Notes under the pieces: model-generated
Databases searched by the model: none
What the model was told of the DNA's origin: nothing
Seen by the model: only the letters and a program-made list of their open reading frames with translations
Shown here: one piece after another, positions 1 through 64,000 of the stretch
Position numbering within the stretch: the first letter of the stretch is position 1
How the letters are laid out: the number at the start of each line of letters is the position of its first letter
Program-made: the position numbers and the translations under genes
Sequence record: OP292654.1
Reading direction: 5' to 3' (one strand)
DNA length: 64,000 nt

Positions 1-71
1 AGAACATGGGCGAAGACGCCAACGGTGAACTCGTTATCCTGGACTACGGTCTACAAGATTAAAAAAAGTCC

Positions 72-100
72 TTGACAGGGCTTAACGATTCCGGTACTAT
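72..100 (+). promoter_or_regulatory. sigma70-type promoter
   Basis: TTGACA-N17-TACTAT preceded by A-tract/AAAAGTCC. Confidence 0.8.
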
Positions 101-191
101 GTACCACATCGACGGATGTAAAGCGTGATTATGGTACACTTCATGTCGAAGGTACTTATCTTATGAATAAAGAAAAAGGGCATTACAAAAC

Positions 192-407
192 ATGGCTAAA
201 AACACTATTACTGATATTGGCGAAGTAGAACGCAACGTGAACTACATTCAGTTCCAGATTGCTCAGGCAGAAGCACTGCTGGCTCCTTTCGCTAACAGCG
301 ATAAGCCAAAGATCTGCTACGCACATCTGCTGGACTGGAAGAAATCGTTGCAGACTGAACTGCACGAAATCCGTAAGGCTCAGCAAAAGGCACGTTACCA
401 CAAGTAA
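192..407 (+). CDS. hypothetical protein
   Basis: ORF with RBS downstream of promoter. Confidence 0.7.
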   Translation: MAKNTITDIGEVERNVNYIQFQIAQAEALLAPFANSDKPKICYAHLLDWKKSLQTELHEIRKAQQKARYHK

Positions 408-474
408 TTGCCAGCCGTTATGCCGTTAACGATGTTAGCGGCATCTTTTAAGTAAGTAATAGGGAAGACGTATC

Positions 475-717
475 ATGAAAAGTGCTACAGAACTGAAAAA
501 CCTACACAAACGAATTGAACTCTTGAAAGGTCAATTGGCGATGGTTAGTACCGAAATCAAAGAACTTGACGCTAAAGAGAACAAAACGAAAGACGAAACA
601 AAGCATCTTGCTAAGTCTCGTCAGTTACAAACCAACCTAATCTATGATATTCGTGGTCGTCAATTGGACTTCAACGATTTGAAAGAAGTGGTTATTTCTG
701 AAATCATCAACTCTTAA
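475..717 (+). CDS. hypothetical coiled-coil protein
   Basis: ORF with GGGAAG RBS. Confidence 0.7.
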   Translation: MKSATELKNLHKRIELLKGQLAMVSTEIKELDAKENKTKDETKHLAKSRQLQTNLIYDIRGRQLDFNDLKEVVISEIINS

Positions 718-729
718 CTGGAGAGAAAA

Positions 730-1206
730 ATGGCTGCTATAGCATTGTATTGTTTGCTGGGAGCTTTAGTACTGTTCATCTTGTGGATGTTGATTGTAAC
801 ATCATCTATGGGTACTGAACGTCTTAAAACCGCTCAGTTCTTAATGTCATCTTTGACTTATAACGAAGAAGCAACTATCAAGTTGAACCTTCTGATGGAT
901 AAGTATGAAGCTGGCCTATTAACTGTTCGCCGTGAACCAAAAGAACTTATCTTTACCGATAAGGAAACTGGTCAACGTGCGGGTGTGATTTGGGTTGGTA
1001 ACAAGTACTACTCTTATGGCAATCTGTACCGTTACGGTGCTAATGATAGTAAAGATTGGGCTTGTAACAAATCTGACATTAAAACTTTCAAGCGTGTGAT
1101 CAAGCTTGAAAAATCTCTGGATAACACTTCTGGTAATCAGGTTTCTCCTGACGCACCAAAACAGGCTACTAAACGTAGCTCAGATGAAGAAGTGATTCTG
1201 GACTAA
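730..1206 (+). CDS. hypothetical membrane-anchored protein
   Basis: N-terminal hydrophobic helix; GGAG RBS; terminator follows. Confidence 0.7.
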   Translation: MAAIALYCLLGALVLFILWMLIVTSSMGTERLKTAQFLMSSLTYNEEATIKLNLLMDKYEAGLLTVRREPKELIFTDKETGQRAGVIWVGNKYYSYGNLYRYGANDSKDWACNKSDIKTFKRVIKLEKSLDNTSGNQVSPDAPKQATKRSSDEEVILD

Positions 1207-1242
1207 GGGCGGCAACGCCCTATTTTAAATGAGAGGTACATC

Positions 1243-1926
1243 ATGAGTATCATTGAACGAGCAAAGCGTAATGTTTCTGTAAGTGAATTTGAAAACAATG
1301 TTGAACCAATTGAGTTATCGAAAGTTGATGTAGTATGTCCTTTTGATGAACAATATATCCTGCGTATGTGTGTATGTGCTGATGGTGAAAATCTGGTACT
1401 TCCTGATAATCTCCGTTGGATGACTCCAGTACTAGTAGAAGCCATTAACCATCAGAAGAATGCGATGGACGGCGATAAACAGTACTGCTACATTACTGTA
1501 CGCCACGGTGTTGTTAAATCTGTAACTGATGACGAATGGCATGTTGACGGTTTCAGTACTAAGGTCGCTCACGTTCCTGAACAGAACTACATTTGGACTA
1601 ACCGTATTCCGACAGAATACACCAATGTTTCTGTGAAGTTCCCTGATGATTTTGATCCACTGAAACACAATGTAAACCACTTCCTGGAACAGAACATCAC
1701 TGGAGAAGTAAAAAGTTGTAAAGAGAATGTTGTGTACTGTATGGACCCGTACATTCTTCATCGTCGTCCAAAGGTTAGTACTGGAAAGGTTCGCACGTTT
1801 ATTCGTGTATCCTTTGTACCAATCATGATCAACGATGTAAACAACACACAAAATCCAAAGTTGTTACAACAGTACACTCAAGATGGTGTACAATTTAGGA
1901 ACAAATTAGAAACATATGGCAGCTAA
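1243..1926 (+). CDS. putative 2OG-Fe(II) dioxygenase-like protein
   Basis: WHVDG (HxD) ... LHRRP (distal His) ... RTFIRVSF pattern. Confidence 0.6.
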   Translation: MSIIERAKRNVSVSEFENNVEPIELSKVDVVCPFDEQYILRMCVCADGENLVLPDNLRWMTPVLVEAINHQKNAMDGDKQYCYITVRHGVVKSVTDDEWHVDGFSTKVAHVPEQNYIWTNRIPTEYTNVSVKFPDDFDPLKHNVNHFLEQNITGEVKSCKENVVYCMDPYILHRRPKVSTGKVRTFIRVSFVPIMINDVNNTQNPKLLQQYTQDGVQFRNKLETYGS

Positions 1927-2338
1927 GATTATCTGCGGGTTTCCTGGTATTGGTAAAAGTACTGTAGTACAGAACAATGATAAAGTAATTGACTTAGATA
2001 GTTCTGGCTACAGTAAGATACAAACATTTCCATTGAACTATATTCAGGCTATTATTGATGCTGAGAATGATGGATATGAATATATACTGATCAGTACTCA
2101 TGCATCAGTTAGAAACTTGCTTCAAACACTTGGTATGAAGTATACCAATGTGTATCCTGAAATTGATTTAGGTGAAGAATATATAGAACGTTATAGAGAA
2201 CGTGGTTCTCCAGAAAGTTTTATTAACTTCCTTGAAGAAAATTGGGATGATTTCATCTTCGAATTACAGTATGATGAATCAGATTATATCGAACTTGAAC
2301 CTGGTCAATTTCTTTCAGATGTTTTGAAAAATATTTGA
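1916..2338 (+). CDS. P-loop nucleotide kinase-like protein
   Basis: N-terminal IICGFPGIGKS Walker A followed by IDLDSS. Confidence 0.65.
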   Translation: MAAKIICGFPGIGKSTVVQNNDKVIDLDSSGYSKIQTFPLNYIQAIIDAENDGYEYILISTHASVRNLLQTLGMKYTNVYPEIDLGEEYIERYRERGSPESFINFLEENWDDFIFELQYDESDYIELEPGQFLSDVLKNI

Positions 2339-2347
2339 AAAAAAGAT

Positions 2348-2375
2348 GAAACGATTCAAAAGTTTCTGGTATAAT
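2348..2375 (+). promoter_or_regulatory. GAAACG-N16-TATAAT class promoter
   Basis: GAAACG at 2348, TATAAT at 2370; repeated motif. Confidence 0.7.
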
Positions 2376-2392
2376 ATAGTACATAAGGCAGC

Positions 2393-2514
2393 GGAATCTT
2401 ACAGCAAAAATTAAACCTTTTGATGAAAACAAAACGACGGGGTTCAATTCCCCACCCACGAACATCTGCCTTATTCAAATAGTGGGAGCTTGGTGCTGGA
2501 TAAAAAGAGATTCC
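2393..2514 (+). ncRNA. CAGCAA-family element with permuted tRNA-like module
   Basis: GGAATCT/AGATTCC terminal stem, ACAGCAA, T-arm GGGG-TTCAATT-CCCC, closed acceptor-like CCCAC/GTGGG. Confidence 0.7.
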
Positions 2515-2537
2515 TGAATTTAATTAAGAAAATTTTT

Positions 2538-2565
2538 GAAACGAATCAAAAATTTGTGGTATAAT
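2538..2565 (+). promoter_or_regulatory. GAAACG-N16-TATAAT class promoter
   Basis: GAAACG at 2538, TGTGG-TATAAT at 2560. Confidence 0.7.
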
Positions 2566-2582
2566 AAAAGTATTAGCAACAC

Positions 2583-2698
2583 GAAATCTTACAGCAAACA
2601 AAACAATATTTTTTATGCGAAAAAAACGGTGCGGTTCGAATCCGCAGCAGCCATGTTGCTATGTAGGCTGTGCTTGGGGCCAGAAAAACAAAGATTTC
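2583..2698 (+). ncRNA. CAGCAA-family element with anticodon loop GCG and permuted tRNA-like module
   Basis: GAAATCTT/AAGATTTC stem; TTTTT-AT GCG AA-AAAAA; T-arm TGCGG-TTCGAAT-CCGCA; GCAGCC/GGCTGT acceptor-like stem. Confidence 0.75.
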
Positions 2699-2723
2699 AG
2701 TTTCCTCAAACAAGGATAACAAA

Positions 2724-2882
2724 ATGGCATCAGCAGAAGAAAACATGGTAATTGTTCGTAAAATCCTTAGTGGAATTGACAACAATAACCTTCCTGAAGT
2801 AATGTCTGAATTAGGTTTTGAAGTGACAAAGAGTACAGAAAAAAGTACAGAATGGTCATTGAAAGAATCTGAACAAACATAA
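2724..2882 (+). CDS. small hypothetical protein
   Basis: AAGGA RBS before ATG 2724 (track ORF start overlaps the ncRNA). Confidence 0.55.
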   Translation: MASAEENMVIVRKILSGIDNNNLPEVMSELGFEVTKSTEKSTEWSLKESEQT

Positions 2883-2884
2883 TT

Positions 2885-2956
2885 GTTCCCATCGTCTATC
2901 GGTTAGGACGCCTCCCTTTCAAGGAGGAAAGCGGAGTTCGATTCTCCGTGGGAACG
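2885..2956 (+). tRNA. trnE: tRNA-Glu(TTC)
   Basis: full cloverleaf, CCTCC-CT TTC AA-GGAGG, TTCGATT T-loop; CCA not encoded. Confidence 0.95.
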
Positions 2957-2960
2957 CTAA

Positions 2961-3066
2961 AAGAATCGTCCAGCAAACATAACTCTTTATATTTCATTTG
3001 GCGAAAAACACCTTCGGTTCGAATCCGATTTACCACTGGCTGTGGGGATAGAAAACAACGATTCTT
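2961..3066 (+). ncRNA. CAGCAA-family element with anticodon loop TTG and T-arm
   Basis: AAGAATCGT/ACGATTCTT stem; TTTC-AT TTG GC-GAAA; TCGG-TTCGAAT-CCGA; CCAC/GTGG. Confidence 0.75.
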
Positions 3067-3094
3067 GTCTTTTAATTAAACCGAATTAGCACTC

Positions 3095-3250
3095 GGATTC
3101 TGACAGCAACACATAAAATCTTAAAATCTATCAAATAATGAGATTGGATACTCGGACGTAAAACTCCCTTCGTGTCCACCTGGTAACTAGGGAGATAATA
3201 ATTAGTTATATTGAGCCGTGCTAGGTAGTTGCTCAATTAATAGAGAATCC
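3095..3250 (+). ncRNA. CAGCAA-family element, long divergent cargo
   Basis: GGATTCT/AGAATCC stem followed by GACAGCAA; about 135-nt interior without a clear T-arm. Confidence 0.5.
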
Positions 3251-3291
3251 AGCGTACAAAGTACTTAAATCCTATTGGACAGTACTTTTTT

Positions 3292-3384
3292 GGAAGATTG
3301 GCAGAGCTTGGCTTATTGTACCTGACTTGAAATCAGGCGGGGGTTAATAGCCCTCCGTGGGTTCGAATCCCACATCTTCCTCCA
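3292..3384 (+). tRNA. trnS: tRNA-Ser(TGA)
   Basis: cloverleaf with long variable arm, CCTGA-CT TGA AA-TCAGG, encoded CCA. Confidence 0.95.
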
Positions 3385-3392
3385 AAATTTAT

Positions 3393-3514
3393 GAGAAAGT
3401 AGCTCAGTTGGTAGAGCAGGTAGAAACCCAAAATTACAGTACTGTAATTTCGCAGCAACCATACTTCATCCACTTTTAATGGCCTGGTCGTTGGTTCGAG
3501 TCCAACCTTTCTCG
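3393..3514 (+). tRNA. trnK: tRNA-Lys(TTT) interrupted by a 49-nt insertion (3421-3469)
   Basis: removing 3421-3469 gives a perfect cloverleaf: GAGAAAG/CTTTCTC, GGCCA-CT TTT AA-TGGCC, GTTGG-TTCGAGT-CCAAC. Confidence 0.85.
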
Positions 3515-3516
3515 CA

Positions 3517-3577
3517 TAGAATCTAACAGCAAACATATTCTTATTCAATTGGTGAAAACAAAGATTATAGATTCTAG
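3517..3577 (+). ncRNA. CAGCAA-family minimal element (loop AA TTG GT)
   Basis: TAGAATCTA/TAGATTCTA stem, ACAGCAA, TTC-AATTGGT-GAAAAC. Confidence 0.7.
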
Positions 3578-3630
3578 TTTTTAATTTAGTTTAAAAATAC
3601 TAAATAAAGTTGAAGCCATTCAACAAACAT

Positions 3631-3727
3631 GGTAAAGTGGCAGAGCTTGGCTTATCGCAGTCGCCTGGAAAGCGGCCAGGTTAGGTAATCCCTAGCCTCG
3701 GAGGTTCAAATCCTCTCTTTACCGCCA
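3631..3727 (+). tRNA. trnS: tRNA-Ser(GGA)
   Basis: cloverleaf, long variable arm, CT GGA AA loop, encoded CCA. Confidence 0.93.
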
Positions 3728-3746
3728 ATACACACAAGGAAGAAAA

Positions 3747-3962
3747 ATGTTTTACGATTATTACTACAAAGTAGATGGTGCTTTGCGTCGTCATACTAGT
3801 GCTGAAGAATTGAATGACGAACAAGTTAGCAATATCTTCGGAGCACAAAAATCAGTAGTTCTACTTGAGCCAGTAGTTTTTGAACGTGAAGTTCAAGACG
3901 AAGAAACCAAGAAGAAAAGTACTGTTAAAGAACACGTTGGCTATATCGGCTACGTAGAATAA
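3747..3962 (+). CDS. hypothetical protein
   Basis: AAGGA RBS. Confidence 0.65.
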   Translation: MFYDYYYKVDGALRRHTSAEELNDEQVSNIFGAQKSVVLLEPVVFEREVQDEETKKKSTVKEHVGYIGYVE

Positions 3963-3969
3963 AAGAATT

Positions 3970-4028
3970 TGGAATCCTCCAGCAACCACACAAAAACTCA
4001 AACTTTTACTTTGACTATGTGGATTCCA
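3970..4028 (+). ncRNA. CAGCAA-family minimal element with Lys(TTT)-type anticodon stem-loop
   Basis: TGGAATCC/GGATTCCA stem, CCAGCAA, TCAAA-CT TTT AC-TTTGA. Confidence 0.75.
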
Positions 4029-4045
4029 GTATTAATTGAGAGATA

Positions 4046-4276
4046 ATGATTATGGATAATCAACATAAACAAATTAAAGGGTATCGAGACTTGAATCAGC
4101 AAGAAATTAATGCGATGAACGCAATTAAGGACTTGGCTGCTAAAGTGGGCGATATGATCGACGCACTTGAAGATCATCCTGATATTGATAAACGTTGGCT
4201 GGCTATAGCTAAGACTGACCTACAGAAAGGTTTCATGTCGGCAGTACGGAGCGTAGCAAAACCGGATTCATTCTAA
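4046..4276 (+). CDS. acb2: anti-CBASS cyclic-nucleotide sponge Acb2 homologue
   Basis: MDNQHKQIKGYRDL..EI..MN.IK ... RWLAIAKTDLQKGFM...R..AKPDSF closely resembles my recollection of the Acb2/Vs.4 family N- and C-terminal motifs. Confidence 0.85.
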   Translation: MIMDNQHKQIKGYRDLNQQEINAMNAIKDLAAKVGDMIDALEDHPDIDKRWLAIAKTDLQKGFMSAVRSVAKPDSF

Positions 4277-4744
4277 ATGAGCAAATACGATGTGTTATAC
4301 GAAATTGGAGAAGAATATTTCATTTCGTTATTACATACGCCGGAACGATGTAGATCAACTATTGATGGATTATCTAATACCGTGAATTTTAATGTAAATG
4401 ATCATTATTCTTCACGAGACGGGGTAATCCATTTTTATTTGTCGGACGAAAAGGAAAACACCTTTTCAGTTGTTGTTGACTTGTTAGCTAACAGGTTCAG
4501 CGTACACTACTGGAGCGATGATGACGATATTGATACTGACATATTCAAGGTCAATAAACTCCCTTACAATATTAGTGAGGAATGGCATTTCCAGTTGAGT
4601 ACTAAAGCAGAATTTCCGTTCAGTTATGAATTCATAACACGGTTACGCGAGTTCGTTAAGTACTTCGAAGATATGATGAATGTTAATCATAGCATAGACG
4701 CACTTAGGGAACATCATAACATTGTACCATATCCTTGTAGGTGA
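4277..4744 (+). CDS. hypothetical protein, EE-x-FQ-x-[ST] paralog family
   Basis: SEEWHFQLST motif shared with 9865, 10248, 17279, 17797. Confidence 0.7.
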   Translation: MSKYDVLYEIGEEYFISLLHTPERCRSTIDGLSNTVNFNVNDHYSSRDGVIHFYLSDEKENTFSVVVDLLANRFSVHYWSDDDDIDTDIFKVNKLPYNISEEWHFQLSTKAEFPFSYEFITRLREFVKYFEDMMNVNHSIDALREHHNIVPYPCR

Positions 4745-4748
4745 TATT

Positions 4749-4985
4749 ATGGAAACCATCGTAGATGAAATCCTGAATAGTGCTAATATGCACGAAGCTG
4801 TTCGTAAGTTTGTAGACGCAAACGAACGTTCAAATAATATTGATTTGTACCAAGCACTGACTTATGTGTTCTTTGAAATGGATGAAAAAGATCCTCGCTT
4901 CGAAGAACTGAACGATGTACTTGACGCAATGAGTGGTCATTGTAACAAAGCATGTTACATCGGCACTGGTGATTATGCCTGGTAA
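4749..4985 (+). CDS. hypothetical protein
   Basis: AGGTG RBS before ATG 4749. Confidence 0.65.
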   Translation: METIVDEILNSANMHEAVRKFVDANERSNNIDLYQALTYVFFEMDEKDPRFEELNDVLDAMSGHCNKACYIGTGDYAW

Positions 4986-4997
4986 CAGGCATTAAAT

Positions 4998-5070
4998 GGG
5001 AATATAATTCAGTTGGTAGAATGCTCGACCGATAATCGAGTCGTCGCTGGTTCGAGTCCAGCTATTCCCA
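4998..5070 (+). tRNA. trnI: tRNA-Ile(GAT)
   Basis: cloverleaf GGGAATA/TATTCCC, CTCGA-CC GAT AA-TCGAG. Confidence 0.9.
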
Positions 5071-5154
5071 CTAAGTAGTACTGTGAAATTATCCAACACA
5101 ATAGGTAGCACTTTGGATGAATCAGTAAGCCTATATCGTACTACAAATAAATTA

Positions 5155-5290
5155 AAGAATTCAACAGCAACTAAATGTTAACCCAAATAGCGGCCTTATG
5201 GCGTGTAGGTTCGAGTCCTACGATCTATGTCAGTACGAATAGTGATGGTGAAATAGGTAGACACGGCTATCCAATAAACGATGAATTCTT
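5155..5290 (+). ncRNA. CAGCAA-family element with circularly permuted class II (Leu-like) tRNA body
   Basis: AAGAATTCA/TGAATTCTT stem; 3' half (ATAGC, variable hairpin GCC-TTAT-GGC, GTAGG-TTCGAGT-CCTAC) precedes 5' half (GGTGAAATAGGTAGACAC D-arm, GCTAT). Confidence 0.75.
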
Positions 5291-5308
5291 GTATTAATTT
5301 GGAAAAAT

Positions 5309-5569
5309 ATGGATATTTTATACGCTAAAGTAACTGAGCTTAATGCTGGTTACGAAGGTGATCGAATAAACGCAAAAGCGTTAGACCCGGATCATTACTA
5401 CGTTGTTAGTTATGTTGATATGGGAAGTTCTAGTACTTCAATATACTTAGAAAATGACCGTAAATCATATAACTCTGTAAATTTTACTTTCTACACTATT
5501 GTTGACGGTAAACATAAAGAGTACAACATATTCAGTGACCCGAATTATAATCCGTACCTTAACCTATAA
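5309..5569 (+). CDS. hypothetical protein
   Basis: ORF with GGA RBS. Confidence 0.65.
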   Translation: MDILYAKVTELNAGYEGDRINAKALDPDHYYVVSYVDMGSSSTSIYLENDRKSYNSVNFTFYTIVDGKHKEYNIFSDPNYNPYLNL

Positions 5570-5578
5570 AGGTGATAT

Positions 5579-5719
5579 ATGTCAGGCAACGCACATAGCT
5601 CTAAACGTAACGACCATAGTTATGAAACGCTGAATCGCAATAATCCGCATCATTCGCGTCGTAATGACCATAGTTACGAAACCCTGAATCGTAATAACCC
5701 GCATCAACCTAAACGTTAA
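5579..5719 (+). CDS. 46-aa micropeptide with duplicated RNDHSYETLNRNNPH motif
   Basis: AAAGGTG RBS; 54-bp-period direct repeat differing mainly at synonymous positions. Confidence 0.65.
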   Translation: MSGNAHSSKRNDHSYETLNRNNPHHSRRNDHSYETLNRNNPHQPKR

Positions 5720-5736
5720 TGCGTTAGTAACAAATT

Positions 5737-5851
5737 TGGAATTTAACAGCAATCACTTTCTATCACGCAGCATGTCGCAGGTTCGAGTCCTGTCAGTACT
5801 AGTACTGTAGCTCAGTTGGGAGAGCAGCCGCCTAAAACGAAATAAATTCCA
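5737..5851 (+). ncRNA. CAGCAA-family element with circularly permuted tRNA-Asp-like body (anticodon ATC)
   Basis: TGGAATTTA/TAAATTCCA stem; CT ATC AC-GCAGC-ATGTC-GCAGG-TTCGAGT-CCTGT-CAGTACT then AGTACTG-TA-GCTC AGTTGGGA GAGC-A-GCCGC. Confidence 0.8.
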
Positions 5852-5974
5852 GTCTTAATCAAATTCACCAGGCGTACTATGGTGTGATACGGATAGCATG
5901 TTATCCTATAAGGTCAGAATAGAATACGTATTAGTCTCTTGAAAAGACTTCTGTAAACTCAATTTGTACTCATT

Positions 5975-6029
5975 TAGAATCTACCAGCAATTAAAACTTC
6001 TCGGATATAGAAAACAAAAATAGATTCTA
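5975..6029 (+). ncRNA. CAGCAA-family minimal element (loop CG GAT AT)
   Basis: TAGAATCTA/TAGATTCTA stem, CCAGCAA, TTCT-CGGATAT-AGAA AAC. Confidence 0.7.
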
Positions 6030-6053
6030 GCTTTAATTGAATAAAACCGGATT

Positions 6054-6115
6054 TGGAATCCAGCAGCAACCATAAATGAACTCAACTGTTAATTGAAAAC
6101 TCAAAATGGATTCCA
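6054..6115 (+). ncRNA. CAGCAA-family minimal element with Asn(GTT)-type anticodon stem-loop
   Basis: TGGAATCCA/TGGATTCCA stem, GCAGCAA, TCAA-CT GTT AA-TTGA AAAC. Confidence 0.8.
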
Positions 6116-6132
6116 GTATTTTTAAGTGAAAT

Positions 6133-6633
6133 ATGAGCAGAAAACTTGAAATTGATAATCGTGTAGTTCAGGAAATGATTTCACGAGGAAGTACTATTCA
6201 GCAAATAGCTAATACATGTAACGTATCAGCAACAACGATGAAAAAGTATTTCAAAGATTTGAGTTTAAAAACTCACACAATGATTCAACGTGAATCTTCA
6301 ATATGTTTAAAACACAATATTGAATTTTCACAACGAACAGACGGCAAACGTGTATGTATGAAATGTAATTCTGAAGGAGTTACAGAACATCGTAAACGAT
6401 TAAAGATAAAAGCCGTTGAATATCTTGGTGGTAAATGTGAACGATGCGGATATGATAAATCAATAGCTGCGTTAGACTTCCATCATAAAGACCCAAGTCA
6501 GAAAGATTTTGGAATTTCAGATGAAGGTGTTACCCGTTCATGGGAAGTTATTCAAAGTGAATTAGACAAATGTATGTTAGTTTGTGCTAATTGTCATCGA
6601 GAAATTCATGAAGAACTTAATTTAGAAAATTAA
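6133..6633 (+). CDS. HNH homing endonuclease
   Basis: GGKCERCGY...ALDFHHKDP...CMLVCANCHREIH; N-terminal HTH-like segment. Confidence 0.85.
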   Translation: MSRKLEIDNRVVQEMISRGSTIQQIANTCNVSATTMKKYFKDLSLKTHTMIQRESSICLKHNIEFSQRTDGKRVCMKCNSEGVTEHRKRLKIKAVEYLGGKCERCGYDKSIAALDFHHKDPSQKDFGISDEGVTRSWEVIQSELDKCMLVCANCHREIHEELNLEN

Positions 6634-6643
6634 GAAAAAAGAT

Positions 6644-6671
6644 GAAACGCCACAAGAAATTGTGGTATAAT
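6644..6671 (+). promoter_or_regulatory. GAAACG-N16-TATAAT class promoter
   Basis: GAAACG 6644, TGTGG-TATAAT 6666, upstream of tRNA-Asn. Confidence 0.7.
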
Positions 6672-6690
6672 ATAAGTAAGAAAAACAAAA

Positions 6691-6762
6691 GGTTGTGTCG
6701 TATAAAGGTTATTACGGAGAGCTGTTAACTCTTTTATCTTGGTTCGATTCCAAGCATAACCG
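6691..6762 (+). tRNA. trnN: tRNA-Asn(GTT)
   Basis: cloverleaf, GAGAG-CT GTT AA-CTCTT. Confidence 0.92.
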
Positions 6763-6810
6763 CAAAGTGATGTTTGGGCGGTTTGATAATATATAAATCC
6801 AAACAGAACA

Positions 6811-6856
6811 AAGAATCTTCCAGCAATTAAAACGGTTGAATAATATATAGATTCTT
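6811..6856 (+). ncRNA. CAGCAA-family minimal element
   Basis: AAGAATCT/AGATTCTT stem, CCAGCAA; short interior with only a weak hairpin. Confidence 0.6.
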
Positions 6857-6860
6857 GATT

Positions 6861-6936
6861 AGGCTCATGGTGTAATTGGCTAACACACCGGATTTTGATT
6901 CCGGCATTCTAGGTTCGAGTCCTAGTGGGCCTGCCA
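6861..6936 (+). tRNA. trnQ: tRNA-Gln(TTG)
   Basis: cloverleaf, CCGGA-TT TTG AT-TCCGG, encoded CCA. Confidence 0.95.
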
Positions 6937-7081
6937 ATTTAAAGATTTCATCACTTCCTGTGTGAAACAAGCTGGTATTTCCCCCTGCTTGTAAAATTAT
7001 CGAAAGGGAACCGAGTAGCACCTGTACAGGTCAGTTCGTAAAGAACAAGTATGTACAGTACTGACAGCGGCAGTACAACCT

Positions 7082-7154
7082 GCGAGTATCATATAGAGGC
7101 TTAATATGCTGTCCTTCCAAGTCGGTCACATCGGTTCGAATCCGATTACTCGCT
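7082..7154 (+). tRNA. trnG: tRNA-Gly(TCC)
   Basis: GCGAGTA/TACTCGC acceptor, CT TCC AA loop, one anticodon-stem mismatch. Confidence 0.88.
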
Positions 7155-7281
7155 CAGATTAAGTAAACAAACAAACAAAAAGGTAAATCCTATGATGCTA
7201 TAGAAATTCAGTACTGGTCCACCGGATAAAGTTAATTCAGAACAAAACACTAAATTAATTACTATCCAAAAGGAACATACT

Positions 7282-7608
7282 ATGTTGACCAAAGAACAAT
7301 TCATTACTGTAACAACAACCTGGAAACTTGAAAAAGAGCATACTGTACACGAGCATATTATCTATAATATTCTTCGGGGTAAGTCGGCTGATGAAGGTTT
7401 CGTGCCATTGACTGATTGGGGTCGCCTACATGCGAGTCAAAACAATCCTTGGTTTAACTATGACAATGCGATTCTTGAATTGCGTTACCGCTTGAATGAA
7501 AAGCGTTATGGTTATGAAGGTACAGTAAAACATTATTCCGAAGTTTTCGGCATTGATTTTACACCGGACTTAGTTGCTGCTATCGTCGCAGAACTTAAGA
7601 CCAAATAA
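7282..7608 (+). CDS. hypothetical protein
   Basis: AAGGA RBS. Confidence 0.7.
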   Translation: MLTKEQFITVTTTWKLEKEHTVHEHIIYNILRGKSADEGFVPLTDWGRLHASQNNPWFNYDNAILELRYRLNEKRYGYEGTVKHYSEVFGIDFTPDLVAAIVAELKTK

Positions 7609-7614
7609 CAAATT

Positions 7615-7678
7615 TAGAATCTAACAGCAAACACTATTTTATTTCACTTATCTTGAAAACCGAAAATAATAGATTCTA
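7615..7678 (+). ncRNA. CAGCAA-family minimal element with anticodon-like loop TAT
   Basis: TAGAATCTA/TAGATTCTA stem, ACAGCAA, TTCA-CT TAT CT-TGAA AAC. Confidence 0.75.
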
Positions 7679-7693
7679 GTCTTTATTCTCAAA

Positions 7694-7960
7694 ATGAGGA
7701 AAACTGATATGGCACGTGAGTTTATGCACTTTGCTTACTTCAAAGAAGTAACCAAAATGGAGCAAGCAAAATCTGGTATTAAACCACTAGAAATAGAAGA
7801 TTTTGCGAACCAAATCGAAGAAATGGTTCAAAAGATGATCGATGCTGGTGAAGATGAAGGTATGTTTCGTATAACTTTACCTGATAACTTACCGCCAGAA
7901 AAAGCAGTTGAGTTCATTGACGAAGTTATGCGTCGTCTAAATGATCGTTTCGGTGGATAA
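7694..7960 (+). CDS. hypothetical protein
   Basis: ORF in co-directional run. Confidence 0.6.
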   Translation: MRKTDMAREFMHFAYFKEVTKMEQAKSGIKPLEIEDFANQIEEMVQKMIDAGEDEGMFRITLPDNLPPEKAVEFIDEVMRRLNDRFGG

Positions 7961-8450
7961 CATGACTTCCTCTGAAATTTCTCAGGCAAGAACTGCGTTC
8001 GATATTCTCGTTAGAGATAAAGAACGCATGATTGATTTAATCAATCGTGATAAGTTACAGATTAATAGCGGTGCTAAGTTTGTAATTGAACAGTACTTAA
8101 ATGGTACACTTGAAAGTTTAGATACTTCTTTGTACTCCAATTCGGTACTGATTGCTATTGATTTACTGAAAAAAGCATTGGAAGAAAGTAAGCCAATTTA
8201 TGGTGACTTTTATCCTGAATTACGTCAACGTTACTTTGAAATATTAAATTGTCAACCAATTGAGAATTCAAACAACGCACTTACTGATAGTCATTTAGCG
8301 TGGATGTTAACTGAACTATCTAAACCAACTATGTCGGAAACAAAGAAACATCGTTGGCTTGGATACATTCAGGGTGTAATGGCTACAAAGTCTCACATTG
8401 TTGTAAACGAAGAACGTGACGCTACCCGCGACGTGTTTAAGGGGAAATGA
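7941..8450 (+). CDS. hypothetical phage protein
   Basis: C-terminal HLAWML...KKHRWLGYIQG motif recalled from phage proteins. Confidence 0.7.
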   Translation: MIVSVDNMTSSEISQARTAFDILVRDKERMIDLINRDKLQINSGAKFVIEQYLNGTLESLDTSLYSNSVLIAIDLLKKALEESKPIYGDFYPELRQRYFEILNCQPIENSNNALTDSHLAWMLTELSKPTMSETKKHRWLGYIQGVMATKSHIVVNEERDATRDVFKGK

Positions 8451-8662
8451 TGTTTAAGTACTTTGTTCGTTATGAATACACATACTTCAGGCGTGGTGCT
8501 TATTGGGAAGACAGTTCTGGTGAGCATGTAAAAGAAACTGATTCCATGATCATCAGTTCTGAAAAAGAACTAGATGAAATCTTTGAAGTACAGGATATTA
8601 TTAAGGAAAAACTTAATATGTCCCAAACATATTTTGATATTATTGCCATGAACAGGTTATAA
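8447..8662 (+). CDS. hypothetical protein
   Basis: ATGA overlap with upstream gene. Confidence 0.6.
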   Translation: MMFKYFVRYEYTYFRRGAYWEDSSGEHVKETDSMIISSEKELDEIFEVQDIIKEKLNMSQTYFDIIAMNRL

Positions 8663-8670
8663 TATCTGTT

Positions 8671-8742
8671 GGAGCCATCGTTTATCGGTTAGGATACTCC
8701 CCTGTCACGGGAGTGGGGCGGGTTCGATTCCCGCTGGTTCCG
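8671..8742 (+). tRNA. trnD: tRNA-Asp(GTC)
   Basis: cloverleaf, CTCCC-CT GTC AC-GGGAG. Confidence 0.95.
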
Positions 8743-8761
8743 CTAATTAATAAGGAAACTT

Positions 8762-9043
8762 ATGAATAAGAAAGCAAAGAAGCGTATCTTTGATGCAGTA
8801 ATGGCATCATCAGGTGAACATGTTCAAAACAATCACCGTTATCGTAATCTGGTAAAGAAAAGCATACTAATGCGTTCTCGTGGTCGTGGTCGCCGTAAGT
8901 ATAAAGGTGGCCTATGGACTGAAGCTGAAATCATTCATACAATGACTTGGCGACATAAAGAAACTTATCCCGAATGGGATGCTGAAGAAGCCGCACGTTT
9001 AGAACAAAGTGTTGGCTTGCTGTGTGGAAATCCAAATGCATAA
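8762..9043 (+). CDS. hypothetical basic protein
   Basis: TAAGGA RBS. Confidence 0.65.
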   Translation: MNKKAKKRIFDAVMASSGEHVQNNHRYRNLVKKSILMRSRGRGRRKYKGGLWTEAEIIHTMTWRHKETYPEWDAEEAARLEQSVGLLCGNPNA

Positions 9044-9556
9044 AGCAGTATTAATTTTCGAACATACTTGGTATGGCTACGATGGTGATTCTTCACGCGA
9101 AGACACTGTAGTACTGACAGCCGATAATCAAGCAGTTCTTAATCATCTTATTGAAAAAGAATGCCGTAATAAGGTGACTACCCAATATGGCGATTTTGGT
9201 CTAATGACACATCAATGCGTACTGAAAAGTACTGATACGTTTGAGACTAAATAAATGGTAACTTACGACGAGTTACAAGAAAATGGTGAATTAGTTTCAT
9301 CTGGTTCATCGCTTCATCTTTGGGATGAAGTTTATTTGTATAACGGTAAGAAATATCAAGTGATGGGTACTATTAGTGAACCTGATTACGTTGAAATAAC
9401 TGAAGTTTTATAAATAAAAATAAGAGCAGAGTACGAAAGTACACCTATAAGAAGCAACGGGTATGGTTATAGAAACCAATGTCTTAGGATACGATCTATA
9501 ATAAAGTGCCGCTTCAATGAACAGCCCCGAAGGGCTGTTTAACTATAATATAAATT

Positions 9557-9632
9557 GTTCGTGTAGCTCAGTTGGAATTAGAGCATTTGTCTACGAAACA
9601 AAGGGTCGCAGGTTCGAGTCCTGCCATGAACA
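9557..9632 (+). tRNA. trnR: tRNA-Arg(ACG)
   Basis: cloverleaf, TTTGT-CT ACG AA-ACAAA. Confidence 0.95.
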
Positions 9633-9653
9633 CTAAATCTAAGGATTAACGAA

Positions 9654-9872
9654 ATGAAAACATTGAAAGACATGGTGAAAGACAAAAAAGTCTATTTTAG
9701 CCATTATAAAGAAAATGAGTTATGGTATACTACTGAATGTGGCTTTATGTTCCCCGTTCCCGTAGCTGATACTGGTAACGCAGAATTTAAAAATGAAGAC
9801 AAAGCCACGTTCTTCATGCGTTGGATTCGTAAGCACTTAGAAATGATTGCTGCTGAGAAAGAGAATGCATGA
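9654..9872 (+). CDS. conserved hypothetical phage protein
   Basis: LWYTTECGFMFPVPV.DTGNA.F...DKA.FFMRWIRKH. Confidence 0.7.
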   Translation: MKTLKDMVKDKKVYFSHYKENELWYTTECGFMFPVPVADTGNAEFKNEDKATFFMRWIRKHLEMIAAEKENA

Positions 9873-10215
9873 TGAAAGTTGGAAGGATTATCCTGATAAA
9901 AGAGATTTTCCTTCCTCCGAGCAATGGACAAAGATACATTACGTACTTGAAGTATGCCAGAAGGTAGGCATTGAGTACTGTAGTTCATACTTCACGTATG
10001 AGTACTTTAGAAAGTACTGTTATCTACCGGATACGGGGTTTTGTTTTAACACACAATATGTGTATTTCGACGGAACTCCCCGATTTATAGATAAAGTACA
10101 TTCAGAAGAATCTTTCTTCCAGCAAAGTACAGTACATGATTATTACGATTTAACTTTCGAAGAGATCATGCTACTTAAACAGATCTATGAATTTATAGTA
10201 GGAGAGTTCCCATAA
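9865..10215 (+). CDS. hypothetical protein, EE-x-FQ-x-[ST] paralog family
   Basis: SEESFFQQSTVHD motif. Confidence 0.65.
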   Translation: MHDESWKDYPDKRDFPSSEQWTKIHYVLEVCQKVGIEYCSSYFTYEYFRKYCYLPDTGFCFNTQYVYFDGTPRFIDKVHSEESFFQQSTVHDYYDLTFEEIMLLKQIYEFIVGEFP

Positions 10216-10247
10216 AGGGTGCTCTCCTTTTTTATTTGGAGCAGTAA

Positions 10248-10682
10248 ATGGCAGCAAGGACATTAGTACAGAAATTTAAAGTCTATACTGAAGTAAATGA
10301 ACGTGACAGAGATACAATCTATGATTTTCTGTACGTTCAGAAAGCAGTTCTTTTACAAGGTAATACCTTTTCAATTGAAGCAAACATGATAGACCAACTA
10401 GCTATCACTGTAGATCAAGATGATTCAAGAACTATCGTTACTTGTCATCCTGATAATATGAGTGTTTGGGTAGGTCGTCATTATAGAGAAGCGAGTAGGT
10501 CAGGAGAATCTAATTGGAGTTCAGAACATGAATTCACAATTGATTACGATATTACTCCAGAATGGATGTTCCAGATTAGTACTCAATATGATTTGGGATT
10601 CTTAGAACATCGTTATATTAAGTACCTACGTAAACTTAATGAATTGTACGGTACTGAAGAAGAAGCTGAAGAAACAGCTTAA
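10248..10682 (+). CDS. hypothetical protein, EE-x-FQ-x-[ST] paralog family
   Basis: TPEWMFQISTQYD motif; GGAG RBS. Confidence 0.7.
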   Translation: MAARTLVQKFKVYTEVNERDRDTIYDFLYVQKAVLLQGNTFSIEANMIDQLAITVDQDDSRTIVTCHPDNMSVWVGRHYREASRSGESNWSSEHEFTIDYDITPEWMFQISTQYDLGFLEHRYIKYLRKLNELYGTEEEAEETA

Positions 10683-10690
10683 AATAAAAT

Positions 10691-10718
10691 GAAACGGCAC
10701 AAGAAATTGTGCTATAAT
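10691..10718 (+). promoter_or_regulatory. GAAACG-N16-TATAAT class promoter
   Basis: GAAACG 10691, TGTGC-TATAAT 10713, directly upstream of tRNA-Pro. Confidence 0.65.
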
Positions 10719-10793
10719 CGGAGTGTGGGCTAATTGGTTAGCCGCCTAGTTTGGGGCTAGGAGTTTATGTAGGTTCGAGTCCTATCATTCCGA
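10719..10793 (+). tRNA. trnP: tRNA-Pro(TGG)
   Basis: cloverleaf, CCTAG-TT TGG GG-CTAGG. Confidence 0.9.
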
Positions 10794-10799
10794 CTAATT

Positions 10800-10873
10800 G
10801 CTTGTTTAACTCAGTTGGTTAGAGTGCCATCTTTACACGGTGGAAGTCACAAGTTCGAATCTTGTAACAAGCA
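10800..10873 (+). tRNA. trnV: tRNA-Val(TAC)
   Basis: cloverleaf, CCATC-TT TAC AC-GGTGG. Confidence 0.93.
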
Positions 10874-10885
10874 CACAATACACTT

Positions 10886-10959
10886 CGGAGTGTAGCTCAG
10901 TCTGGTAGAGTGTTCCGTTTGGGGCGGAAAAGTCGCAGGTTCAACTCCTGTCACTCCGA
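10886..10959 (+). tRNA. trnP: tRNA-Pro(TGG), second copy
   Basis: cloverleaf, TTCCG-TT TGG GG-CGGAA. Confidence 0.93.
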
Positions 10960-11017
10960 CAAAATTTGAAAAGTAATTCATATCCAAAAGAAAAGACTAA
11001 ATACTCTAAACAAAGGA

Positions 11018-11584
11018 GTGTTTATGAAACAATTTTCAAAGGATGAATTATTAGAAGCTGCTAAATCAGCAACGACCAAAAAAGAAGTATATCTTAATTT
11101 GGGAATTACAACTATGAATGGTCGTTATACTAAGATATTAAAAGAACAATTTGAACTACATAATGTAGATTTAGATATGATAATTTTCAATAATCTTAAT
11201 ATTGAAAAAACATGTCCAGTTTGTAATAGTACGTTTATTGTATCACGTTCAGTTGATTTAACTAAGCCAAAAACAACTTGTTCATATAGTTGTGCGAATA
11301 CATATTTTAGAACAGGAACTGATCATCCAAACTTTGATTCAGATTCTACTTATGCTTACAGATTTATATGTTTTGCTAATCATGAAAAGAAATGTGTAGT
11401 ATGCGATGAACAAAATATTGTAGCAGTACATCATTATGATGAAAACCATCACAATAATGAACCATCGAATTTGGTTCCTATGTGTCCAACCCATCATAGT
11501 TATATGCATAGTAGTTTTAAACATTTAATTGAAGAACAAGTACATCAATATGTTCTTAAATGGAAAACAGAAAATGAAACGTAA
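11018..11584 (+). CDS. HNH homing endonuclease
   Basis: CPVC..CSYSCAN zinc finger; KCVVCD...VHHYDENHHNNEPSNLVPMCPTHH. Confidence 0.85.
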   Translation: MFMKQFSKDELLEAAKSATTKKEVYLNLGITTMNGRYTKILKEQFELHNVDLDMIIFNNLNIEKTCPVCNSTFIVSRSVDLTKPKTTCSYSCANTYFRTGTDHPNFDSDSTYAYRFICFANHEKKCVVCDEQNIVAVHHYDENHHNNEPSNLVPMCPTHHSYMHSSFKHLIEEQVHQYVLKWKTENET

Positions 11585-11888
11585 TAGACAAATGTTATTA
11601 AGTACTGAATCAGATACTGATATTAAAGTAACTAAAATTAAGAACCGCTGGCATGCAAGACTGTTCGTTAATGGTAAGTTAAGTGATGAAATGGCTTGTG
11701 AATTGCGATCAGATATTGGTTGGATATGCCGAGAAATGATGCGGTGGTGCGATAAGTTAGGTGCTGGTAATAAGCATACTAGTTCAGCCAGAACTCGTCA
11801 TAACAAAGATGATGCTCCACGTGGTAAAGTACTTTATTATGGTGAGATTCAAAATAATATTGCTAAGCATAAGGCGAAAAAGAAATAA
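11574..11888 (+). CDS. hypothetical protein
   Basis: ORF overlapping the HNH stop. Confidence 0.6.
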   Translation: MKRNRQMLLSTESDTDIKVTKIKNRWHARLFVNGKLSDEMACELRSDIGWICREMMRWCDKLGAGNKHTSSARTRHNKDDAPRGKVLYYGEIQNNIAKHKAKKK

Positions 11889-11901
11889 TCGAATAGTCAG
11901 T

Positions 11902-11976
11902 GGTGGCTGTGAGCGTAGTTGGTTAACGTTCCTGCCTGTGACGCAGATGACGTGGGTTCGAATCCCACCAGCCACA
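11902..11976 (+). tRNA. trnH: tRNA-His(GTG)
   Basis: G(-1)GTGGCTG/CAGCCAC acceptor, CT GTG AC loop. Confidence 0.88.
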
Positions 11977-12013
11977 CAAAACGATTGCACAACGTTTTAA
12001 ATTGTGCTAATCT

Positions 12014-12087
12014 GTACCTGTAGCTCAGTTGGTTAGAGCGTCGGTTTGAAAGTCCGAAGGTCGCGAGTTCGAATCTCGCTGGGTACA
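12014..12087 (+). tRNA. trnF: tRNA-Phe(GAA)
   Basis: cloverleaf, TT GAA AG loop. Confidence 0.92.
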
Positions 12088-12108
12088 CAAATTACTTTTA
12101 AATTGTCC

Positions 12109-12137
12109 TTGACAGGGCTACGTCTATATGATATACT
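12109..12137 (+). promoter_or_regulatory. sigma70-type promoter
   Basis: TTGACA-N17-TATACT with TG extension. Confidence 0.8.
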
Positions 12138-12168
12138 ACTGTCCTTAAATCAGAATGGGAAACCGGAA

Positions 12169-12636
12169 ATGAGCAAGATTAAAAGTACTATCAACTTAGT
12201 AAGTCTGTGGCCTCTTGAGAATCGTGTGGAAGACACGCCCGTAACGATTCTCTCGGCCTCTCAGAAAGAAGCGACTGAACAAGTCTCTGCTATTCTGGAT
12301 GCACGTACTACCACGGAACGTAACGCTGAAGGTGAAGTAACTTTCCAGTGTTATTGTAAAAGCGTAGATAAATCTGAAATCTACGAAGCGAAAATCTTTG
12401 ACATGTCAACTGCTTCTCAGCGTCTGACGGCTGAACAGATCCTGGACTTCATCGTTAATAACGGTGTTCGCCTGGTTCCAACGCCGCTGAATTGGGAAAC
12501 CAGTACTGGTGAGCCAGCCAGTTATGTAACTCATGACGTGTATGTAGGCAAGCGTCGTTATCAAGGTATGTCAGTTGTTGATGCAATTCATCAGCATCTG
12601 AATGATCCTGTAAAGGAATATAAAGACGCGGAATAA
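12169..12636 (+). CDS. hypothetical protein
   Basis: ATG 12169 downstream of promoter; terminator-like hairpin after stop. Confidence 0.7.
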   Translation: MSKIKSTINLVSLWPLENRVEDTPVTILSASQKEATEQVSAILDARTTTERNAEGEVTFQCYCKSVDKSEIYEAKIFDMSTASQRLTAEQILDFIVNNGVRLVPTPLNWETSTGEPASYVTHDVYVGKRRYQGMSVVDAIHQHLNDPVKEYKDAE

Positions 12637-12678
12637 TCGTCTACGTGGGGAACTACGGTTCCCCTAATAAGGAAAGTT

Positions 12679-12882
12679 ATGATTCTCAATCGTAAGCAAA
12701 TCGAACAACTTGCTAGAATGGCAGGTTATGAAGTAAAAGATATTTCTGGTTCAGAACCAGAAGAAGAATTCCAGTTATTCAAGGGAAGCTTGGTTGACCC
12801 TGAAAATGGAGAATTCATCGAAGGTATTATAGCATGTAGCTATGAATATCCAGATGAAATTATGGATATACTTGAGCCTTAA
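12679..12882 (+). CDS. hypothetical acidic protein
   Basis: TAAGGA RBS. Confidence 0.65.
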   Translation: MILNRKQIEQLARMAGYEVKDISGSEPEEEFQLFKGSLVDPENGEFIEGIIACSYEYPDEIMDILEP

Positions 12883-13052
12883 TATATGATGAAATTTTTC
12901 AAACAGCTATTTTGTGGGCATTATGTCAGTATGGAAGTTTGTAAAATTCATTATAAACCGAATCTTACAGAACTTGAATATCAACGCATCTGTAAGGATT
13001 GCGGTAAGAAAATTGGTAAAAGTACTATAAAATCAATCGCTAAGGTATAACC

Positions 13053-13265
13053 ATGAAAAAGAACAAAGGTTTAGAACAATTCATAGAACAAGCAATGAAT
13101 GTTGATGACGATCTGGTTCAACGTGGTCAGATACATGGTGATTTTAATCCAGAAGAAGTTGCTAAAACATTAAACCTCAACGGTGACACTATTCACCTTG
13201 AAGGTACTGTTGATGAAAAAGCTGACCAACTTCTGGACATGTTCAAGAAGTTGGACGAAAAATAA
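13053..13265 (+). CDS. hypothetical acidic protein
   Basis: TAAGGT RBS. Confidence 0.65.
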   Translation: MKKNKGLEQFIEQAMNVDDDLVQRGQIHGDFNPEEVAKTLNLNGDTIHLEGTVDEKADQLLDMFKKLDEK

Positions 13266-13277
13266 AAACAGAACTTA

Positions 13278-13351
13278 ATAGTAGTAAGTCAATTGGTAAC
13301 GACTCCCTATTAAGATTAGGAGAATGTGTGGTTCAAATCCCTCCTACTATT
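13278..13351 (+). pseudogene. degenerate tRNA-like gene, anticodon AAG
   Basis: ATAGTAG/CTACTAT acceptor, AGTC/GACT D-arm, CCTA-TT AAG AT-TAGG; T-stem largely mispaired. Confidence 0.6.
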
Positions 13352-13360
13352 AAGTACTAT

Positions 13361-13433
13361 GCCTCGTTAGCTCAGTTGGTAGAGCATCCGACTTTTAATC
13401 GGAGTGTCACTGGTTCAAGCCCAGTACGGGGTA
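13361..13433 (+). tRNA. trnK: tRNA-Lys(TTT)
   Basis: cloverleaf, TCCGA-CT TTT AA-TCGGA. Confidence 0.95.
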
Positions 13434-13450
13434 CTAACTTTGAGGTACAT

Positions 13451-13636
13451 ATGAAAAGCACAGAAGAACAATTTCTGAATTTATTATCCAAAGACATTGA
13501 TGAACATCCAGAGAACTTAGTACCAGTAAGTACTGAAATGTGGAATAGCATTAAAGAACTAACTGCTGGTGTTGAAGTTGATTTGGATTCACCTATAGAG
13601 GACGATGAAGATGAAACCGGAACAATGGATCATTGA
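13451..13636 (+). CDS. PrlF antitoxin C-terminal-domain-like peptide
   Basis: FLNLLSKDIDEHPENL...ELTAGVEVDLDSPIEDDE resembles the E. coli PrlF C-terminus (FLRFLDADIQNNPQ...KLVAGMDVNIDDEIGDDE, from memory); GAGG RBS. Confidence 0.65.
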   Translation: MKSTEEQFLNLLSKDIDEHPENLVPVSTEMWNSIKELTAGVEVDLDSPIEDDEDETGTMDH

Positions 13637-13740
13637 TGATATGCGAGCAATGCGTTCTATAAAAGAACGTACTTACGAACAACAAGCGTACCTTGAGTTA
13701 CTTCAATGGTATTGTTCAGTACTGAACGGGAAAGCATAAT

Positions 13741-14064
13741 ATGACGACGAATATCGTTTTGCTTATCGTTTCTGCTATGTTATTAGCCGCAGCGATGTTT
13801 ACGTACTTTGGTTATCTTAGGATTTCCAGTATTTTGTATGTTCGGTTGGTAGAACAACCAGAACCACCAAAACCTGGTGAATTAAAACAGTCTCCGTACC
13901 GTATAGCACGATATTGGAATACGTATCAAAACAAAGATCTGTATTACATCTATAAAGGTAATACAATGCATGTTGATAGGCGTTTCAGTACTGCTAAAGA
14001 AGCTCAAACATCACTGAATGAGTTAGAGCAGTTGGAAGGCTATACACATACTAAGGTGGTGTAA
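13741..14064 (+). CDS. single-pass membrane protein (SPY paralog trio)
   Basis: N-terminal TM helix; QSPYRI..YIYKG..FST.KEA..LNELE. Confidence 0.7.
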   Translation: MTTNIVLLIVSAMLLAAAMFTYFGYLRISSILYVRLVEQPEPPKPGELKQSPYRIARYWNTYQNKDLYYIYKGNTMHVDRRFSTAKEAQTSLNELEQLEGYTHTKVV

Positions 14065-14065
14065 A

Positions 14066-14392
14066 ATGCATCCATTACTAATCGCAGCTTTAGTTGTTTT
14101 TGGTGCGGTATGTTTGATGTACATTAATGTCAAAAGCATCGCAGCTACTATATACATCAAGACAGTACGGGTACATGAAGAAATTGATTCTGATTTACCT
14201 GAAAGTCCATATTCAATATATCCTGCTAAAACACAAGCAGGAAAAACTGGATTTACCATTTTGAAAAATGGTCGTTATATGACCATTGCTGGTAGTAGCC
14301 AATATACCGTCTATCACATATTAGAAGATGCGGTAATAGCCATGAACAAGTACGAAAAACTTGATCGTGTTCGTGTAACTAAATTGGATTGA
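14066..14392 (+). CDS. single-pass membrane protein (SPY paralog trio)
   Basis: N-terminal TM; ESPYSI..FTILKNG..LEDAV..MNKYE. Confidence 0.7.
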   Translation: MHPLLIAALVVFGAVCLMYINVKSIAATIYIKTVRVHEEIDSDLPESPYSIYPAKTQAGKTGFTILKNGRYMTIAGSSQYTVYHILEDAVIAMNKYEKLDRVRVTKLD

Positions 14393-14396
14393 TACT

Positions 14397-14711
14397 ATGA
14401 GTGACATTCAAGTACTGCTATTCTGTTGTCTCATTGCGTTTATTACCATTTGTATTGTTTACGTAATGAATAAAAAGACTGCCGCACGGTTATTCAACCA
14501 GGTAGTTAACCCTGAAGATGCGTTACCACCGAGTCCTTATGGGGTTTCTCGTGAACATGGTTCTGGCGGCTGGGGATACTGTATCACTAAAGATGGTGAA
14601 GTGATGTTCAGTGATAATAAATCCCGAATCTTTGGTTCAATTGAAGAAGTTGTTCGTGAGATCAACAAACTCGAAGGAGTTCAAGGATTCAGGAAAACTA
14701 AAATAAGGTAA
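14397..14711 (+). CDS. single-pass membrane protein (SPY paralog trio)
   Basis: N-terminal TM; PSPYGV..YCITKDG..FGSIEEVV.EINKLE. Confidence 0.7.
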   Translation: MSDIQVLLFCCLIAFITICIVYVMNKKTAARLFNQVVNPEDALPPSPYGVSREHGSGGWGYCITKDGEVMFSDNKSRIFGSIEEVVREINKLEGVQGFRKTKIR

Positions 14712-14715
14712 AATC

Positions 14716-14964
14716 ATGAAAGATTCTATTGGTGTTGTGTTCTTTGCGATTGTCGCATTTATCATAACAACAGTACAAGTATTCTTCGGTTCATTATGTA
14801 CTGGTGCGGTTATTGTTGCTCTTTGGCAGCTTTTTACCATCGGCCCAGCAGCAATGACCTTTGGATTCTTTGTATTAGGTGTGGTAAAATTTGCGGCATG
14901 GGTAACTGCTATTGCGATGACTATCATTTCAGGTGCGTTCCTAATCGGCAAACGAATATGGTAA
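14716..14964 (+). CDS. hypothetical membrane protein
   Basis: almost entirely hydrophobic; TAAGG RBS. Confidence 0.65.
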   Translation: MKDSIGVVFFAIVAFIITTVQVFFGSLCTGAVIVALWQLFTIGPAAMTFGFFVLGVVKFAAWVTAIAMTIISGAFLIGKRIW

Positions 14965-15396
14965 AGTTCAGCAAATGTCCTCTTTGTGGCTGCGAAGGGA
15001 TTCACGCATGTATGGGTGAAAACTCAGTTAACAATGGACTTGACTTGAACAATCCAGCCATGTATAATCGGTTGAAAGATGCGATAGAGCATATTCGAAA
15101 ATCTGAAGCGGAGCGTAAACATGACGACTCAAGTAGTAGCAGTTGATTACTATCATCGCTATGAAGATAGTTCTCATAAAGTACCGTTTAAAGTATTTGA
15201 GAACATTCAGGTGTTCGAAGAATATTGTCTAAAGAACAATATCCAAATTCTGAAAGGTGCGTTCGGTAGTACTTATTACGATCATGAGTACTGTTATTCT
15301 GTAAACCACGTGGAGTACGTTAAATGAAAGATGAACATCCTGACTTTTAACGAAAAACTTGATAGTACTGACACGATGTAGTACTATCATATAATT

Positions 15397-15484
15397 GGTA
15401 TGGTGGGTGAGTGGCTAAAACCACCTGACTGTAAATCAGGCGTCCGAAAGGGCTACGTAGGTTCGAATCCTACCCGTACCACCA
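15397..15484 (+). tRNA. trnY: tRNA-Tyr(GTA)
   Basis: cloverleaf with long variable arm, CCTGA-CT GTA AA-TCAGG, encoded CCA. Confidence 0.95.
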
Positions 15485-15553
15485 ATTACACTACGGCAAC
15501 TGCGAAAGCATCCGAGGCAATCAGACCCATCTTCTGTGTAGTGTTCCTATGTA

Positions 15554-15634
15554 GAGTATATAGCTTAATTATAGAGCAGCGATTTTAACAGGTAATGCTG
15601 GTCGTCAGTGTAGGTGGAACCCCTATTATACTCA
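15554..15634 (+). pseudogene. tRNA-like element with expanded (17-nt) anticodon loop and altered T-loop
   Basis: GAGTATA/TATACTC acceptor, GCTT/GAGC D-arm, GCGAT/GTCGT stem, GTAGG-TGGAACC-CCTAT. Confidence 0.6.
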
Positions 15635-15657
15635 ACTTTTAATAAAGAGAGAATATC

Positions 15658-16191
15658 ATGCCAACTATCAAGCCTATGCGTTCTGTTCTTATCTGTATCA
15701 GTCCTTCTTCTCGTATGCTAACCAGTAAAATGCTGGAAATTATTGCTACAGATTATGAAATGGGTAAAGAGATCGGTGACGTGTTCTACGAAGGTTCTGA
15801 AGTAGCACGTTGGATGCATTATGAAGGGAAACTTGATAAGATTCCAGCAGAAGTTGATATTTTAATTACTCCAACTTTTGATTGCGATGAAGTATATTAC
15901 GCTGATGTTATTCGTAATTATAATTCATATGACATTCCAAAATGGTTTGTTGCCAAATCTGAAGATCGTCGCGAATATATGCGTCAAGAAGATTTTCAGG
16001 TATGGAAAGATAATCAAAATCGCAAAGGTTCGGTAGTACAGAAACGTTCAGGTAAACCATTTAAAAGTGGTTTGTTCACTGCTACAGTGAAGACCTGTGA
16101 ACGCAATCCTTATACTGGATTGTGGGGATTCACCTTTGAAGAAGATGAATCAATCGTAGATATTAAACAGTTGAAAATTGTAGGAAGTTAA
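15658..16191 (+). CDS. hypothetical protein
   Basis: C-terminal KPFKSG...NPYTG..GFTF phage-type motif; GAGAG RBS. Confidence 0.7.
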   Translation: MPTIKPMRSVLICISPSSRMLTSKMLEIIATDYEMGKEIGDVFYEGSEVARWMHYEGKLDKIPAEVDILITPTFDCDEVYYADVIRNYNSYDIPKWFVAKSEDRREYMRQEDFQVWKDNQNRKGSVVQKRSGKPFKSGLFTATVKTCERNPYTGLWGFTFEEDESIVDIKQLKIVGS

Positions 16192-16392
16192 ATGTTCCAT
16201 GTAGTAAAATATATTGAATCAGAACGTGGCTGGGGTGGTGAAATCTGGCATCGTGGTTTTGACACGAAAGAAGAAGCTGACGCAGCCATTGCTGACTGTA
16301 ACAAAGACCTGCCTGAAGAAACGCCAGATTACTATATTGTAGCTCAGTACTTAGGTGAAATGGCAGAAATCCCAGGTGATTATAAACATTAA
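16192..16392 (+). CDS. hypothetical protein
   Basis: AGGAAG RBS, abuts upstream stop. Confidence 0.65.
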   Translation: MFHVVKYIESERGWGGEIWHRGFDTKEEADAAIADCNKDLPEETPDYYIVAQYLGEMAEIPGDYKH

Positions 16393-16404
16393 CAGGGTAT
16401 ATCA

Positions 16405-16953
16405 ATGAAACGTTTAGTAGTAGTTATGTCACTTGTTGTCATTATGACTTCAGCACTGTTATCTGGTTGTGAACCGTTTCCTTCAGATGCTCCGGTAACA
16501 TCGGCTGCTGCTGATAAACCAACTAAAACACCTGAACAAACGAAAGCACCAGCGGTTAATACTCCTACCACATCTGGTACGGAGAAACAGTCTGATGCGG
16601 CTCCTACTAAAAGTACTACAGCCAGTACTTCAGTAGATCAAGCTCCGGTTGTTGAACAAAAGGAAGTTCAAAGCACAAGTGCTGAGAATACTCCAGTAGC
16701 TAAACCGGAAGAACCTGAACCAGCAGAAGTTCAGCAAGAAGAACCAGAAGATGATTCACCTCAACTGGCTCCTAATGCTGGAAAGCTTCAGATTATCGGC
16801 TCAGCAGGTAAAGAGGTTTACTATATGAAAAAGGTTGAACAACCTGACGCTAACTGTTATGTTGTATCCAATAGTGTGACATGGGATACTTCAGTAAGTT
16901 GTGTTCCAGCAGATAATAAACCTCCTGTTACAACTGTTACAACTGGAAAATAA
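16405..16953 (+). CDS. putative lipoprotein with Pro/Thr/Ala-rich linker
   Basis: signal peptide with lipobox LLSG-C; low-complexity middle. Confidence 0.7.
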   Translation: MKRLVVVMSLVVIMTSALLSGCEPFPSDAPVTSAAADKPTKTPEQTKAPAVNTPTTSGTEKQSDAAPTKSTTASTSVDQAPVVEQKEVQSTSAENTPVAKPEEPEPAEVQQEEPEDDSPQLAPNAGKLQIIGSAGKEVYYMKKVEQPDANCYVVSNSVTWDTSVSCVPADNKPPVTTVTTGK

Positions 16954-17278
16954 AATTTACCTTCTATGTAAGTACTCTTGAATTAAATAATTAGCAGAAC
17001 AAAGTTCTGTTCATTTTAGGAGTACTTACATGAATCTATTAAGTAAAATTTGGTCTTGGATCAAATCAGTATTTGCCGCTTTAAACAAAGAGCCTGAAAA
17101 TTCAGTGCTTGATGTTGGTATCCCTGCCGATCCTAATGGCATCGATGCACCAAGTACTGATGAACCTACTGTTCAACCTGATGCTCCAGCACCAGCTACA
17201 CCAGTAGATCCAAGTCAAAACCAATCTAATTAATGATTAATGAAGGGAGCATATGCTCCCTATTTTTATAGGTACAAT

Positions 17279-17812
17279 ATGGAAGAAACCACTGTTACTA
17301 ATAATGAAGAATTTACAATAGCAGTACTTTCCGGTTTAGGTGAATTGTTGAACACATCTTTTGACTTGTATCAATACGAAATTGATCCAGATGGAACTAT
17401 ACGCCTTAGTTCTAATGAAGGATATTGTTTAGGAATTACTGATACAGAAGTTGAAGTTCGTGACATTTATGGGGATGCTTTAAACGATTCATTATCACAA
17501 CTTGGTTATGAACAAAGAAAAGTACAGTACGCCCATTATGCTGAAATTCTCAATTCAACATTAGATGAACAAACTGATCCTGCTATTCGAAATGTTATGG
17601 CATCTATGGTTAGAAACCAGGTAACATTATTAATTGGTGAACCGAAAAAACATGTTACCTATAAAAAGTATCGTTACTATGAAACTGAAGAACAATGGTT
17701 TCAACAAATGACAGTACATGATAATGTACTTCCATTTGAATGTCTTACTGATATTCGTAAAATAAAGGAAGCTGTATTAAAGGATTTAGAATCTAAATGG
17801 AAGATTCGTTAA
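17279..17812 (+). CDS. hypothetical protein, EE-x-FQ-x-[ST] paralog family
   Basis: TEEQWFQQMTVHD motif. Confidence 0.65.
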   Translation: MEETTVTNNEEFTIAVLSGLGELLNTSFDLYQYEIDPDGTIRLSSNEGYCLGITDTEVEVRDIYGDALNDSLSQLGYEQRKVQYAHYAEILNSTLDEQTDPAIRNVMASMVRNQVTLLIGEPKKHVTYKKYRYYETEEQWFQQMTVHDNVLPFECLTDIRKIKEAVLKDLESKWKIR

Positions 17813-18387
17813 TAAACAGAACTAACATTGTTAGGCGTTTCATTCGTGAAATGCCTAACATGGAAATATCAAGAGAACAGTCTAGTACTGAAAGAACAGT
17901 ACTTGAAACTGAAGAACTTGAAATAATTAGAATCATTGCTACCAATGAACTCATATTCAAAATGGTACTAGAATGTACAGTAACTGAAGAACAATATGTT
18001 GAACACAACTTTGTTGTTCCTGGTGGCGGTGGTTATAGAAAAGTACAGAATACTTATAAACAAAAAGTTGAAGTGATGAAATTCCTTGATGGAAAGTTCA
18101 GCATGGTTAATGCTGAATCTAACAGTAATTGGATAAGATTCTCATACGTTGCAAAACAGCGACCTGATGGTACTATCTATAATACTAAGGAACTTCAGAC
18201 TACATTAAATATTGGATACAAAGTACTTCCCAATTCAGAAGAATCACACTTCCAACGTATGACTACTGATGGTCTAGTACTGGAATTACCTGAATGTATT
18301 GCTATTTGGGAGATTTTAGAACGCTGTAAAGAGTTTGGTTCACTCGTACAAGCTACTCCTGATATAAAGGTACATCTGTACTTTTAA
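17797..18387 (+). CDS. hypothetical protein, EE-x-FQ-x-[ST] paralog family
   Basis: SEESHFQRMTTDG motif. Confidence 0.65.
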   Translation: MEDSLINRTNIVRRFIREMPNMEISREQSSTERTVLETEELEIIRIIATNELIFKMVLECTVTEEQYVEHNFVVPGGGGYRKVQNTYKQKVEVMKFLDGKFSMVNAESNSNWIRFSYVAKQRPDGTIYNTKELQTTLNIGYKVLPNSEESHFQRMTTDGLVLELPECIAIWEILERCKEFGSLVQATPDIKVHLYF

Positions 18388-18395
18388 AGAATCTA

Positions 18396-18472
18396 GCGTG
18401 GATGCCAGAGTCTGGTCAATTGGAACGGATTGCAAATCCGTAAAGTCGTGGGTTCAAATCCCTCTCCACGCT
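18396..18472 (+). tRNA. trnC: tRNA-Cys(GCA)
   Basis: GCGTGGA/TCCACGC, ACGGA-TT GCA AA-TCCGT. Confidence 0.9.
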
Positions 18473-18504
18473 CTAAACTGAACTGTATATATAAGGAAAT
18501 ATAT

Positions 18505-18867
18505 ATGAATGAACTACACTCACTAAAGGAAATAGCGAAGTTCTTCGATACTAACTATCATCATTTCTTACGTTATGAAGATGGAACTATTGATTATAAC
18601 GGTACTACGTACATTATGTACTTCGCAGAAGATGCTCCAGTACCATTGCTACGACTTGGATATTTTGATGATGAAGGTGATCTTCACATTCTAGTATGTG
18701 TTGTTGACTTTGGTCTATTACTAAACTTAGATGATTCAGGTGAAGACAAACTAAGTATTGTCGAGTATCGAGATATAGTGAAGGAAGAAAGGTTCGGTCT
18801 AACGTTTTATGATTGCTGTCGTTTCAATTATATTTTAACGAGAGCAGTACAGCATATGGGCTGTTAA
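18505..18867 (+). CDS. hypothetical protein
   Basis: TAAGGA RBS before ATG 18505. Confidence 0.65.
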   Translation: MNELHSLKEIAKFFDTNYHHFLRYEDGTIDYNGTTYIMYFAEDAPVPLLRLGYFDDEGDLHILVCVVDFGLLLNLDDSGEDKLSIVEYRDIVKEERFGLTFYDCCRFNYILTRAVQHMGC

Positions 18868-18934
18868 CTCAATCGGTTAGAGTAGCACTCTCTTAAAGTG
18901 AAGGTTCAGGGTTCGATTCCCTGACAGCCCACCA
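18858..18934 (+). tRNA. trnK: tRNA-Lys(CTT)
   Basis: GGGCTGT/ACAGCCC, CT CTT AA loop, encoded CCA; overlaps the end of the upstream ORF. Confidence 0.9.
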
Positions 18935-19201
18935 CTGTAAAAAGTCCTTGACGTAAGCAAGGCAACGTGTAATAATGCTTACACGTTTTAAGCGAGAGGA
19001 TAAAATCATGATCAGTCCAGAAAGGTTAGTCCAGATTGAAAGTGAATTAATGGCGTTACAACATGAGCTTCAGCAGTATATAATTGTTGATAGCTCCGTA
19101 CAGCCAGTTACCAGTCGTTATCAAAATGATGCGATAACTGCTATTAACAAAGCACGTGTAGACGTGAGTGCAATTGCTCACAACCTACGTAAGTATCCAA
19201 A

Positions 19202-19274
19202 GGTCAATTAGCTCAGTTGGTAGAGCACGACACTCATAATGTCGCTGTCACTGGTTCAAATCCAGTATTGACCA
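19202..19274 (+). tRNA. tRNA-CAT (elongator Met or Ile2)
   Basis: cloverleaf, CGACA-CT CAT AA-TGTCG. Confidence 0.9.
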
Positions 19275-19294
19275 CAAAAAACTTGAAAATATTT

Positions 19295-19322
19295 GGAACG
19301 ACTCAAAATTTTCTGGTATAAT
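19295..19322 (+). promoter_or_regulatory. GGAACG-N16-TATAAT class promoter
   Basis: GGAACG 19295, TATAAT 19317. Confidence 0.65.
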
Positions 19323-19329
19323 GATTACA

Positions 19330-19450
19330 TAAGACGGTTACTTGAATCTTCGGATTGCGTCTCGTTCCCTTGAAAGAGGTTAGTCCAGTACTGTAAAACG
19401 TCAAGCCCCATCTTCGGATGGCTGAGGCTGATAGAAAATATCAGCCGACT
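19330..19450 (+). ncRNA. candidate structured small RNA
   Basis: ORF-free, own promoter; AATC-TTCG-GATT and CATC-TTCG-GATG UUCG hairpins, GGCTGATA/TATCAGCC hairpin. Confidence 0.5.
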
Positions 19451-19472
19451 CCAAAAAAGTTTAAAAATTTTT

Positions 19473-19500
19473 GGAACGGAAACAAAAAGTGTGGTATAAT
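19473..19500 (+). promoter_or_regulatory. GGAACG-N16-TATAAT class promoter
   Basis: GGAACG 19473, TGTGG-TATAAT 19495, upstream of tRNA-Met. Confidence 0.65.
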
Positions 19501-19514
19501 AATCACATAGGAAT

Positions 19515-19589
19515 TGCGGAGTAGAGCAGCATGGTCAGCTTGCCAGGCTCATAACCTGGAGGTCGGTGGTTCAAATCCATCCTCCGCAT
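19515..19589 (+). tRNA. trnM: tRNA-Met(CAT), initiator-like
   Basis: TGCGGAG/CTCCGCA, CCAGG-CT CAT AA-CCTGG, fMet-like D-arm. Confidence 0.88.
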
Positions 19590-19670
19590 CAAACTTATAC
19601 AAAGCCAATGTGCTTCGGGGTGTATCACGTCTGCCCGAAAGCCGACTCGGTATAAGTCAGGACGTGATAA

Positions 19671-19743
19671 GGGGCTATAGCTCAGTTGGTAGAGCAACTG
19701 CCTTGCACGTAGTAGGTCTGCGGTTCAAATCCGCATAGCTCCA
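19671..19743 (+). tRNA. trnA: tRNA-Ala(TGC)
   Basis: GGGGCTA/TAGCTCC with G3:U70, CT TGC AC loop. Confidence 0.95.
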
Positions 19744-19998
19744 CTAGAAGATTGAAAAGTACGACTTACGGCTGGCTGCTGCCAGGGGTCAACACGATTG
19801 ACCATCTTCACGAAATTACGTATCGTCTAACGTTTAATCTTGCGTATTGTCCAAAGAAGGGATATAATGGATTAGATAGGATTCTGGTTCGCCCACGAGG
19901 GGTTCTGGGGATACAGGTGAAAATCCTGTTGCGTATGCCAAAAATTTGTAGTACAATGAATGTAACAAAGAAACTCAATAAACCAAAGAGGTAACACC

Positions 19999-20667
19999 AT
20001 GCAAGTTCAATTCAAAAACGCTCTGTTCGATTCCGCTCTGTTCGCTTTCGCCGTTGTTAACGGTTCAACCCTGACCATCGTTCTGGAAAACGCAGAAATC
20101 GATCTGGATTTCGACAGCGAAGCTGAAGCTCTGGAAGCTCAGGCTGAACTCGGCGAAGTACTGGACTCCGTAGGTTCCGTATCTAACGTAATCACCGACG
20201 CGGCAAACGCTGTATCCGGTCTGATTTCTGGCCTGTTCGGTACTGCGAAAGCAAAAGTGACCAAAGCAAGCACCGCGAAGTCTGCTGAAGACGTAGCAAC
20301 CACCCTGACCGACATTCTGGAGCAGGCTCTGGCTGGTCGTCCGGCTGCTACCCGCCCAGCGTCACGTTCTACCGCTTCCGAAGCGAATGACGTGTTCGGT
20401 ACTAACCGTACCTCTCGTGCTGATGCGGCTGACACTGTAGTGTCTGAACTGACCGACGCTGCCCTGCGTACCGCGATTGAAGACAAAGCAGCATCCCTGC
20501 TGGCGTCTGATGCTCGTGTCCAGGCAATGGTCGCTCAACTGCGTCGTTTCTACTCTGACGCACAGGTTGACGAAGTGATCGAAGTTCGTAAGTCTCAGGT
20601 GTTCGATTTCGCTCGTGCGAATGGCAATCTGACTCTGAACCAGATTGTTGCTCAAATCCTGCGTTAA
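19999..20667 (+). CDS. hypothetical, likely highly expressed Ala/Ser-rich protein
   Basis: GAGGT RBS; strong CTG/CGT/TTC/AAC codon bias, visibly GC-richer than neighbours. Confidence 0.8.
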   Translation: MQVQFKNALFDSALFAFAVVNGSTLTIVLENAEIDLDFDSEAEALEAQAELGEVLDSVGSVSNVITDAANAVSGLISGLFGTAKAKVTKASTAKSAEDVATTLTDILEQALAGRPAATRPASRSTASEANDVFGTNRTSRADAADTVVSELTDAALRTAIEDKAASLLASDARVQAMVAQLRRFYSDAQVDEVIEVRKSQVFDFARANGNLTLNQIVAQILR

Positions 20668-20682
20668 TTCGCAAACCAAAAC

Positions 20683-20707
20683 AAAGGGAGCCGATGGCTC
20701 CCTTTTT
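20683..20707 (+). terminator. intrinsic terminator
   Basis: AAAGGGAGCC-GAT-GGCTCCCTTTTT. Confidence 0.85.
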
Positions 20708-20721
20708 ACGTTTGAGGTTAT

Positions 20722-21261
20722 ATGAAAATAACTGAACAGTACCGAACGCTTGGCGTTCAAGAGTACTATCAAAATCCAAATACACAAGCTACATACGAAA
20801 ATCCACACCAAGATTACGTTAATGATTGCTTAATGAATTCGTTCTATCAGTACTTTACTGAAGACGCTTCAGTACTGGATCTAGCTTGCGGTAATGGACT
20901 CGTAAGTAATCTTCTTAAGCAATGCGGCGTATCTGATATTGAAGGTGCTGACAAATATATGCACGAACGATATACAGAGGAAACTGGATTTGTATGCTAT
21001 CCATATTCCTTTGAAGATATAGCCGATTTTAATTGTATCTTTGAAAAACGTTATGATGTAATTATATGTAGTTACGCATTCGATTTAGTTCCAGAATCAT
21101 ACAGGCAAAAGCTGTTGTACGCTTTAAGTACTTACACTGATACATTAATATTAATACGACCTAACTCACATATGGTTGAACCTACTATCTGGTTGGATGT
21201 TCATCAATGTAAGTTCCAGAAATCAAGAGCAATAGTATATCAAAAAGAAAGGCACTCATAA
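20722..21261 (+). CDS. class I SAM-dependent methyltransferase
   Basis: VLDLACGNG motif I; GAD; YDVIICSY. Confidence 0.8.
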   Translation: MKITEQYRTLGVQEYYQNPNTQATYENPHQDYVNDCLMNSFYQYFTEDASVLDLACGNGLVSNLLKQCGVSDIEGADKYMHERYTEETGFVCYPYSFEDIADFNCIFEKRYDVIICSYAFDLVPESYRQKLLYALSTYTDTLILIRPNSHMVEPTIWLDVHQCKFQKSRAIVYQKERHS

Positions 21262-21273
21262 GAGTGCCTTTTT
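21243..21273. terminator. bidirectional intrinsic terminator
   Basis: AAAGGCACTC-ATAA-GAGTGCCTTTTT between convergent genes. Confidence 0.8.
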
Positions 21274-21276
21274 GCG

Positions 21277-22410
21277 TTATGCGGTTACGCCAGTAATAAC
21301 AACTTTACCTGTGAAGTTCTCTGAACTTTCAAGAGTGATGTTATCTGAATTATCAATACTAACTAGTACTTGTACAAGATTACCAGCAGAATCATATACT
21401 GATAATGATGGGCTTTGTTTCAAGTGTGTGCTATATGGAATAGACATTGTAAAATCTGAACCACTAGATGACCAAACTAGAGAAGTACTGTAAACAGTTC
21501 TCACATTAGTTGGACCAACAATTATAATATCATAATCTGTATTATCAGTTTGAGTCACTGTGATGTTTCCAGAAGTATCTACGCTAACATCTGGATTATA
21601 GATAGTACCATTAATATTTTGAATCTGAACTACAACATTCGAGCCACGATTGTGAACTGTATTTGCTAATGTAAAGGTATATGTACCATCACCATTATCT
21701 GTCATTTGAGTTCCAGATACTGCGTACATAGTAACATAATCAGTATCAGCTTCACTTACAATAGGAACATCAACTTCCTTGGTATTGTATTTTGGTGATG
21801 TGATTGTAATTACTGCATTACCAGTTTCTGATACCACAACATCTGTGAATGTAAAGTTACGACCATCAAGTGTTGCTGTGTAAGTAACACCTTCGATTTC
21901 CATTGTAACAACCATTCCAGTAGTATCTAGAGAACCACTAACGGCACTAATAGTACCTGTAACAGTAGTAGTACCAATTGCGATAGTACTAACAGTTACT
22001 TCACCAATATCAATTGGGCCAATACTACATTCTGGTACATACATATCGAACATATATCTACCGTCTGCTAAACAGACTTTATTATTTTGGAAACGAATAA
22101 CGAATCCTGTTACGGACATGTCGCTATTATATCCACGAACAAAGAATGTATTGACTGGAATTTCATTTAAAAGTTCATCATCAGTTTTTGAATAATCAAG
22201 AACATCATTATTTGAATCATAACCGGTAATACGTACATATTGATAAATGACATTTGTATCATAGTCCATTAAATCAAAGATGTTTACTGAACGTTGTTTG
22301 AAAATGCGTATATTCTTTAACTTAACATTATTTTTAAGTAATGCCCCATCAACAATATAACCACATTCACCATATCTATATTCATTAACACCTGCTATTG
22401 GGTGAGCCAT
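21277..22410 (-). CDS. putative virion structural protein (Thr/Val-rich beta/Ig-like domains)
   Basis: 377 aa, GGAGG RBS, composition typical of tail/baseplate beta-sandwich proteins. Confidence 0.6.
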   Translation of the reverse strand: MAHPIAGVNEYRYGECGYIVDGALLKNNVKLKNIRIFKQRSVNIFDLMDYDTNVIYQYVRITGYDSNNDVLDYSKTDDELLNEIPVNTFFVRGYNSDMSVTGFVIRFQNNKVCLADGRYMFDMYVPECSIGPIDIGEVTVSTIAIGTTTVTGTISAVSGSLDTTGMVVTMEIEGVTYTATLDGRNFTFTDVVVSETGNAVITITSPKYNTKEVDVPIVSEADTDYVTMYAVSGTQMTDNGDGTYTFTLANTVHNRGSNVVVQIQNINGTIYNPDVSVDTSGNITVTQTDNTDYDIIIVGPTNVRTVYSTSLVWSSSGSDFTMSIPYSTHLKQSPSLSVYDSAGNLVQVLVSIDNSDNITLESSENFTGKVVITGVTA

Positions 22411-22588
22411 ATGGGTATCCTCCGAAGTTATTTCCAGTATTTATCCCGTTTTCCTTATTTTTCCTTGAATTTTCAGAGGGATTCTGGTATTATTTCGTGG
22501 AGTGCAAAAGAGCCTCCGATAATATTCCTCCTTGACGGGCAGGATAAGATTTTGTTATAATGGGGTTCAATTAATTGAGGTACAAAAT

Positions 22589-23167
22589 ATGACACGTTTA
22601 ATCATTCGTGAAGATAAAATGAAGATTCGTTTACATCACGACGAAGCTGAGTCCTTTATGGCTAAAGCAATTGCTAAGGCTGAGAAGTTCTCTAAAATCG
22701 CACCAGCAGGAAAGTCGCCTTATGGCTTCAATCATGCTCACTCTCACTTAGTGGGAATGGCTGCGGAACATGCGTCGTGGTTACTGTTCAATGAGATTGA
22801 AGCATTGACGAATCGTAATCTTAATATTGATCCTGCGTTCCAGGATGAAAAACGTGAAGGTGAATGTGATCTCTATGTAGGTGGAGTTCGCATTGAAGTA
22901 AAAGGTATTAAGTACGGTTCTTGGTTACGCTTCGGTCCATGTATTAGCTCTCGTCAGCTTCCTAAGATTCAAAAGAAAGCTGACATAGTACTATGGGCGT
23001 TGTATAACGAGAAGTGTCAGGAGTTCACTTTCGAAGGTTATAACCTCGTATCAGAAATTGCGGCAATTCCAACTATCATGACTGGTGCTGAAGGTCGTGA
23101 AAAGATTGAGAACTATCCGGTAATTAGTATTCTTAAGCCATTACAAGATCTTGCGTTAGGAGCATAA
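22589..23167 (+). CDS. putative PD-(D/E)xK nuclease-fold protein
   Basis: CDLYVGGVRIEVKG (D..EVK); GAGG RBS at ATG 22589; TTGACG promoter at 22532. Confidence 0.5.
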   Translation: MTRLIIREDKMKIRLHHDEAESFMAKAIAKAEKFSKIAPAGKSPYGFNHAHSHLVGMAAEHASWLLFNEIEALTNRNLNIDPAFQDEKREGECDLYVGGVRIEVKGIKYGSWLRFGPCISSRQLPKIQKKADIVLWALYNEKCQEFTFEGYNLVSEIAAIPTIMTGAEGREKIENYPVISILKPLQDLALGA

Positions 23168-23168
23168 A

Positions 23169-23474
23169 ATGAAATTCTGTACATTGCTTTTTATTATTCT
23201 GGTGGCGTGGATTATTACACCTGAATCAAAAGCAAGTGAGCTACATAACTATGCGTACTGTTCAGGGTACGCAGGTAAAATGTCTCAGGTATATAAGATG
23301 AAGTACTATCGCGACATGCAACAGTACTTTGATTCGAAAGTACAACAACCAGATGTAGATGCTATCACATCTGAGTACTACCAAAGTGGTGCTGAACTTG
23401 TTCGTACCGATGTTGGTATTGGTAAGAACCTAATTACGAAATGTGAAGAAGCCTATAAACGGAGGATGCCATGA
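23169..23474 (+). CDS. hypothetical secreted/periplasmic protein
   Basis: signal-peptide-like N-terminus, Cys pair. Confidence 0.65.
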   Translation: MKFCTLLFIILVAWIITPESKASELHNYAYCSGYAGKMSQVYKMKYYRDMQQYFDSKVQQPDVDAITSEYYQSGAELVRTDVGIGKNLITKCEEAYKRRMP

Positions 23475-23950
23475 CAATATTAGCATATACGTTTATGATC
23501 ATGTTTACTATTATTCATAGTTTCATGTGCGGCGGTTTTGCTTTTCGTTCAGTATATGCGTATAAAGTATCTAACTCAGTACTGGAGTTCATTAAGAACT
23601 ACTTTTGGTCTTATACTCTTACGTATAAACAAATACAAGAATCACAAACATTTATACCTGAAGTTAATGCTAAGCTAGAAAAATTATTATCACTAGCATT
23701 AATAGAGAAGGTGGGTGTAGGTTACTCTACAAGCTGGCGTGATGACGGGGCTAAAACACTTCGTATTCAAAAAGATCGTCTTTTAGATAATTCATCAGAA
23801 ACGGTACATTTTGGATTTCAACGAAGTGAAATAAATGGAACAACGTTTATACTTACTCCATCAGTGTTTTTCTTAGCACAAAAAGTGTACGAAAAACTGT
23901 TGGAAGAAGAAGAAAACGACAAAGAAGAACAGCGTAAGAATACAATATAA
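23471..23950 (+). CDS. hypothetical membrane-anchored protein
   Basis: GGAGG RBS, N-terminal TM. Confidence 0.65.
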   Translation: MTILAYTFMIMFTIIHSFMCGGFAFRSVYAYKVSNSVLEFIKNYFWSYTLTYKQIQESQTFIPEVNAKLEKLLSLALIEKVGVGYSTSWRDDGAKTLRIQKDRLLDNSSETVHFGFQRSEINGTTFILTPSVFFLAQKVYEKLLEEEENDKEEQRKNTI

Positions 23951-24020
23951 TTAGCGTATATCTGCTGTATATGGTATAATTAAGATGTAAACAAAATTTA
24001 ACTGTACGAGAGGTTCCGCT

Positions 24021-24554
24021 ATGTCATCTGTACTCGCAACTAAAATTACTAAAGCGATGATTAACCGTGCTGGTTATATCCCGCTGGAAACTATTACCGA
24101 TGAAGGTGGTTTCCTCGGCATCTTCGATGAAAGTTTTATGTACTATACTTTCAAAGATTGCCTCAAGGTTCAGGACGCGAACTTTAATAAGTGGGTTTGC
24201 TATTGGGAAGGTGTACCATTCGCAGTTGTCTGCGATGTGAAAGCAGATAAACTGGTTAATGGATTTGTTAAGATTGCTATTCTTAGCAAAACCGAAGTAC
24301 CGATTTCTGAAATTGGTGCAATGCCAGGTAACAGTAATACTACGTTTGGTCATATCGTTAACGGAAAATTCATGAACGCCAAAGCTGTTCAGAAGTTCGT
24401 TACTGAAGGTCTAAGTCGTGGTACTTCAGTTGGTGTTGATGTTCAGGTTGCTCAACCTGTTCAACGTAAAGCTGATAAAACAGTACTGAGCAACGACGAG
24501 ATTAAGAATCTCAAAGAAGCAATGGCGAAGAATTGGGGCGTAACCCTGAAATAA
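24021..24554 (+). CDS. hypothetical protein
   Basis: GAGG RBS, terminator follows. Confidence 0.7.
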   Translation: MSSVLATKITKAMINRAGYIPLETITDEGGFLGIFDESFMYYTFKDCLKVQDANFNKWVCYWEGVPFAVVCDVKADKLVNGFVKIAILSKTEVPISEIGAMPGNSNTTFGHIVNGKFMNAKAVQKFVTEGLSRGTSVGVDVQVAQPVQRKADKTVLSNDEIKNLKEAMAKNWGVTLK

Positions 24555-24595
24555 CAACAAGGGGAACTATGTTCCCCGTTTTAACTGGAGATGCT

Positions 24596-25060
24596 ATGAA
24601 GCGTTCTAATATTGTTCTCTTTACTTCCTTAGCTGCTGTAGTGGAATTGATCGTATTGGGTGTTGAATTCAATGAAAAGTTCCGTTTCGTTAACAGTACG
24701 CTGGAATTCAAATACTGGTTGGTATGTACTATCATGTACGTAGGTGCGACAATATTATCAGTGTTCCATCTGGTGACTCATGCTGATGATAGTGAGCGAA
24801 CTAAGAAACAAAACTACTTAGAAGCATTTGGAACTGAACATGTGAGCTTTTTGTTCACGTATCACTTCCTTCTGTTCGCAGTACTATGTTTCTATGTCAG
24901 TGCCTGGCCGTGGTTTATTATGGGCTGTGTTATGTTTTGGGTTCATAACTACGTTCATCGTGATAACCAGAACAACTATGCGTTAGAATACGCAATCGAA
25001 GAAGCAAAGATCGCAGCACGTAAACCTGTAGTTCTTAACAGTTCAGACGACTTATTGTAA
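24596..25060 (+). CDS. multi-pass membrane protein
   Basis: several hydrophobic helices; GGAG RBS. Confidence 0.65.
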   Translation: MKRSNIVLFTSLAAVVELIVLGVEFNEKFRFVNSTLEFKYWLVCTIMYVGATILSVFHLVTHADDSERTKKQNYLEAFGTEHVSFLFTYHFLLFAVLCFYVSAWPWFIMGCVMFWVHNYVHRDNQNNYALEYAIEEAKIAARKPVVLNSSDDLL

Positions 25061-25071
25061 GGAACAAAGCA

Positions 25072-25506
25072 ATGTCATATTCACGTACACTCAAAAATTC
25101 TCTTATCGGAGTATTCGCAATCCTTGCGATCTTCTTCTATAAATTCTGTGCTACTCAGTTCCATTTACCAACGTTCCTTTCTGGACAATGGTATACACTG
25201 ACAGCAGTACTAGTTTCGTTAATTTCACTGGCGTCATGGTGTTTGATACCATTTCACCTGTGTTTGTTATTCGAAGTCGATAAGTCATGCCGCGAAATGC
25301 GTGTATCATTATACAACGCATTAGGCGATAAACCACTTAGCATTGCGTGGCAAATCGTCGTATTCATTATGACTGGTATCTTGTTCCAATATGGTTACTA
25401 CATGGTAAGCATTGGTTTACTTGGTATTGGTTTTAATATCATGACTTTCCGTATGATGCATAATAGCATTATTCGTAAAGCATCAGTACAAGTACTAAAA
25501 ACCTAA
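25072..25506 (+). CDS. multi-pass membrane protein
   Basis: four hydrophobic helices. Confidence 0.7.
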   Translation: MSYSRTLKNSLIGVFAILAIFFYKFCATQFHLPTFLSGQWYTLTAVLVSLISLASWCLIPFHLCLLFEVDKSCREMRVSLYNALGDKPLSIAWQIVVFIMTGILFQYGYYMVSIGLLGIGFNIMTFRMMHNSIIRKASVQVLKT

Positions 25507-25516
25507 GAGGTAATTT

Positions 25517-26137
25517 ATGGCAGCATTCAATGTTGGCGAAGAAGTAGAAGTAGTAAGTACTGGCGAAACCAGTACTATTGAAGCAGTAACTAAAAATATC
25601 TGGCGTCAGGATCGTTATAAGATTTTTGGTAACAGTACTAAGTTCAAAGAAAGTGAACTGCGTCGTGTTACACAATCTGCGTATACTGGTGCTACCAGTG
25701 CTGATCTTGATGAACCAGATATTGTGTCTCAGGTAGTACTGGCAACTGTACTAATGGATCAGATGGATGATATTAATCAGGATGTAGCTAACCTGAATAG
25801 CACAATCCCTGAACCAGTAGTTCAGACTGAAGCCGTAATTCCAGAAACTGTTACTGAGAAAGTAACAAGCTACATGGAAGAACGCCAGACACAATGGGAA
25901 GCACCGGTAAGTACTGAATCGAAATCGGTTGATGTTGATACATCATACAGCCGTTCAAGTTCGGTAGATGATAGTTCATCTTCATGGCGTTCAAGTTCAG
26001 TTGATGACAGTTCATCCAGTTCTTCTCGTTGGAGTTCTTCAAGTGATGATTCAAGTTCATCTTGGAGTTCTTCAAGTTCAGATAGTTCTTCATATGACAG
26101 TGGTAGTTCATCATCGTCATCAAGTTCTGACTGGTAA
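25517..26137 (+). CDS. hypothetical protein with Ser/Asp-rich disordered tail
   Basis: GAGG RBS; C-terminal SSSSVDDSSSSW repeats. Confidence 0.7.
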   Translation: MAAFNVGEEVEVVSTGETSTIEAVTKNIWRQDRYKIFGNSTKFKESELRRVTQSAYTGATSADLDEPDIVSQVVLATVLMDQMDDINQDVANLNSTIPEPVVQTEAVIPETVTEKVTSYMEERQTQWEAPVSTESKSVDVDTSYSRSSSVDDSSSSWRSSSVDDSSSSSSRWSSSSDDSSSSWSSSSSDSSSYDSGSSSSSSSSDW

Positions 26138-26150
26138 TACGTAAAACCCG

Positions 26151-26179
26151 TTGACAGCCTGGCTGTGAGCGGGTATAAT
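26151..26179 (+). promoter_or_regulatory. sigma70-type promoter
   Basis: TTGACA-N17-TATAAT. Confidence 0.85.
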
Positions 26180-26213
26180 CGTATAATATTAAACAAGCAC
26201 TGGAGTTAGGAAA

Positions 26214-26459
26214 ATGGAACAGATTCTTGCCATCGCCCAAAATATCAAAGATACACAAGTACAAATCGAAGACATGAGTAATCGTGTCAAAGGTATGTTC
26301 GACGAAATCACAAATCGTTTTGTGGCATCTAATGGCATTCGTACATCCGAAATTGATCAACTGTACAAACAGATTGACAGTACCTTTAACGCTAAAGCAA
26401 AACTCGAAGCTCACGTTCGTTCACAAAAGAATGTGATCATGAAAACATTACTGGAGTAA
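26214..26459 (+). CDS. hypothetical coiled-coil protein
   Basis: AGGA RBS. Confidence 0.65.
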   Translation: MEQILAIAQNIKDTQVQIEDMSNRVKGMFDEITNRFVASNGIRTSEIDQLYKQIDSTFNAKAKLEAHVRSQKNVIMKTLLE

Positions 26460-26460
26460 T

Positions 26461-27174
26461 ATGTCATCGCTAATTAATCTTCTTACGAACCTAAGTTTCT
26501 CGAAATATGAGTATAACACTATTTTCGAAACTGCCCTTGAACAACTGGATCATCTGTTTCTTGTAATTGGAAATGGATATGATTATGATCCAGTACGTGG
26601 GCCAATCATTGATGGTAAAGGGTTACTTGAATCTCAGGTTCATGACTTTGATAAAGCTGTTGCTTATCATACTAAGCGTTTTAATGAAACTGCTACTCAG
26701 TATGACAAGTACTTAGCTGATTACGAAGACATGGAAGTACCTGAACGTATTCTTGAAATGGTTCGTGAAGCTAAAGAAATGTATGCGATTCCTGAATTTA
26801 AACTCATGGAAAGTGATTACTATTTCAATCCAGAAATAGTAGCTGCTGAAAGCATTGCGAAAACAAATTCAGAGAATAATAAACGTTGGGGTGGTGAACA
26901 CTGGCGTACTCCATATCCAATCAGTGAGTACTCATTCATTACTCTTGTTCGTAAGACGGATGATCCAGTACTGGTAGAGTTGGCACTCTGTACGGCAAAA
27001 GCCTGGAAAATTGTGCTTGACTACTACAAAGAAAATGGGTTATACTTGACGCAAGAACAGGTTGATAGTTCTTATAATCCTGGTGCTGTGTACTACCAAA
27101 GTATCATGCACATGGATAAAACGTATGCTGAGCTATCAGCAATCATAACTGAACTGGAGAAAGACGATGCTTAA
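26461..27174 (+). CDS. hypothetical protein
   Basis: 237-aa ORF, GGAG RBS. Confidence 0.75.
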   Translation: MSSLINLLTNLSFSKYEYNTIFETALEQLDHLFLVIGNGYDYDPVRGPIIDGKGLLESQVHDFDKAVAYHTKRFNETATQYDKYLADYEDMEVPERILEMVREAKEMYAIPEFKLMESDYYFNPEIVAAESIAKTNSENNKRWGGEHWRTPYPISEYSFITLVRKTDDPVLVELALCTAKAWKIVLDYYKENGLYLTQEQVDSSYNPGAVYYQSIMHMDKTYAELSAIITELEKDDA

Positions 27175-27288
27175 ACCACTGCTGTTAATCGCAATCATTG
27201 CCGCTGGTGCTGCCTATGGCGGTTATCAATTCGGTACTAAAGCCCCTACAATGGGTGACTGTGTGAACTCCATCCTGGGAGGCAAGTA

Positions 27289-27741
27289 ATGAGCCTTTCA
27301 CTAAGTAAGAGTTCGTTCGTTTATCGCATGACGGCTAAAGCATGGGGATTCTTTGACATTGATCCTTCGCCTTCACTGTGTGTATTCTTCTGGCAAATGG
27401 TACTCGCACCATTCATGATCCTGGTCGGTACTCTGATTGCGTTGGCTGCGGTGTGTGGTGTAGTATGGGTGCTTACCTATGCGGTAGGTGGTGTAGCAAT
27501 GCAAATGCTTCATTCATTCTTACCGGATTCATGGATTCTACCTAAAGGTGAATTCAACTGGCGTTATATCGTCGCATCACTACTGATCTGGTTCACTATT
27601 ATTGGTAGTGTTATGCTTCGCATCTACACTAACTATCGCCGTGAAGTTAAGATCGAAAACGGAACTTATAAACCTTCCGTAACGGTCGAGTTCATCAAGG
27701 CGAAGAAGCGTAAAATCTGCCCGTTCATTGATTTCAAGTAA
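27289..27741 (+). CDS. membrane protein
   Basis: SLCVFFW + TM helices + KICP C-terminus. Confidence 0.7.
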   Translation: MSLSLSKSSFVYRMTAKAWGFFDIDPSPSLCVFFWQMVLAPFMILVGTLIALAAVCGVVWVLTYAVGGVAMQMLHSFLPDSWILPKGEFNWRYIVASLLIWFTIIGSVMLRIYTNYRREVKIENGTYKPSVTVEFIKAKKRKICPFIDFK

Positions 27742-27794
27742 TTCCATTGTCCAGTACTTCAGTACTGGACATTTTTAATTGAGAGGATAATATT

Positions 27795-28361
27795 ATGTCA
27801 GATCTTGTAAAAATTGGTGATCAGATTCGCCTTAAAGACAAAAATCTATTCTGTGCGTTACATACGCAGAATACTGATATTGCTAAGGTAATTCGTGATA
27901 AGAAACTTCTTGTTTCTAAAGTTGATTCCGATGGTGCTGTTCGTGAAATTATTCTTGATGGTCAACAGCAACAACTTGGTATCTATGCTCGTGAAATACT
28001 TCTTTGCTTTGAAGTTATTCCACGATCATCTGAAGATGCAAATGAAACTTCAGTAGATGAATCTGGTTATGGTTCATTCAAAATCATTGTAACCTATCAA
28101 GATGGTAAAACCATCGAAGAAGAAGGGGTTACTGATATTACAATTAAACCTAAATCAGTTGCATATATGTACAACCGCAAGAAGTACGGATTCATTAAGT
28201 ACTCCGGTGAAGTAGCATTGGAATTGACTGATCTGAAACAGATCACAATCAGTACTCCAAATGCTGAGCGTGTATTCCATATCGAAGAAGGTGTTATCAT
28301 TCGTGAACATATCATGTATGATAATGAACGTAAGTTTAAATCATTCAGGATTGGTGGTTAA
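27795..28361 (+). CDS. hypothetical protein
   Basis: GAGG RBS. Confidence 0.75.
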   Translation: MSDLVKIGDQIRLKDKNLFCALHTQNTDIAKVIRDKKLLVSKVDSDGAVREIILDGQQQQLGIYAREILLCFEVIPRSSEDANETSVDESGYGSFKIIVTYQDGKTIEEEGVTDITIKPKSVAYMYNRKKYGFIKYSGEVALELTDLKQITISTPNAERVFHIEEGVIIREHIMYDNERKFKSFRIGG

Positions 28362-28362
28362 T

Positions 28363-28629
28363 ATGTTCTTCATTCGTGTTCAAACTGATTCTGATTATAA
28401 GTACATTCGTGAAGACCGCTGGGAGACTCCAGTACGCACTAATGTACAAAGTGATGCGAAGCTATTCGAAACGGCTTCAGACGCCGTAGAGTACGCCAGG
28501 AAGTTCATGCTGGTCAGTACTCACCATGTACATGAAGTTTTGGATTTACAAGACAATGTACACAGTACTTTACACTTCACCCCACGCCCAAATAGCAAAT
28601 GGGAGCTTGACGTGAAAAAGGTGAAGTGA
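28363..28629 (+). CDS. hypothetical protein
   Basis: GGTGG RBS before ATG 28363. Confidence 0.6.
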   Translation: MFFIRVQTDSDYKYIREDRWETPVRTNVQSDAKLFETASDAVEYARKFMLVSTHHVHEVLDLQDNVHSTLHFTPRPNSKWELDVKKVK

Positions 28630-28782
28630 TAAGATGCTCTACATCGAGGGGAAATATCCCCTCCTTTTAAGTGAGAAGAATTATGTCCTGGGGTGAAGAA
28701 TTAGTACTGATGATATTGATTATCATCCTGTTAGTTGTATCGCCTGAGATGCACATTCTGTAAAAAAAGATTCAAAAAGTCC

Positions 28783-28810
28783 TTGACACCATAAAGTGGT
28801 GTGATATACT
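28783..28810 (+). promoter_or_regulatory. sigma70-type promoter
   Basis: TTGACA-N16-TATACT with TG extension. Confidence 0.7.
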
Positions 28811-28898
28811 GGACACCTCAAGACAGGAAGCACACTCGCACTGTCTGGTACTGAAAAGTACTTAAGGGTGAAAAGTTGAAAGAAATAGAAAAAAGTAC

Positions 28899-28927
28899 TT
28901 GACAGCCGATTCGCTAGATAGTATTAT
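28899..28927 (+). promoter_or_regulatory. sigma70-type promoter
   Basis: TTGACA-N17-TATTAT. Confidence 0.75.
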
Positions 28928-28933
28928 GAAGAC

Positions 28934-30172
28934 TCTGAAGTGAACGTGAAAACGACGATAACTGACAAAGAGGATTGAACGCAGATGTAACAGATAATCT
29001 AAAACCAAACATTGATCTTAGAAAACTCTTGAATTTGCGGCTCTAAATGAGCAAAAGTCGCAGTACTACAGCGTGTAGACTGCCGTGTAGAACCCTAGCG
29101 GGAGCAGCGTCGCCCCGCGAACCGGAACTATAGGAGATCGCCATCATGAAGTAATTAACGTTTCATCCAAACTTACTTATAAATGATGCGAGTTCTTGTC
29201 TAACAGAGGTACGTTAAGCAAATACGTATGGCTCATAATGTAGAAAGAACTGACATATTGCGAATGAACTTGGGATACTATGAGATCCAAGGTGGAGATG
29301 AAGTTGGGATATTCCCGATAGAGAATCTGTGAAGCCTGTTCATGTCTGACTTCGCCCTTGAATAGTAAGGGCAACCAAATTTCGAGAATGGGATAATATT
29401 TCCGGTATAAAGAGGATAACTGTTTATAGCGTCGATACCTGAACTCGAATATACAATTCCCCGACAGATCCGTTCGGGGAATTGCGAAGAAGTAGTAAAC
29501 CCCGATGTAGCATACTGCCTGGATTGATTCCTGCCAGATAGCACTTTGGGAGATTGCGGGTAGTGTACGCCTTGTCCGATACCGCTTTGTGGGCTTAGTG
29601 CCAATTGATGGGTCGGAAGGGGTTTGCCAGTCGCATAGTATATGAGTAGAAACACGACTAACTGACCATAGTTAGATGAAGTCAACAGAGGACTTTCCCT
29701 AATCGTCTGATAGGGTACGGTGATAGACCATGCCGTGAGTGTTTCAGCATACATTATCAGTATAGCGTAGATACTGACCTCTTTCGAGAGTGCTTGATTA
29801 GCGATGTATGTCCGGTCTTTCCGAACAAAGACCAAACCAGGATTGAAGTACTACGAAGTTGTGTGCTATAATCTGTTCGGAGAGGACTAGCACATAGCGA
29901 TTCACAAACCATCGTCGAGCTTTGACATTCGCTTAGTGCTTGTGTTATTGTAAGACAGGTGGATAGTGAGCAAAATGAGTTGTCACTGCGATGTGTTCCA
30001 TAAGTCACATCTGGCCTTGACAACCAGGGAACAGCCGACTATACTGTAAAGCATAGATTCCCCGCTACCTGTGAGATGGTCTGCCCTCGTGCGGTAAAGG
30101 TGTTTCGGAGGGAGAGGTAGAAGCGAGTATCTACCATAACCCAACCCCGCCGGAGAAATCCGGCAACTTTTA
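28934..30172 (+). ncRNA. candidate giant structured ncRNA (about 1.2 kb)
   Basis: no plus-strand ORF >=60 aa; tandem promoters upstream; many hairpins; GCCGGA-GAAA-TCCGGC + T-rich end. Confidence 0.6.
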
Positions 30173-30200
30173 ATTGAACTTCATTAAGTAAGGTGTTATC

Positions 30201-30422
30201 ATGAGCAATCAAATTAAAACTCGTCTGGTTAATCTGATTAAAGTAACTGCTGCTGAGCAGTGTTTAGGTCAGCGTGATCTAGCACGTAAATTCGATCTTC
30301 ATCAGGCACGTGTTTCAAATCTGTTGGATGAACGTCTGTATATGTTCACCGTAGATGAACTGCTGAAGTGCGTAGAAGCCCTGGGCTTCAATGTTGAAAT
30401 CAACGTATCACCAAAGGGGTAA
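30201..30422 (+). CDS. XRE-family helix-turn-helix regulator
   Basis: LGQRDLARKFDLHQARVSNLL...FTVDELLKCVEALG. Confidence 0.8.
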   Translation: MSNQIKTRLVNLIKVTAAEQCLGQRDLARKFDLHQARVSNLLDERLYMFTVDELLKCVEALGFNVEINVSPKG

Positions 30423-30593
30423 TACCATGAAAGAATACATCGTTGAATACTTCCAGAAAGGTAGCTCCGTTCCTCTCAGTACTCGTCAGGGTGCTCGTTC
30501 ACCGGAAGAAGCACGTACCGCTGCGAAGCGTGAGAAAGGGAATGATATTATCATTCGTACCACTCGCGAAGCATAACAAATATTAAGAAAGAT

Positions 30594-30620
30594 AAAGGCC
30601 ATCAATTGATGGCCTTTTTT
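30594..30620 (+). terminator. intrinsic terminator
   Basis: AAAGGCCATC-AATT-GATGGCCTTTTTT. Confidence 0.85.
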
Positions 30621-30652
30621 ATTGGAAGTAAATTGTCGTACAAAATATATAC

Positions 30653-31648
30653 ATGGAGATTGCTGTGGGTCCGAAAAAACTAAACTTAGAAGAAATCCAA
30701 GATGAAGTACTGAATGAGTGCTTCGAAGATGAAAACAATGATCTTTTGGAATTGTCTGAAGATGACGATGAAGAAGGTTCAGATGATTCAGTTCCTGAAG
30801 GTGGTCTAACTCTGGATAAACTCAAAGCGGCGGTTAAATCGGAACAATATATCAGCAACGAAGAACTAGTAAAAATGGTTCAAGACGGTGTAAACGTTGA
30901 AGAAGCTAAAAACAAAATCATTCTGTTTAATAGCGGATTAGTTTACAACGAAGCGAAGAACTGTACCTGTAACATTCCTTTCCAGGATAAAGTGCAATAT
31001 GGGTTCGAAGGATTGATGAAAGCGATCTACGGATATAACGGTCAGTTCACTACACGTTTCAGTACTTACGCTACTACTACTATTCGTCAGCATATGTACC
31101 GTAATGGTAATAATGAAGTTCGTATGGTTGCGTTGCCTGAACATCTGTCACGTGATAACATTCGCATCCAAGCGTTCATTGAGCGTTACACGACTGAAAA
31201 TACTGGCTATCCAACGAATGAGCAAATCGCGGCGGGAACAGGCATTGACATTCGGGCAGTAAAGCGTATAATGAACTATAACGCCAACACATTCAGTATC
31301 GACACTCCGATGAATCGTGGTGAAGAAGGTTCAGAACAAACACTGAAAGATGTGATTACGTCTGATACCGCTGATTATGTAGTGGATGAACGTGTCATGA
31401 ACAAAGACTTCCTTACTGTGATGGATGAAATCATGGATCAGTTGGAAGAACATGAACGTGTGTTACTTGGTTTATGTCACGGTTTAGATGGTTACAAGAT
31501 GCATACCTTTGATGAAATTATTTCATCCGGTTATATTGACGGTAAAGGTAAGTTCGTAACTTCTAAAGCAACTCTATCTCGTCGTTACAATGATATGATG
31601 GACAAAGTACGTCGCATCGTTGAACGTAACAATATCAACTTTGATTAA
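30653..31648 (+). CDS. sigma70-family RNA polymerase sigma factor
   Basis: region 2 (GFEGLMKAI..RFSTYATTTIRQ), region 3 (VALPEHL, PTNEQIA, SIDTPM), region 4 (LEEHERVLLGLCHGLD..TFDEI). Confidence 0.88.
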   Translation: MEIAVGPKKLNLEEIQDEVLNECFEDENNDLLELSEDDDEEGSDDSVPEGGLTLDKLKAAVKSEQYISNEELVKMVQDGVNVEEAKNKIILFNSGLVYNEAKNCTCNIPFQDKVQYGFEGLMKAIYGYNGQFTTRFSTYATTTIRQHMYRNGNNEVRMVALPEHLSRDNIRIQAFIERYTTENTGYPTNEQIAAGTGIDIRAVKRIMNYNANTFSIDTPMNRGEEGSEQTLKDVITSDTADYVVDERVMNKDFLTVMDEIMDQLEEHERVLLGLCHGLDGYKMHTFDEIISSGYIDGKGKFVTSKATLSRRYNDMMDKVRRIVERNNINFD

Positions 31649-31659
31649 AGGTATATATT

Positions 31660-32157
31660 ATGGCTGGTGGTCGTCGCGGTTTAGTATCAAGTATCAACAA
31701 TTTCACAATTGAAGAACTTGCTAATAAAATGCTTGTTGATCCTCAACTGGAAAACAAAGTAAAGCTGTACAGTAATAACCAAAACATGAATGACAAAACT
31801 CGTGAACATGCGAAACTGTCATATGACTTGTTCCGTATCTTGCGTCGTGAACGTTGGAAAGTTCGTAAAGCAGATACAGCAGCACGTGTAGAAGCTGCTA
31901 AACAGGCAAGGCGTGAACAATGGGCTGAAAACAACCCAACGTCATTACGATTCAAAACAGTACCTCAGATTCTGGAAGCTATTGAATCTGATAAAGTAAC
32001 ACGTAATAAGGTAAGTTCCTATTTGTCTAATTCAAATAGTAATCTTTCTGAAGATTTCAAAAAGCGGTTACGCTTGGCTATGATTGCGTACTACATGAAA
32101 ACCAATCCGAATAGTCCAGTACTGACTAAACATCTGAACAAACTGATGCCGGAGTAA
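31660..32157 (+). CDS. hypothetical basic protein
   Basis: AAGGT RBS. Confidence 0.7.
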   Translation: MAGGRRGLVSSINNFTIEELANKMLVDPQLENKVKLYSNNQNMNDKTREHAKLSYDLFRILRRERWKVRKADTAARVEAAKQARREQWAENNPTSLRFKTVPQILEAIESDKVTRNKVSSYLSNSNSNLSEDFKKRLRLAMIAYYMKTNPNSPVLTKHLNKLMPE

Positions 32158-32160
32158 TAC

Positions 32161-32868
32161 ATGACACACAAAGATAAACGCTCAGTAGCTACTGATGCTC
32201 TGGAAACTCTCGGTACTATTCATACTCGCGAAGAACGTCGCGACGCAATTCACTTAGGTGTTGAACCAGTGGAAGCTGGTGAAGACCTTACCGTTGGTTC
32301 AAACATCGGTATTGGCGAAGATGGTAAAGCATATGGTTCAGATTTCAACAAGTACATTAAACCTGTTGGTATCGTCGATCCATTTCTGACTGAGAAAGTA
32401 CAGAAAGGTGAGAAGTTCTGGCTCGTAGTATATCCTCGCCAGATTACTTCACTTGCCCATGTATGGGAACACCCGGACTTCCCAAGTTCAGTTAAAGAAA
32501 AATCAGTATCTGAAATGAGCAGTGAAGAACTGATGGCAGAAATTCAGAAACGCCTGGCTCAGAACAACACTGTTAGTACTGTAGCAGAACCAGTTAATAC
32601 TGAACTTCTGGAAGCACAAAAACGTGCCAGTACTGAGCAAGCATCTATTCAATGGATCAATCAATACGCCGACAATCTCGGTATTGATTACGATGTACTG
32701 ATGGATTACGCAGATCGTTGGGTACAAGGTTATCATGACTATCTGTGTTATGGTGGACTGTTAGAAGGTGAATACGTCTCTGACGAATTCTGGAACCATT
32801 ATGATATTGTCCGTGGTCGCACCACTGATGATCGTGATCGTGGTTCATTCTTTACCTGTTCATGTTAA
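32161..32868 (+). CDS. conserved hypothetical phage protein
   Basis: RDAIHL..GIVDPFL...FWLVVYP..ITSLAHVWEHPDF. Confidence 0.75.
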   Translation: MTHKDKRSVATDALETLGTIHTREERRDAIHLGVEPVEAGEDLTVGSNIGIGEDGKAYGSDFNKYIKPVGIVDPFLTEKVQKGEKFWLVVYPRQITSLAHVWEHPDFPSSVKEKSVSEMSSEELMAEIQKRLAQNNTVSTVAEPVNTELLEAQKRASTEQASIQWINQYADNLGIDYDVLMDYADRWVQGYHDYLCYGGLLEGEYVSDEFWNHYDIVRGRTTDDRDRGSFFTCSC

Positions 32869-32909
32869 TAATTGTGGGGCATTAGCCCCACATTCTTTAG
32901 GAAACTATT

Positions 32910-33272
32910 ATGAGAAAAATTCTTTTAGGTATTGCTCTACTGAGTGCTTCATTCTTCAGTACTGCTTCTATGAATCCATCCCCAGGCGTATATAACCTGA
33001 ATTGTGTAAAAGAAGCTGATAAACCATCAGTGACAAATGTACAGGCAAACACTAATGACGGTTCATTTGTATTTGGTGCTGAGAAGTACTACAACGCAGG
33101 TGAGCAAGTTAGCGGTACAGCAATTGCCATTACCTACAAATCTCAATACACAAAGAACAGTATTCTTCTGTTGATTGATACTGTATCAAATACATCTCGC
33201 TATATGATTAGTGATGGTAAGAAGGTATTTGAAAACGGTGTTTGTATGTTCGATAATTCGGTACTTATTTGA
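32910..33272 (+). CDS. hypothetical secreted protein
   Basis: signal peptide MRKILLGIALLSASFFSTA. Confidence 0.65.
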   Translation: MRKILLGIALLSASFFSTASMNPSPGVYNLNCVKEADKPSVTNVQANTNDGSFVFGAEKYYNAGEQVSGTAIAITYKSQYTKNSILLLIDTVSNTSRYMISDGKKVFENGVCMFDNSVLI

Positions 33273-33768
33273 TAACTGAGGTAACTCATGAACCCAAGTG
33301 AAGCGAAAGCTAAACAAAAGAAAAGGTATAATGAGATAGCAGTACTAGTAGCTAACGGAAGGTTAGGTTATATTCCTGCTAATAAATCTCGTTTCAGTAA
33401 ATCAGCTTCAAATAAATTTGCTCAAGATATTAGTTTCAATTAAGGAAGTACTATGAAACAATTCTGTATAGCTTTTTTAGTAGTGCTGGTCTTTTTTGCT
33501 GGTGAAATTTTATTGCTATCCATTCACACTCCTAAACCAGAAACGTCTAAAGTAACGCCATATAGCGAGATACAAGCTAAGCAGAAGCGTTTAGAACAAG
33601 CTAAAGCTGAACTTGACGATGATTGCTCTATCGCGATGTGTAGTGCGTTTGGTGGCGGTATAGCAGGGGATACCCTAGCCATTCAATTTATGAATGGTGA
33701 TTGAAAGTCCTTGACGGGGCTGAACCATAATGATAAGATGTACTCACTATCAAGGCGAGGACATTATT

Positions 33769-34137
33769 ATGTATGAATTCAACCCTGTTATTTTAAGTGA
33801 GCGTAATATCAAAGAAACCCATACTGCTTTAAGTACGGGGAAACTGAGTTATCATGATGAACGCATTGAGCGTGAATTAACTGACGCAATTCAGATGATT
33901 ACTGATGCGTTTCATAACCGCTTAAATGGTTGGAAAGAGCGTGAGTTCTGGCGGGGCATGGTTGAAACTTTACTGGTTCAATTCAGTAAAGAAGAACCAG
34001 AAGTTACGGTAATGTTCATTCGTGGAATTACCAATAATGATGTTAATATCACATATCGTGAATTTCCATTGTTCCGTCCATTTGTATTAGTATATGGACC
34101 ATTACTTCGTCGTGCTCGTTGCTATAAAGGAGTCTAA
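33769..34137 (+). CDS. hypothetical protein
   Basis: GAGG RBS; promoter TTGACG-N17-TAAGAT at 33711. Confidence 0.65.
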   Translation: MYEFNPVILSERNIKETHTALSTGKLSYHDERIERELTDAIQMITDAFHNRLNGWKEREFWRGMVETLLVQFSKEEPEVTVMFIRGITNNDVNITYREFPLFRPFVLVYGPLLRRARCYKGV

Positions 34138-34396
34138 CATGACTATCATCCATATGTACGCTGTTGTTGACAACGATACCAATCAAGTTATTGGTAAAAA
34201 AGTTAGTCCCTTCGCACCACCAAAGATGCAAAACATCAACTACACGTTGACTTTTCCTGATGGTACTGAAGTTCAGGGTAAAGCTTTTCTGTCTAAAGCA
34301 GTGAAGTACTGGAACGTAGTTAAAGATCCTTTGTATCTGGTTCAGCCGGGTATTCAAGAGATTGAACTGAAACTGGAAGGCTTTTAAGGTGATTCT

Positions 34397-34762
34397 ATGT
34401 CAATCTTAGATGTGGATATAAATGAAACACAAATTCTGTTCGATGTTGTCAAAGGAGACGGAGAATTTGAATTTAACAGTTTAGTCTTCGTCCCAAAATA
34501 TCATTGGGAAAAAAATAACGAACTGATTGATTGTGTAACATATCAATCCGTTGGTTTTTCTGAAGGTGAAAACGATTTTGGTTATACTATTGTAGATTGT
34601 AATAGTGTAGTATGTGCTATTCATCCCAATGGTTCAGATAGTACTTCACTTTTTGATATTCAAAAGTTAATCAATATCTTAGAGGAAATGGGGTTTCAAT
34701 ATGAACCTGGTTTGATCGCGGCGTATGATAACGATTGCAACTTTTACATCAATAATTATTGA
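34397..34762 (+). CDS. hypothetical acidic protein
   Basis: TAAGGTG RBS. Confidence 0.65.
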   Translation: MSILDVDINETQILFDVVKGDGEFEFNSLVFVPKYHWEKNNELIDCVTYQSVGFSEGENDFGYTIVDCNSVVCAIHPNGSDSTSLFDIQKLINILEEMGFQYEPGLIAAYDNDCNFYINNY

Positions 34763-35058
34763 AGGCTTTATTTAATGATTACCTTAGACCCAAATAACAT
34801 ACCAGAAGGATTCACCGATAATTATTCATTTCAGTATGATACCAAAGAGTATTTTAAAAATACCGATCTGAAAAACAAATTGAATAAATTATTTGGTTCA
34901 TCTTTTAAGGCAGTTTACAGTACTGTTAAAGACTACGATCTTGATGGTGACACCATTGATTTAAGTGGTGATACTATTCTGATTTTTAATCATAAAGGTG
35001 AACTTATTAAAGTGAACAATTCTGAATGGTTGTTTATCACAAAACTTTAATAAAATCT

Positions 35059-35086
35059 GAAACGGCACGAATTTCTGTGCTATAAT
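35059..35086 (+). promoter_or_regulatory. GAAACG-N16-TATAAT class promoter
   Basis: GAAACG 35059, TGTGC-TATAAT 35081. Confidence 0.65.
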
Positions 35087-35094
35087 GTACCAAT

Positions 35095-35620
35095 ACAATT
35101 CTGTTTGATAGGGGCATCCAGCCCCTAATGTTGTAACCCTAATCCGATGAAAACGTAATTGGATAGTTGAGAAGTTCAAGCAGTTCAAAGAGCAAAAGAA
35201 ACCCGTCAGGAATCGGCATAGTTTGTACCGTCCACGGCAATGCGGCTCTATAAAGAAGTACTACAATCGTAATGTACTTCCTAGATAGACATATAAGGAT
35301 GCTACCTTACCAATAACCGATAAGGGAGAAAGCACCGATATTTGTACAATATAGATCCGTCCAAATTTTGCTGTTTTCAAGTACTAGATTTGATTGTATA
35401 GATTTAGTACTAAGCGAGCTAAGACCTCGACCGTTGTTAGAACTGAGATAAGAAGAATACCGAACAACCCGCTTCTGCACTTCTCCAAAAGTAATTCTCA
35501 ATACAATAATGCCGACGACTATCATCGTCAGGTTTCAAGCCCCCAGCGGGGGGATGAAAATGCCTCAACAAATCTCGTCAGATATGAATGAGGTAAGTTA
35601 GATTTTAATTTAGATTTTCT
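35095..35620 (+). ncRNA. candidate large ncRNA (about 0.5 kb)
   Basis: no convincing ORF; follows a stable-RNA-type promoter; hairpins such as TAGGGGC-ATCCA-GCCCCTA. Confidence 0.5.
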
Positions 35621-35643
35621 TGCTGCGAAGCGAAAGAAAATCC

Positions 35644-35672
35644 TTGACTCGCTCAGGCGAGGCGAGTATAGT
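35644..35672 (+). promoter_or_regulatory. sigma70-type promoter
   Basis: TTGACT-N17-TATAGT. Confidence 0.7.
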
Positions 35673-35727
35673 ACGATTCCATCAACGAAATTCAACTGGT
35701 TCATTATAGGAAAGAGGTACAACAATA

Positions 35728-36531
35728 ATGGGTACTATCTATTTGAAAGCGGATTTGGCTAATGTTACCGCAGAGAACATTAATCAATTCAATATCGGAC
35801 AACTGGAGTGCGATGAAGTAAACGATTTTATTCGTGCTGGTCATCGTCATCTGTTACTTCAGATCCCAACCACAGTACATGTTCAGTACTACATTCATCG
35901 CAATAGTCGTTTAACTAAAGAAGAGTGTGAACAAATTATCCGTAATAGTACTGAACTATGGGATGATATTGGTCAATTCCATGAGTACAGTGCGGAGTTC
36001 CTTATGGAGCACGGTGAAAAGTTGGCTCGTATCAATATCGAAGGTCAGCGTAATATCACTCCTGAATTCGCCCGTTTACATATGGATCGCCTGAGTATTG
36101 GTACACTACTTCAGTACCGTGAACGTATCGGTGATGTACTGGACTTCTTAGTAACTCCAGAAATTTGCGGTCGCTATCTGCGTCGTCATATGTCATGGAG
36201 TTCAAGTAAAGAATCTTTACTCCAGGCAATAGCAAACTGTGGTATTGAAGGTGAAAAACTTCAGACCATTCATCAGTTCATTAATAACTGGTATGATACT
36301 CCAGTTGACGCAGAACGTCTGGTTGCTGATTATCAGGATCAGGATCGTGCTCAGTACTCAATTGGTGTGGTTACTGACTTCTGGCGTAACAACTCACGTA
36401 AACAGAAGTATGCGAATTGGGAAGAATACGCAGAAGAATGCAAACAAACTCATGCTGATGGGTTAGCGAATACTTGGTACAGTTCATTCTTCCGTGAACC
36501 GATGGCAGATCTTCTTGGCTATAACGACTAA
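35728..36531 (+). CDS. helical-repeat protein, CxxG/W(N/D/E)E paralog family (divergent)
   Basis: GAGG RBS; ANWEEY segment similar to paralogs. Confidence 0.7.
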   Translation: MGTIYLKADLANVTAENINQFNIGQLECDEVNDFIRAGHRHLLLQIPTTVHVQYYIHRNSRLTKEECEQIIRNSTELWDDIGQFHEYSAEFLMEHGEKLARINIEGQRNITPEFARLHMDRLSIGTLLQYRERIGDVLDFLVTPEICGRYLRRHMSWSSSKESLLQAIANCGIEGEKLQTIHQFINNWYDTPVDAERLVADYQDQDRAQYSIGVVTDFWRNNSRKQKYANWEEYAEECKQTHADGLANTWYSSFFREPMADLLGYND

Positions 36532-36548
36532 CAAACAGGACAATAAAC

Positions 36549-37754
36549 ATGTTAACAGTAACGTCTGAAAAGACAAGTTTACGTGATTTGACAATCGCAG
36601 AACTTCGCCGTGTCGCTTGGGAACATATCGATCCAAGCGAATTTGTTGAGGATTTCAATGATTTGAATTTCCTCGCTCGTGTAAACTATGCGTCACGTCG
36701 CACTATTGCGAATTGGGTTGATTGGGGTTCTATCCTTTGTGTGATGAATGAACCTGCACTTGATTTCGTCATCAGTACTCGTAAACAGGTATCTCGCTCT
36801 CGTTTCTATCTAGATAGTGAAATGTGGGGTTATGAAAAGCAATATAGTCTGGAATTCCTGACTAAACATGCTAAACACCTGTATCTGAATGGTGCTCACC
36901 AGCAGAAGTGTATTACTCCTGAGTTCTTGGAGAAATTCGAAGATCATATCAATTATAGTCACTTCTTTGAACGTTTCCTTCAGACACGTGACATTGATGT
37001 ACTTCGTGAGTTCCTGATGTATAAAGATGGTTTGTTCCGTCGTTATATTATGCAATCACGTAGTATGCGTTACCTGAACCGTGAAGCACTGGAAGAACTG
37101 AATCAGCCAGTACCGGACTATTACGATACAGTGATCACTGAACAACGTATCATGTCTGGTCAGCCGTGCGATGATGGTCAGCGTTCATTCACTATTTGGC
37201 TGCGTAAGTTCCGTCGCGTTACTGGTCGTCCGAACGACTATCCAACATGGAACGAAATGTTGACTCTGATGAAATCACATCCTCGTTTGAACCAGAACGG
37301 ATATGTCGATTGGATCATGGGTCGCTGCCTGGAGAATACACCAGAGGAAGTTGCTCAGTATCCAGAACGTTTGAGCTTCAATCCTAAGCGTGTAGAACGT
37401 GATGCGTATCGGCACATCACTGGTACTGATGAAACTACTGGTGACGCAGATTTCAATATTGAATTTGCTGATGTGATTAACCCACAACCAGTACAGACTC
37501 AGGCTGAAAGTACTGAAAGTACTGAAAGTACTGGTAATTCAGAACAAGCAGAATCACCAATGGCAGCACTTGATCGGGCTATTGCTGCGATGATCGAAGG
37601 TCGTGTAACACCACAAATGGTACAGCCGATGGCAGCACCAATCACCTTCGCCAATCTTCGTATGCCTAGCTTCATGGCTTTCCAAACTGAAAGTACTGAC
37701 CACCCAGCATCATCTGACGATGGTGATTCGGGAAGTGATGAACCTGAAGCCTAA
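36549..37754 (+). CDS. helical-repeat protein, CxxG paralog family
   Basis: QPCDDG...PTWNEM; acidic disordered tail. Confidence 0.8.
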   Translation: MLTVTSEKTSLRDLTIAELRRVAWEHIDPSEFVEDFNDLNFLARVNYASRRTIANWVDWGSILCVMNEPALDFVISTRKQVSRSRFYLDSEMWGYEKQYSLEFLTKHAKHLYLNGAHQQKCITPEFLEKFEDHINYSHFFERFLQTRDIDVLREFLMYKDGLFRRYIMQSRSMRYLNREALEELNQPVPDYYDTVITEQRIMSGQPCDDGQRSFTIWLRKFRRVTGRPNDYPTWNEMLTLMKSHPRLNQNGYVDWIMGRCLENTPEEVAQYPERLSFNPKRVERDAYRHITGTDETTGDADFNIEFADVINPQPVQTQAESTESTESTGNSEQAESPMAALDRAIAAMIEGRVTPQMVQPMAAPITFANLRMPSFMAFQTESTDHPASSDDGDSGSDEPEA

Positions 37755-37762
37755 GTATCTAC

Positions 37763-37786
37763 AAGCCCAACTATGTTGGGCTTTTT
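37763..37786 (+). terminator. intrinsic terminator
   Basis: AAGCCCAAC-TAT-GTTGGGCTTTTT. Confidence 0.8.
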
Positions 37787-37810
37787 AATTGAGTAAACAA
37801 AGGAAGCAAC

Positions 37811-38335
37811 ATGGCAACAATCACCGCAATTAAAACAGTTGGCATCAATTCAATCAATGAGATTGTAGCCGCTGGACGTAACTTTGGTTTTGACAATATT
37901 ACGTGTTCCTGGTTCTCTGAGATTATCGAGGATTCAGTACAACATGGCTTTACTGTTGAAGCATATACTGAAGTATTTGAAAAAGCAAATGATGAAACTC
38001 TACGAGCAATGCTTACTTCTGCATTCCGTAATAATACATTTCTCGCACAGTTCGCTGATAAAGCTAATATTTCAGTACAGCAATTGGTTGAAGAACTTAC
38101 CAACAAGACAATCGAGAAGAAACTGTTCATCGAGATTCCATCTCTGGACGTAAGTATCGAACAACTGAATACCTTAGCAGAACATGAACTAATTTCACTG
38201 TATCATGTTGAACGTGTTAAAAGTATCGACGTAGCATTTGTTCAGAAGTATCACGAACAACTGGATATGCGTAGTCTCTTACGTGTATCAGAAAAGAACG
38301 ACGTTCGTGAAGAAGTACTGAAAATTTTAGCATAA
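37811..38335 (+). CDS. hypothetical helical protein
   Basis: AAGGA RBS. Confidence 0.7.
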   Translation: MATITAIKTVGINSINEIVAAGRNFGFDNITCSWFSEIIEDSVQHGFTVEAYTEVFEKANDETLRAMLTSAFRNNTFLAQFADKANISVQQLVEELTNKTIEKKLFIEIPSLDVSIEQLNTLAEHELISLYHVERVKSIDVAFVQKYHEQLDMRSLLRVSEKNDVREEVLKILA

Positions 38336-38351
38336 AGGAAAGTAGTATATA

Positions 38352-39146
38352 ATGGCTCATATTCAAATCACTGGTCAATTCGATATCGTAGAAGTAGCTC
38401 AGAATATCGAAGATTACCGTTTCGAATCACCAATCTCCGTAGAGGAATTCACACAACTTTTCGAGAACATGAATCCCCGTCAGTACCGTCATCTGGTATA
38501 TCAGGATGTACTTCAGAATGTACAAGAAGAAATCCCTGATGCAGTTGTAGAAGTACTTGTATCTTCAGGTTTGTATTACAATGACTTTGTATATCAGGCA
38601 AAACTGAAACCTAGTATGATCAAAAAGCTCATTGCTTCAACTGACATTGAATATGATCGCACTGGTCTTATTTCTAAACAGAATCTGTCTCTTGCACAAT
38701 TCAAAACAATTATCACTACAAGTGAATACTTCGATCCAGAAGAACTTGCTGACGCAGTAGGTGAAGCACGTAATCCTGATTGGGCGAAATTCATTGTGAA
38801 GTCATGGAATGAATTACCTGCTACTAAGGATGAAGAACTTAACGTCTTCCAGTACTATCTGTTTATTTCATTCGGTTCTCTGATTCTGTCAGATAACGAT
38901 AGTCGTAAACTGTTTGGTAAAGTTCGTCCACCTATGAGTTCTGAAGAACTACGTGCTCATGAGCCTTGTGCTGAAGGTTGGAAGCGTACACTGAAGTGGG
39001 CTGGGCGTTCTGATGTTCAGTACTCATGGAACGAGTTTATTGCTCGTCATATCATGGCAAGTACTGATGCGGTTGATTCTGCTAAGAGTGACCTGGAATG
39101 GCTGGCTGAATCCGTTGCCGATGAACTGGATTTATTCGACATGTAA
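38352..39146 (+). CDS. helical-repeat protein, CxxG paralog family
   Basis: LRAHEPCAEGWKR...YSWNEF. Confidence 0.75.
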   Translation: MAHIQITGQFDIVEVAQNIEDYRFESPISVEEFTQLFENMNPRQYRHLVYQDVLQNVQEEIPDAVVEVLVSSGLYYNDFVYQAKLKPSMIKKLIASTDIEYDRTGLISKQNLSLAQFKTIITTSEYFDPEELADAVGEARNPDWAKFIVKSWNELPATKDEELNVFQYYLFISFGSLILSDNDSRKLFGKVRPPMSSEELRAHEPCAEGWKRTLKWAGRSDVQYSWNEFIARHIMASTDAVDSAKSDLEWLAESVADELDLFDM

Positions 39147-39221
39147 TGTGTAAAAAGGGGTTGACAAACGCCAATCCCGTATATAAAATGGACTCCTATT
39201 CAACGTGAAGGGAGTCCATCA

Positions 39222-39764
39222 ATGATTAATGAAGCCATTATATATCGTAATACATGCTGTGCTTGCTGTGGTATCCCGCAGGTTTCGCCTAAGTACTTCC
39301 AAAAACTGGATGGTACATTAGTTCGGCACACGCTTGACCATGACAAACTTCGCTCACTTGGTGGTTCAAATTCAGTTGACAACCTCGTGTCCATGTGCTA
39401 CGATTGTAATCAAACTCGTGCTGATTTATTTGCTGGACTTCAGGAATATATTGACTGGTACTGGTCAGATGAACCATTACCTAAAGTCAAAAACTTCTCA
39501 TACTTACGTGAGAGGCCAAAGAGTACTGAGATCTTTGTTAAACGTGGTGCTTCCGTTAAACGTAGCGGATCGTACCTTCGTCTTAATAAAGGGTTCAAAG
39601 AATCAAAAAGCACTGATAGTACTGATAGTACTGAAAATAATATTCCAGTACTTCCGAGTCAGAATAAATCAGTTCCTACACGTATCGTAGAAATGAATGG
39701 TGTTAAGTATCAGGAATACAAACATCCATTATTCGGTACTTCACTTATCAAGATTGAGGATTAA
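39222..39764 (+). CDS. HNH endonuclease-domain protein
   Basis: CACCG...TLDHDKLRSLGGSNSVDNLVSMCYDCN; promoter TTGACA-N17-TAAAAT at 39161. Confidence 0.75.
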   Translation: MINEAIIYRNTCCACCGIPQVSPKYFQKLDGTLVRHTLDHDKLRSLGGSNSVDNLVSMCYDCNQTRADLFAGLQEYIDWYWSDEPLPKVKNFSYLRERPKSTEIFVKRGASVKRSGSYLRLNKGFKESKSTDSTDSTENNIPVLPSQNKSVPTRIVEMNGVKYQEYKHPLFGTSLIKIED

Positions 39765-39767
39765 GAT

Positions 39768-40598
39768 ATGGCTAAGATTAAGTTGCTCGTTAAAACTGAT
39801 TCGAATTTCAATGAACTGAAGCGTAAAGAAGTCCAAAATATTGATTGGTCGTCTTTTCCATTTGACGAACAGATGCAATACCTCGATGCTGAAACGTACA
39901 GCAAACTGACTATTGAAGGTCGTCAATGGGTTAATGGTCATCTGAATGATTACACTTCTAAGCCATTGGCTTTCTGGAATGTGGTTGCTGCGTTTAATGA
40001 AACTTCTGTTGCTCAACAGTTGTGGCGTACAGCAAATCTGGAAACCAAAGGTACTATGATGACGAATCATTCTGAGTGGTTCTCAGCATTTGAATTCGCC
40101 TATAAAGTCGAAACTGGTGAAGTTGATGGTGAATCGGTAACTGCGTTCGTTCATGAACATGGTGATCAATTCCAGTATGAAACCGATGGTTACTGGTTCC
40201 TCGCGAATCCGAAAATCCCGCTGGATGAATTCAACGCACCATTTGCGTTTGATGGTGTTCTGTATCCATCATTGCTTAATTACATCTATGAAGTACTGGA
40301 AGATGCTTATGAGCACGACGAGTATCCAGTACTGGTACATAACCACATGCTGAAATCGGCAGGTTATACACCTATTTGCGATCTGTCTCCTGCGTTCCTG
40401 CGTCGTCGTGATGCTTGTGACCACGGAACTCGGATTGCGAAGAAATGGATCGCAACAGTAACTAATGGTCAGAAAGACTCCATTACGTGGGATGAAGCAG
40501 TGAACTACATTCGTGCTAATCCTGAGTCATATGAAAACCATGAAATCATGGAACATCTGTGTTGGTGGTGGTCAAATGCCATCTTCGGCGGTAATTAA
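39768..40598 (+). CDS. protein of CxxG paralog family
   Basis: LRRRDACDHGTR...ITWDEAV. Confidence 0.75.
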   Translation: MAKIKLLVKTDSNFNELKRKEVQNIDWSSFPFDEQMQYLDAETYSKLTIEGRQWVNGHLNDYTSKPLAFWNVVAAFNETSVAQQLWRTANLETKGTMMTNHSEWFSAFEFAYKVETGEVDGESVTAFVHEHGDQFQYETDGYWFLANPKIPLDEFNAPFAFDGVLYPSLLNYIYEVLEDAYEHDEYPVLVHNHMLKSAGYTPICDLSPAFLRRRDACDHGTRIAKKWIATVTNGQKDSITWDEAVNYIRANPESYENHEIMEHLCWWWSNAIFGGN

Positions 40599-40924
40599 TG
40601 ACCATCTTTGGATTTGTGGTTGGTACTACATTGGTTAACAGTTTATTCCTGTTCGATTTGTACGTAACCAAATTCCAGCAACGTAAGTCATTGTGGGGTT
40701 CCACAATGACCGTTGTAGTGGGGTTATCGCCGTTAGCGTCGCTAATCCCGTTCTATACACTTGCCGTATTATGGTTCTTTGGACTAATATTCGGTAACTA
40801 CATCACCGCTTTCCAGGTAGTAGCCTCATTACTATTCTGGTTGTGGTATATTACAATGTACAGTATCAGTACTTACCTGTACTACAAATGGAAAGTACCA
40901 GATTTAAAGAAAGAGAATGAGTAA
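40598..40924 (+). CDS. membrane protein
   Basis: three hydrophobic helices. Confidence 0.65.
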   Translation: MTIFGFVVGTTLVNSLFLFDLYVTKFQQRKSLWGSTMTVVVGLSPLASLIPFYTLAVLWFFGLIFGNYITAFQVVASLLFWLWYITMYSISTYLYYKWKVPDLKKENE

Positions 40925-42107
40925 CTTTTTACGAAACTATCTTGCTGAGGCAGGTATCAGTATTAAAATTGAAACCCCTCAGCATCAACGTACCGCAATA
41001 GATTTAAACCCCGTTCCGAGGATCGAATTACCCGATATGACCAATCTATCACAATCAGTACGTGAACAAGTACAAGATATTGTTCACGCATCTCTTGAGT
41101 ATTCAAATAACCTGCGTTTCCGTGACGTAGTTCGTTATAAACTGGCTGGACGTTTCATTAACTCTCATAGTGAAACTATCTATTACGTCAGTGAGAACGA
41201 AAAAGAAGGTAAGAAAACCTATAAAGAAGTAATCCAGAAGTTCTGTGAAGAACATAATCTCGGTGCTGTAAGCATGGGATTCCAGGAACTTATCTATAGT
41301 GAAAATGAAGTACATGGTTGTATTGAATTCAACTACTGTACAGATAAGACCTTCGGGTTTACCTTCATGCTGGATGTTGCTCTGGCAGATGATTTCAAAA
41401 CTGCTATTAGCAATCGTGAGAACATCAACGATACACCTATCCTTACCCGTCTAAGTATGGATAACCGTGGGAACATGGTAGAGAATAGTATCCTGTTCAA
41501 CGCACCAAAAATCAATATGCCAGCGAATATCATGTATCCGTGGTTCGATGAAACTCCAGAAGATTTCGCACGTGCGTTCATGGCAGCATCACCCAACGTA
41601 CTAGTACTGTACGGTGATCCGGGTACGGGCAAAACTACGTTTATTAAACGTATGTTACAAGGTATCGGGTTTGAAGATGAACGTACCATTAGTGTTATCG
41701 ACACACCTGGGGTTATGAACTCACCTGAACTCGTTAACAATATCTACACATCTAAGCACAAAGATATTTTCATCTTTGAAGATGTGGACCGTCACCTTTA
41801 TTCACGTGAAGAAGGTAACGATATTATGGCGGGTCTGTTGAACGCAGCAGAAGGTCTAGCATCACCAGATGTTAAGATCATTATCAGTACTAACATCAAG
41901 AATCTGTCAGATATTGACAGTGCGTTGATTCGTCCTGGTCGTTGCTTTAAAACTCTTGAGTTCCTTAAGCTCGAAAAAGAACAGCAGTTCAATGTTCGCC
42001 AGTTCCTGGGTCTTGATGTTGAAGTATGTACCGCAGAACATCAATCACTTGCGGAAGTTATGAACGAACGTGCCACCGAAGGCATGACTGGTTCAGGTTT
42101 CATGTAA
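40917..42107 (+). CDS. AAA+ ATPase
   Basis: Walker A GDPGTGKT, Walker B IFIFEDVD, SRH IDSALIRPGR. Confidence 0.9.
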   Translation: MSNFLRNYLAEAGISIKIETPQHQRTAIDLNPVPRIELPDMTNLSQSVREQVQDIVHASLEYSNNLRFRDVVRYKLAGRFINSHSETIYYVSENEKEGKKTYKEVIQKFCEEHNLGAVSMGFQELIYSENEVHGCIEFNYCTDKTFGFTFMLDVALADDFKTAISNRENINDTPILTRLSMDNRGNMVENSILFNAPKINMPANIMYPWFDETPEDFARAFMAASPNVLVLYGDPGTGKTTFIKRMLQGIGFEDERTISVIDTPGVMNSPELVNNIYTSKHKDIFIFEDVDRHLYSREEGNDIMAGLLNAAEGLASPDVKIIISTNIKNLSDIDSALIRPGRCFKTLEFLKLEKEQQFNVRQFLGLDVEVCTAEHQSLAEVMNERATEGMTGSGFM

Positions 42108-42115
42108 TCAATCTT

Positions 42116-42140
42116 AGGGATACTTCGGTATCCCTTTTTT
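42116..42140 (+). terminator. intrinsic terminator
   Basis: AGGGATAC-TTCG-GTATCCCTTTTT. Confidence 0.85.
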
Positions 42141-43598
42141 ATAGGAAAATATAAATGGAATTTATTCTATCAGCAATTCTAATTATTGCTATCATTCCAG
42201 CAGCACTATTCTTATATGCTAATCTAAGTAATCTCGTTCAGATTATCTTTAATAATAATTTCGATGAACCTAAGTTTAAAAAGAAATGGCAGCTAAATAG
42301 CTATGCATCATATACATTAGTTGGTATTGGTATTGTGAACTTCCTTAATGTTATTTTTATTAAAAGCATTGGGTTAGATTCTTGTATTAGCGTTGCCCTT
42401 GTGGTAGGATCTTATTGGTATCTATTGATGCTAATTAAGAACTATTTTTCAAAAGAAACTGCTTGACAAGGATAACATTTCATGTTAGTATACAATGTAC
42501 TTCTAAAAGGTTTAAAGTTCGGTGAAGATATATATGAAGAAATTCCTATTCAGATCCGTGCTGAAACAGAACAGGAAGCTGATGCCTTAATCGCAGATGC
42601 TATCTATACAGTACGTTTAGATAATCTGTACTATAAAATGAAATACGTATCTAAGGTGAAATGTGATGAAACGGAGCGTAACAGCGGCGATGAATAAGTA
42701 CAAGGCTTCATGGACAACACGCCATGAGGTTAACAGTACTATTCAGCAGTTGAAAGATAAATTAGTACTTCTACAGAAGACCCGTAATAAGGAACTGCGG
42801 AATGCTAAAACTGAAACTGAGAAAGCTAAAGTACGCTCCAGGTATGACGACGAAATCAAGTATTATGATTACTTGTTGTACCTTATTAATTTAGAGTACT
42901 ATGATATTATCGGGAAACTTAAAAATGTTTAGCAAAGAAACATTCAATGAATTGAATCGCATATTAGAAGAAGATGATTTCTTTGAAATGCCCTCTGGAT
43001 TAAGCAGAGAAGAAAAGCGTCAATTCATTATTGACTGTGCCAATGGGTTAATTGAACCATCAACTAAAGGAACTAAACGTGATTTACCAGATGATAATCA
43101 AACACCTTAAAGAGATGCAAGAACGAGGAGAAGACATTGGAAATGCTATTCGTTTTTGTTCAGATAATATTGGCACATTCGACTTAACACTTCCTATATC
43201 GGAATTAGTTAACATATGTTTAACTAATAAATAAATTAGATTAAAATCATTAAAGGGATTTAAAATGATACATACTAATTTCGAAGCAGTAAAATCATGG
43301 AAGGACATTCCAATATCAAAATTGGGCGATTTGTTAAAGACACAAGGTTTTCAATTTGTAAAAACATTCAGTACGGACGAGCATCGTATTTTCGTTAATC
43401 AAGAAAATACACTCATGGTAGTGTTTGAACGTAATGTTGGAAAAGTATATAGTACTCGTAATAAAAAAGAAGTACTCCATACTTTCAATGTTATTGCTGA
43501 TTTGCCTAAATTAAATCAGGTCAAACGACCAGAATAAATTCAAAAAAAAGGGTTGACGTGAGTCAGCCCTTTTGCTATTATGAAGTCTATTAAATTAA

Positions 43599-43934
43599 TT
43601 GGAGAACATCATGGAAAAGTTTGAAGCTGGTAAACTGTTTTTGAAAATGTTGACTGAATATACTCAGGACTTCACTGTAAAATCTGATAGTGATGGTCGC
43701 TCTGAATCGTATTTTATTCAACATGTCCGTACCGGAACTCGCGTTCTCATTTCCATCTCAGGTAAACCACATTGTTATGTTGCTGATTCAGAAACTGATC
43801 TGAATTATATTGATTCAGAAACTGCTACTGCTTTAGCACTTTTCGCTCGTGATTATCTTGAAAAACAACGGGAACAATCGCTTATCAATAAAGATAATAA
43901 GCTGGTGTACAACATCACCGCACTTTATGTTTAA
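43599..43934 (+). CDS. hypothetical protein
   Basis: GGAG RBS; promoter TTGACG-N17-TATTAT at 43553. Confidence 0.7.
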   Translation: MENIMEKFEAGKLFLKMLTEYTQDFTVKSDSDGRSESYFIQHVRTGTRVLISISGKPHCYVADSETDLNYIDSETATALALFARDYLEKQREQSLINKDNKLVYNITALYV

Positions 43935-44016
43935 TTGAAAATTGAATAAAAAAGGGTTGACGAGAGTCAGCCCTTTTTGTTATACTTTTCGTACTGAAAT
44001 TTAAGAGAGAAATGAA

Positions 44017-44556
44017 ATGACCCGTATTAATCTGATACCTGTTACTGAACTTGCTGACCAACATCTTATGGCTGAATATCGTGAATTACCACGTGTGTTC
44101 GGTGCTGTACGTAAACACGTACAAGAAGGTAAACGTAAAAGTTCTTTCAAGATCAATAGCACTTATATTTTAGGTACTGGTCATGTTACATTCTTCTATG
44201 ATAAGCTTCTATTCCTTAAACAACGGCACGAAGATTTAGTTACTGAATGTTTACGCCGTGGTATCAAAATTACCAATACTGCTATTAACAGTATTAGTGA
44301 TTTGCCAGCAGAATTCTGTAATGATTATAATCCTACAGAATCCGAGATTAAGTTGTCTCGTGATCGTATTATTGAAAAACTCTTACTGAAACCAACTTGG
44401 TATAAGTATACTGATGTTGAGTTTCCTCAGTACTATATTGATATTTTGAAATCATATATCAGTACTGACAATGAATCGACTGGACAATCAATTAATATTG
44501 ACGATGAATATGAAGATGTTGAACGTCAAATTAAAGAAGAAATGAATAATTATTGA
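44017..44556 (+). CDS. denV: pyrimidine-dimer DNA glycosylase / endonuclease V
   Basis: [25 protein letters not shown]...[13 protein letters not shown], the T4 DenV signature. Confidence 0.95.
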
Positions 44557-44616
44557 TTGACAGCCCCTGAGCTATCGTGTAAGATAGCTCTATCTTAACT
44601 GAGAGGATAAAGCATC

Positions 44617-45003
44617 ATGACCGACGAAGAAATTCGTGCCAAAATCGCTGCCATTACAATTGACCTGAACAAAGCGTTCCTTCAAATTGTTGAAAAACAT
44701 GGTTTGGATAAGATGGAACGCGGTCGCTGTACTTTCACCGATGATGGTTTTCAAATGAAAATCTCAGGCGTATTCAGTGGTGGTGATAGTTCTGAAATGG
44801 CTAAACTCCGTGCTAATACGGTTGTGCTCGGTCTTAAAGATTCAGCGGTAGGTGCGGTAATCAACTTCGGTGGTGAACACTACGAACTGATCGGAATGAA
44901 GCAGAAGAACCTTGTTCTTCGTAAAGGTGAAAAGAACTACATAGCATCCATCGACAATGTGGTTGCTGCGATTAAACGAAATCATCCAGACCTGGTTCTG
45001 TAA
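44617..45003 (+). CDS. hypothetical protein
   Basis: GAGG RBS; promoter TTGACA-N17-TAAGAT at 44557. Confidence 0.7.
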   Translation: MTDEEIRAKIAAITIDLNKAFLQIVEKHGLDKMERGRCTFTDDGFQMKISGVFSGGDSSEMAKLRANTVVLGLKDSAVGAVINFGGEHYELIGMKQKNLVLRKGEKNYIASIDNVVAAIKRNHPDLVL

Positions 45004-45727
45004 TCAATAAAGCCCAACAATGTTGGGCTTTTTATTTTAGAGGATAGTACTATGGAAGATCACAACAAAGATCTATTACCGAATGGCCCGTTACTTAATG
45101 AGGAAGTATCTAAAGCTTTCTCTAAAACTGTACAGGATACATTCAATGCTCTATTTGCGAAGGGATATTCTCGTTCCGAAATAGCAGAGTATCTGTTCAC
45201 TGAAGTAAGTTCTAATGTTGCTCACGCATGTATTAAACTACGTTGTGAGCGTAATCGTAATCTCCGTTCTCCATTTGGTGAGGAATCATAATGCTCCAAA
45301 ACATAATCGACATTTCTAATGTCGTCGCACCTTTTGTTGTGTGCACATTCATTCTGTATATCTGCTGTGGCTGGATACTTGTATTCTTTAAACGTGATAC
45401 CTTAGTATCTAAGTACTTCACCAATGATATTGATATGCGTCTGTCATCAGTACTGTACGTGTTAATGGCAGTCGCTATGCTCGTAGTTCAGATGTGTACT
45501 AAACTTAAACCAGACGAACTAACCCCATTAGGATTTATGTTCTTAATGTGTTTGTGCGGAGTTGGTGGAATAGGTGGGGTTGTGTACATTATCAAAGGTC
45601 TAATCAAGTACCGTAACTCGCTCACTCCACAATAAATCTCAAAAAGGGCTTGCCATGCGGCGAGCCTTTTGCTATTATATCTGTACTGAAACGGAATCCT
45701 CCCTGTAAATTTTAAGAGAGAACTGAT

Positions 45728-46726
45728 ATGAAAGCATTAGCAGATACCATGAACAATGTGAAAGTAAAAGCTCAGTACGTTCTGGATAACACTGAAGCAG
45801 TACGTTCACAGATCAAAATCACCAGCGGAAACTTAATGCTGATCAACATTGCTAAACGCGATGGTTTGAAATGTGACTGTTGTGGTGATGACAAACTGTA
45901 CTTCACCATTCATGAACAAAATGGTTTAGTACTGGTATCTTCTCAGTTGTATAAGAAGAAACCAACTGCCATGACTATGGATCATGATACCCTGAAATCA
46001 CTGGCAGGTCCAGACACTCTGGAAAACCAGCATTTGTTGTGCGAACGCTGTAACAGTACTCGCGGTAATTTGTTCGCGGAGTATTCAGAGTTTAAAGCAT
46101 GGTTCAAAGAACAATTATCATTTGGTCGTAACCCGTACAATGCCGCACGTTCTCTGGTACAAAACTTCTGTTATCTTGATTTCAATAAGAATATTGGATC
46201 AATGAAAGACCTGGAACATTTAGCGAAAGGTTCAGTTTTTCCACCAGCACTTCGTAAATATCTCGTAGAGATGTATATGAAACAAGGTAAGTTCGTTCGC
46301 AATTCAAAAGATTCGCATAACGCATTTAACTACACCAGTGATTTACTGCTGACCCGTTACAACACGGATGCGTGGAATGACCTGATGAATGAACTGGTGG
46401 TACGTATTATCGAACGTGAGCATAAGTTCCGTATCGAGAATCCGAAAGTTAACTTCTCGGTGTACAAGACGTACAACAAAAAGAAAATGTCTGCTGAGGA
46501 TTTCCTGAATCTAATTCATAATAAGATTCAATCATCAGTATTCGAGTTGGGTAAAAACGCTGTTGCTCAACGCCGTGATGCTATCCGTAAGCAGAACATT
46601 GCCAGTACTGAACGTCAGGCAGTAGAGATGCAACAGAAGGTTCAGGAACAACATATGGTTCTGATTCCGGTTGAACTGAACTGGTGGCAGAAGATTGTTA
46701 AAGCGGTCAAAGCAATGATCGCGTAA
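45728..46726 (+). CDS. HNH endonuclease-domain protein (paralog of 39222)
   Basis: CDCCG...TMDHDTLKSLAGPDTLENQHLLCERCN. Confidence 0.7.
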   Translation: MKALADTMNNVKVKAQYVLDNTEAVRSQIKITSGNLMLINIAKRDGLKCDCCGDDKLYFTIHEQNGLVLVSSQLYKKKPTAMTMDHDTLKSLAGPDTLENQHLLCERCNSTRGNLFAEYSEFKAWFKEQLSFGRNPYNAARSLVQNFCYLDFNKNIGSMKDLEHLAKGSVFPPALRKYLVEMYMKQGKFVRNSKDSHNAFNYTSDLLLTRYNTDAWNDLMNELVVRIIEREHKFRIENPKVNFSVYKTYNKKKMSAEDFLNLIHNKIQSSVFELGKNAVAQRRDAIRKQNIASTERQAVEMQQKVQEQHMVLIPVELNWWQKIVKAVKAMIA

Positions 46727-46728
46727 AG

Positions 46729-46755
46729 AAAAGGGAGCCACAGGCTCCCTTTTTT
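46729..46755 (+). terminator. intrinsic terminator
   Basis: AAGGGAGCC-ACA-GGCTCCCTTTTTT. Confidence 0.85.
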
Positions 46756-46821
46756 CGTTTTGGGCTTGACGTAGGCTTACCAGGATGATACAATTATTCC
46801 CGTTAAGTGAGAGAGGTCAAA

Positions 46822-47592
46822 ATGTCTTTACATCGTGAAAAACTGAAATTACGTATCGCAGAAAACTTCGACGCAATGATGGATATGTTAGAATGTATCC
46901 TGAATCCGTTCAACCCTATCAAGTCTATGACTGTAACGGGTGCTAGTGGTATTGGTAAATCATACAATGTCATTAAGCGTTTAGAAGAAGCTCATGATAC
47001 TGGTTTCTGTAACTACTTTTACCTGAATGGTAAATGTACTGGTTTAGGTTTATACCAGGCGTTGTATAATGCTCGTCATATGGGTTCAGTACTGTTACTC
47101 GATGATGTTGACGTATTTGATACAGAAGACAAGCTGAACCTTCTGAAAGCATCACTGGAATCTGATGATAAGCGTATCATCACTTACATGAGTTCTTCTC
47201 AGGTACTTCGTGACGCTGGTATTCCTACTCAGTTCGAGTTCAATGGTAAAGTAGTATTCATTACGAACAAAGATCTGGTTAAGATTTCTAAAGGTCGTAG
47301 TGCTTTAGCTCCACATGTTTGTGCTCTGATGACTCGTGGTGCGTTCATTGATCTGGAAATCCACGACAATGAAAGTGTGATGATTCATATTGAGAATATC
47401 ATGCGTACTACTAACATCGTTAAGAGTCTTGGTGTTGACCAGAAAGGTGCGGATCTTATCCTTGATTTTATGTTGAAAAATTGTGATAAGCTGCGTATGC
47501 CTTCATTGCGTATGCCAGTTCAAATCAGTGGTTTATACAAACAATTTCCCGGTAAATGGGAGAAACACGCAGAGAAAATTTGTTTAGAATGA
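46822..47592 (+). CDS. P-loop NTPase (AAA-like)
   Basis: GASGIGKS Walker A, LLLDDVD Walker B, VFITN; promoter TTGACG-N17-TACAAT at 46766. Confidence 0.8.
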   Translation: MSLHREKLKLRIAENFDAMMDMLECILNPFNPIKSMTVTGASGIGKSYNVIKRLEEAHDTGFCNYFYLNGKCTGLGLYQALYNARHMGSVLLLDDVDVFDTEDKLNLLKASLESDDKRIITYMSSSQVLRDAGIPTQFEFNGKVVFITNKDLVKISKGRSALAPHVCALMTRGAFIDLEIHDNESVMIHIENIMRTTNIVKSLGVDQKGADLILDFMLKNCDKLRMPSLRMPVQISGLYKQFPGKWEKHAEKICLE

Positions 47593-48188
47593 AAATAAAC
47601 AATTTAGATGAATCAGTTACCTACCGTGACGAACACGGTAGGAAACATAATTTTGATTGGTATAATTCATGGAATGCTATGCATTCTAGAACTGAAGAAG
47701 TGTATCAATCAAAGTTTCCAACATACATTGGTTGTACTGTTTGTGAAGAATGGAACTTACTTTCTAATTATAAAAAGTTCTATGAAGATAATTATAGTAC
47801 TGGATATGTTTTAGATAAAGATTTATTAGTATTTGGTAATAAAGTATATTCACCTGATACCTGTGTATTTGTTCCTGAATATGTTAATGCGGTAATTAGT
47901 TTAAAACACAATAATACATTAATGAAAGGTGTTTATTTTGTATCTAATAAAAATATATATCATTCACGTGGGTATTTAAATGGTAAACGCATAAGCTTAG
48001 GTTATTACAAAACTGAATTAGAAGCACATCAAGCATGGCAGAAACACAAAATTATGTCAATCCATAATGTAATTGAAAAATATAAGTGCGAAGAAAAACC
48101 CTTAGAATCAGTTATAACCGCTTTACAATTGCGTATCAATATGATACAGTCCAATCTTGACAATAATACATCAACTGATAGGATTTGA
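47589..48188 (+). CDS. HNH-type homing endonuclease
   Basis: W..MHSR...YIGCTVCEEW...LDKDLLVFGNKVYSPDTCVFVP. Confidence 0.8.
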   Translation: MKINNLDESVTYRDEHGRKHNFDWYNSWNAMHSRTEEVYQSKFPTYIGCTVCEEWNLLSNYKKFYEDNYSTGYVLDKDLLVFGNKVYSPDTCVFVPEYVNAVISLKHNNTLMKGVYFVSNKNIYHSRGYLNGKRISLGYYKTELEAHQAWQKHKIMSIHNVIEKYKCEEKPLESVITALQLRINMIQSNLDNNTSTDRI

Positions 48189-48523
48189 TTATGGAAATCT
48201 ATGGTTTAATTGTGACACATTTGTGGTTGGTATCGTTGGTAGTACTGTACATTGGTTACTTGACCTATGCAGATTATTATGATAAGTTCTCAGATGAATT
48301 CATGATGGATTACAAAATTCTTTCATTAGTAACAACTGTAATATCCTTTGTGATATTCGCTGCTGCTTTACCAGATGCTGCTAAAAAAGTAAGTCCCTGG
48401 GAAATGTACGTTGGCATTAGTTGCCTATGTTCATGGATACTATCAATCGGCACTGTAGTACTGTTCGTTCGTCATTCTGGTGGCATTCGTCAGTACTTCG
48501 GACGTAAACGCAATAAGGTGTAA
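48185..48523 (+). CDS. membrane protein, ADYY..KRG paralog array #1
   Basis: YLTYADYYDKF; three TM helices; YFGRKR. Confidence 0.7.
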   Translation: MIMEIYGLIVTHLWLVSLVVLYIGYLTYADYYDKFSDEFMMDYKILSLVTTVISFVIFAAALPDAAKKVSPWEMYVGISCLCSWILSIGTVVLFVRHSGGIRQYFGRKRNKV

Positions 48524-48525
48524 CT

Positions 48526-48864
48526 ATGTATGATCTGTTAGCTCCACTCAATTTCATTTTGTGGATTGGAATCACCATAATTTATTTTGTCGGGAACTTG
48601 ACATACGCCGACTATTATACTAAACTGTCTGCCGATACACGTCAAGTGTTCAACATGATAATTGGTATTCAAGCTGGATGCTTTCTGGCTAACTTTACGT
48701 TAGTTGCCTTAGTCGAACAAAGCATTTACAAAGGCTTTCGTTATGGCTTAGGATGGTGTACTGGTTTATCCTTATTCATATACGCAATAGGTATTGGATT
48801 CGGTTTATATTATGGTTTTAAAGAACTGAAACAGTACTTTGGTAAAAAGCGGGGTAAACTATAA
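48526..48864 (+). CDS. membrane protein, paralog array #2
   Basis: NLTYADYYTKL; YFGKKRGKL. Confidence 0.7.
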   Translation: MYDLLAPLNFILWIGITIIYFVGNLTYADYYTKLSADTRQVFNMIIGIQAGCFLANFTLVALVEQSIYKGFRYGLGWCTGLSLFIYAIGIGFGLYYGFKELKQYFGKKRGKL

Positions 48865-49202
48865 TGTTTATTGAAATCTGTGTCGCTTTATCTTATTCAG
48901 TACTAGCATTCTTGATGGTAGTCTTTATTGGTTACTGGACAGGAGCTAACTACTTCTTTAAGCTGAATAAAGATTTCATACAATTTCTTTCAGCTTTTAA
49001 TGCTGTAGCTTGGTTTTTCTTTTTATTTGTTCGTGGTCTAGCTGCGATTGCACAAACACGGTCAGAAGAGTTTACATATAACCTTTCATATGGTATTGTA
49101 GGTGTTGTAAACATGGTATTGATTGGATTGTTCATAGCTGCTAATCTGTTTGAATGGTTCGAAATCTCACGTAAGTACTTCTGGTCTAAACGTGGTCGTT
49201 AA
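48864..49202 (+). CDS. membrane protein, paralog array #3
   Basis: YWTGANYFFKL; YFWSKRGR. Confidence 0.7.
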   Translation: MFIEICVALSYSVLAFLMVVFIGYWTGANYFFKLNKDFIQFLSAFNAVAWFFFLFVRGLAAIAQTRSEEFTYNLSYGIVGVVNMVLIGLFIAANLFEWFEISRKYFWSKRGR

Positions 49203-49222
49203 ACTTTAACTTCGTAAGGGTA

Positions 49223-50011
49223 GTGAAAATGATTAAACTTCAAATTGAAGACGCAACACTCGTAACTCTGGATAAAGCATTACTGCCACACGTACAATGG
49301 AAATCCATTCGTATCTGTGATCTGGAAGGTGTAGACACTGAAGTACTGAACACGTATCTGTTCAAAATGTCTAAGCCGATCATCAAATCACTGATCAAAA
49401 ACAATCGTGTGAATCCAACCAACCTCAGTGCTGAACAGTGGGTTGAGATCCTGGAAGTCGCATACTATCAGGATGGCTGGGATGTACTGGCAAACGTACA
49501 AATGCCGTACAGCGTTATTCGTGAAATCCTGGATAACAACCGTTTGGCTCGTCGTTTTGGATCACAAATCGCCCGTTCACAAGATGCGATTCCAGTTGCT
49601 GAAGCACTGAAACTTCTGGAATGGCGTGAATTCAACGATATTCTGATCAGTTCTCGCAATCCGGCGATCCGCCACTTCATGTTTACTGATGAAGGGTTAG
49701 CGATCCTGAAGTCACGCAGCGATAACATTATTCGCAATCTGCGTTACCTGACTACCGAAGAATTTGCTAAGGTAGGTCGCCAGTTCAGGAACCGTAGTAT
49801 CAGCGTTCGTGCGTTGAACCGTGCTGGTGCGTGTGATGCTGGTCAGCGTTACTGTCGCGATGTGCTGACTGAATTGAACCGCACTTCCATTACCTGGAAC
49901 GAAGCAGTTCATGAAATCCGCACGAATCCGGCTCTGCGTAAACGTACCCATCTGCTCCACTACATGGACTGGATCTACGAACGCAGCGAATACCTGGAAG
50001 AAGCAAAATAA
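49223..50011 (+). CDS. helical-repeat protein, CxxG paralog family
   Basis: LNRAGACDAGQRY...ITWNEAV. Confidence 0.75.
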   Translation: MKMIKLQIEDATLVTLDKALLPHVQWKSIRICDLEGVDTEVLNTYLFKMSKPIIKSLIKNNRVNPTNLSAEQWVEILEVAYYQDGWDVLANVQMPYSVIREILDNNRLARRFGSQIARSQDAIPVAEALKLLEWREFNDILISSRNPAIRHFMFTDEGLAILKSRSDNIIRNLRYLTTEEFAKVGRQFRNRSISVRALNRAGACDAGQRYCRDVLTELNRTSITWNEAVHEIRTNPALRKRTHLLHYMDWIYERSEYLEEAK

Positions 50012-50059
50012 AATCTAATGAACTCCCTTCGGGGAGTTCTTTATTAACTGGACTTAAAC

Positions 50060-50398
50060 ATGACAAACATATTTGAAGTACTAGAACTAATTTGTTTATT
50101 CCTGAACATCGCATCACTTGTAGTACTTGGTATTGGTTGGTTAACATGTGCTGACTATTACTTTAAAGTGGTAGATATTAATGATGGACTACCAGCATTC
50201 ATGCATGTGTTGTTTGGTGTTTCGTTAAGTTTCGCCACAATAGTAGTTGGTTCGTCATTCAATGGGATTGGTAAAGCTCCATACGTAAATCTCGGATACT
50301 TTTGTATTTGGATATTAATCGGAGTATCAATATTCGGTTATGATAAAATATCCAATCTCCGTAAGTACTTCGCAACTAAACGAGGTCGTCGCATATGA
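50060..50398 (+). CDS. membrane protein, paralog array #4
   Basis: WLTCADYYFKV; YFATKRGRR. Confidence 0.7.
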   Translation: MTNIFEVLELICLFLNIASLVVLGIGWLTCADYYFKVVDINDGLPAFMHVLFGVSLSFATIVVGSSFNGIGKAPYVNLGYFCIWILIGVSIFGYDKISNLRKYFATKRGRRI

Positions 50399-50739
50399 TC
50401 AGTAATATCTGGTTATTCGTAGAACCATACATCTATGTTCCTTCAGCCATCTATGTAGTACTGACACTGTTAGTATACATGATGTGGCTTTTCGGTACTG
50501 ACTGGTATGATCGTTTCAAAAAGTTATGGTGGAACTCACTTGACTTTATGAAAGTGTACTTCTGGTGGGCATTAGTAGTCAATGCCATTGGATTTATCTT
50601 CACTGAACATGTCATCTATGGTTGGGCAGCCTTTAACTTCTGGTGTTCACTTGTACTGATACTATATGGTATTCGGTTAGTTCATCACCTTCTACATTCA
50701 TTCAACGCCTGGTGCTTAGTAAAGCGGGGTAAACTATAA
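50395..50739 (+). CDS. membrane protein, paralog array #5
   Basis: WLFGTDWYDRF; WCLVKRGKL. Confidence 0.7.
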   Translation: MISNIWLFVEPYIYVPSAIYVVLTLLVYMMWLFGTDWYDRFKKLWWNSLDFMKVYFWWALVVNAIGFIFTEHVIYGWAAFNFWCSLVLILYGIRLVHHLLHSFNAWCLVKRGKL

Positions 50740-51089
50740 TGTATAATTTCTTTCTGACATATGGGGCAGTGCCATCATATATCATCATGGGTATGGCAGT
50801 AATAGTATTAGTACTGTGGACTCTAGGAACTGATCTCTATGACTTCTTAGAAGAAACATTTTTCGATACAGATGATGCTGTCGGTACTTGTATTCTTCAT
50901 GTAGTACTGTCAGTTATTTTCACTATACCATTTGTTTTATGGGGTGCTGAAGCTCCACCAGTTGCGTTCTTCTATGCTATCTGGACAGGTTGGCTATGTT
51001 TAGTAGTACTGGTAGTCAGTGTAATAATCTTTCTTTCTATCCTTTCCTGTATTCGGGATTGGTGCTTATCTAAACGAGGTAAAAAGTAA
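50739..51089 (+). CDS. membrane protein, paralog array #6
   Basis: WTLGTDLYDFL; WCLSKRGKK. Confidence 0.7.
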   Translation: MYNFFLTYGAVPSYIIMGMAVIVLVLWTLGTDLYDFLEETFFDTDDAVGTCILHVVLSVIFTIPFVLWGAEAPPVAFFYAIWTGWLCLVVLVVSVIIFLSILSCIRDWCLSKRGKK

Positions 51090-51487
51090 TGTTCAATCCT
51101 ATTCTTGAAAACATCGCCAGTGTATATCAGTGGTTCTGGATTGGTGTATTTGTTTTGTTCGTTGTTGATTGGTCATTCGGGTTTGATAAAGTCAGTGACG
51201 CAATGAATAAACTTTTTGATTTCTATGGTCGTTATGTACCAATTGAATCATCTGGTCCATTGGTATTACTAACTGTAGTTGGTTGCTTCTGTAAATTAAT
51301 GACTATTCCATTCGATCCCGTATTCTTTGGCCTAATGGCTAATCTATTCGGTATTCTGGTTATCGCATTCATCGTGTTTATGTCAGTATTCGCAGTACTG
51401 TATAAGGGGCTAACTACCCTGCGTAAGACTAGCATAGCACGGCGGGAAGAAAAAGCCCGTAAAAAGTCCTTGACGGACTCCGAGTGA
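51089..51487 (+). CDS. membrane protein, paralog array #7 (divergent)
   Basis: WSFGFD; three TM helices; basic C-terminus. Confidence 0.65.
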   Translation: MFNPILENIASVYQWFWIGVFVLFVVDWSFGFDKVSDAMNKLFDFYGRYVPIESSGPLVLLTVVGCFCKLMTIPFDPVFFGLMANLFGILVIAFIVFMSVFAVLYKGLTTLRKTSIARREEKARKKSLTDSE

Positions 51488-51529
51488 TCCCGTATACTAC
51501 GTATATCAACTGAACGAGAGGAAATAAAG

Positions 51530-51853
51530 ATGGACGAGAACAGCAAAGATGTAGTAGTACTGGTAGGTAAGCGTGTACTGAAAGAAGCGAAGGCTGAGTT
51601 TTCTCAGTTCACTGAATGCTCTCCAGTGTACATCGCACTCGCACTGAGCGGCCTGCTGTGGGCTTCCTGGATTGGCATCTTCCTGCTGATCATCGTGTAC
51701 TTCGGATACCTGGCGTATCAGGAATACAAAGCCGTAGAACTCGAAATTCTGTTCGATGTTGAATCGGCAAAACGCGATGAATCTCCAGTTGAATCTGCTC
51801 CGGTTCAGCCGTCTGAAACTGCTGAAGAAGTTAAACCAACTGATAAGCAGTAA
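51530..51853 (+). CDS. membrane protein
   Basis: GAGG RBS; promoter TTGACG-N17-TATACT at 51470. Confidence 0.7.
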   Translation: MDENSKDVVVLVGKRVLKEAKAEFSQFTECSPVYIALALSGLLWASWIGIFLLIIVYFGYLAYQEYKAVELEILFDVESAKRDESPVESAPVQPSETAEEVKPTDKQ

Positions 51854-52071
51854 CATCTATCCCCGTACAATGTACGGGGATCTTTTAATTAAGAGAGGTA
51901 CACAATGAATAAATCTGAAATGGATCGCATGGTACTTCAAACACTAACTTTAGCGATGGCTGGTACTGCTCAAGTACTGCGACCATCACCACGCGAGTAT
52001 TACGCTAATGAGCGTGGTAAAGTTGGTTCAAACCGTCCTAAAAAGAAAAAGAAATTCGGGAAGAAAAAGAA

Positions 52072-52737
52072 ATGAAACGTACTAAAGTAATGAACTATGA
52101 TCGTTTTCGCAAAGTACGCACCTTCTGGAAATATAGTGCTATCTTCCTTGCGGTAGGTGGTTCTATGTTTATTGCTGGATGCGACGATTCAGAAAACGTG
52201 TCTGTGTACAAAACAATCCAGGACTGCGAAAGTTCTGCCGCAAACCAGGCAGCTAAAGATCGCTGTGCTCTGGATTACCAAAACGCATTAGCACAAAACG
52301 CAAAAGTCGCACCTAAGTATTCTTCGCAGAAAGATTGTGAAGATGAATTCGGTATAGGACAATGTAACGTACAGCAAAGTACTGCTAATAATGTCAGTAC
52401 TTCTAATGGTTCCCATAGTTCCTTTATGTGGTTCCCGTTAATGTCCGGTTATAGTTCTTCACATGCGAACTATCCGAGTCAACCACTGTACAGTTCACGG
52501 AGCTATAACTCTCCGATGTATGGTAAGTTCGTAGATAGTAAAGGTACTTCATTCGGTTCCTTTACTTCTAAAGGTACTGCTAGTGTTCCTAAAAGTTCAC
52601 TCGCACCTAAAGCAGCAACTACTACCACAACAACACGTGGTGGATTTGGTGGCACTGTAAGTAAAATGAGTTCATCATCGCATAGCTCAAGTTCTTTCAG
52701 TTCTCATTCTTCTGGTTCACGTAGCTTTGGTGGATAA
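52072..52737 (+). CDS. ygiB: YgiB/DUF1190-family lipoprotein
   Basis: MKRTK...AGC lipobox, VSVY...DC...APKY.S..DC..EFG.GQC, FMWFPLMSGY, APK.ATTTTTTRGGFG, SRSFGG resemble E. coli YgiB. Confidence 0.88.
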   Translation: MKRTKVMNYDRFRKVRTFWKYSAIFLAVGGSMFIAGCDDSENVSVYKTIQDCESSAANQAAKDRCALDYQNALAQNAKVAPKYSSQKDCEDEFGIGQCNVQQSTANNVSTSNGSHSSFMWFPLMSGYSSSHANYPSQPLYSSRSYNSPMYGKFVDSKGTSFGSFTSKGTASVPKSSLAPKAATTTTTTRGGFGGTVSKMSSSSHSSSSFSSHSSGSRSFGG

Positions 52738-53254
52738 AATGAAAATGAATATCATCAGTACTAATAAGTTTCCAGAACGTGTACGTACTACATTCTATAT
52801 CAGTAAAGATAATGATGCTAGTACTGTTCTGTTCGATACAATGGGCGGTTATCGCTTTGTAAGCCTCAGCGAACGCGACCGTGAATGGCAAGATCCTTTG
52901 TCGTTCAATACCATTGAAGAAGCACAATCTAAGCTCAAAGAACTTCATGATGAAAATAAAGAAATCACATTGAAGTATAAGCTACAGATTGTAAAAATTA
53001 CTCATACTGAAACAATTAAGCATGAGTTCTATCAGACGTACCGCACTACCTCTCAACATAAAGATATTCGAATGATTAATTTATTTGAGCCATTCGAAAA
53101 GTTTTATGCTGGTAACAGTACTGGATATACTGAAGGGCAGTTGATTGGCCTTCGTCGTAATGAGTACGGTGAAGTTGGCTATAATGACTCGATGATTAAC
53201 GCTGCTTTTAAACGTTATGTTGAGTTGGTTGAATCTCTGCCATCTGTCCAATAA
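52727..53254 (+). CDS. hypothetical protein
   Basis: overlaps the ygiB stop. Confidence 0.65.
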   Translation: MVDKMKMNIISTNKFPERVRTTFYISKDNDASTVLFDTMGGYRFVSLSERDREWQDPLSFNTIEEAQSKLKELHDENKEITLKYKLQIVKITHTETIKHEFYQTYRTTSQHKDIRMINLFEPFEKFYAGNSTGYTEGQLIGLRRNEYGEVGYNDSMINAAFKRYVELVESLPSVQ

Positions 53255-53255
53255 C

Positions 53256-53285
53256 AAAAAAAACCCGCCTTGAGCGGGTTTTTTT
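53256..53285. terminator. bidirectional terminator
   Basis: A-tract-CCCGC-CTTGA-GCGGG-T-tract between convergent operons. Confidence 0.9.
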
Positions 53286-53292
53286 ATTTGCA

Positions 53293-54438
53293 TTATTCCG
53301 GTAATGATAGTGGAACAAAAGTTGTTTGTGTTGTCGTATAATCTGGAAAATAGTTACTATTACCAGATACATACATAGTCCTTCCATCATTCTTTAATAT
53401 GAATGAACAATAACCAGTAATTTCAAGTGATTCGATTTCCGATACCTGAATACCTGAAGGTAATGTCATTTTAGTATATGAACCTACATTACTTGTACTA
53501 CCAATAGATAACTGACCAGAATCATTTCTACCAGTAACATAAATTCCAGTTCCAGTTCTGAACCATGTATTCCATGCTTTAGTACTATTAATTGTAGTAT
53601 CTGTAATAGCACTTGGTAGACCATTGTTTAATGATGTATAAGCATTGACAACAGCACTTGTGCTTGTAGTATGCCCATTACCAATAGCACCATAAGCATC
53701 GTCACCAGTACTGAATACAGAACCACTCGATGAAACATATGATGATGTATACCTACCTGTAAAAATAGTATTCGGCACTATACCAGAACTAATCCACGAT
53801 GTACTGGCTGGGTTTGAGCCATATCCTATTTGACCATATTGGTTCCATCCTGCTCTATATAATATTCCAGTACTTAGATCTATAGCAAGGGAAAATACAA
53901 TACCTAAGCAAAAATCTTTTGTGTTAGTTCTGGAAACAATAAAAGATGATTGACTAACAGTGCTACCAGTACCAATGTTCCCTTGACTGTTATAACCCAT
54001 TTGATATAATGTGTTATTAGTACAAAGAACTCCAATAGCAGTACCAGCGATTTGAATCTTTTTAATGGTAAGACTGTTATTAGCAAAGTAATTCATTGCT
54101 GTTAAATTTGTCCAGGTATTAACATATACTGGATCAGAATCAGTTGTTCCTGATAGTCTTTGGTTCCCTGCATATTGCCATGTTCCAGAATTTAATTTAA
54201 CTAAACAACATTCTGAACCAGCATAAAAATCAGCAACATTAGTATTACATAGTTGCCATGTTTTGTATACCGCATTAACTGTGCCTACACCAAATTGTTT
54301 ATATGTATTATGACCAATGGCATATAAATTTCCTGAAGCGAATAAGACAAATAATGATTCAGTGGTTGCTTGTATCTTCACTATAGATCTAGGAAGAATT
54401 GTATTTCCATATTGTACTAATTGTGGAAATGGTAACAT
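53293..54438 (-). CDS. MLPFP-array protein, RCC1/BLIP-II-like beta-propeller
   Basis: repeated Y..G.N..GQ.G motifs. Confidence 0.75.
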   Translation of the reverse strand: MLPFPQLVQYGNTILPRSIVKIQATTESLFVLFASGNLYAIGHNTYKQFGVGTVNAVYKTWQLCNTNVADFYAGSECCLVKLNSGTWQYAGNQRLSGTTDSDPVYVNTWTNLTAMNYFANNSLTIKKIQIAGTAIGVLCTNNTLYQMGYNSQGNIGTGSTVSQSSFIVSRTNTKDFCLGIVFSLAIDLSTGILYRAGWNQYGQIGYGSNPASTSWISSGIVPNTIFTGRYTSSYVSSSGSVFSTGDDAYGAIGNGHTTSTSAVVNAYTSLNNGLPSAITDTTINSTKAWNTWFRTGTGIYVTGRNDSGQLSIGSTSNVGSYTKMTLPSGIQVSEIESLEITGYCSFILKNDGRTMYVSGNSNYFPDYTTTQTTFVPLSLPE

Positions 54439-54447
54439 TTTATCTCC

Positions 54448-55074
54448 TTATGATGACATTGTTATGTTGAAGCTATCTATAATACCATTAAAAGGATAAG
54501 CATTATCAGTACTGTCACCTACAGTAAATGGATTTGATTGATTCATAAAACCTAATGTCATAGTTAATGTACCAATCAATACTCCATCAACTTCACATGT
54601 CAAATTAGTACCTAATCGCTGTAATTTAATGTGATGCCATGTGTTAGGTGAAATAGTTGCTTGATTTGTGAAATGAAAACGTTGAACTGAACCAGTGGTA
54701 CTAAATCCATCCAAAGCGACTACAGAGTTATCCTGGAATGTATTATTGATAACCATCCACCATGAACCTGTACCATTATTTTGAAGATTACCACATAAAA
54801 TACGTGTACCAGTACTGCTTAACTTAATGTAAGTCTCTATAATAAAATTAGTACTATTACCAATTTGCCATATAGATGGAATACCGCTTGAGCCAACTTG
54901 TATTTTTGCTGAGGTTGGTTTAAATTGAATGGCATTATATGATTCAGTGTAAAAATCTGTTGGAGTTTTATTAATATTTGATTCAATTAATGTTCCACCA
55001 GTTTTTAATAGTGTAATAATAGTATTTTCTGACGGAACTATTGTTGTTTTAGATATAATCGGAAAAGGTAACAT
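54448..55074 (-). CDS. MLPFP-array protein, LamG/concanavalin-like
   Basis: NTWHHIKLQR...FNGIIDSFNI. Confidence 0.75.
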   Translation of the reverse strand: MLPFPIISKTTIVPSENTIITLLKTGGTLIESNINKTPTDFYTESYNAIQFKPTSAKIQVGSSGIPSIWQIGNSTNFIIETYIKLSSTGTRILCGNLQNNGTGSWWMVINNTFQDNSVVALDGFSTTGSVQRFHFTNQATISPNTWHHIKLQRLGTNLTCEVDGVLIGTLTMTLGFMNQSNPFTVGDSTDNAYPFNGIIDSFNITMSS

Positions 55075-55083
55075 ATTAAATCC

Positions 55084-55713
55084 TTAAAAATCTATTATTA
55101 TTCTAGCAAGATAGCAAACACTTGAACCAACAGTAATTGAGGTTTGATTTGATATATTAGCTGTATTTGCTATTTGTGTGTTTGTGTATGAAGTACTAGT
55201 ACCAAGTGAAAAAGTTTGCTGAACATCATTGAGATAGATTTTTTCTACACCACTCTTTCTTTCTATTTTTATTTTAATCACTTTCTGATAATCAGATGGT
55301 CTAGTGTATGGTATACTATGAACTGAATTACCACTAGAATAACCAAAAAAACCAGCTAATCGCCATGCATAGCCAGCATCACTGTACTGAAATCCAGTTA
55401 ATGTACCTGATCCTAATGCCCCAAAAGATGCGATAGAACCATACCCACTATTCACATTAGAAGCACAATAATATGTAGCTTCAATGATACAATCAGAACT
55501 ACCAATATTAAATGATGTTGTCAGTGTACCTGCTGAAGCACCACGAGTATAGCCATATGTGTTAGTTGGAACTGCTGGAATCGTACCAAATGAACCTCCT
55601 GTCCATGTGGCATTTATTGAACCATTTGATGTGTTAGCATTAAAATCATAATCTATTTTGTATCTAGGAATAACAATATTCCCATATTGACTTATACGAG
55701 GAAATGGTAACAT
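55084..55713 (-). CDS. MLPFP-array protein, concanavalin-like beta-sandwich
   Basis: ERKSG.EKIYLN; paralog of 59268. Confidence 0.7.
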   Translation of the reverse strand: MLPFPRISQYGNIVIPRYKIDYDFNANTSNGSINATWTGGSFGTIPAVPTNTYGYTRGASAGTLTTSFNIGSSDCIIEATYYCASNVNSGYGSIASFGALGSGTLTGFQYSDAGYAWRLAGFFGYSSGNSVHSIPYTRPSDYQKVIKIKIERKSGVEKIYLNDVQQTFSLGTSTSYTNTQIANTANISNQTSITVGSSVCYLARIIIDF

Positions 55714-55722
55714 GTTTTCTCC

Positions 55723-56484
55723 TTAGTTTCCATTATAGATAGTACTGGTATCAAAGTTGGAAGTCCATACTGCTTTCTTGCGTATTCTGAATCTTTCTAT
55801 ACATGATACATGAGCATTACCATTGACGAATTGATAACCATATATACCAGTTTGTAATGATACAGGATTTATAATAGTATATGTGAAAGTTTGTTTCAAT
55901 ACTCCATTTATAAAGAACCTAAAGGTTCCTGAACCATTGTAAACCAAAGCTATATGATGCCATGTCGTGCTAATAACTTCATCATTACGTGATGTTGCTG
56001 TTCTTGGTGGAGTAGTATTATTATTCCATAAACTTAAGTACAGTGACCTATCTGAATCTTGTTGAACTAATAAACGTTGAGTATAGTTAGTGCCTTGAAT
56101 TATATTAGCATTAACAAATAGATAACTCATATTAGCATAAAAGTTATTAGTGATTACTGTATCAAGTCTATGCCAATAATCCACTGTCCATGCTCCAACC
56201 CATGTTGATGATGGTATTGATGATGTATATGTAGCACCACGGAAATTCATTTTAATACCTTTCCCATATTGAAATGTATTATCGTTGTATATTGCTGGAT
56301 AAGCCCCTATAGTACCTAGAACATTATTAATTACTGTTTGTGATGCACCCGCATAATCAGTGAATCCTGATTGACTGAAGTTTTTACTATCATAAGCTGA
56401 TAACAGAGAACCATCAGTTTCATCGTACCAATGTGTCGTTGGTGCGATATTCCCATATTGTACTAATTGTGGAAATGGTAACAT
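55723..56484 (-). CDS. MLPFP-array protein, LamG-like
   Basis: WTVDYW...TTWHHIALVYNG..RFFING..IERFRI. Confidence 0.75.
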   Translation of the reverse strand: MLPFPQLVQYGNIAPTTHWYDETDGSLLSAYDSKNFSQSGFTDYAGASQTVINNVLGTIGAYPAIYNDNTFQYGKGIKMNFRGATYTSSIPSSTWVGAWTVDYWHRLDTVITNNFYANMSYLFVNANIIQGTNYTQRLLVQQDSDRSLYLSLWNNNTTPPRTATSRNDEVISTTWHHIALVYNGSGTFRFFINGVLKQTFTYTIINPVSLQTGIYGYQFVNGNAHVSCIERFRIRKKAVWTSNFDTSTIYNGN

Positions 56485-56493
56485 TTTGTCTCC

Positions 56494-57342
56494 TTATGCT
56501 ACTACTGCTATAGTATTGTTTGTAAACATGGCATATAATTTATTATTATAAAAATTCATACCAACACAAACTCTTGTATCTGAAGTTAGCGATGTTACTA
56601 ATGAACCTTCACCAGTATCAGCATTATATTTGTACAATCCATTAGCATTGCTCCACAAATAAATCCATTTGTTATACCCACAAAAAATTGGATTCGCAGT
56701 AGTATTATTCATTGTGTAAGCTGTGCTCCATGTATTAGTACTTACTGTGTATTTCATTAATCGACGTGGACTATTATTATTAATATAAACAGCACCATTG
56801 TAGTAATATCCATTTGATGTACCACCAAATCCAGGTGCTGTTAAATTTGTCCAGGATGAACCATTCCAGTAACTAAAAACTGTACCAGTACCGTTACCAC
56901 TAGGAGCATGAACCAAATAAAAAGTACTATCAGTAACTGATATTAATGTCACATTCCATGTGGAAGATGGAATAGTACCTATTTGTGTCCATGTTGTACT
57001 TGCTGGTGAATAAGAATCAAATCTGTTGCTTCCAACTCCACCACTATTATTATAACCTCCAGCCAGTACAAAATTGCCACTTGGTGTAGTAGCTATACCA
57101 GAGTTTCGTAATGTACTTACTGGTCTAGTTGTTATTTGTGACCATGTGTTAGCATCAGCATTATATCTGTACTGTGAACCAACTTGGTTAGTCATATACA
57201 TGTACTGACCGTTCCCGCAAAAACGGTTCTCAGCAGCAGCAGCACCAGGAGCCGTAGTTCCCGATGTTATTGTGCCAACAATTCCAGGATCAGGATACGC
57301 AATAGTATTCCCGTACTGGACTAATTGTGGAAAAGGTAACAT
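56494..57342 (-). CDS. MLPFP-array protein, Kelch beta-propeller
   Basis: VLAGG..FDSYSPASTTWT; KYTVSTNTWS; start corrected to the MLPFP ATG at 57342. Confidence 0.75.
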   Translation of the reverse strand: MLPFPQLVQYGNTIAYPDPGIVGTITSGTTAPGAAAAENRFCGNGQYMYMTNQVGSQYRYNADANTWSQITTRPVSTLRNSGIATTPSGNFVLAGGYNNSGGVGSNRFDSYSPASTTWTQIGTIPSSTWNVTLISVTDSTFYLVHAPSGNGTGTVFSYWNGSSWTNLTAPGFGGTSNGYYYNGAVYINNNSPRRLMKYTVSTNTWSTAYTMNNTTANPIFCGYNKWIYLWSNANGLYKYNADTGEGSLVTSLTSDTRVCVGMNFYNNKLYAMFTNNTIAVVA

Positions 57343-57353
57343 TATTATTCTCC

Positions 57354-58520
57354 TTAAGTGTATTTCGCTGGTAAAACTACTTCTTGAAATGTTGTATTTG
57401 AACCAGTACCGCCAAATGCTGTACCAATTATCCAAAGTTTTCTTGTTCCAGCACCAGTATCATATAACGCATACATTGATCTAGATGAAGCTTCACAGAA
57501 TTTTAATGAATCTATATTAACAACATCAGGCACATTTCTCAATAAATGTGGAGACTGATTTCCTGTATTACTAGTATCCAATGGCATCATATTATTTGCT
57601 GACCATCCATACATAGCCCCACTTCTTCTTATGTGCATAGCTATTGATGTTCCGGCTAGTATATAAAGTAAATTGTTAGATGAACTTCCTGAACCATTAA
57701 ACACTGCATAAGCATTTATTGTGTTATTAATGTTAGCAGTATTAACAACTCCACTAATACCACTATAATACATAATATTATCAGTACTTTTGAATATACA
57801 AAAGTTTGACCCGAATTGAATATCCGTAAATGTTTTACTTGATATTGTTGGAGTCCATGTAGTATATGTTCCAGAACCAGTATTTGATATTTGTTTCCAT
57901 CCATCATAACCAATACCAAAAGCATGTCCGGTACTATCTAAACCCATCCAAACATCATTATATCCAGTAGATAAAGGATATGAAAAAATCTTTACCAATG
58001 GAGTACTAGGAGTATTAATTCTCCAACCAGTATATCCAGTACTTGTTATTGTTGTTCCAGTCATTATACTCGATGGAACAGTAGTATAGATATTGCCATC
58101 TGAACATAAAAATGCTACATAATTATATGAGAATTTAACATCAATTACAATATTACCAGATACAGGTATCCTATCACTTATATTAGTGTAAGTACTTATT
58201 GGTGATGTTCCTAGTGATGGTGAACCCAAAGTAGCAGATCTTAATACGCCACAAAACCAAATAGTACCATCATTCTTTATAGCTATACTACTATCTGAAC
58301 CATTCATGAATACATCACGAACATCAGTTAATGTAGAATCATACCATCCTAATGATGTACTTGTACTTCCTGTTCCTAAATTTCCAGACGGATTTGTGCC
58401 ATAACCAGTCAATGTTCCATCTGAACCCAATATTGTTAAATTACTACCACCAATAACCATTTTCTTTATTGAAGCAACTGGAACAATATTCGTATTACTT
58501 ATAATCGGAAAAGGTAACAT
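57354..58520 (-). CDS. MLPFP-array protein, RCC1-like beta-propeller
   Basis: DGTLTGYGTNPSGNLG; DGTIWFCG. Confidence 0.75.
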   Translation of the reverse strand: MLPFPIISNTNIVPVASIKKMVIGGSNLTILGSDGTLTGYGTNPSGNLGTGSTSTSLGWYDSTLTDVRDVFMNGSDSSIAIKNDGTIWFCGVLRSATLGSPSLGTSPISTYTNISDRIPVSGNIVIDVKFSYNYVAFLCSDGNIYTTVPSSIMTGTTITSTGYTGWRINTPSTPLVKIFSYPLSTGYNDVWMGLDSTGHAFGIGYDGWKQISNTGSGTYTTWTPTISSKTFTDIQFGSNFCIFKSTDNIMYYSGISGVVNTANINNTINAYAVFNGSGSSSNNLLYILAGTSIAMHIRRSGAMYGWSANNMMPLDTSNTGNQSPHLLRNVPDVVNIDSLKFCEASSRSMYALYDTGAGTRKLWIIGTAFGGTGSNTTFQEVVLPAKYT

Positions 58521-58603
58521 TTATCCCCCTTTTAATTCTTATTACTGTATTTACCTATATAAACAAGAAAAGCCCGACCTAAATCGAGCCTTTATTGAGT
58601 ATA

Positions 58604-59257
58604 TCATAGTACTGCGTCTATTCTTATTCTTTGTATTTGACCCTGGAAATTAGCATTACCAGCACCACGTACATAACTAGCACCGATGGCAAATTGTGTA
58701 CCATTGCCAAATCCTGCCGGTACTGTACCACTGAATACATTTGTATTACTATCGTTATCGTGGATAATCATTGTCTTGGTAGTCGGAATCCATTCGATAG
58801 TTAAATCTCTCCAAGTACTAACTGTGTAAGAGAATTGACACCTGGTAAAAGTACCAGCACTGTCAGTACAGAATAATTGAGTACCAGTAGCATTGAACAA
58901 CGTTAGTAATATACCACCAACAATTGAACCACTAGAATAAAAATCACCAGTACTGAATACCATGTTTTCAGATGATACAGTACTCTTGAATACTATTCGC
59001 ATCTTAAAATGTAAATTACTTAATGATATGTTGCTTACCATTGGTGTAGTAAAATATGATGAACCACTGAATTGCATAACATTACCTTTAGTGGCATCAT
59101 TAACTACTGATGCTGCTCCCGTTCCTACCTTCGTAAAAACATGTCCAGCAGCATCAGTAACTGTAGTACTTCCAACAGAACTATTATTAAAATTAATATC
59201 CATTAATGCTGTCTGAACAACATTTCCGTACTGTACTAATTGTGGAAATGGTAACAT
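58604..59257 (-). CDS. MLPFP-array protein, LamG-like
   Basis: GNVMQFSG...TWRDLTIEW...NFQGQIQRIRI. Confidence 0.75.
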   Translation of the reverse strand: MLPFPQLVQYGNVVQTALMDINFNNSSVGSTTVTDAAGHVFTKVGTGAASVVNDATKGNVMQFSGSSYFTTPMVSNISLSNLHFKMRIVFKSTVSSENMVFSTGDFYSSGSIVGGILLTLFNATGTQLFCTDSAGTFTRCQFSYTVSTWRDLTIEWIPTTKTMIIHDNDSNTNVFSGTVPAGFGNGTQFAIGASYVRGAGNANFQGQIQRIRIDAVL

Positions 59258-59267
59258 TTACTTCTCC

Positions 59268-59876
59268 TTAAAAGTTTAATTTAACATTTATTAATGCCAT
59301 ACCAGTACTACCTAAATTTAATGAAGTTAATGTAGTATAGTTGATAGTATCAACAATCTGTGTATTACTATATGAAGTGCTTGTTCCAACAGCAAAGTTA
59401 GTCTGTACACCATTAACATAAAACTTAGATATTCCAGACTTTCTCTCCCATCTCAATTTAAATACCTGCTGGTAAGTACTGAAACGAGTATCTGGAATCG
59501 CGTACTGTAATGTCTGATTACCAGCATCAGCAGCGTACTGTATGCGGTTCCCATAACCACTATCACCATATCTTAAACCAGTGTTCTGATTAAATGTAGC
59601 AATAATGCTGTACCCAACTGTATTGTTATTATTGTAATACTCAGCCTCTAAGTAATAATCTCCAGTACTAATAGGTAAAGCACTTGGAAAGGTTAATGTA
59701 GCACCACCAATCCCTGTACTATATCCACTTACAGGTACTGAAATATAGGAACCACCACTTACAGTTCCAGATAACAATCCAGAACTAACCGTTGTATTGT
59801 TCGAAAATGTATACTCATATTTCGGGATATTCAGTACTGTATTGCCGTACTGTAGCATTCTTGGAAATGGTAACAT
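59268..59876 (-). CDS. MLPFP-array protein, concanavalin-like beta-sandwich
   Basis: WERKSGISKFYVNG; shares GTSTSY.NTQI with 55084. Confidence 0.7.
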   Translation of the reverse strand: MLPFPRMLQYGNTVLNIPKYEYTFSNNTTVSSGLLSGTVSGGSYISVPVSGYSTGIGGATLTFPSALPISTGDYYLEAEYYNNNNTVGYSIIATFNQNTGLRYGDSGYGNRIQYAADAGNQTLQYAIPDTRFSTYQQVFKLRWERKSGISKFYVNGVQTNFAVGTSTSYSNTQIVDTINYTTLTSLNLGSTGMALINVKLNF

Positions 59877-59885
59877 ATATACCCC

Positions 59886-60626
59886 TTAAATATTTTTAAC
59901 AAATATAGGCCACCAAAAATTGATAGCTTGAGTCCATAATGGTGCTATACTCGTAGTACAGATTTGTGAGAATTCATAATCCCCACCAGAACTTGCTGTA
60001 TCAAATCTACCGCGACCTAATGAACGTGGAGAAGTTCTTGAACCATCTGAACCCTGACATAAAGCCCAACGCCTAGTACTAGAACTATAGGTGAATCGAG
60101 GAACTTTATCTGAAGTCTGAACCGTATATCCAGAAGTAAATGAAGATGGTGTATTACTCCAAATACTATAAAAGAATCTCTCCCAATCAGTCATTGGATT
60201 ATAGTACTGTGGATCATTACTCAAAAAATTAGATACAGTACTTGTTGGTGCTCCAGTAGGTAACATGATTTTATATACTGAACCTTCTATAGTAATAGTT
60301 TGACTCTGTATTGTCAATGCTATACCACTAGAACTGTCAAATATATCTGGCCCATTATCATTTGAACCATATACCATACCTTTTTCATATACTTCCTTAT
60401 ATGAAGCAATAGCAAAAGGTTGACTTGGTATAATATAGTACTTACTGTTATAAACAAATTTAAAACATCTAAATGAACCCTGCTGTGAAACCCTAGTACC
60501 ACTAGGATTTAATGTATCCATTATGGTACTATATAAATTAGTACTGACTAATCCCACATATTGATCTGTCAGTACAGGAGGAACTACAACGTTCCCATAT
60601 TCTATTAATTGCGGAAATGGTAACAT
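59886..60626 (-). CDS. MLPFP-array protein, unknown domain (putative virion protein)
   Basis: FKFVYNSKYYIIP...WERFFY; shared N-terminal peptide. Confidence 0.65.
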   Translation of the reverse strand: MLPFPQLIEYGNVVVPPVLTDQYVGLVSTNLYSTIMDTLNPSGTRVSQQGSFRCFKFVYNSKYYIIPSQPFAIASYKEVYEKGMVYGSNDNGPDIFDSSSGIALTIQSQTITIEGSVYKIMLPTGAPTSTVSNFLSNDPQYYNPMTDWERFFYSIWSNTPSSFTSGYTVQTSDKVPRFTYSSSTRRWALCQGSDGSRTSPRSLGRGRFDTASSGGDYEFSQICTTSIAPLWTQAINFWWPIFVKNI

Positions 60627-60638
60627 ATTTTTTATCCT

Positions 60639-61565
60639 TTATGTCAATTTAAATGCTTGTGAAGTAACAGGTGATTTTCCACCTAATGTCAATATGAAGT
60701 TATCCTGTACTGAAGCAAATATATTCGCGTCAATAGCATAACCTGGTATAGTACTCAAAAATATTAAATTACTTAAATCAGATTTGTATAATGAACCAGT
60801 ATCAAATCCCATTAACGCAACCGTACCTTTAAAATATTCAATACGCCCTATCTGTGTTGAAGTACTGAACATTATATTCCAAACATTACTATCAGTACTG
60901 TACCTCATTAAATGATATGTACCTCCTGAACCTGGTGTTCCTGAACCACCCTGTACACCCATACTGTAAAAGTCTGAACCAATCATAAACGATGAACTCG
61001 CATAGGACATTGGATAAGGCGATGTAGCTAATGTACTCCAAGTATTAGAAGCAATATCATATGAATGCATTGTATTCGCAGATGCCTGTGTATAGTAATC
61101 ACCGAACAAATATAACTTCCCATTGTAGTACTGCATTGTACTATGTACCCTAGCCGCCGGTAAAGTTCCTGAACCTACTATAGCTGAACTCCAAGTTCCT
61201 GTATCAATACTATATCTGTACATGTCATTACGCTTCGTACTCAATGACGGAGTTCCAGTACTTCCACCAAAAACATATATCATGTTATTAACAGAATCAT
61301 GTGCCATTGCTGACCCACCACGAACACCCTGTGGATGCTGTAATAAAGAACTCCACGTATCAGTACTAGCTGTGTACTTCCAAAAGTCTCTGTAGTATGT
61401 AGTACTGTTAACTCCACCTAAAGCATATATGTCTCCTGATGGAGTCCTACAATATCCCATCTCAGCACGTACCGACATTGCCGAATAAGTATTTGCTTCA
61501 TAATTACCTAAGAATGTTGGTACTACAACGTTCCCGTACTCTACTAATTGTGGAAATGGTAACAT
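60639..61565 (-). CDS. MLPFP-array protein, Kelch beta-propeller
   Basis: IYALGG..YTASTDTWS; IYVFGG..YSIDTGTWS; LYLFG..YDIASNTWS. Confidence 0.8.
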   Translation of the reverse strand: MLPFPQLVEYGNVVVPTFLGNYEANTYSAMSVRAEMGYCRTPSGDIYALGGVNSTTYYRDFWKYTASTDTWSSLLQHPQGVRGGSAMAHDSVNNMIYVFGGSTGTPSLSTKRNDMYRYSIDTGTWSSAIVGSGTLPAARVHSTMQYYNGKLYLFGDYYTQASANTMHSYDIASNTWSTLATSPYPMSYASSSFMIGSDFYSMGVQGGSGTPGSGGTYHLMRYSTDSNVWNIMFSTSTQIGRIEYFKGTVALMGFDTGSLYKSDLSNLIFLSTIPGYAIDANIFASVQDNFILTLGGKSPVTSQAFKLT

Positions 61566-61575
61566 CTATTTCTCC

Positions 61576-63642
61576 TTATTGTACCTTCCATGTGTTTGTA
61601 CTCGCAGAAGAAGAACTTCCACCAATCCAGTATACCTTACCTTGATTAGTACTAGCTCCTAATACAAATCTGTCACCCATCGTAGTTCCTGAACCTACTA
61701 CACTCCATAAGTTAGAAGCTAATCTGTACGCACGTAATTGAGCACCACTCGTACTTAACTGATAGATAAATCCATTACAATATACCATCCTCGCAGTTCC
61801 TGAACCCTTAGCTGATAATAATACCCACATACTCTTACTAACTATGTATTTGTAAAACGTTGAGTTCGTTGTACAAATGTATAAATCAGTACCGTCAGTA
61901 ACCATATCTGTATTAACATCCTGTGTGCCTATATCACTAGGTACTGTAGATATTAATGTGAATGTATTCGTACCAGGATCAAATCTGTAAAAGTTATTCG
62001 AAGTACTAAATCCTGTACCACCAAATATATAGATGGACGCACCAATAGCACACATCTTAGCAAAATCCCTCGCCCCTGGCGTTCCCGTAGTACTCAATAA
62101 CGTAAACACTCCAGTACTCAAATCTACACTATGCATCGTGTTTGTAGTACTTCCACCTGTACTCGTGATTCGTCCACCAAATATGTATAACTTATCATTG
62201 TATACCGTTATACATGCCCCGTACTTCGCAATAGCACTTGCATCCATAGGAACCTGTGTCCAAGCATCTGTCGGAACATCATATATCCATATGTCACTCT
62301 GCATCGTGTTACCACTAACTAAAGCACCACCATAGACTATAAACTTGTCAGTACCATATGGACATACAGCATGACCATATCTAGCCATGTTCGGTACTGT
62401 AGTACTTATATTACTGTACGCACCACTTATAGGTGCTTCACTTGTCCATAATACCGATTGCGGTGTACTCATTAATGTCCATGTCGTCGCATTCGCCGAT
62501 AACAATGAATTAGCAGTACTACCAGTTACATAGACTTCATCCTTCACTACAGCATAAGCATTAGATGGATTGTTACATAAGTATCTAATATCCGCTGTGT
62601 CTAATCTGCTCATTGCTCCAGTACTAGCATTGATTAATGTAGTAGTAGGATTCGTCGCAATACCTGTTCCTAACAAATAACTGTTGTTCAATCCTACTGC
62701 CTTTAATCCTGAACTCGTTCCTATAAAAGTACTGTAATAATACCCACTAGATGAAATGATATTATTCGCTCCAGATGTAACAGGTATGTATGGACTCGAT
62801 ACATATGTACTAGGTGATGTTGTTCCATTACCTGCTTGATATTGCCCATTATTACCATATATACGAACACCACCATCAGTTCCCAATATCCATAAATTAT
62901 AATCATTTACAGATAACTTCTGTATTCCTACAGTACCATTGATAGTGTACTGCTGAAATGTCGTTCTTACACTGCTCGTAGTACTGTCAGCTAAGGTTCC
63001 ATATGTATTTGTACCACATCTCCAATATGTCCCGTCCAACTTCTTTATCCATGTAACGTTCTGACCAAAATAAACCTCAGAAACATTATCACCATTAGGA
63101 ATCTGTACTAACGTATAAATCGAAGCAGTACTAGTAGCATTACCTAACGCATTGTATTGATTACTTCCTATACCCCATAAATGATTGTTAACATCAATTA
63201 CATAAAAACGAGAAGGACTGTTCTCATACAAATATATCGCCTTAATTGTAGATATATCAAATGTACTAAACACTGAAGTCATATCAGTCCATGTACTTGT
63301 GTTAACTAAACCATATCCCTGACCCGCCGAGTTCGCAAAAGCATTCGTTATATTACCTGAATACCAAGCAGTATTATCCTTCTTTATAATAACAGTACTA
63401 ACATTCGAACTAGCACATAAACGTACATTAGTATTAACTCTACTCCAAGCACCACTAATAGCTGTAGTATTCCCCGTTCCAAATAAACTGTTACTTGAAC
63501 CATTAAACCCTAAAGCATACAAATCACCATTGTCATATAGGATAGTTTGGGCTGAATTGTACGTAACATTAAATTGCTTTATAAGCTTTATCTCAGGAAT
63601 AATGTTGTTCCCGTAATAAACTAATTGTGGAAAAGGTAACAT
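61576..63642 (-). CDS. MLPFP-array protein, RCC1-like + Kelch double propeller
   Basis: N-half LWGIGSNQY/YGNNGQYQAG repeats; C-half IVYGG/LYIFGG Kelch repeats; start corrected to 63642. Confidence 0.8.
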   Translation of the reverse strand: MLPFPQLVYYGNNIIPEIKLIKQFNVTYNSAQTILYDNGDLYALGFNGSSNSLFGTGNTTAISGAWSRVNTNVRLCASSNVSTVIIKKDNTAWYSGNITNAFANSAGQGYGLVNTSTWTDMTSVFSTFDISTIKAIYLYENSPSRFYVIDVNNHLWGIGSNQYNALGNATSTASIYTLVQIPNGDNVSEVYFGQNVTWIKKLDGTYWRCGTNTYGTLADSTTSSVRTTFQQYTINGTVGIQKLSVNDYNLWILGTDGGVRIYGNNGQYQAGNGTTSPSTYVSSPYIPVTSGANNIISSSGYYYSTFIGTSSGLKAVGLNNSYLLGTGIATNPTTTLINASTGAMSRLDTADIRYLCNNPSNAYAVVKDEVYVTGSTANSLLSANATTWTLMSTPQSVLWTSEAPISGAYSNISTTVPNMARYGHAVCPYGTDKFIVYGGALVSGNTMQSDIWIYDVPTDAWTQVPMDASAIAKYGACITVYNDKLYIFGGRITSTGGSTTNTMHSVDLSTGVFTLLSTTGTPGARDFAKMCAIGASIYIFGGTGFSTSNNFYRFDPGTNTFTLISTVPSDIGTQDVNTDMVTDGTDLYICTTNSTFYKYIVSKSMWVLLSAKGSGTARMVYCNGFIYQLSTSGAQLRAYRLASNLWSVVGSGTTMGDRFVLGASTNQGKVYWIGGSSSSASTNTWKVQ

Positions 63643-64000
63643 CTTTATCTCCTTATAAAAATTCTTACATGTACTATCATGCACTGATAGTACGTAGTAT
63701 ACGTATTTACCTGCATAGACAGTACTAGACACCTCTTAGAACATCATCTATAATACCCCTATAACCTCCTAGAACGCTCTGTAACGCATCGGTTTGATTC
63801 CTGTAGTATCGCTATTGCGATATCGAAAGGATTCAAACTAGCTAAAATAGCGTTCGCGATATTCTATGTATTAATATACAGTACTGTAAAAATACACAAT
63901 ATGTATAAGCTAACAGTACTATTGAATACTTTAACAGGCACGAGATACTAATGTCAATCCCTTGTATAGTACTGTACCAGTACTGAACCCCCTTCCACTA

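What the first reader, a model, noticed from the sequence alone, without database searches (positions are those of the whole stretch)
3393..3514. tRNA-Lys(UUU) split by a 49-nt insertion that is the CAGCAA element opened the other way
Seen: deleting 3421-3469 (TAGAAACCCA-AAATTACAGTACTGTAATTT-CGCAGCAACCATACTTCAT) restores a perfect tRNA with GGCCA/TGGCC anticodon stem. The junction between tRNA positions 28 and 29 is unambiguous. The insert holds the family's 3' motif (TAGAAAC), then a perfect 20-nt palindrome standing in for the terminal stem, then CAGCAA. It is therefore the circular permutation of the standalone elements. It is far too short for a group I/II intron, and 28/29 is not the canonical 37/38 site. 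Inference: either a protein-spliced mini-intron in a phage tRNA or a deliberately non-decoding tRNA mimic. An uninterrupted Lys(UUU) exists at 13361.
Basis: partly seen in the sequence, partly recalled or inferred. Interest (0 to 1): 0.88.

Follow-up and report, generated by a model that had tools for sequence, protein, structure and literature searches.

The report
Phage tRNA carrying a Y-RNA arm
A jumbo-phage lysine tRNA gene has a conserved 49-base arm inside its anticodon stem, built from the same module as small tRNA-mimicking "Y-like" RNAs that sit next to a Ro60-like protein gene in other phages; this points to an undescribed phage RNA-protein system, or possibly a new kind of tRNA intron.

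Summary
Window 3393-3514 (Xanthomonas phage XbC2) is a tRNA-Lys(UUU) interrupted between positions 28 and 29 by 49 nt (3421-3469). It is not an accident: I collected 19 non-redundant split tRNAs (Lys, Glu, Asn-like, Pro-like, Ile-like) from the GAP32/BF jumbo phages, KVP40-like vibriophages and unrelated viral contigs. All 95 anticodon-stem pairs spanning the insert are Watson-Crick, across 11 different stems. The insert has a fixed anatomy: an A-rich arm usually starting UA, a hairpin, a CAGCAA box, and a 9-12 nt spacer usually ending AU. The "standalone CAGCAA elements" (12 in the window, 64 in six phages) carry the same module opened at the hairpin. Several enclose tRNA-like cargo that matches Rfam YrlA below its gathering score. 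In four unrelated contigs these RNAs, or split tRNAs, lie directly upstream of a DUF2828 gene. A predicted DUF2828 structure matches only Ro60/Rsr. XbC2 encodes this protein beside an RNA ligase and a 2H phosphoesterase. Best reading: a tRNA/Y-RNA hybrid with a Ro-like-binding arm. A true protein-spliced mini-intron remains a serious rival. I found no paper describing any of this.

The parts
3393..3420 (+). tRNA-Lys(UUU) 5' part, tRNA positions 1-28: acceptor 5' strand, D arm, and G27 G28 of the anticodon stem.
   Evidence: The acceptor stem covaries with GAP32 (GAGAAAG/CTTTCTC against GGGAAAG/CTTTCCC).
3421..3430 (+). Insert, 5' arm UAGAAACCCA. It is A-rich and begins with UA.
   Evidence: The insert begins with UA in 17 of 19 split tRNAs.
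3431..3450 (+). Insert hairpin P1: AAATTACA-gtac-TGTAATTT, a 20-nt palindrome. It corresponds to the outer stem of the standalone elements.
   Evidence: RNAalifold predicts P1 independently, with compensatory changes.
3451..3458 (+). Linker CG plus the conserved box CAGCAA (3453-3458).
   Evidence: The box is present in 15 of 19 split tRNAs (variants CCGCAA, CCGCAC, CGGCAT) and in all 64 outward elements.
3459..3469 (+). 11-nt spacer CCAUACUUCAU, ending in AU at the junction.
   Evidence: The spacer is 9-12 nt with a mode of 11. The insert ends in AU in 14 of 19 genes.
3470..3514 (+). tRNA-Lys 3' part, positions 29-73: CCA of the anticodon stem, loop CUUUUAA, UGGCC, variable loop, T arm, acceptor 3' strand and discriminator G.
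3517..3576 (+). Outward-facing copy of the module, 3 nt downstream of the tRNA (TAGAATCTA a CAGCAA ... GAAAAC ... TAGATTCTA). The pairing of a split tRNA with an outward element recurs in GAP32, CBB, Kaldavass, L024 and L136.
   Evidence: The covariance model R1 scores it at 61.6 bits.
2393..2514 (+). Outward module enclosing a T-arm and a short acceptor-like hairpin. It has its own extended -10 promoter upstream.
2583..2698 (+). Outward module enclosing a T-arm and an acceptor-like hairpin, with its own promoter.
2961..3066 (+). Outward module with a T-arm cargo, directly after tRNA-Glu.
   Evidence: R1 gives E=9e-5.
3095..3250 (+). Long outward module (outer stem GGATTCT/AGAATCC) with a 134-nt interior that has no T-arm. 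It is conserved in all six phages.
3969..4029 (+). Short outward module.
   Evidence: 49.3 bits.
5155..5290 (+). Outward module enclosing a long-arm (Leu-like D arm) permuted tRNA-like cargo.
5736..5852 (+). Outward module enclosing a YrlA-like tRNA mimic: T arm, loop-closed acceptor hairpin, D arm and anticodon-stem base.
   Evidence: Rfam YrlA scores 41.9 bits with E=6e-7 over model positions 24-84. Orthologues covary.
5974..6030 (+). Short outward module: box, 11-nt spacer, 6-nt loop, UAGAAAAC.
6053..6116 (+). Short outward module.
6811..6856 (+). Shortest outward module (46 nt).
7614..7679 (+). Short outward module.
   Evidence: 68.9 bits.
13361..13434 (+). Uninterrupted paralogous tRNA-Lys(UUU). 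It differs from the split gene in every stem.

Best explanation
The 49-nt insert is a copy of the stem-plus-box module shared by a family of phage Y-RNA-like small RNAs. Here the module has been grafted into the anticodon stem of an old paralogue of tRNA-Lys(UUU).

The primary transcript folds as a normal tRNA body with a free acceptor end. A 2+3 bp split anticodon stem still presents a canonical CUUUUAA loop. An extra arm projects from position 28/29. The arm consists of an A-rich strand, hairpin P1, and a single-stranded CAGCAA box with spacer.

I infer that this arm is the docking site for the phage's Ro60-like DUF2828 protein, in the way that the stem of a Y RNA docks Ro60/Rsr. On this reading the gene makes a tRNA/Y-RNA hybrid. 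It would link the Ro-like protein, and the RNA ligase and 2H phosphoesterase encoded beside it, to something that reads a tRNA-Lys shape and anticodon loop. Candidates are an anticodon nuclease, a synthetase or a repair enzyme. The RNA would not be an ordinary decoder.

Shown: the homology of the insert with the outward elements; its conservation and covariation; the genomic linkage of the outward elements to Ro-like genes; and the Ro60 fold of DUF2828.

Inferred: that the protein binds the arm; that the arm stays in the mature RNA; and what the resulting particle does.
For: 1. Same module in two topologies. GAATCTTA-CAGCAA occurs both as the hairpin 3' arm inside the split tRNAs of BF and CBB and as the outer stem of the standalone elements. 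Twelve outward copies lie in the window and 64 in six phages, with 24 distinct covarying outer stems.

2. Outward copies with tRNA-like cargo match Rfam YrlA. Window 5770-5828 gives E=6e-7. L022 gives full-model matches at E=5e-7 and 9e-4.

3. Synteny with Ro-like genes in four unrelated contigs.
- L136 reads split Pro-like tRNA, split tRNA-Lys, outward module, then the Ro-like gene.
- L022 has modules just upstream of its Ro-like gene.
- L157 and L160 have several modules in the gap upstream of the gene.
- CAGCAA density is 1-5 per kb in the upstream kilobase against 0-0.5 per kb elsewhere in each locus.
- The covariance model trained only on XbC2-group copies finds elements in D479 (E=3e-4) and L022 (E=0.005 and 0.012).

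4. DUF2828 is a Ro60 homologue by fold. The only two significant PDB matches are Ro60 1yvr (E=7e-9) and Rsr 2nvo (E=4e-7).

5. XbC2 and all relatives encode this protein. In XbC2 it lies beside an RNA ligase (PF09414) and a 2H phosphoesterase.

6. Some members cannot yield an anticodon loop, yet keep the tRNA body and the module. In VH7D_b and D479_3 the module replaces the loop. CBB locus A has a degenerate arm.

7. Split tRNAs are always second copies of isoacceptors that the phage also encodes intact. The discriminator base varies between G and A among orthologues, whereas the intact Lys genes have A73.
Against: - No binding data exist.
- The published Rsr-binding motif GNCGAAN0-1G (PMC4201824) is absent. 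The box here is CNGCAA.
- In XbC2 the Ro-like gene is about 200 kb from the tRNA region, so linkage is shown only in other phages.
- DUF2828 occurs in 711 phage records. I did not test whether all of them have the module.
- The features expected of a spliced intron are strikingly present. There is a perfect 5-bp stem once the insert is removed, in 11 different sequences. The loop is a canonical 7 nt, with U33 and R37 in 11 of the 13 clean cases. Orthologues switch anticodon (UUU, GAU, UUC) while keeping that form. The junctions are regular (G|UA ... AU|N). Several copies encode CCA.
- An RNA with a 49-nt branch in the anticodon stem has no known precedent among functional tRNAs.
Confidence: 0.48

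Rival explanations
1. True protein-dependent mini-intron. The arm is a recognition handle, possibly still bound by the Ro-like protein. An endonuclease cuts at G28|UA and at AU|N29, about 11 nt 3' of the box. The two tRNA halves stay paired, which leaves a nick in the anticodon-stem duplex. The phage's Rnl2-family ligase seals the nick after end healing by the 2H phosphoesterase and a kinase. The product is a decoding tRNA-Lys. In outward topology the same signal would act as an intercistronic processing site, or would flank permuted tRNA genes. That would parallel the way archaeal BHB motifs work in introns, rRNA precursors and permuted tRNAs.
For: - In 13 of 18 genes tested, excision after position 28 is the unique or near-unique way to restore a perfect 5-bp Watson-Crick anticodon stem and a 7-nt loop. 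In 11 of those 13 the loop also has U33 and R37.
- Across the 19 non-redundant genes, 95 of 95 stem cells are Watson-Crick, in 11 distinct stems.
- Where the insertion point moves to 29/30 (L128), the split becomes 3+2 and the total stays at 5 bp.
- Orthologues at one locus carry UUU, GAU or UUC with canonical loops.
- The junctions are regular: UA at the start in 17 of 19, AU at the end in 14 of 19, G28 in 17 of 19, and a modal spacer of 11 nt.
- CCA is encoded after several copies.
- One L022 outward element would give a canonical arm (ACG|GC-CTATGGA-GCCGT) if joined at the equivalent junction.
- The ligase is PF09414, the Rnl2-type family, and a 2H phosphoesterase lies beside it. A nick in duplex RNA is the preferred Rnl2 substrate (established knowledge).
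Against: - No endonuclease has been identified.
- There is no BHB motif.
- The spacer (9-12 nt) and the junction dinucleotides are not invariant.
- VH7D_b cannot give U33 for any junction. The window's YrlA-like element (5736-5852) gives no conserved anticodon among orthologues.
- The short outward elements have only a 6-8 nt 'cargo', so cleavage there would release nothing useful.
- Split tRNAs are always redundant with intact isoacceptors.
- The heal-and-seal genes are equally well explained by repair of nuclease-cut tRNAs.
Confidence: 0.37
2. Dead or selfish insertion. A mobile copy of the CAGCAA element landed in a spare tRNA-Lys gene. The interrupted gene is a non-functional pseudogene carried along by the phage.
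For: - Annotators call relatives 'tRNA-Pseudo', 'tRNA-OTHER' or 'tRNA-Undet'.
- CBB locus A and VH7D_a have non-canonical anticodon arms.
- The split genes are redundant with intact ones.
Against: - Exons are identical between XbC2 and Kaldavass while the insert has 5 substitutions.
- Compensatory changes occur in the acceptor, T and anticodon stems and in the insert hairpin across many lineages.
- The insertion site is the same in tRNAs of different identity, in GAP32-like phages, KVP40-like phages and unrelated contigs.
- A pseudogene would not keep 95 of 95 Watson-Crick pairs.
Confidence: 0.05
3. Self-cleaving or self-splicing small ribozyme. The box and the A-rich strand form a catalytic core that removes the insert without protein.
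For: - Circular permutation of one motif is typical of small ribozymes such as hammerhead and twister types.
- The element lies in a phage tRNA cluster, where such ribozymes are known to occur.
Against: - No ribozyme family matches, even at E<=10.
- Apart from CNGCAA nothing is invariant. The 5' arm varies freely (UAGAAAC, UAGAACC, UAAGAAAAC, AAAAAAACC, UAUUAAUAAA). The interior of the outward copies ranges from 22 to 134 nt.
- The pre-tRNA fold is only modestly more stable than shuffles (z = -2.1).
Confidence: 0.04
4. DNA-level element: a miniature inverted-repeat transposon, a recombination site or a protein operator, with no role as RNA.
For: The standalone copies have terminal inverted repeats with a conserved GAATC core. 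Each arm is itself nearly palindromic.
Against: - The two arms change together so that pairing is preserved (AAGAATCGT/ACGATTCTT, TGGAATTTA/TAAATTCCA, AGGATTCG/CGAATCCT, GGATTTAT/ATAAATCC). This selects for a stem, not for two protein sites.
- All copies are on the transcribed strand, some behind their own promoters.
- The cargo is tRNA-shaped.
Confidence: 0.02

Closest known systems
Bacterial and phage Y-RNA-like RNAs (YrlA, Rfam RF02553) with Ro60/Rsr, often in rsr-yrlA-rtcB RNA-repair operons (Chen et al. 2014, PMC4201824)
   Same: - Modular RNA: a terminal stem with a short conserved single-stranded motif near its 5' strand, plus a tRNA-like domain (T arm, D arm, acceptor-like stem).
- The genes lie next to a Ro60-type protein gene (L022, L136, L157, L160).
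- An RNA ligase lies in the same neighbourhood in XbC2 and pEa50.
- Partial or full-length sub-threshold matches to the YrlA model.
   Different: - The protein is DUF2828, a Ro60 homologue detectable only by fold.
- The motif is CNGCAA, not GNCGAAN0-1G.
- There are 10-14 copies per genome.
- Uniquely, the stem module is also found inverted inside genuine tRNAs that keep a free acceptor end and a canonical anticodon hairpin.
Archaeal and eukaryal protein-spliced tRNA introns (bulge-helix-bulge), including non-canonical positions, split and circularly permuted tRNA genes (for example Cyanidioschyzon merolae)
   Same: - Short introns of about 45-50 nt that can sit inside stems.
- One motif is used both in intron topology and in permuted topology.
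- The cloverleaf is restored exactly on excision.
- Ligation would need a heal-and-seal or RtcB-type ligase.
   Different: - No BHB can be drawn here.
- The hosts are bacterial viruses.
- No EndA-type endonuclease is known.
- The insertion site is fixed (28/29), not scattered.
- Splicing has not been demonstrated.
Phage T4 tRNA repair (PrrC anticodon nuclease versus Pnkp and Rnl1) and phage Rnl2 nick-sealing ligases (T4, KVP40)
   Same: - tRNA-Lys(UUU) is the focus.
- The phage encodes an RNA ligase and an end-healing phosphoesterase.
- A break at 28/29 would be a nick in duplex RNA, which is the Rnl2-type substrate.
   Different: T4 repairs host tRNA that has been cut in the anticodon loop. 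No inserted arm or Ro-like protein is involved.
Group I introns in bacterial and phage tRNA anticodon loops
   Same: An interrupted tRNA gene in a bacterial-type system.
   Different: Group I introns are over 200 nt with a P1-P9 catalytic core, and they sit in the anticodon loop. Here the insert is 43-53 nt, has no such core, and sits in the stem.

Membership tests
tRNA (Rfam RF00005) | Cloverleaf with acceptor, D, anticodon and T arms that scores above the family threshold. | tested here: met
   The score is 46.1 bits against a gathering score of 29 for 3393-3514, with the insert treated as an insertion. Stems covary across 19 genes.
tRNA (functional decoder) | A continuous 5-bp anticodon stem in the mature RNA. 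| not testable with these tools
   The gene encodes a stem interrupted by 49 nt. Whether the mature RNA is joined needs RNA data.
Y-RNA-like (YrlA, RF02553) | tRNA-like domain (T arm, closed acceptor-like stem, D arm) that scores above the family threshold. | tested here: inconclusive
   Window 5770-5828 scores 41.9 bits with E=6e-7, but covers only model positions 24-84. L022 scores 45.6 and 34.3 bits over the full model. All are below the gathering score of 69. The split tRNA-Lys itself has an open acceptor end, not a closed one.
Y-RNA-like (YrlA) | Rsr-binding motif GNCGAAN0-1G near the 5' end (PMC4201824). | tested here: not met
   The equivalent position carries CAGCAA, with variants CCGCAA, CGGCAT and CTGCAA.
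Y-RNA-like (YrlA) | Encoded adjacent to a Ro60 orthologue. | tested here: met
   Met in L022, L136, L157 and L160. Not met in the window's own genome, where the Ro-like gene is about 200 kb away.
Y-RNA-like (YrlA) | A Ro60-type protein (TROVE-like helical repeats plus vWA) encoded by the same genome. | tested here: met
   XbC2_180 contains DUF2828 and DUF7788. A model of a 99%-identical protein matches only Ro60 1yvr (E=7e-9, TM 0.59) and Rsr 2nvo.
Y-RNA-like (YrlA) | Physical binding of the RNA stem by the Ro protein. | not testable with these tools
   This needs gel-shift or immunoprecipitation experiments.
BHB-type (archaeal/eukaryal) tRNA intron | Two 3-nt bulges separated by a 4-bp helix, formed between the intron 5' part and the start of exon 2. 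| tested here: not met
   The intron 5' end UAGAAACC has no complement to the exon-2 start CCAC/CACU. The only recurrent pairing is a 2-3 bp helix between the two intron ends, and its support is weak (37 of 57 cells against 29.4 for permuted partners).
BHB-type tRNA intron | EndA-family splicing endonuclease present. | not tested
   I did not scan the whole phage proteome. None is annotated in the regions I read.
Group I intron | A catalytic core of 200 nt or more (P3-P9), usually inserted in the anticodon loop. | tested here: not met
   The insert is 49 nt and lies in the stem. There is no Rfam intron match.
Small self-cleaving ribozymes (hammerhead, twister, pistol, hatchet, hairpin) | An invariant catalytic core recognised by the family model. 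| tested here: not met
   No match up to E=10 in 2300-7800. Only the 6-nt box is conserved.

The most novel reading that the evidence does not exclude
Jumbo and T4-like phages possess their own tRNA splicing system. A Y-RNA-like handle bound by a Ro60-like protein marks an insert at position 28/29. A still unknown endonuclease cuts at G|UA and AU|N. An Rnl2-type ligase seals the resulting nick in the anticodon stem. The same signal in outward topology processes permuted tRNA-like genes. This would be a bacterial-virus counterpart of archaeal BHB splicing, and it would give Ro-like proteins and phage Rnl2 a physiological substrate.
Probability: 0.3. Interest if true: 0.95.

Novelty: new variant of a known kind. 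Interest (0 to 1): 0.8.

Why it matters
**An open question becomes testable.** The function of the tRNA-like domain of bacterial Y RNAs, and of Ro60-type proteins in bacteria and phages, is still unknown. Here a Ro-like-linked RNA module is attached to mimics and also to real tRNAs with specific anticodons (Lys, Glu, Asn-like, Pro-like, Ile-like). This suggests the particle works on, or imitates, particular tRNAs, which are frequent targets of anti-phage anticodon nucleases. That idea can be tested directly in laboratory phage-host pairs.

**If the arm is excised.** It would be the first protein-dependent tRNA intron class in the bacterial world. It would also give phage Rnl2-type ligases a natural substrate.

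**Annotation.** Dozens of phage records mis-annotate these genes as pseudo-tRNAs, as tRNA-Phe, tRNA-Ser or tRNA-Undet, or as small ORFs. About 10-14 small-RNA genes per genome are missed altogether.

Tried and rejected
- **ARAGORN on rotated or excised sequences.** It is too permissive, because it tolerates introns and odd arms. I replaced it with a strict 17-nt-arm enumeration.
- **Known ribozymes or introns.** Rfam found nothing at gathering thresholds or at E<=10.
- **Sigma-70 promoter reading of TTAGAA...** There is no consistent -10 element, so I rejected it by inspection of the copies.
- **Transposon or operator reading of the inverted repeats.** Rejected because the arms change together.
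- **BHB motif.** It cannot be drawn.
- **A fixed 'P2' helix at the intron ends.** It is only weakly above the permuted control, so I keep it as tentative.
- **Sequence search of DUF2828 against PDB.** No hit. The fold search was needed instead.
- **Split-tRNA-Lys pattern in 185,579 bacterial and archaeal genomes.** There were 19 hits, all without tRNA context and at the number expected by chance.
- **A loose 6-bp outer-stem scan.** It is not specific. I replaced it with box density and a covariance model.
- **D479 'RNA ligase' VPHD479_0394.** It is Acb1, not a ligase.
- **Supplementary tables of the jumbo-phage survey.** They are not held.
- **Literature searches.** Searches for permuted or intron-containing phage tRNAs, for YrlA in these phages and for DUF2828 found nothing describing this.
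- **Structure prediction first attempt.** I re-ran it with a 99%-identical database protein.
Full report
**1. What is in the window**

The window is Xanthomonas phage XbC2, a 368-kb jumbo myovirus of the GAP32/CBB group. Positions 3393-3514 read as follows:

GAGAAAG-TA-GCTC-AGTTGGTA-GAGC-A-GG | TAGAAACCCA-AAATTACAgtacTGTAATTT-CG-CAGCAA-CCATACTTCAT | CCA-CTTTTAA-TGGCC-TGGTC-GTTGG-TTCGAGT-CCAAC-CTTTCTC-G

- Removing 3421-3469 gives a perfect tRNA-Lys(UUU).
- Rfam's tRNA model spans the whole 122 nt at 46.1 bits. ARAGORN misses the gene. GenBank annotates a 122-nt tRNA-Lys.
- I enumerated every single deletion that leaves a 17-nt anticodon arm. 'After position 28' is the only all-Watson-Crick solution.
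- Two details are not general. The heptamer TAGAAAC is not enriched in the window and is already TAGAACC in the closest relative. The perfect 20-nt palindrome shrinks to a 7-bp stem there.

**2. It is conserved and under selection**

The same interrupted gene is found in several places:
- Erwinia phage Kaldavass. Exons are identical and the insert has 5 of 49 substitutions.
- Cronobacter phage GAP32. The gene is unannotated and lies under a spurious small ORF.
- Two ~371-kb metagenomic phages.
- Pectobacterium phage CBB, in a degenerate form.

A second, paralogous split locus exists in Serratia phage BF, the pEa_SNUABM phages, Yersinia phages fHe-Yen9-03/-04, GAP32, CBB and XbC2. It is variously annotated tRNA-Lys, tRNA-Phe, tRNA-OTHER or tRNA-Undet.

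Vibrio phage D479 and the KVP40-like vibriophages belong to a different lineage. They carry the same kind of insert in a Glu(UUC), an Asn-like(GUU) and a Pro-like(AGG) tRNA.

A pattern scan of IMG/VR found 12 genuine split tRNA-Lys genes, including four in unrelated contigs (L128, L132, L133, L136). The same pattern in 185,579 bacterial and archaeal genomes gave only 19 chance matches without tRNA context.

Across 19 non-redundant genes:

| Feature | Result |
|---|---|
| Anticodon-stem pair cells spanning the insert | 95 of 95 Watson-Crick |
| Distinct anticodon stems | 11, with 2-4 pair types per position |
| Acceptor and T stems | covary |
| Insert starts with UA | 17 of 19 |
| Insert ends with AU | 14 of 19 |
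| Position 28 is G | 17 of 19 |
| Box | CAGCAA in 15 of 19 (otherwise CCGCAA, CCGCAC, CGGCAT) |
| Box-to-junction spacer | 9-12 nt, mode 11 |

RNAalifold, run blind on 14 genes, recovers the cloverleaf stems, the insert hairpin and the 3-bp anticodon mini-hairpin. Of its 26 predicted pairs, 18 show compensatory double changes. This rules out a decaying pseudogene.

**3. The 'CAGCAA elements' and the permutation**

In the window, 12 plus-strand elements lie between 2393 and 7679. Each consists of:
- an outer stem, for example UUAGAAUCUA/UAGAUUCUAG;
- 1-2 nt, then CAGCAA;
- a variable interior of 22-134 nt;
- an A-rich strand that leads back into the stem.

Six related phages hold 64 such elements in syntenic positions, with 24 distinct outer stems that change by paired substitutions. 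In BF and CBB the insert hairpin is GATTC...GAATC followed by (T)TA-CAGCAA, identical to the outer-stem-plus-box of the standalone copies.

The short elements have the form box, 11-nt spacer ending CAU, 6-8 nt, UAUGAAAAA, stem. That is the insert with a tiny loop where the tRNA would be.

A covariance model built only from 16 short elements of this phage group:
- recovers long-cargo copies that were not in the training set (2961-3066, E=9e-5; 5737-5851, E=0.013);
- finds a vibriophage copy (E=3e-4);
- finds nothing elsewhere in the 64-kb window.

**4. What the elements are**

Several outward elements enclose tRNA-like cargo. Window 5736-5852 holds a T arm, an acceptor stem closed by a 2-nt loop, a D arm and the base of an anticodon stem. 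Rfam aligns its core to YrlA, the bacterial Y-RNA-like tRNA mimic, at E=6e-7, but only over the tRNA-like domain.

In contig L022, two such elements match the full YrlA model (E=5e-7 and 9e-4, both below the gathering score). They lie immediately upstream of the promoter and start codon of a DUF2828 gene.

In L136 the order on one strand is split Pro-like tRNA, split tRNA-Lys, outward element, ribosome-binding site, DUF2828 gene.

I then fetched three further unrelated DUF2828 genes. All three are preceded by 250-500-nt gene-free gaps. Two of these (L157 and L160) are packed with box-bearing stems, one of which encloses a T arm, an acceptor hairpin and a D arm.

On the gene strand, CAGCAA occurs 5, 2, 1, 5 and 3 times in the kilobase upstream of the five genes, against 0-0.5 per kb elsewhere in the same loci.

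DUF2828 proteins are annotated 'Ro-like RNA-binding protein' in mycobacteriophages. A confident AlphaFold model (pLDDT 85) of a protein 99% identical to XbC2_180 has only two significant PDB neighbours, both aligned over the full length: Xenopus Ro60 (E=7e-9, TM 0.59) and Deinococcus Rsr (E=4e-7).

XbC2 and every relative encode this protein. In XbC2 it lies between an RNA ligase (PF09414, the Rnl2-type family, with an OB domain) and a 2H phosphoesterase. D479 and the KVP40-like phages encode the protein too.

The published Rsr-binding motif of YrlA, GNCGAAN0-1G (PMC4201824), is not present. The phage box CNGCAA occupies the equivalent place.

**5. How it most likely works**

Shown:
- the insert is the Y-like stem-and-box module;
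- it is conserved and structured;
- the module family is genomically linked to a Ro60 homologue.

Inferred: the arm docks the Ro-like protein.

The open question is whether the arm stays or is cut out.

*For a retained arm (tRNA/Y-RNA hybrid):*
- The same module is plainly not an intron in its 10-14 outward copies per genome.
- In D479_3 and VH7D_b the module replaces the anticodon loop, and VH7D_b cannot yield U33 for any junction.
- CBB's locus-A copy keeps the tRNA body and the module while its anticodon arm has degenerated.
- Split tRNAs are always second copies of isoacceptors that the phage also encodes intact: Lys UUU and Glu UUC in XbC2; Glu, Asn, Lys and Pro in D479.
- The split and intact Lys genes are old paralogues.

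*For excision (a true mini-intron):*
- The stem is perfect only across the insert, in 11 different versions.
- The total stays at 5 bp where the insertion point shifts to 29/30 in L128.
- Loops are a canonical 7 nt, with U33 and R37 in 11 of the 13 clean cases.
- Orthologues at one locus have switched between UUU, GAU and UUC.
- Junction nucleotides are regular.
- Several copies encode CCA.
- Removing an insert from inside a stem would leave a nick in duplex RNA, the classic substrate of Rnl2-type ligases.

I rate the hybrid model at about 0.48 and the intron model at about 0.37. The two are not exclusive as regards Ro-like binding.

The identities of the split tRNAs suggest a link with anticodon-nuclease defences, and these phages encode a heal-and-seal cassette. 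That link is an inference only.

**6. Comparison with known systems**

- **Closest family: Ro60/Rsr with Y-RNA-like tRNA mimics.** The architecture, the synteny and the neighbouring ligase are the same. The protein subfamily and the binding motif differ. What is new is that the stem module is embedded, in inverted topology, in genuine tRNAs.
- **Archaeal and eukaryal BHB introns and permuted tRNA genes.** There is a formal resemblance, because one motif appears in intron and permuted topologies. A BHB cannot be drawn, however, and no endonuclease is known.
- **Not a group I intron or a known ribozyme**.

**7. Novelty**

None of the genome papers for XbC2, CBB or the KVP40 group mentions the insert or the repeat family. 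[quoted passage not shown] Searches for phage tRNA introns, permuted tRNAs, YrlA in these phages and DUF2828 found nothing relevant. I classify the finding as a new variant of a known kind. It would be upgraded if splicing is demonstrated.

Noticed in passing
window 2349-2392 and 2540-2582: Extended -10 promoters (TGGTATAAT) with a TGAAACG-type -35 sit about 25 nt upstream of the first two outward elements. This is the 'divergent RpoD-like' promoter described for CBB and GAP32, so these small RNAs appear to have their own promoters.
   Followed up: partly
window 2385-2392 with 2463-2469, and 2574-2579 with 2655-2660: The leader just upstream of the outer stem is complementary to the loop of the acceptor-like hairpin inside the same element (AAGGCAG/CTGCCTT and AGCAAC/GTTGCT). 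The pairing covaries in Yen9-04 (GGCAA/TTGCC). It could be a pseudoknot or an alternative fold.
   Followed up: partly
window 3095-3250: A long outward element with a flipped outer stem (GGATTCT/AGAATCC) has a 134-nt interior that lacks any T arm. It is conserved in all six phages. The nature of its cargo is unknown.
   Followed up: no
window 13278-13351 and 15554-15634: Two further Rfam tRNA matches (33.6 and 40.8 bits) are not called by ARAGORN. The first lies directly upstream of the intact tRNA-Lys. They may be degenerate or unusual tRNA-like genes.
   Followed up: no
L124 3398-3512 (XbC2 record 299897-300011, just upstream of the window): The gene annotated 'tRNA-Phe (AAA)', 115 nt, is another split gene. 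Its insert follows position 29, its box is CAGCAT, its joined arm is GCGGC-CTTTCAC-GCCGA (only 4 of 5 stem pairs, with a G-A mismatch), and its anticodon is UUC (Glu-like). It is orthologous to split Lys(UUU) genes in BF, GAP32 and CBB and to a GAU version in Yen9-04.
   Followed up: yes
L113 4887-5006 (GAP32_431A) and L110 22194-22472 (Kaldavass CDS0183): Small 'membrane protein' and 'hypothetical protein' ORFs are annotated over the split tRNA-Lys in relatives. They are almost certainly spurious.
   Followed up: partly
L121 18763-19215 (Vibrio phage D479 VPHD479_0394): The gene is annotated 'RNA ligase', but it is an Acb1 anti-CBASS 2H phosphodiesterase by Pfam (E=4e-40).
   Followed up: yes
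CBB record 102737-104248 and pEa_SNUABM_12 record 101508-103031: The Ro-like DUF2828 protein is annotated as a (putative) structural protein in the CBB GenBank record and in pEa_SNUABM_12. If it is packaged in virions, the protein, perhaps with bound RNA, could be delivered at infection.
   Followed up: no
L115 188-311, L136 (reverse strand) 4649-4765, L022 4189-4322, L115 478-593: Several of the unusual tRNAs or mimics would carry A at position 34 (anticodons AGG, AUG, AAU). This is rare in bacterial-type tRNAs.
   Followed up: no
window 6133-6633: An HNH homing-endonuclease gene lies among the outward elements. A similar gene sits next to the second split-tRNA locus in Yen9-04 and pEa50.
   Followed up: no

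Follow-up and report, generated by a model that had tools for sequence, protein, structure and literature searches.

A putative Y-RNA-like family with a common handle and tRNA-like heads in the jumbo phage XbC2

Elements of the XbC2 RNA island

The window (64,000 nucleotides of sequence record OP292654.1) is the end of the 368 kb genome of the Xanthomonas jumbo phage XbC2. Twelve elements of one family occupy its + strand between positions 2393 and 7679, in the spaces between genes and tRNAs and on the strand that is transcribed. In each of them a closing helix (P1) is followed after 1–3 nt by an invariant CAGCA(A/T) motif, then by a variable head and a return strand rich in A. The head is inserted in a handle that is common to all members and that is also found within a tRNA-Lys. 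The features are as follows.

2346–2375, +, sigma-70-type promoter with extended −10 immediately upstream of E01; hexamers 10/12, TG preceding the −10
2393–2514, +, E01, long member: handle, T arm, long-loop hairpin, D-like stem
2536–2565, +, promoter before E02; hexamers 11/12, TG preceding the −10
2583–2698, +, E02, long member: handle, A/U hairpin (loop ATGCGAA, 2615–2621), 4-nt variable region, T arm, closed acceptor-like hairpin, D-like stem
2961–3066, +, E03, long member: handle, hairpin (loop ATTTGGC, 2996–3002), T arm, short hairpin; model R1 31.1 bits, E = 0.004
3095–3250, +, E04, 156-nt member: handle and unclassified head without T arm
3393–3514, +, tRNA-Lys(UUU) with handle insert; Rfam tRNA 46.1 bits, GenBank annotation tRNA-Lys
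3517–3576, +, E05, minimal member: 5-nt-loop hairpin TTCA/ATTGG/TGAA; model R1 63.5 bits
3969–4029, +, E06, minimal member: hairpin 3998–4014, loop CTTTTAC
5155–5290, +, E07, long YrlA-like member in type II tRNA style: variable arm, T arm, acceptor-like region, long D arm
5736–5852, +, E08, long YrlA-like member (core 5770–5828): anticodon-stem analogue, T arm, closed acceptor hairpin, D arm
5974–6030, +, E09, minimal member: hairpin 5998–6012, loop CGGATAT, without U33
6053–6116, +, E10, minimal member: hairpin 6082–6096, loop CTGTTAA
6811–6856, +, E11, 46-nt member without clear head or hairpin; model R1 34.7 bits, E = 7.5e-4
7614–7679, +, E12, minimal member: second helix within P1, then hairpin 7643–7657, loop CTTATCT

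The hairpins of E02, E03, E06, E09, E10 and E12, to which a preliminary description had drawn attention, were all located at these positions when the sequence was read, and its observation that three of the loops carry C32–U33 is correct. Dedicated promoters were identified before E01 and E02, and the tRNA-Asn is preceded by the same sigma-70-type promoter (6642–6671); a recognisable promoter of their own is absent from ten of the 12 elements. None of the terminator-like sites on the + strand overlaps any of the 12. An Acb2/Tad1-like ORF adjoins E06, and HNH endonuclease ORFs are present at 6133–6633 and, identified by eye only, at 11018–11584.

CAGCAA is enriched in the window (72 matches versus 29.5 ± 5 in shuffles), and the pattern with arms is confined to 5.3 kb of the 368 kb genome. 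A strict version of the pattern gives ten matches in window positions 1–8000; in control sequence totalling 720 kb its rate is 0.11 per 10 kb. Model R1, trained on jumbo-phage copies only with E03 and E11 left out, recovers only island members at E < 0.1 when run over the whole XbC2 genome. Six related jumbo phages together contain 67 elements, with 9–13 copies per genome, and the island copies are syntenic across phage genera. A T/A-rich stretch lies 3′ of 46 of the 67 copies, and no target-site duplication was seen in their flanks.

Handle, heads and anticodon-like loops

P1 is a 7–10 bp AT-rich helix formed by the paired 5′ and 3′ ends, and the loops that it encloses measure 27–140 nt. Beyond P1 lies an asymmetric internal loop whose 5′ strand carries CAGCA(A/T) and whose 3′ strand is A-rich and often includes AAAC. 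The motif lies 1–3 nt beyond P1 in all 67 elements, while the helix itself occurs in 32 distinct versions, with 2–5 pair types at each of six helix positions. The arms vary between copies and lineages but complementarity is always kept, and compensatory changes are present in the orthologue alignments. Those of E07 fall at four pairs of P1 and one pair of the variable arm; in E08 94.3% of cells are paired with five compensatory pairs, a count reached by 0 of 500 shuffles. The arms of the E04 orthologues co-vary through four different arm pairs, and the head stem of E09 differs on both sides in paralogues and orthologues (TTCT/AGAA versus TCAT/ATGA). E01 has syntenic copies in five related phages; as read by eye, its upstream leader pairs with the hairpin loop, with a G–C to A–T swap between phages.

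In tRNA-Lys the handle is a 49-nt insert (3421–3469, CAGCAA at 3453–3458) that lies between nucleotides 28 and 29 of the anticodon stem, which is the only placement that yields 5/5 Watson–Crick anticodon-stem pairs in four phages, and its removal leaves a perfect 73-nt tRNA-Lys in all four. ARAGORN predicts an intron at this site. The hairpin of the minimal members occupies the position that the true anticodon arm has in the handle-bearing tRNA-Lys.

The heads comprise hairpins with 7-nt anticodon-like loops, one 5-nt-loop hairpin type and closed tRNA-like bodies. Loop statistics were obtained for 28 minimal members from eight phage lineages against 2000 shuffles. Of the 28, 21 have a 7-nt loop on a stem of 4 bp or more (shuffle mean 7.2), seven a pyrimidine-U-NNN-purine loop (0.64), nine a loop at most one mismatch away from a tRNA anticodon loop (0.49) and three a loop identical to a real XbC2 tRNA anticodon loop (Asn, Lys or Met; 0.03); none of these four counts was reached in any shuffle. 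Anticodon-likeness is significant at the level of the family, and it recurs in distant phages: an Aeromonas phage has the Lys loop CTTTTAA and the Met loop CTCATAA, a mycobacteriophage the Ser-like loop CTGCTAA and a Ralstonia phage the Asn-like loop CCGTTAA.

The earlier proposal that these RNAs display anticodons is supported at family level, but within XbC2 only E10, with the exact loop of the phage tRNA-Asn (null probability 0.003), and E06, one mismatch from Lys, stand out. The loops of E02, E03, E09 and E12 are 2–3 mismatches from any tRNA loop, which is the chance level. The loop conservation expected under the decoy proposal of the preliminary description is only partly present: the Asn loop is invariant in five phages, but other types vary. 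The Lys-type loop reads CCTAACC in CBB, E12 has another form in Kaldavass (93% identical), the 'Ile' type lacks U33 and has loops of 7–9 nt, and the loop of the 'Gln' type (E03) measures 5 nt in the orthologues from BF and Yen9-04. Heads also differ at syntenic sites and between close relatives. The head type of E05 recurs in BF, Yen9-04 and the Aeromonas phage LAh_8. The head stems consist of 4–5 A/U-rich pairs and the hairpins are thermodynamically weak, with interiors of 0 to −1.6 kcal/mol. As previously argued, the free-standing elements are tRNA mimics that cannot be charged because they have no free acceptor end; neither ARAGORN nor Rfam calls a tRNA in them.

The Ro-like protein and handle RNAs in other phages

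XbC2_180 is a DUF2828/vWA protein (Pfam DUF2828 and DUF7788) encoded at record positions 104031–105545, about 200 kb from the RNA island and next to an RNA ligase gene. Its predicted structure (pLDDT 89.8) matches Ro60, Rsr or TROVE entries over the full length in all of the top eight PDB hits (E from 3e-10 to 1e-5), with 9KOP as the fourth best, and this model shows a Ro60 fold. Mycobacteriophage homologues are annotated as 'Ro-like RNA binding protein'. The genome further encodes Rnl1, Pnkp, a second RNA ligase, a CCA-adding enzyme, Thg1 and RlaP.

In seven of nine unrelated phages sampled, handle RNAs lie within 2.5 kb of a DUF2828 gene, in all seven on the same strand as the gene.

Aeromonas LAh_8: seven handle copies
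Escherichia wV8: four handle copies
Mycobacterium Krypton555: three handle copies, one YrlA-like by Rfam
Listeria A511: three handle copies
Ralstonia RSP15: two handle copies
Citrobacter Ci1: two handle-bearing tRNAs
Enterococcus EFGrKN: handle RNA

No element was found within 2.5 kb of DUF2828 in Vibrio D486 and Aeromonas AsFcp_1. Model R1 recovers A511 (39.5 bits, E = 1e-5) and six of the LAh_8 copies, with zero minus-strand matches. Conservation of the minimal members extends over several genera, and they are found clustered with the Ro-like gene. Abundant unannotated RNAs have been reported upstream of an Rsr-like gene in a Listeria phage related to A511 (PMC12282133).

Interpretation and comparison with known systems

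Because they share a common handle and occur with a Ro60-like gene, we regard the elements as Y-RNA-like partners of a protein. It is probable (roughly 0.6) that they form an undescribed Y-RNA-like family of small stable non-coding RNA genes, in which a handle for a Ro-like protein carries tRNA-derived heads. Against this reading stand the roughly 200 kb between island and Ro-like gene in XbC2, a handle motif other than the published Rsr contact, YrlA matches under the Rfam gathering score, the ten elements that lack a promoter of their own, the two DUF2828 loci with no element nearby and the weakness of the isolated head hairpins. The preliminary description missed this main point, namely the handle with its Ro60-like gene and the YrlA-like nature of the long copies. 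For XbC2 itself we infer expression, RNA ends, protein binding and biological effect. The handle would be the docking site for XbC2_180. The head would correspond to an anticodon arm alone in the minimal members, to an elbow body with closed acceptor stem in the YrlA-like members, to both combined in E02 and E03, and in tRNA-Lys to a complete tRNA that carries the handle at 28/29 of its anticodon stem. Handles beside Ro60-like genes and tips that copy tRNA point to a virus-made RNA–protein particle against the tRNA machinery of the cell. Anticodon nucleases, repair or modification enzymes and other proteins that recognise tRNA may mistake it for tRNA, and the particle may either block them or carry the Ro-like protein with its partners to them. 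The gene content of XbC2 (Rnl1, Pnkp, ligase, CCA-adding enzyme, Thg1, RlaP and the Acb2/Tad1-like ORF) fits such a tRNA conflict.

An RNA-only decoy panel, in which anticodon-like stem-loops would titrate anticodon nucleases or tRNA-modifying enzymes of the host, seems rather unlikely, although the particle itself could act downstream as such a decoy. Such a panel leaves the invariant handle and the linkage to the Ro-like gene unexplained, the heads vary among close relatives and at syntenic sites, several are not anticodon-like (5-nt loop, 8–9-nt loops or U33 absent), stems of 4–5 A/U-rich pairs have near-zero stability, and many anticodon nucleases require modified bases or an entire tRNA. 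It draws strength from the family-level anticodon-likeness with exact Asn, Lys and Met loops, from Rnl1 and Pnkp, from the Acb2/Tad1-like ORF adjacent to E06 and from the overlap between the known target tRNAs of anticodon nucleases and the identities that the heads show (Lys, Asn, Met, Ser, Arg-like and Pro-like). The same idea has been raised for YrlA, as speculation that its tRNA-like domain is a competitive inhibitor (PMC7790460).

The handle could instead be an intron-like segment excised from pre-tRNA-Lys by phage enzymes (a putative nuclease, Pnkp and RNA ligases) with rejoining of the ends, the free copies being circularly permuted pre-tRNAs or relics. The unique 28/29 position, the perfect tRNA-Lys restored in four phages, the ARAGORN call, the encoded ligases and Pnkp, and the 3′ half to 5′ half order of E02, E07 and E08, which is that of a permuted tRNA gene, speak for this. 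It is nevertheless improbable: excision would leave about 15 nt of a minimal member, the would-be anticodon of the E08 group varies among orthologues and its acceptor stem is shut by a short loop, no splicing endonuclease was seen, and the minimal members persist from genus to genus and are clustered with the Ro-like gene. Still less credible is that the elements merely punctuate long tRNA/ORF transcripts as terminators or RNase processing sites. Their position in the gaps separating genes and tRNAs, on the strand that is transcribed, and the T/A-rich stretches would suit this, but the + strand has zero terminator-like sites at elements, an AT-rich P1 closes loops of 27–140 nt, and neither the invariant internal motif nor the tRNA-like heads nor the promoters of E01 and E02 would be predicted. 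DNA-level repeats, whether miniature inverted-repeat elements or sites of recombination or homing close to the genes for HNH endonucleases, are the least likely origin: inverted terminal arms, multiple copies in a single island and the two HNH ORFs are set against arms that diverge with complementarity retained, synteny across genera, a single strand for all copies and flanks without target-site duplication.

The Y-RNA-like reading can be compared with several known systems. In T4-type tRNA repair, Pnkp and Rnl1 counter the anticodon nuclease PrrC in a conflict over anticodon loops, mainly that of tRNA-Lys. XbC2 encodes both enzymes, but the T4-type system consists of enzymes only, and we know of no RNA mimic in it. 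The circularly permuted and the intron-bearing tRNA genes known from red algae and archaea have the 3′ half first, paired termini and a non-canonical anticodon-stem insert. The family shares these three traits but has no conserved anticodon, a closed acceptor stem and a bacterial-virus host; no bulge–helix–bulge motif was found in the elements by inspection. Yrn1 of Deinococcus radiodurans can, like the family, be drawn with a T arm and a 5-bp 'anticodon arm' (PMC4201824), but it is a single RNA with a 6-nt loop for which no match to real anticodon loops is reported. Closer is the Thermus phage phiLo, whose phiRo60 binds two phage Y-like RNAs, Yrl1 and Yrl2, by experiment (PMC12135203; PDB entry 9KOP). 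Both systems combine a phage Ro60 homologue with phage Y-like RNAs in which a stem flanks a motif-bearing bulge; phiLo differs in its CGAA motif, in having two RNAs and in that no tRNA-derived heads are reported, and binding in XbC2 is proposed here.

YrlA and YrlB, which are bound by Rsr/Ro60 (RF02553; Chen et al., 2014, PMC4201824), share with the family the terminal stem, the large internal loop and a short 5′-strand motif. E07 and E08 repeat the order of the YrlA tRNA-like module (T arm, closed acceptor hairpin, D arm), and E08 matches Rfam YrlA over model positions 24–84 (41.9 bits, E = 2e-8, below the gathering score of 69); together with its orthologues (36–42 bits) it matches the tRNA-like module only. 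As YrlB is to YrlA, so the family has shorter companions without that module. Adjacency to a Ro60-type gene is found in most phages sampled, but in XbC2 the RNAs are distant from it. The motif is CAGCA(A/T) rather than the published Rsr contacts GNCGAAN0–1G (PMC4201824) or CGAA (PMC12135203), and the candidate partner belongs to the DUF2828 branch of the Ro fold. Unlike YrlA and YrlB, the family has 9–13 copies per genome, and many of its heads mimic an anticodon arm.

Handle RNAs in the tRNA island of XbC2

The record of Xanthomonas phage XbC2 (OP292654.1, Mimasvirus) is 367.9 kb long and the window is its last 64 kb. Positions 2300-7700 of the window match XbC2 at 100% identity; the next closest phage is Erwinia phage Kaldavass (93%), followed by Cronobacter GAP32, Pectobacterium CBB, Serratia BF and Yersinia fHe-Yen9-04. 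The six hairpins quoted in the preliminary description can all be read in the window sequence at their coordinates, and they are parts of 12 elements, every one on the + strand, between 2393 and 7679 (E01-E12). These elements are unannotated in the records of XbC2, Kaldavass, GAP32, CBB, BF and fHe-Yen9-04.

From 5' to 3', each element consists of one arm of a closing helix (P1), one to three unpaired nucleotides, the motif CAGCAA, a variable interior (the head) and an A-rich strand that joins the second arm of P1; helix, motif and A-rich strand together are termed the handle. The six related jumbo phages contain 67 such elements, 9-13 per genome, with lengths of 43 to 157 nt. P1 is formed by the two ends of the element and spans 7-10 bp in all 67 copies. 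The motif is CAGCAA in 64/67 and CAGCAT in 3/67, and it is separated from P1 by 1 nt in 48 elements, 2 nt in 18 and 3 nt in one. P1 occurs as 32 distinct helices among the 67 copies, with two to five pair types at six helix positions, and compensatory changes are seen between same-site orthologues.

A strict form of the handle pattern gives ten matches on the + strand of window positions 1-8000, compared with eight in 720,000 strand-nucleotides of control from the same genome. The covariance model R1, trained on 16 minimal copies from the jumbo phages, finds only members of the island at E < 0.1 in the whole XbC2 genome; E11, E03 and E08 reach this level although they were outside the training set. 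In a collection-wide pattern scan the family was confined to the same jumbo-phage clade, apart from chance matches and one 174-kb contig. At L022:11871-11920 there is a well-formed minimal element, on an IMG/VR contig of 173,827 bp, half the size of a jumbo-phage genome, which may be a fragment or another type of phage. Extended -10 promoters of the same type as the tRNA-Asn promoter precede E01 and E02.

Other features of the window are as follows.

4046-4276, +: 76-aa ORF directly 3' of E06, with a Pfam Acb2/Tad1 hairpin domain (E 1e-20)
5579-5719, +: 46-aa ORF just ahead of E08, with two near-identical repeats of about 20 residues
6133-6633 and 11018-11584: HNH endonuclease ORFs interspersed among the tRNA genes, the former also matching helix-turn-helix
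13278-13351 and 15554-15634: weak Rfam tRNAs (33.6 and 40.8 bits) without an ARAGORN call, which may be degenerate or unusual tRNAs
about 19290-19450 and 19750-19950: stretches free of tRNAs and ORFs behind extended -10 promoters, which may hold further small RNA genes

Judged by its domain match, the 4046-4276 product probably acts as an anti-CBASS or anti-Thoeris sponge that takes up cyclic-nucleotide signals of the immune response. With this ORF beside E06, the tRNA island would carry anti-defence genes too.

tRNA-derived heads and their loops

Four types of head can be distinguished.

Type 1: lone hairpin (E05, E06, E09, E10 and E12; E11 is without the hairpin)
Type 2: closed tRNA body without an anticodon hairpin (E07 and E08)
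Type 3: hairpin, T arm and further stems (E01-E03)
Type 4: 156-nt head of undefined type (E04)

The type 2 body is composed of an anticodon-stem analogue, a T arm, an acceptor-like hairpin with a short closing loop and a D arm, to which E07 adds a variable arm. For E08, 94.3% of the cells of the five-helix structure are paired across seven orthologues and five pairs have changed on both sides; 0/500 shuffles equal this structure, and sliding the partner strands lowers pairing to 17-42%. We had initially read E07 and E08 as permuted tRNA genes. This was dropped because the would-be anticodon is not conserved, its loop differing among the E08 orthologues, and because the acceptor stem is closed, in this group by loops of 4-6 nt. 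A self-cleaving ribozyme, considered on account of the conserved loop strands, was likewise dropped for want of Rfam support: at the gathering threshold Rfam finds only tRNAs, and a permissive scan of the elements gives no ribozyme, riboswitch or other family, only a partial match to YrlA. The leader of E01 (2381-2390) can pair with 2466-2473, the loop of its own acceptor-like hairpin, as can that of E02 (2576-2583) with 2654-2661. At the seventh pair of E01, XbC2 and Kaldavass have G-C, and CBB, BF and Yen9-04 have A-T. This complementarity suggests a pseudoknot or an alternative fold.

ARAGORN and Rfam call no tRNA at any free-standing element, none of which forms a cloverleaf with a free acceptor end. 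Among the tested elements the only tRNA bearing the handle is the 122-nt tRNA-Lys(UUU) at 3393-3514, which carries it as an insert: a hairpin lies between an AAAC-containing strand and CAGCAA. The same arrangement is present in the tRNA-Lys counterparts of Kaldavass, GAP32 and CBB, and the insert is the free-standing handle, circularly permuted. ARAGORN, applied to all trial joins of the tRNA-Lys exons, was too permissive to discriminate, and base pairs were counted instead. Placing the 49-51-nt insert at nt 28/29 is the only solution that gives five Watson-Crick anticodon-stem pairs, in 4/4 phages, and the hairpin of the minimal members therefore holds the position of a real anticodon arm. 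The four head types are remnants of a handle-bearing tRNA after loss of the body, of the anticodon arm or of neither.

Further oversize tRNAs of 110-119 nt are found at L009:45897-46011 (XbC2 record 299897-300011) and at L004:864-973, 6215-6328 and 13153-13271. In three of these the space between D arm and anticodon arm holds an inserted hairpin and, after it, a motif of the CAGCA or CGGCA type, while L004:864-973 is without such a motif. The anticodon arms of L009:45897-46011 and of the L004 set are irregular.

The preliminary description had taken the 7-nt loops of the minimal members for anticodon loops that may act as decoys of anticodon nucleases or tRNA-modifying enzymes. In XbC2 the resemblance holds for E10, whose loop is identical to that of the tRNA-Asn encoded by the phage itself (null probability 0.003), and for E06, one mismatch away from the tRNA-Lys loop (null probability 0.05); the four other quoted loops differ from any tRNA loop by 2-3 mismatches, as expected by chance. 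When 28 minimal members from eight phage lineages are compared with 2000 shuffles, none of the shuffles reaches any of the four observed counts.

Loop statistics for 28 minimal members (observed count, then mean of the shuffles)
7-nt loop closed by 4 bp or more: 21; 7.2
Exact match to an actual tRNA loop (Asn, Lys, Met): 3; 0.03
At most one mismatch to an actual tRNA loop: 9; 0.49
Loop fitting pyrimidine-U-NNN-purine: 7; 0.64

Counting against the likeness, the head hairpins are very weak when taken alone, and the heads are labile. Loop length and U33, on whose conservation in related phages the decoy proposal had been staked, turn out to vary in part: the Lys-type loop is altered in CBB and the E12 head in Kaldavass, the 'Ile'-type head is without U33 and has loops of 7-9 nt, and the 'Gln'-type head has a 5-nt loop in BF and Yen9-04. 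Different heads can occupy syntenic sites in related jumbo phages. The phage tRNA-Ile(GAT) at 4998-5071 has C instead of U at position 33 (loop CCGATAA).

The DUF2828 protein and its RNA neighbours

XbC2_180 (record 104031-105545) matches Pfam DUF2828 and DUF7788, not TROVE. Its neighbour XbC2_178 is an RNA ligase, and genes for Rnl1, Pnkp, a CCA-adding enzyme, Thg1 and RlaP are further present in the genome. An AlphaFold model was made for a protein 99% identical to XbC2_180 using a 38-sequence alignment (pLDDT 89.8). Its eight best fold matches in the PDB, the Thermus phage Ro60 among them, are all Ro60, Rsr or TROVE proteins, aligned over the full length (about 550 columns) with E values of 3e-10 to 1e-5 and TM scores of 0.45-0.60. 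The predicted architecture is that of Ro60 and Rsr, a helical-repeat ring followed by a vWA domain. PDB searches by sequence with the DUF2828 protein and its alignment gave no match, the relation to Ro60 being seen by fold comparison only. By tblastn the DUF2828 family is present in 700 phage records; in mycobacteriophages its members bear the annotation 'Ro-like RNA binding protein'.

In XbC2 the RNA island and the DUF2828 gene are about 200 kb apart. We sampled nine DUF2828 loci of unrelated phages with 2.5-3 kb of flank on each side, counting RNAs on the gene strand, and in 7/9 handle RNAs adjoin the gene.

Handle RNAs at sampled DUF2828 loci
Aeromonas LAh_8: tandem array of seven minimal elements immediately upstream, with CTTTTAA and CTCATAA among the loops
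Mycobacterium Krypton555: three downstream, of which the second scores 38.3 bits with Rfam YrlA and the third has the loop CTGCTAA
Listeria A511: three immediately upstream
Escherichia wV8: four, inside a tRNA cluster 3' of the gene
Ralstonia RSP15: a long element and a minimal one, the latter with the loop CCGTTAA
Enterococcus EFGrKN: two RNAs resembling Rfam YrlA (45.9 and 35.7 bits), of which one lies within a CAGCAA handle, and a further element
Citrobacter Ci1: two oversize tRNAs driven by promoters and carrying a hairpin-plus-CAGCA insert at 28/29
Vibrio D486: none within 2.5-3 kb
Aeromonas AsFcp_1: none within 2.5-3 kb

The P1 sequences of these lineages are mutually unrelated and always paired; in a MAFFT alignment of the minimal members from outside the jumbo phages the 3' arms fall out of register. 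At eight of the loci (A511 left out) the strict pattern has 12 matches on the gene strand, compared with about 0.6 expected, and 0 on the other strand. R1, trained on jumbo-phage copies only, recovers A511 with 39.5 bits (E 1e-5) together with six copies of LAh_8 and one of EFGrKN, and at E <= 1 its nine matches across the sampled loci all fall on the gene strand. In LAh_8 the start annotated for the DUF2828 gene (L041:2381) overlaps two handle RNAs, and wV8 gp048 (L038:4829-5086, minus strand) is a small ORF antisense to a long handle RNA; both are likely annotation errors. An A511-related Listeria phage produces highly abundant unannotated RNAs at most 2 kb upstream of its Rsr-like gene, which may or may not be A511-type elements, and its Rsr-like protein is present in virions (PMC12282133).

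Interpretation and comparison with Y RNAs and YrlA

It is unlikely that the handle is cut out as an intron. ARAGORN does call an intron in tRNA-Lys, and a splice model was tested by joining the two exons unaltered; the insert is common to the relatives, and inspection of its surroundings by eye revealed no convincing bulge-helix-bulge motif. A role of the elements as transcript punctuation is also unlikely: no + strand site resembling an intrinsic terminator, with its G+C-rich hairpin and T run, coincides with any of them. Nor are they likely to be DNA-level repeats of the miniature inverted-repeat transposable type, since their arms differ yet pair, their positions are syntenic and no duplicated flanks were seen.

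The best-supported reading is that the elements form a Y-RNA-like family, in which a constant handle, predicted to be bound by the Ro60-like DUF2828 protein, is combined with tRNA-derived heads. The decoy idea is compatible with this, and a role of that type has been raised, as speculation, for YrlA (PMC7790460); a simple panel of anticodons is weakened because the heads are labile and heterogeneous. A more far-reaching proposal, which we consider unlikely as it stands, is that DUF2828 phages run a modular RNA-protein system of one handle and swappable heads. These would present the elbow of a tRNA, particular anticodon arms or an entire tRNA, and each would be matched to a host tRNA-targeting nuclease or tRNA-reading enzyme, a fit that could account for their fast exchange. 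The particle, together with the adjoining RNA ligase, would block the enzyme or repair its damage. If true, this would amount to RNA-guided counter-defence with its specificity written in anticodon loops.

The finding defines a widespread, hitherto unannotated RNA family with a simple signature and links it to one branch of the Ro-like proteins, DUF2828, which occurs in about 700 phage records. The variable portion of these RNAs derives from tRNA and in several cases is an exact anticodon-loop copy. What bacterial and phage Y RNAs recognise thereby becomes a concrete, testable question, and Ro-Y particles are placed within the arms race fought over tRNA cleavage. The result also accounts for the odd tRNAs ('oversize' or 'pseudo') of many phage annotations and for several of their spurious small ORFs.

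Y RNAs and Ro60 are distributed from animals to bacteria. The phage elements share with Y RNAs a terminal stem formed by the paired 5' and 3' ends and, beside it, an internal loop with a conserved motif. The Rsr-contact motif of published Y RNAs is GNCGAAN0-1G / CGAA (PMC4201824), whereas the handle carries CAGCAA or CAGCAT; GGCGAA occurs once in the elements, in the E03 hairpin outside the handle. The core of E08 matches positions 24-84 of the Rfam YrlA model (RF02553) with 41.9 bits (E 2e-8), and E08 and its orthologues in four jumbo phages score 36.2-41.9 bits, below the gathering threshold of 69. The YrlA module of T arm, closed acceptor hairpin and D arm is recognizable in E08 by score and structure counts and in E07 by structure, while the minimal members are without it. 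Because the Rfam score is below threshold and the published Rsr-contact motif is absent, we keep the phage elements apart from YrlA. A T-arm, acceptor-hairpin and D-arm module resembling that of E08 also occurs in about 20 Enterococcus phage (Schiekvirus) records; two of these were checked, and in both it lies unannotated a short way upstream of the DUF2828 gene. A published parallel is found in a Thermus phage, whose Ro60 binds host PNPase as well as two Y-like RNAs encoded by the phage (PMC12135203).

What the first reader, a model, noticed from the sequence alone, without database searches (positions are those of the whole stretch)
5155..5290. Second permuted tRNA body, class II (Leu-like), in the same scaffold
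Seen: ATAGC + variable-arm hairpin GCC-TTAT-GGC + T-arm GTAGG-TTCGAGT-CCTAC precede a Leu-type D-arm (GGTGAAATAGGTAGACAC) and GCTAT, which pairs perfectly with ATAGC. The acceptor is only partly paired (ATAG/CTAT), and CCAA occurs on both sides of the break, so the anticodon is ambiguous. The break differs from the Lys copy (28/29) and lies at the loop edge as in the Asp-like copy. Inference: the scaffold has captured unrelated tRNAs independently, suggesting a recurrent insertion or capture mechanism rather than one ancestral duplication.
Basis: partly seen in the sequence, partly recalled or inferred. Interest (0 to 1): 0.75.

Follow-up and report, generated by a model that had tools for sequence, protein, structure and literature searches.

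The report
Phage Y-RNA-like leucine-tRNA mimic
The 136-base stretch is a real, conserved small RNA gene of a jumbo phage: a leucine-tRNA look-alike with a sealed acceptor end, plugged by its anticodon stem into a conserved closing stem, and probably the RNA partner of a phage Ro60-like protein.

Summary
Observation confirmed. Window 5155-5290 (+) holds, in permuted order, every arm of a class II tRNA-Leu: anticodon-stem 3' strand, variable hairpin, T-arm, capped acceptor stem, D-arm, anticodon-stem 5' strand. A 9-bp closing stem and an invariant ACAGCAA enclose it. There is no anticodon loop.

It is not debris. Orthologues occur in all 18 related Mimasvirus/Eneladusvirus records. On 38 diverse members 93% of cells pair, against 66% when shuffled. 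A covariance model built only from unrelated metagenomic members finds it at 86.5 bits (E 6.5e-16).

It is one of 12 ACAGCAA-closed units in the window's tRNA island. Their cargo is class II, class I (partial Rfam YrlA match), reduced tRNA-like, or plain hairpins.

In other phages (FelixO1, Listeria LMSP-25, Campylobacter PC5, Mycobacterium Krypton555, 11 of 12 metagenomic loci) arrays of such units abut, on the same strand, a DUF2828 gene. A homologue's model has the Ro60 ring plus vWA fold. XbC2 encodes this protein (XbC2_180) beside an RNA ligase, about 204 kb away.

Best reading: a YrlA-type Y-RNA analogue, a new variant of a known kind. "Independent capture" is only partly supported: both cargo classes are ancient and both are opened at the same place.

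The parts
5155..5163 (+). Closing stem, 5' strand (AAGAATTCA)
   Evidence: Pairs with 5282-5290. Compensatory changes: GAATTCA/TGAATTC becomes GAATCTA/TAGATTC in GAP32. Closing-stem sequences are completely different in unrelated members. 67 of 101 pattern matches have a 7-bp stem, against 8.5 in cross-paired controls.
5164..5170 (+). ACAGCAA motif; CAGCAA was the search anchor and its flanks are conserved. Proposed protein-binding site.
   Evidence: In 47 units from phages of four host phyla the motif follows the 5' strand after 2-3 nt, and the sequence after it is A/C-rich and G-poor. Present in all members of alignments A4 and A5.
5171..5186 (+). 5' linker of the internal loop
   Evidence: Variable in sequence and length among orthologues.
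5187..5191 (+). Anticodon-stem 3' strand (tRNA positions 39-43, ATAGC)
   Evidence: Pairs with 5266-5270. ATAGC/GCTAT becomes ACAGC/GCTGT in BF and Yen9-04. This helix is 90.8% paired, with all 5 pairs showing double changes.
5192..5204 (+). Variable arm (G, GCC-TTAT-GGC, GU), class II type
   Evidence: GCC/GGC becomes ACC/GGT in BF. The helix is 82% paired, with 3 of 3 pairs showing double changes. The layout matches real phage tRNA-Leu.
5205..5221 (+). T-arm (GTAGG-TTCGAGT-CCTAC)
   Evidence: 98.9% paired; 3 of 5 pairs show double changes. The T-loop consensus lies outside any annotated tRNA.
5222..5245 (+). Acceptor-like stem: 3' strand 5222-5228, capping loop 5229-5238, 5' strand 5239-5245
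   Evidence: Only 4 Watson-Crick pairs in XbC2, plus U.U, A.G and G.A. There are 5 pairs in Kaldavass and GAP32, and 6-7 pairs with a UUCG cap in BF and Yen9-04. Most distant members have 7 of 7 pairs with unrelated sequences. The helix is 91.7% paired, with 7 of 7 pairs showing double changes.
5246..5265 (+). U8 G9, then a 3-bp D-stem with an 11-nt D-loop (Leu type), then G26
   Evidence: GUG/CAC alternates with GCG/CGC across the family (19 against 19); 100% paired.
5266..5270 (+). Anticodon-stem 5' strand (positions 27-31, GCTAT)
   Evidence: See 5187-5191.
5271..5281 (+). A-rich 3' linker of the internal loop; occupies the place of an anticodon loop
   Evidence: The 8 nt before the 3' strand are 55% A across 47 units. 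No U33-type 7-nt loop can be formed.
5282..5290 (+). Closing stem, 3' strand (TGAATTCTT), followed by GTATTAAT
5736..5852 (+).
   Evidence: Rfam YrlA RF02553 at 41.9 bits, E 1.6e-7, covering model positions 24-84 only, below the gathering score of 69. Model R1 scores it 41.8 bits.
2393..2514 (+). Paralogous unit with reduced tRNA-like cargo (T-arm, capped acceptor, mini D hairpin), preceded by a TG-extended -10 promoter-like site
   Evidence: 26.9 bits.
2583..2698 (+). Paralogous unit with reduced tRNA-like cargo, preceded by a promoter-like site (11 of 12 matches)
   Evidence: 28 bits.
2961..3066 (+). Paralogous unit with reduced tRNA-like cargo
   Evidence: 24.7 bits.
3095..3250 (+). Paralogous unit with a larger non-tRNA cargo
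3517..3576 (+). Paralogous unit with small cargo
3969..4029 (+). Paralogous unit with small cargo
5974..6030 (+). Paralogous unit with small cargo
6053..6116 (+). Paralogous unit with small cargo
6811..6856 (+). Paralogous unit with small cargo, just upstream of tRNA-Gln
7614..7679 (+). Paralogous unit with small cargo

Best explanation
The element is a non-coding RNA gene of the Y-RNA-like (YrlA-like) kind.

Anatomy. A 9-bp stem formed by the two ends of the RNA, together with the adjacent single-stranded ACAGCAA and the A-rich opposite strand, forms a conserved scaffold. A tRNA-Leu-shaped module is plugged into this scaffold through its anticodon stem. The module has a T-arm, D-arm, long variable arm and an acceptor stem sealed by a loop. 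It has no anticodon and cannot decode.

Shown: the RNA architecture, its conservation and covariation, its membership in a large phage RNA family, and the tight genomic linkage of that family to genes for DUF2828 proteins. A model of a homologue of these proteins has the Ro60 fold (HEAT-repeat ring plus vWA).

Inferred: the scaffold is the binding site of the phage's own Ro60-like protein (XbC2_180, which lies next to an RNA ligase and near a CCA-adding enzyme). The tRNA-Leu mimic would then be the effector module. It could tether tRNA-recognising enzymes to the ribonucleoprotein, or compete with real tRNA for them. Candidates are processing or repair enzymes, or host tRNA-directed defence nucleases. 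The role would be in tRNA surveillance or repair, or in counter-defence, early in infection.
For: Architecture and covariation.

Out-of-sample covariance-model hit: 86.5 bits, E 6.5e-16.

Leu-type cargo: 38 of the 40 nearest phage tRNAs are tRNA-Leu; re-permuted orthologues are called as class II-sized (85-nt) tRNAs.

Kinship to YrlA: the class I paralogue and its relatives match the tRNA-like core of Rfam YrlA at 34-42 bits.

Protein partner:
- A DUF2828+DUF7788 protein is the commonest neighbour, and in every pairing printed it lies on the same strand.
- 39 of 124 unit-bearing metagenomic loci hold it, against 0 of 25 unit-free loci.
- Starting from the protein instead, 11 of 12 loci have 1-3 units beside the gene, same strand; nine of them within about 0.7 kb.
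- The same holds in FelixO1, Mycobacterium phage Krypton555, Listeria LMSP-25 and Campylobacter PC5.
- All 18 isolate records that carry the Leu-type RNA also encode the protein at 67-100% identity.
- XbC2_180 is annotated DUF2828 and sits beside an RNA ligase.

Ro60 kinship of the protein: PHROG 850 covers both DUF2828 and TROVE proteins. An AlphaFold model of a homologue (47% identical in the alignment) has Ro60/TROVE structures as its top 11 PDB matches, full length, E 1.6e-9 to 6e-7. SEA-PHAGES annotators call the protein 'Ro-like RNA binding protein'.

Precedent: Ro60 orthologues with adjacent tRNA-mimicking Y RNAs (PMC4201824); Thermus phage Ro60 binds two upstream Y-like RNAs that have a 5'-3' stem and a bulge motif (PMC12135203); Felixounavirus Bas63 gp130, a Ro60-like protein, counters the Ppl defence, and its authors guessed that nearby 'tRNAs' are Y RNAs (10.1101/2024.10.10.617714).
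Against: - No binding, expression or end-mapping data exist.
- In XbC2 the units lie about 204 kb from XbC2_180, and no unit lies next to that gene.
- The linkage could partly reflect that both features like tRNA islands, although unit-free tRNA-rich loci lacked the gene.
- The finding has no Rfam YrlA hit at E<=10, and the family lacks YrlA's GNCGAA motif.
- One unit (L153) lies near a protein closer to TROVE than to DUF2828, so the pairing of motif and protein subfamily is not strict.
- XbC2's own acceptor stem is weak, and its folding energy is not better than shuffles.
- The protein fold evidence comes from a homologue, not from XbC2_180 itself.
Confidence: 0.65

Rival explanations
1. A protein-independent tRNA decoy. 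The capped tRNA-Leu mimic on its own competes with real tRNA for a host tRNA-targeting nuclease, toxin or modification enzyme. The scaffold only stabilises the RNA or defines its ends. This reading is not mutually exclusive with the best explanation.
For: The cargo is a close tRNA-Leu shape mimic. It lies in an early-region tRNA island with sigma-70-like promoters. Hughes et al. suggested that YrlA's tRNA-like domain may competitively inhibit an anticodon nuclease (PMC7790460).
Against: Many units carry no tRNA-like cargo yet keep the scaffold. The scaffold motif is conserved across host phyla and is tightly linked to one protein family. The element has no anticodon loop to offer an anticodon nuclease.
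Confidence: 0.15
2. A true permuted or split tRNA-Leu gene. RNase P and 3' trimming with CCA addition would open the acceptor loop, giving a two-piece, chargeable tRNA-like molecule, as for permuted algal tRNA genes or two-piece tmRNA.
For: Many distant members have a perfect 7-bp acceptor stem followed by A73, sometimes ACCA, and then an AT-rich spacer. Type-B relatives keep a full anticodon stem-loop. M. smegmatis YrlA is cut by RNase P and receives CCA in vivo (PMC4201824). The phage encodes a CCA-adding enzyme.
Against: This element and all type-A members lack an anticodon loop, and none can be rebuilt from the flanks. The XbC2 acceptor has 4 pairs and no CCA. The BF and Yen9-04 orthologues cap the acceptor with a UUCG tetraloop. 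ARAGORN rejects the re-permuted XbC2 copy.
Confidence: 0.07
3. Punctuation of the tRNA operon. The closing stems with U-rich tails would act as terminators or nuclease processing signals, and the tRNA-like insides would be incidental.
For: Units sit between tRNA genes. The 3' strands are followed by GT and T-rich sequence. Some units are preceded by promoter-like sites.
Against: The cargo arms covary strongly. ACAGCAA lies in a loop and is present in every unit read across phyla. In phages where they lie just upstream of, or just downstream of, the DUF2828 gene, units sit directly next to it. The terminator scan does not pick the units.
Confidence: 0.07
4. Decayed debris of tRNA gene rearrangement (a pseudogene) in a recombination-prone tRNA island.
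For: HNH endonuclease genes and indels are frequent in the island. The XbC2 acceptor is degenerate.
Against: The element is conserved in position across two phage genera, has compensatory changes in every helix, and is detected by a model built from unrelated phages.
Confidence: 0.02

Closest known systems
YrlA, the bacterial and phage Y RNA-like RNAs (Rfam RF02553; Chen et al. 2014, PMC4201824)
   Same: The order of arms is the same: variable region, T-arm, acceptor-like stem-loop, D-arm. The anticodon-stem position opens onto a long stem made by the RNA's ends. A short conserved single-stranded motif lies near the 5' end. The genes are linked to a Ro60-fold protein gene on the same strand. 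The class I paralogues match the YrlA core.
   Different: The tRNA-like module here is class II tRNA-Leu type (3-bp D-stem, Leu D-loop, Leu-style variable hairpin). The motif is ACAGCAA, not GNCGAAN0-1G. No match reaches the Rfam gathering score. The linked protein is of the DUF2828 branch rather than Pfam TROVE. The units form arrays with interchangeable cargo. In XbC2 they lie in the tRNA island, far from the protein gene.
Thermus phage phiLo Ro60 with Yrl1 and Yrl2 (PMC12135203; PDB 9KOP, 9L5Y)
   Same: A phage-encoded Ro60-fold protein with two Y-like RNAs encoded just upstream. Each RNA has a 5'-3' stem flanking an internal bulge with a short motif. The phiLo structures are among the best fold matches of the DUF2828 model.
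   Different: The phiLo RNAs use a CGAA motif and are not reported there as tRNA mimics. Binding and a complex with host PNPase were shown experimentally there; nothing has been shown here.
Bas63 gp130 (Felixounavirus), a Ro60-like counter of the Ppl defence (preprint 10.1101/2024.10.10.617714)
   Same: By that paper's description, gp130 lies directly upstream of the tRNA genes, as the DUF2828 gene of the related FelixO1 does; whether the two are orthologues was not tested here. FelixO1 carries four ACAGCAA units there. The authors proposed that unidentified Y RNAs lie among the 'tRNAs'.
   Different: No RNA partner was identified in that work. The link between Ppl counter-defence and the RNAs is untested.
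Circularly permuted tRNA genes of Cyanidioschyzon merolae (from my own knowledge: Soma et al. 2007)
   Same: The 3' half of the tRNA is encoded upstream of the 5' half, and the acceptor strands are joined by an intervening sequence.
   Different: Those genes mature, through a circular intermediate, into ordinary decoding tRNAs with an anticodon loop. Here no anticodon loop exists, and the ends form a conserved scaffold.
Two-piece tmRNA from permuted ssrA genes (from my own knowledge: Keiler et al. 2000)
   Same: A permuted tRNA-like domain whose anticodon-arm position is replaced by a long helix. Some family members carry ACCA plus a spacer, like the permuted ssrA layout.
   Different: There is no tag reading frame and there are no pseudoknots. 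The body is Leu-type, not Ala-type. ARAGORN finds no tmRNA here.

Membership tests
YrlA / Y RNA-like (Rfam RF02553) | tRNA-like domain with T stem-loop, acceptor-like stem-loop and D stem-loop in that order, with a V region upstream of T | tested here: met
   Sequence; covariation in all five helices.
YrlA / Y RNA-like (Rfam RF02553) | Reaches the curated Rfam gathering score (69 bits) | tested here: not met
   The finding has no YrlA hit at E<=10. The class I neighbour scores 41.9 bits over model positions 24-84 only. Relatives score 32-38 bits.
YrlA / Y RNA-like (Rfam RF02553) | GNCGAAN0-1G motif near the 5' end (the presumed Ro60 contact; PMC4201824) | tested here: not met
   The 5' region reads AAGAATTCA-ACAGCAAC. 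ACAGCAA takes that place in the 47 units examined.
YrlA / Y RNA-like (Rfam RF02553) | Encoded within about 4 kb of a Ro60 orthologue, on the same strand | tested here: not met
   In XbC2 all annotated CDS within 4 kb of the element are 167 aa or shorter. tblastn with a TROVE protein lists no Erwinia, Yersinia or Serratia phages among its commonest hits and finds nothing in the window. The Ro60-like gene XbC2_180 is about 204 kb away. For other family members the criterion is met with the DUF2828-type protein.
YrlA / Y RNA-like (Rfam RF02553) | Long stem formed by the 5' and 3' ends, flanking a large internal loop | tested here: met
   A 9-bp closing stem with compensatory changes.
YrlA / Y RNA-like (Rfam RF02553) | Physically bound by a Ro60-family protein | not testable with these tools
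   Needs RIP/CLIP or EMSA.
Canonical class II tRNA-Leu | 3-bp D-stem with a Leu-type D-loop, a long variable arm, a T-arm, and a 7-bp acceptor stem | tested here: inconclusive
   The D, V and T arms are met, and the nearest tRNAs are tRNA-Leu. The acceptor has only 4 Watson-Crick pairs in XbC2. The re-permuted copy is rejected by ARAGORN, while 5 of 6 orthologues pass.
Canonical class II tRNA-Leu | 7-nt anticodon loop with an anticodon; free 5' end and a 3' CCA end | tested here: not met
   The anticodon stem runs into the scaffold. The acceptor is closed by a loop, and no CCA is present.
Permuted tRNA genes (algal type) | The 3' half lies upstream of the 5' half | tested here: met
Permuted tRNA genes (algal type) | Joining the transcript's ends rebuilds a normal anticodon or other loop and yields a decoding tRNA | tested here: not met
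   The flanks are conserved scaffold. No U33-type loop can be assembled in this or the other type-A members.
Two-piece (permuted) tmRNA | Tag-peptide reading frame and pseudoknots; Ala-type acceptor | tested here: not met
   ARAGORN and Rfam find no tmRNA in the window. The unit is 136 nt and fully accounted for by tRNA arms and scaffold.
ACAGCAA-closed unit family (defined here) | 7-9 bp closing stem, 2-3 nt, CAGCAA, cargo, A-rich strand, 3' strand | tested here: met
   CM R1 full-length hit.

The most novel reading that the evidence does not exclude
The ACAGCAA-closed units are the so far unidentified RNA partners of the DUF2828 / Ro60-like 'RNA-binding proteins' found in at least 700 sequenced phage records. 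These include FelixO1-like, P100-like, Campylobacter, Vibrio and Aeromonas phages, mycobacteriophages and jumbo Mimasvirus/Eneladusvirus phages. Together they would form a modular ribonucleoprotein. Its interchangeable cargo (class II tRNA-Leu mimic, class I mimic, mini tRNA-like domain, plain hairpins) would aim the particle at different host tRNA-directed defences or host enzymes. Members with A73-CCA plus a spacer would be matured into two-piece, possibly chargeable, tRNA-like RNAs.
Probability: 0.35. Interest if true: 0.85.

Novelty: new variant of a known kind. Interest (0 to 1): 0.7.

Why it matters
Ro60-like genes are common in phages, and one (Bas63 gp130) was recently shown to counter a bacterial defence system. 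Its RNA partners were only guessed at.

This finding gives a concrete, searchable RNA signature: a closing stem plus ACAGCAA. It also gives a catalogue of cargo types, including the first class II (tRNA-Leu) mimic seen in this kind of RNA. That makes the question directly testable by RIP-seq, gel shifts and deletions in model phages such as FelixO1 or Bas63.

It also explains unannotated 'intergenic' stretches and odd tRNA calls in the tRNA islands of jumbo phages, and it warns annotators that these are not broken tRNA genes.

Tried and rejected
- Rfam at gathering score found only tRNAs. At E<=10 there was nothing on the finding itself.
- A TROVE/Ro60 gene near the element: none. The neighbours are short ORFs. 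tblastn with a verified phage TROVE protein lists no Erwinia, Yersinia or Serratia phages among its commonest hits and finds nothing in the window.
- Rebuilding an anticodon loop from the flanks, including the duplicated CCAA: no U33-type loop in any orthologue, so rejected.
- A kink-turn reading of the internal loop: the tandem G.A positions do not fit, so rejected by inspection.
- ARAGORN on the re-permuted XbC2 copy gave no call even at 80% thresholds.
- The folding-energy z-score of the XbC2 sequence is not significant.
- blastn of a class I unit from a ~175-kb metagenomic contig against isolate phages: no match.
A single protein was used instead.
I did not resend them and modelled a metagenomic homologue instead.
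- Sequence-only PDB search with the DUF2828 profile gave only weak Ro60/TROVE hits (E 0.13-0.46). The fold search was needed.
- Burroughs & Aravind 2016 and Sim et al. 2020 are not held, so their treatment of DUF2828 and phage Y RNAs could not be checked.
- A strict rule 'ACAGCAA goes with DUF2828, CGAA goes with TROVE' is not claimed, because L153 is a counter-example.
Full report
Where we are. The window is the last 64 kb of Xanthomonas phage XbC2 (OP292654.1, positions 303902-367901), a 368-kb Mimasvirus related to GAP32 and CBB. Its first 20 kb form a tRNA island with 21 ARAGORN calls and 24 Rfam calls. The finding lies between tRNA-Ile and a small ORF. It is unannotated in GenBank and in all relatives.

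Observation.
- Anticodon-stem 3' strand ATAGC: 5187-5191.
- Variable hairpin GCC-TTAT-GGC: 5193-5202.
- T-arm: 5205-5221.
- Acceptor 3' strand 5222-5228, a 10-nt cap 5229-5238, and acceptor 5' strand 5239-5245.
- U8 G9, a 3-bp D-stem with an 11-nt Leu-type D-loop, and G26: 5246-5265.
- Anticodon-stem 5' strand GCTAT: 5266-5270.

It consists of a 9-bp closing stem (5155-5163 with 5282-5290), an ACAGCAA directly after its 5' strand (5164-5170), and an A-rich strand before its 3' strand. There is no anticodon loop. The anticodon stem opens into an internal loop of the scaffold.

Is it real? Orthologues exist in all 18 related records: XbC2, Kaldavass, GAP32, CBB, BF, six pEa_SNUABM phages, fHe-Yen9-03 and fHe-Yen9-04. 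In the loci I read it lies downstream of tRNA-Ile. The orthologues carry compensatory changes:
- ATAGC/GCTAT becomes ACAGC/GCTGT.
- GCC/GGC becomes ACC/GGT.
- CTAT/ATAG becomes TTAT/ATAA.
- The closing stem GAATTCA/TGAATTC becomes GAATCTA/TAGATTC.

A pattern scan of IMG/VR (CAGCAA, then a T-loop, then a Leu-type D-arm start) plus a simple closing-stem filter gave 65 distinct elements. They come from many unrelated viral contigs of 4.7 to 425 kb, with completely different stem sequences. Of 101 pattern matches taken without any stem filter, 67 have a 7-bp closing stem, against 8.5 in cross-paired controls. The acceptor stem was located only by the flanking T- and D-arm motifs. It is 7 of 7 paired in most members, with unrelated sequences.

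On a structure-blind MAFFT alignment of 38 members, 93.2% of cells pair. The shuffled control gives 65.9% and slid partners give 36-45%. The covariation score is 0.716 against 0.206, and 19 of 23 pairs show double-sided changes. A covariance model built only from 29 metagenomic members, with no Mimasvirus or Eneladusvirus sequence, finds window 5153-5289 over its full length at 86.5 bits, E 6.5e-16. It finds the orthologues at 88-100 bits.

Leu-likeness and the re-permutation test. I compared the core (positions 8-31 plus 39-65) with 969 distinct phage tRNAs called in the fetched loci. The 40 best matches include 38 tRNA-Leu, at up to 80% identity. The re-permuted sequence was acceptor 5' strand, D-arm, anticodon stem with a 7-nt loop, V, T, acceptor 3' strand, then ACCA. 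ARAGORN calls it as an 85-nt tRNA for 5 of 6 phages, at scores of 110-118. The window's genuine tRNAs score 109-125. The isotype it prints follows the loop I inserted, so the call shows tRNA shape, not Leu identity. XbC2's own copy fails even at 80% thresholds. It differs from Kaldavass by one base that breaks a fifth acceptor pair. Shuffles gave 13 calls in 1800 at the relaxed threshold. The folding energy of the single XbC2 sequence is no better than shuffles (z = -0.66). The case therefore rests on comparative evidence, not thermodynamics.

The scaffold is a family. The window holds 12 units closed by a 7-9 bp stem of the type rGAATCyw followed by (A/C)CAGCAA. They lie at 2393-2514, 2583-2698, 2961-3066, 3095-3250, 3517-3576, 3969-4029, 5155-5290, 5736-5852, 5974-6030, 6053-6116, 6811-6856 and 7614-7679. 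Their cargo differs:
- the class II body (this finding);
- a class I body at 5736-5852, which matches only the tRNA-like core (model positions 24-84) of Rfam YrlA at 41.9 bits, below the gathering score of 69;
- three reduced tRNA-like bodies;
- a larger non-tRNA insert;
- six short inserts.

Two units are preceded by strong sigma-70-like sites with a TG-extended -10. This is the promoter type described for the early region of CBB (PMC5259590).

The likely protein partner. I clustered the ORFs around the 63 metagenomic loci. The commonest neighbour (14 loci) was a 470-570 aa protein with Pfam DUF2828 and DUF7788. In every pairing that printed before the script stopped it lay on the same strand, 0.1-6 kb away. 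By tblastn, 39 of 124 unit-bearing loci hold it, against 0 of 25 unit-free loci, 18 of which are tRNA-rich. Going the other way, I started from one such protein. Of 12 IMG/VR loci found, 11 carry 1-3 ACAGCAA units on the same strand beside the gene. In nine of them the units lie within about 0.7 kb of the gene; in the other two they touch its start.

Isolates agree.
- FelixO1 has four units within 1.2 kb downstream of its DUF2828 gene, inside the tRNA cluster.
- Mycobacterium phage Krypton555 has three units just downstream of its 'Ro-like RNA binding protein'. The middle one hits the YrlA core.
- Listeria phage LMSP-25 has three units just upstream, with an RtcB ligase gene 1.3 kb further on.
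- Campylobacter phage PC5 has two units just upstream.

All 18 isolate records that carry the Leu-type RNA also encode the protein at 67-100% identity, and about 700 phage records have a homologue. In XbC2 the protein is XbC2_180 (record 104031-105545). It sits beside an RNA ligase (XbC2_178) and near a CCA-adding enzyme and a Nudix hydrolase. No unit lies next to it.

The protein family is Ro60-like, on three grounds. PHROG 850 covers both DUF2828 proteins (E 1e-136 to 1e-183) and a verified TROVE protein (E 5e-36). An AlphaFold model of a homologue (47% identical to XbC2_180 in the alignment; pLDDT 78, pTM 0.78) has Ro60/TROVE structures as its top 11 PDB matches. These matches are full length, with E 1.6e-9 to 6e-7 and TM 0.5-0.6. 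SEA-PHAGES annotators already call the protein 'Ro-like'.

Comparison with what is known. Bacterial and phage Ro60 orthologues are encoded next to Y RNAs whose effector module mimics tRNA. In YrlA the order is V, T, acceptor-like stem-loop, D. A GNCGAAN0-1G motif lies near the 5' end, and the genes lie within 4 kb of Ro60 on the same strand (PMC4201824). A Thermus phage Ro60 binds two upstream Y-like RNAs that have a 5'-3' stem and a CGAA bulge, and it recruits host PNPase (PMC12135203). The Felixounavirus Bas63 Ro60-like gp130 counters the Ppl defence. Its authors suspected, without identifying any, that some downstream 'tRNAs' are Y RNAs.

The present element works like a YrlA but fails three membership criteria: the Rfam score, the GNCGAA motif, and adjacency to the Ro60 gene in this genome. 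It also differs in having a class II Leu-type body. I therefore file it as a new variant, not as a YrlA member.

It is not a permuted tRNA gene of the algal type, because no decoding tRNA can be produced from it. It is not a two-piece tmRNA, because it has no tag reading frame.

Mechanism, with shown and inferred steps marked.
- Shown: the architecture, the conservation, family membership, genomic linkage to the Ro60-like gene family, and the RNA-repair neighbourhood of that gene.
- Inferred: the closing stem plus ACAGCAA binds XbC2_180. The tRNA-Leu mimic acts as tether, gate or competitor for proteins that recognise tRNA shape, in tRNA repair, tRNA surveillance or counter-defence.
- Variation: distant members with a perfect acceptor stem followed by A73 or ACCA and a spacer may be opened by RNase P and receive CCA, as M. 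smegmatis YrlA does. The XbC2 copy (4-bp acceptor) and the BF and Yen9-04 copies (UUCG cap) probably stay closed.

The cargo classes really are unrelated: Leu-type class II against generic class I. The 'Lys' label is not supported. Both copies, however, are opened at the same place. The neighbour has a 5-bp anticodon stem with a conserved central C.A mismatch and compensatory changes. Both cargo types occur in this scaffold in very distant phages. So there is no sign of recent, repeated capture in this lineage. Ancient modular exchange remains possible.

Caveats.
- There is no experimental evidence for expression or binding.
- The co-occurrence statistics come from sampled loci, not a full census.
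- The unit detector used for counts is a simple script with a measurable background (61 hits in shuffled sequence against 575 observed).
- The fold evidence is from a homologue.
- Two key reviews could not be read, so a prior description of this scaffold elsewhere cannot be excluded.

Noticed in passing
window 3393-3514: The annotated 122-nt 'tRNA-Lys(TTT)' carries a ~48-nt insert between the D-arm and the anticodon arm. The insert holds a hairpin followed by GCAGCAACC, a scaffold-like motif inside an otherwise normally ordered tRNA. The same layout occurs in relatives (for example L020 near 956, L012, L103).
   Followed up: partly
window 5072-5150: A conserved element closed by AGTAGTAC/GTACTAC lies between tRNA-Ile and the finding. 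It is present in GAP32, BF and Yen9-04 and cleanly deleted in Kaldavass. It has no ACAGCAA and no Rfam hit.
   Followed up: no
window 5851-5972: A ~110-nt block is 86-90% identical in Yen9-04, GAP32 and CBB, higher than the flanking sequence. It has three predicted hairpins and 3 compensatory pairs in 4 sequences. It may be another small RNA. No Rfam hit.
   Followed up: partly
window 5579-5719: An unannotated 46-codon ORF with a Shine-Dalgarno-like site encodes a peptide that repeats an RNDHSYETLNRNNPH-like block twice. The stretch is absent from Kaldavass.
   Followed up: no
window 13278-13636: The GenBank CDS 'type II toxin-antitoxin system' (13328-13636) overlaps two tRNA calls (13278-13351 and 13361-13434). 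This looks like over-annotation.
   Followed up: no
L047, L058, L073, L088, L090, L108, L148, L156 (IMG/VR): A second topology ('type B') of the same family keeps a complete anticodon stem-loop (loops CTGATAA, CTTAAAA, CTGAAAA). It is opened instead between the anticodon arm and the variable region.
   Followed up: partly
L050, L076, L121, L127, L149 and others (IMG/VR): In many members the acceptor 3' strand is followed by A, often ACCA or ACA, and then an AT-rich spacer before the 5' strand. This resembles an encoded discriminator and CCA plus an intervening sequence.
   Followed up: partly
L153:7800-7935 (- strand): An ACAGCAA unit with class I cargo lies beside a phage tmRNA gene. It is ~1.2 kb from a protein 24% identical to a TROVE protein and not picked up by the DUF2828 queries. 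The scaffold is therefore not exclusive to the DUF2828 branch.
   Followed up: partly
L157 (XbC2 record 96000-112000): The DUF2828 gene XbC2_180 sits in a cluster with an RNA ligase, a CCA-adding enzyme/phosphodiesterase, a Nudix hydrolase and a ribosome hibernation-factor-like gene. This looks like a translation and RNA-repair neighbourhood.
   Followed up: partly
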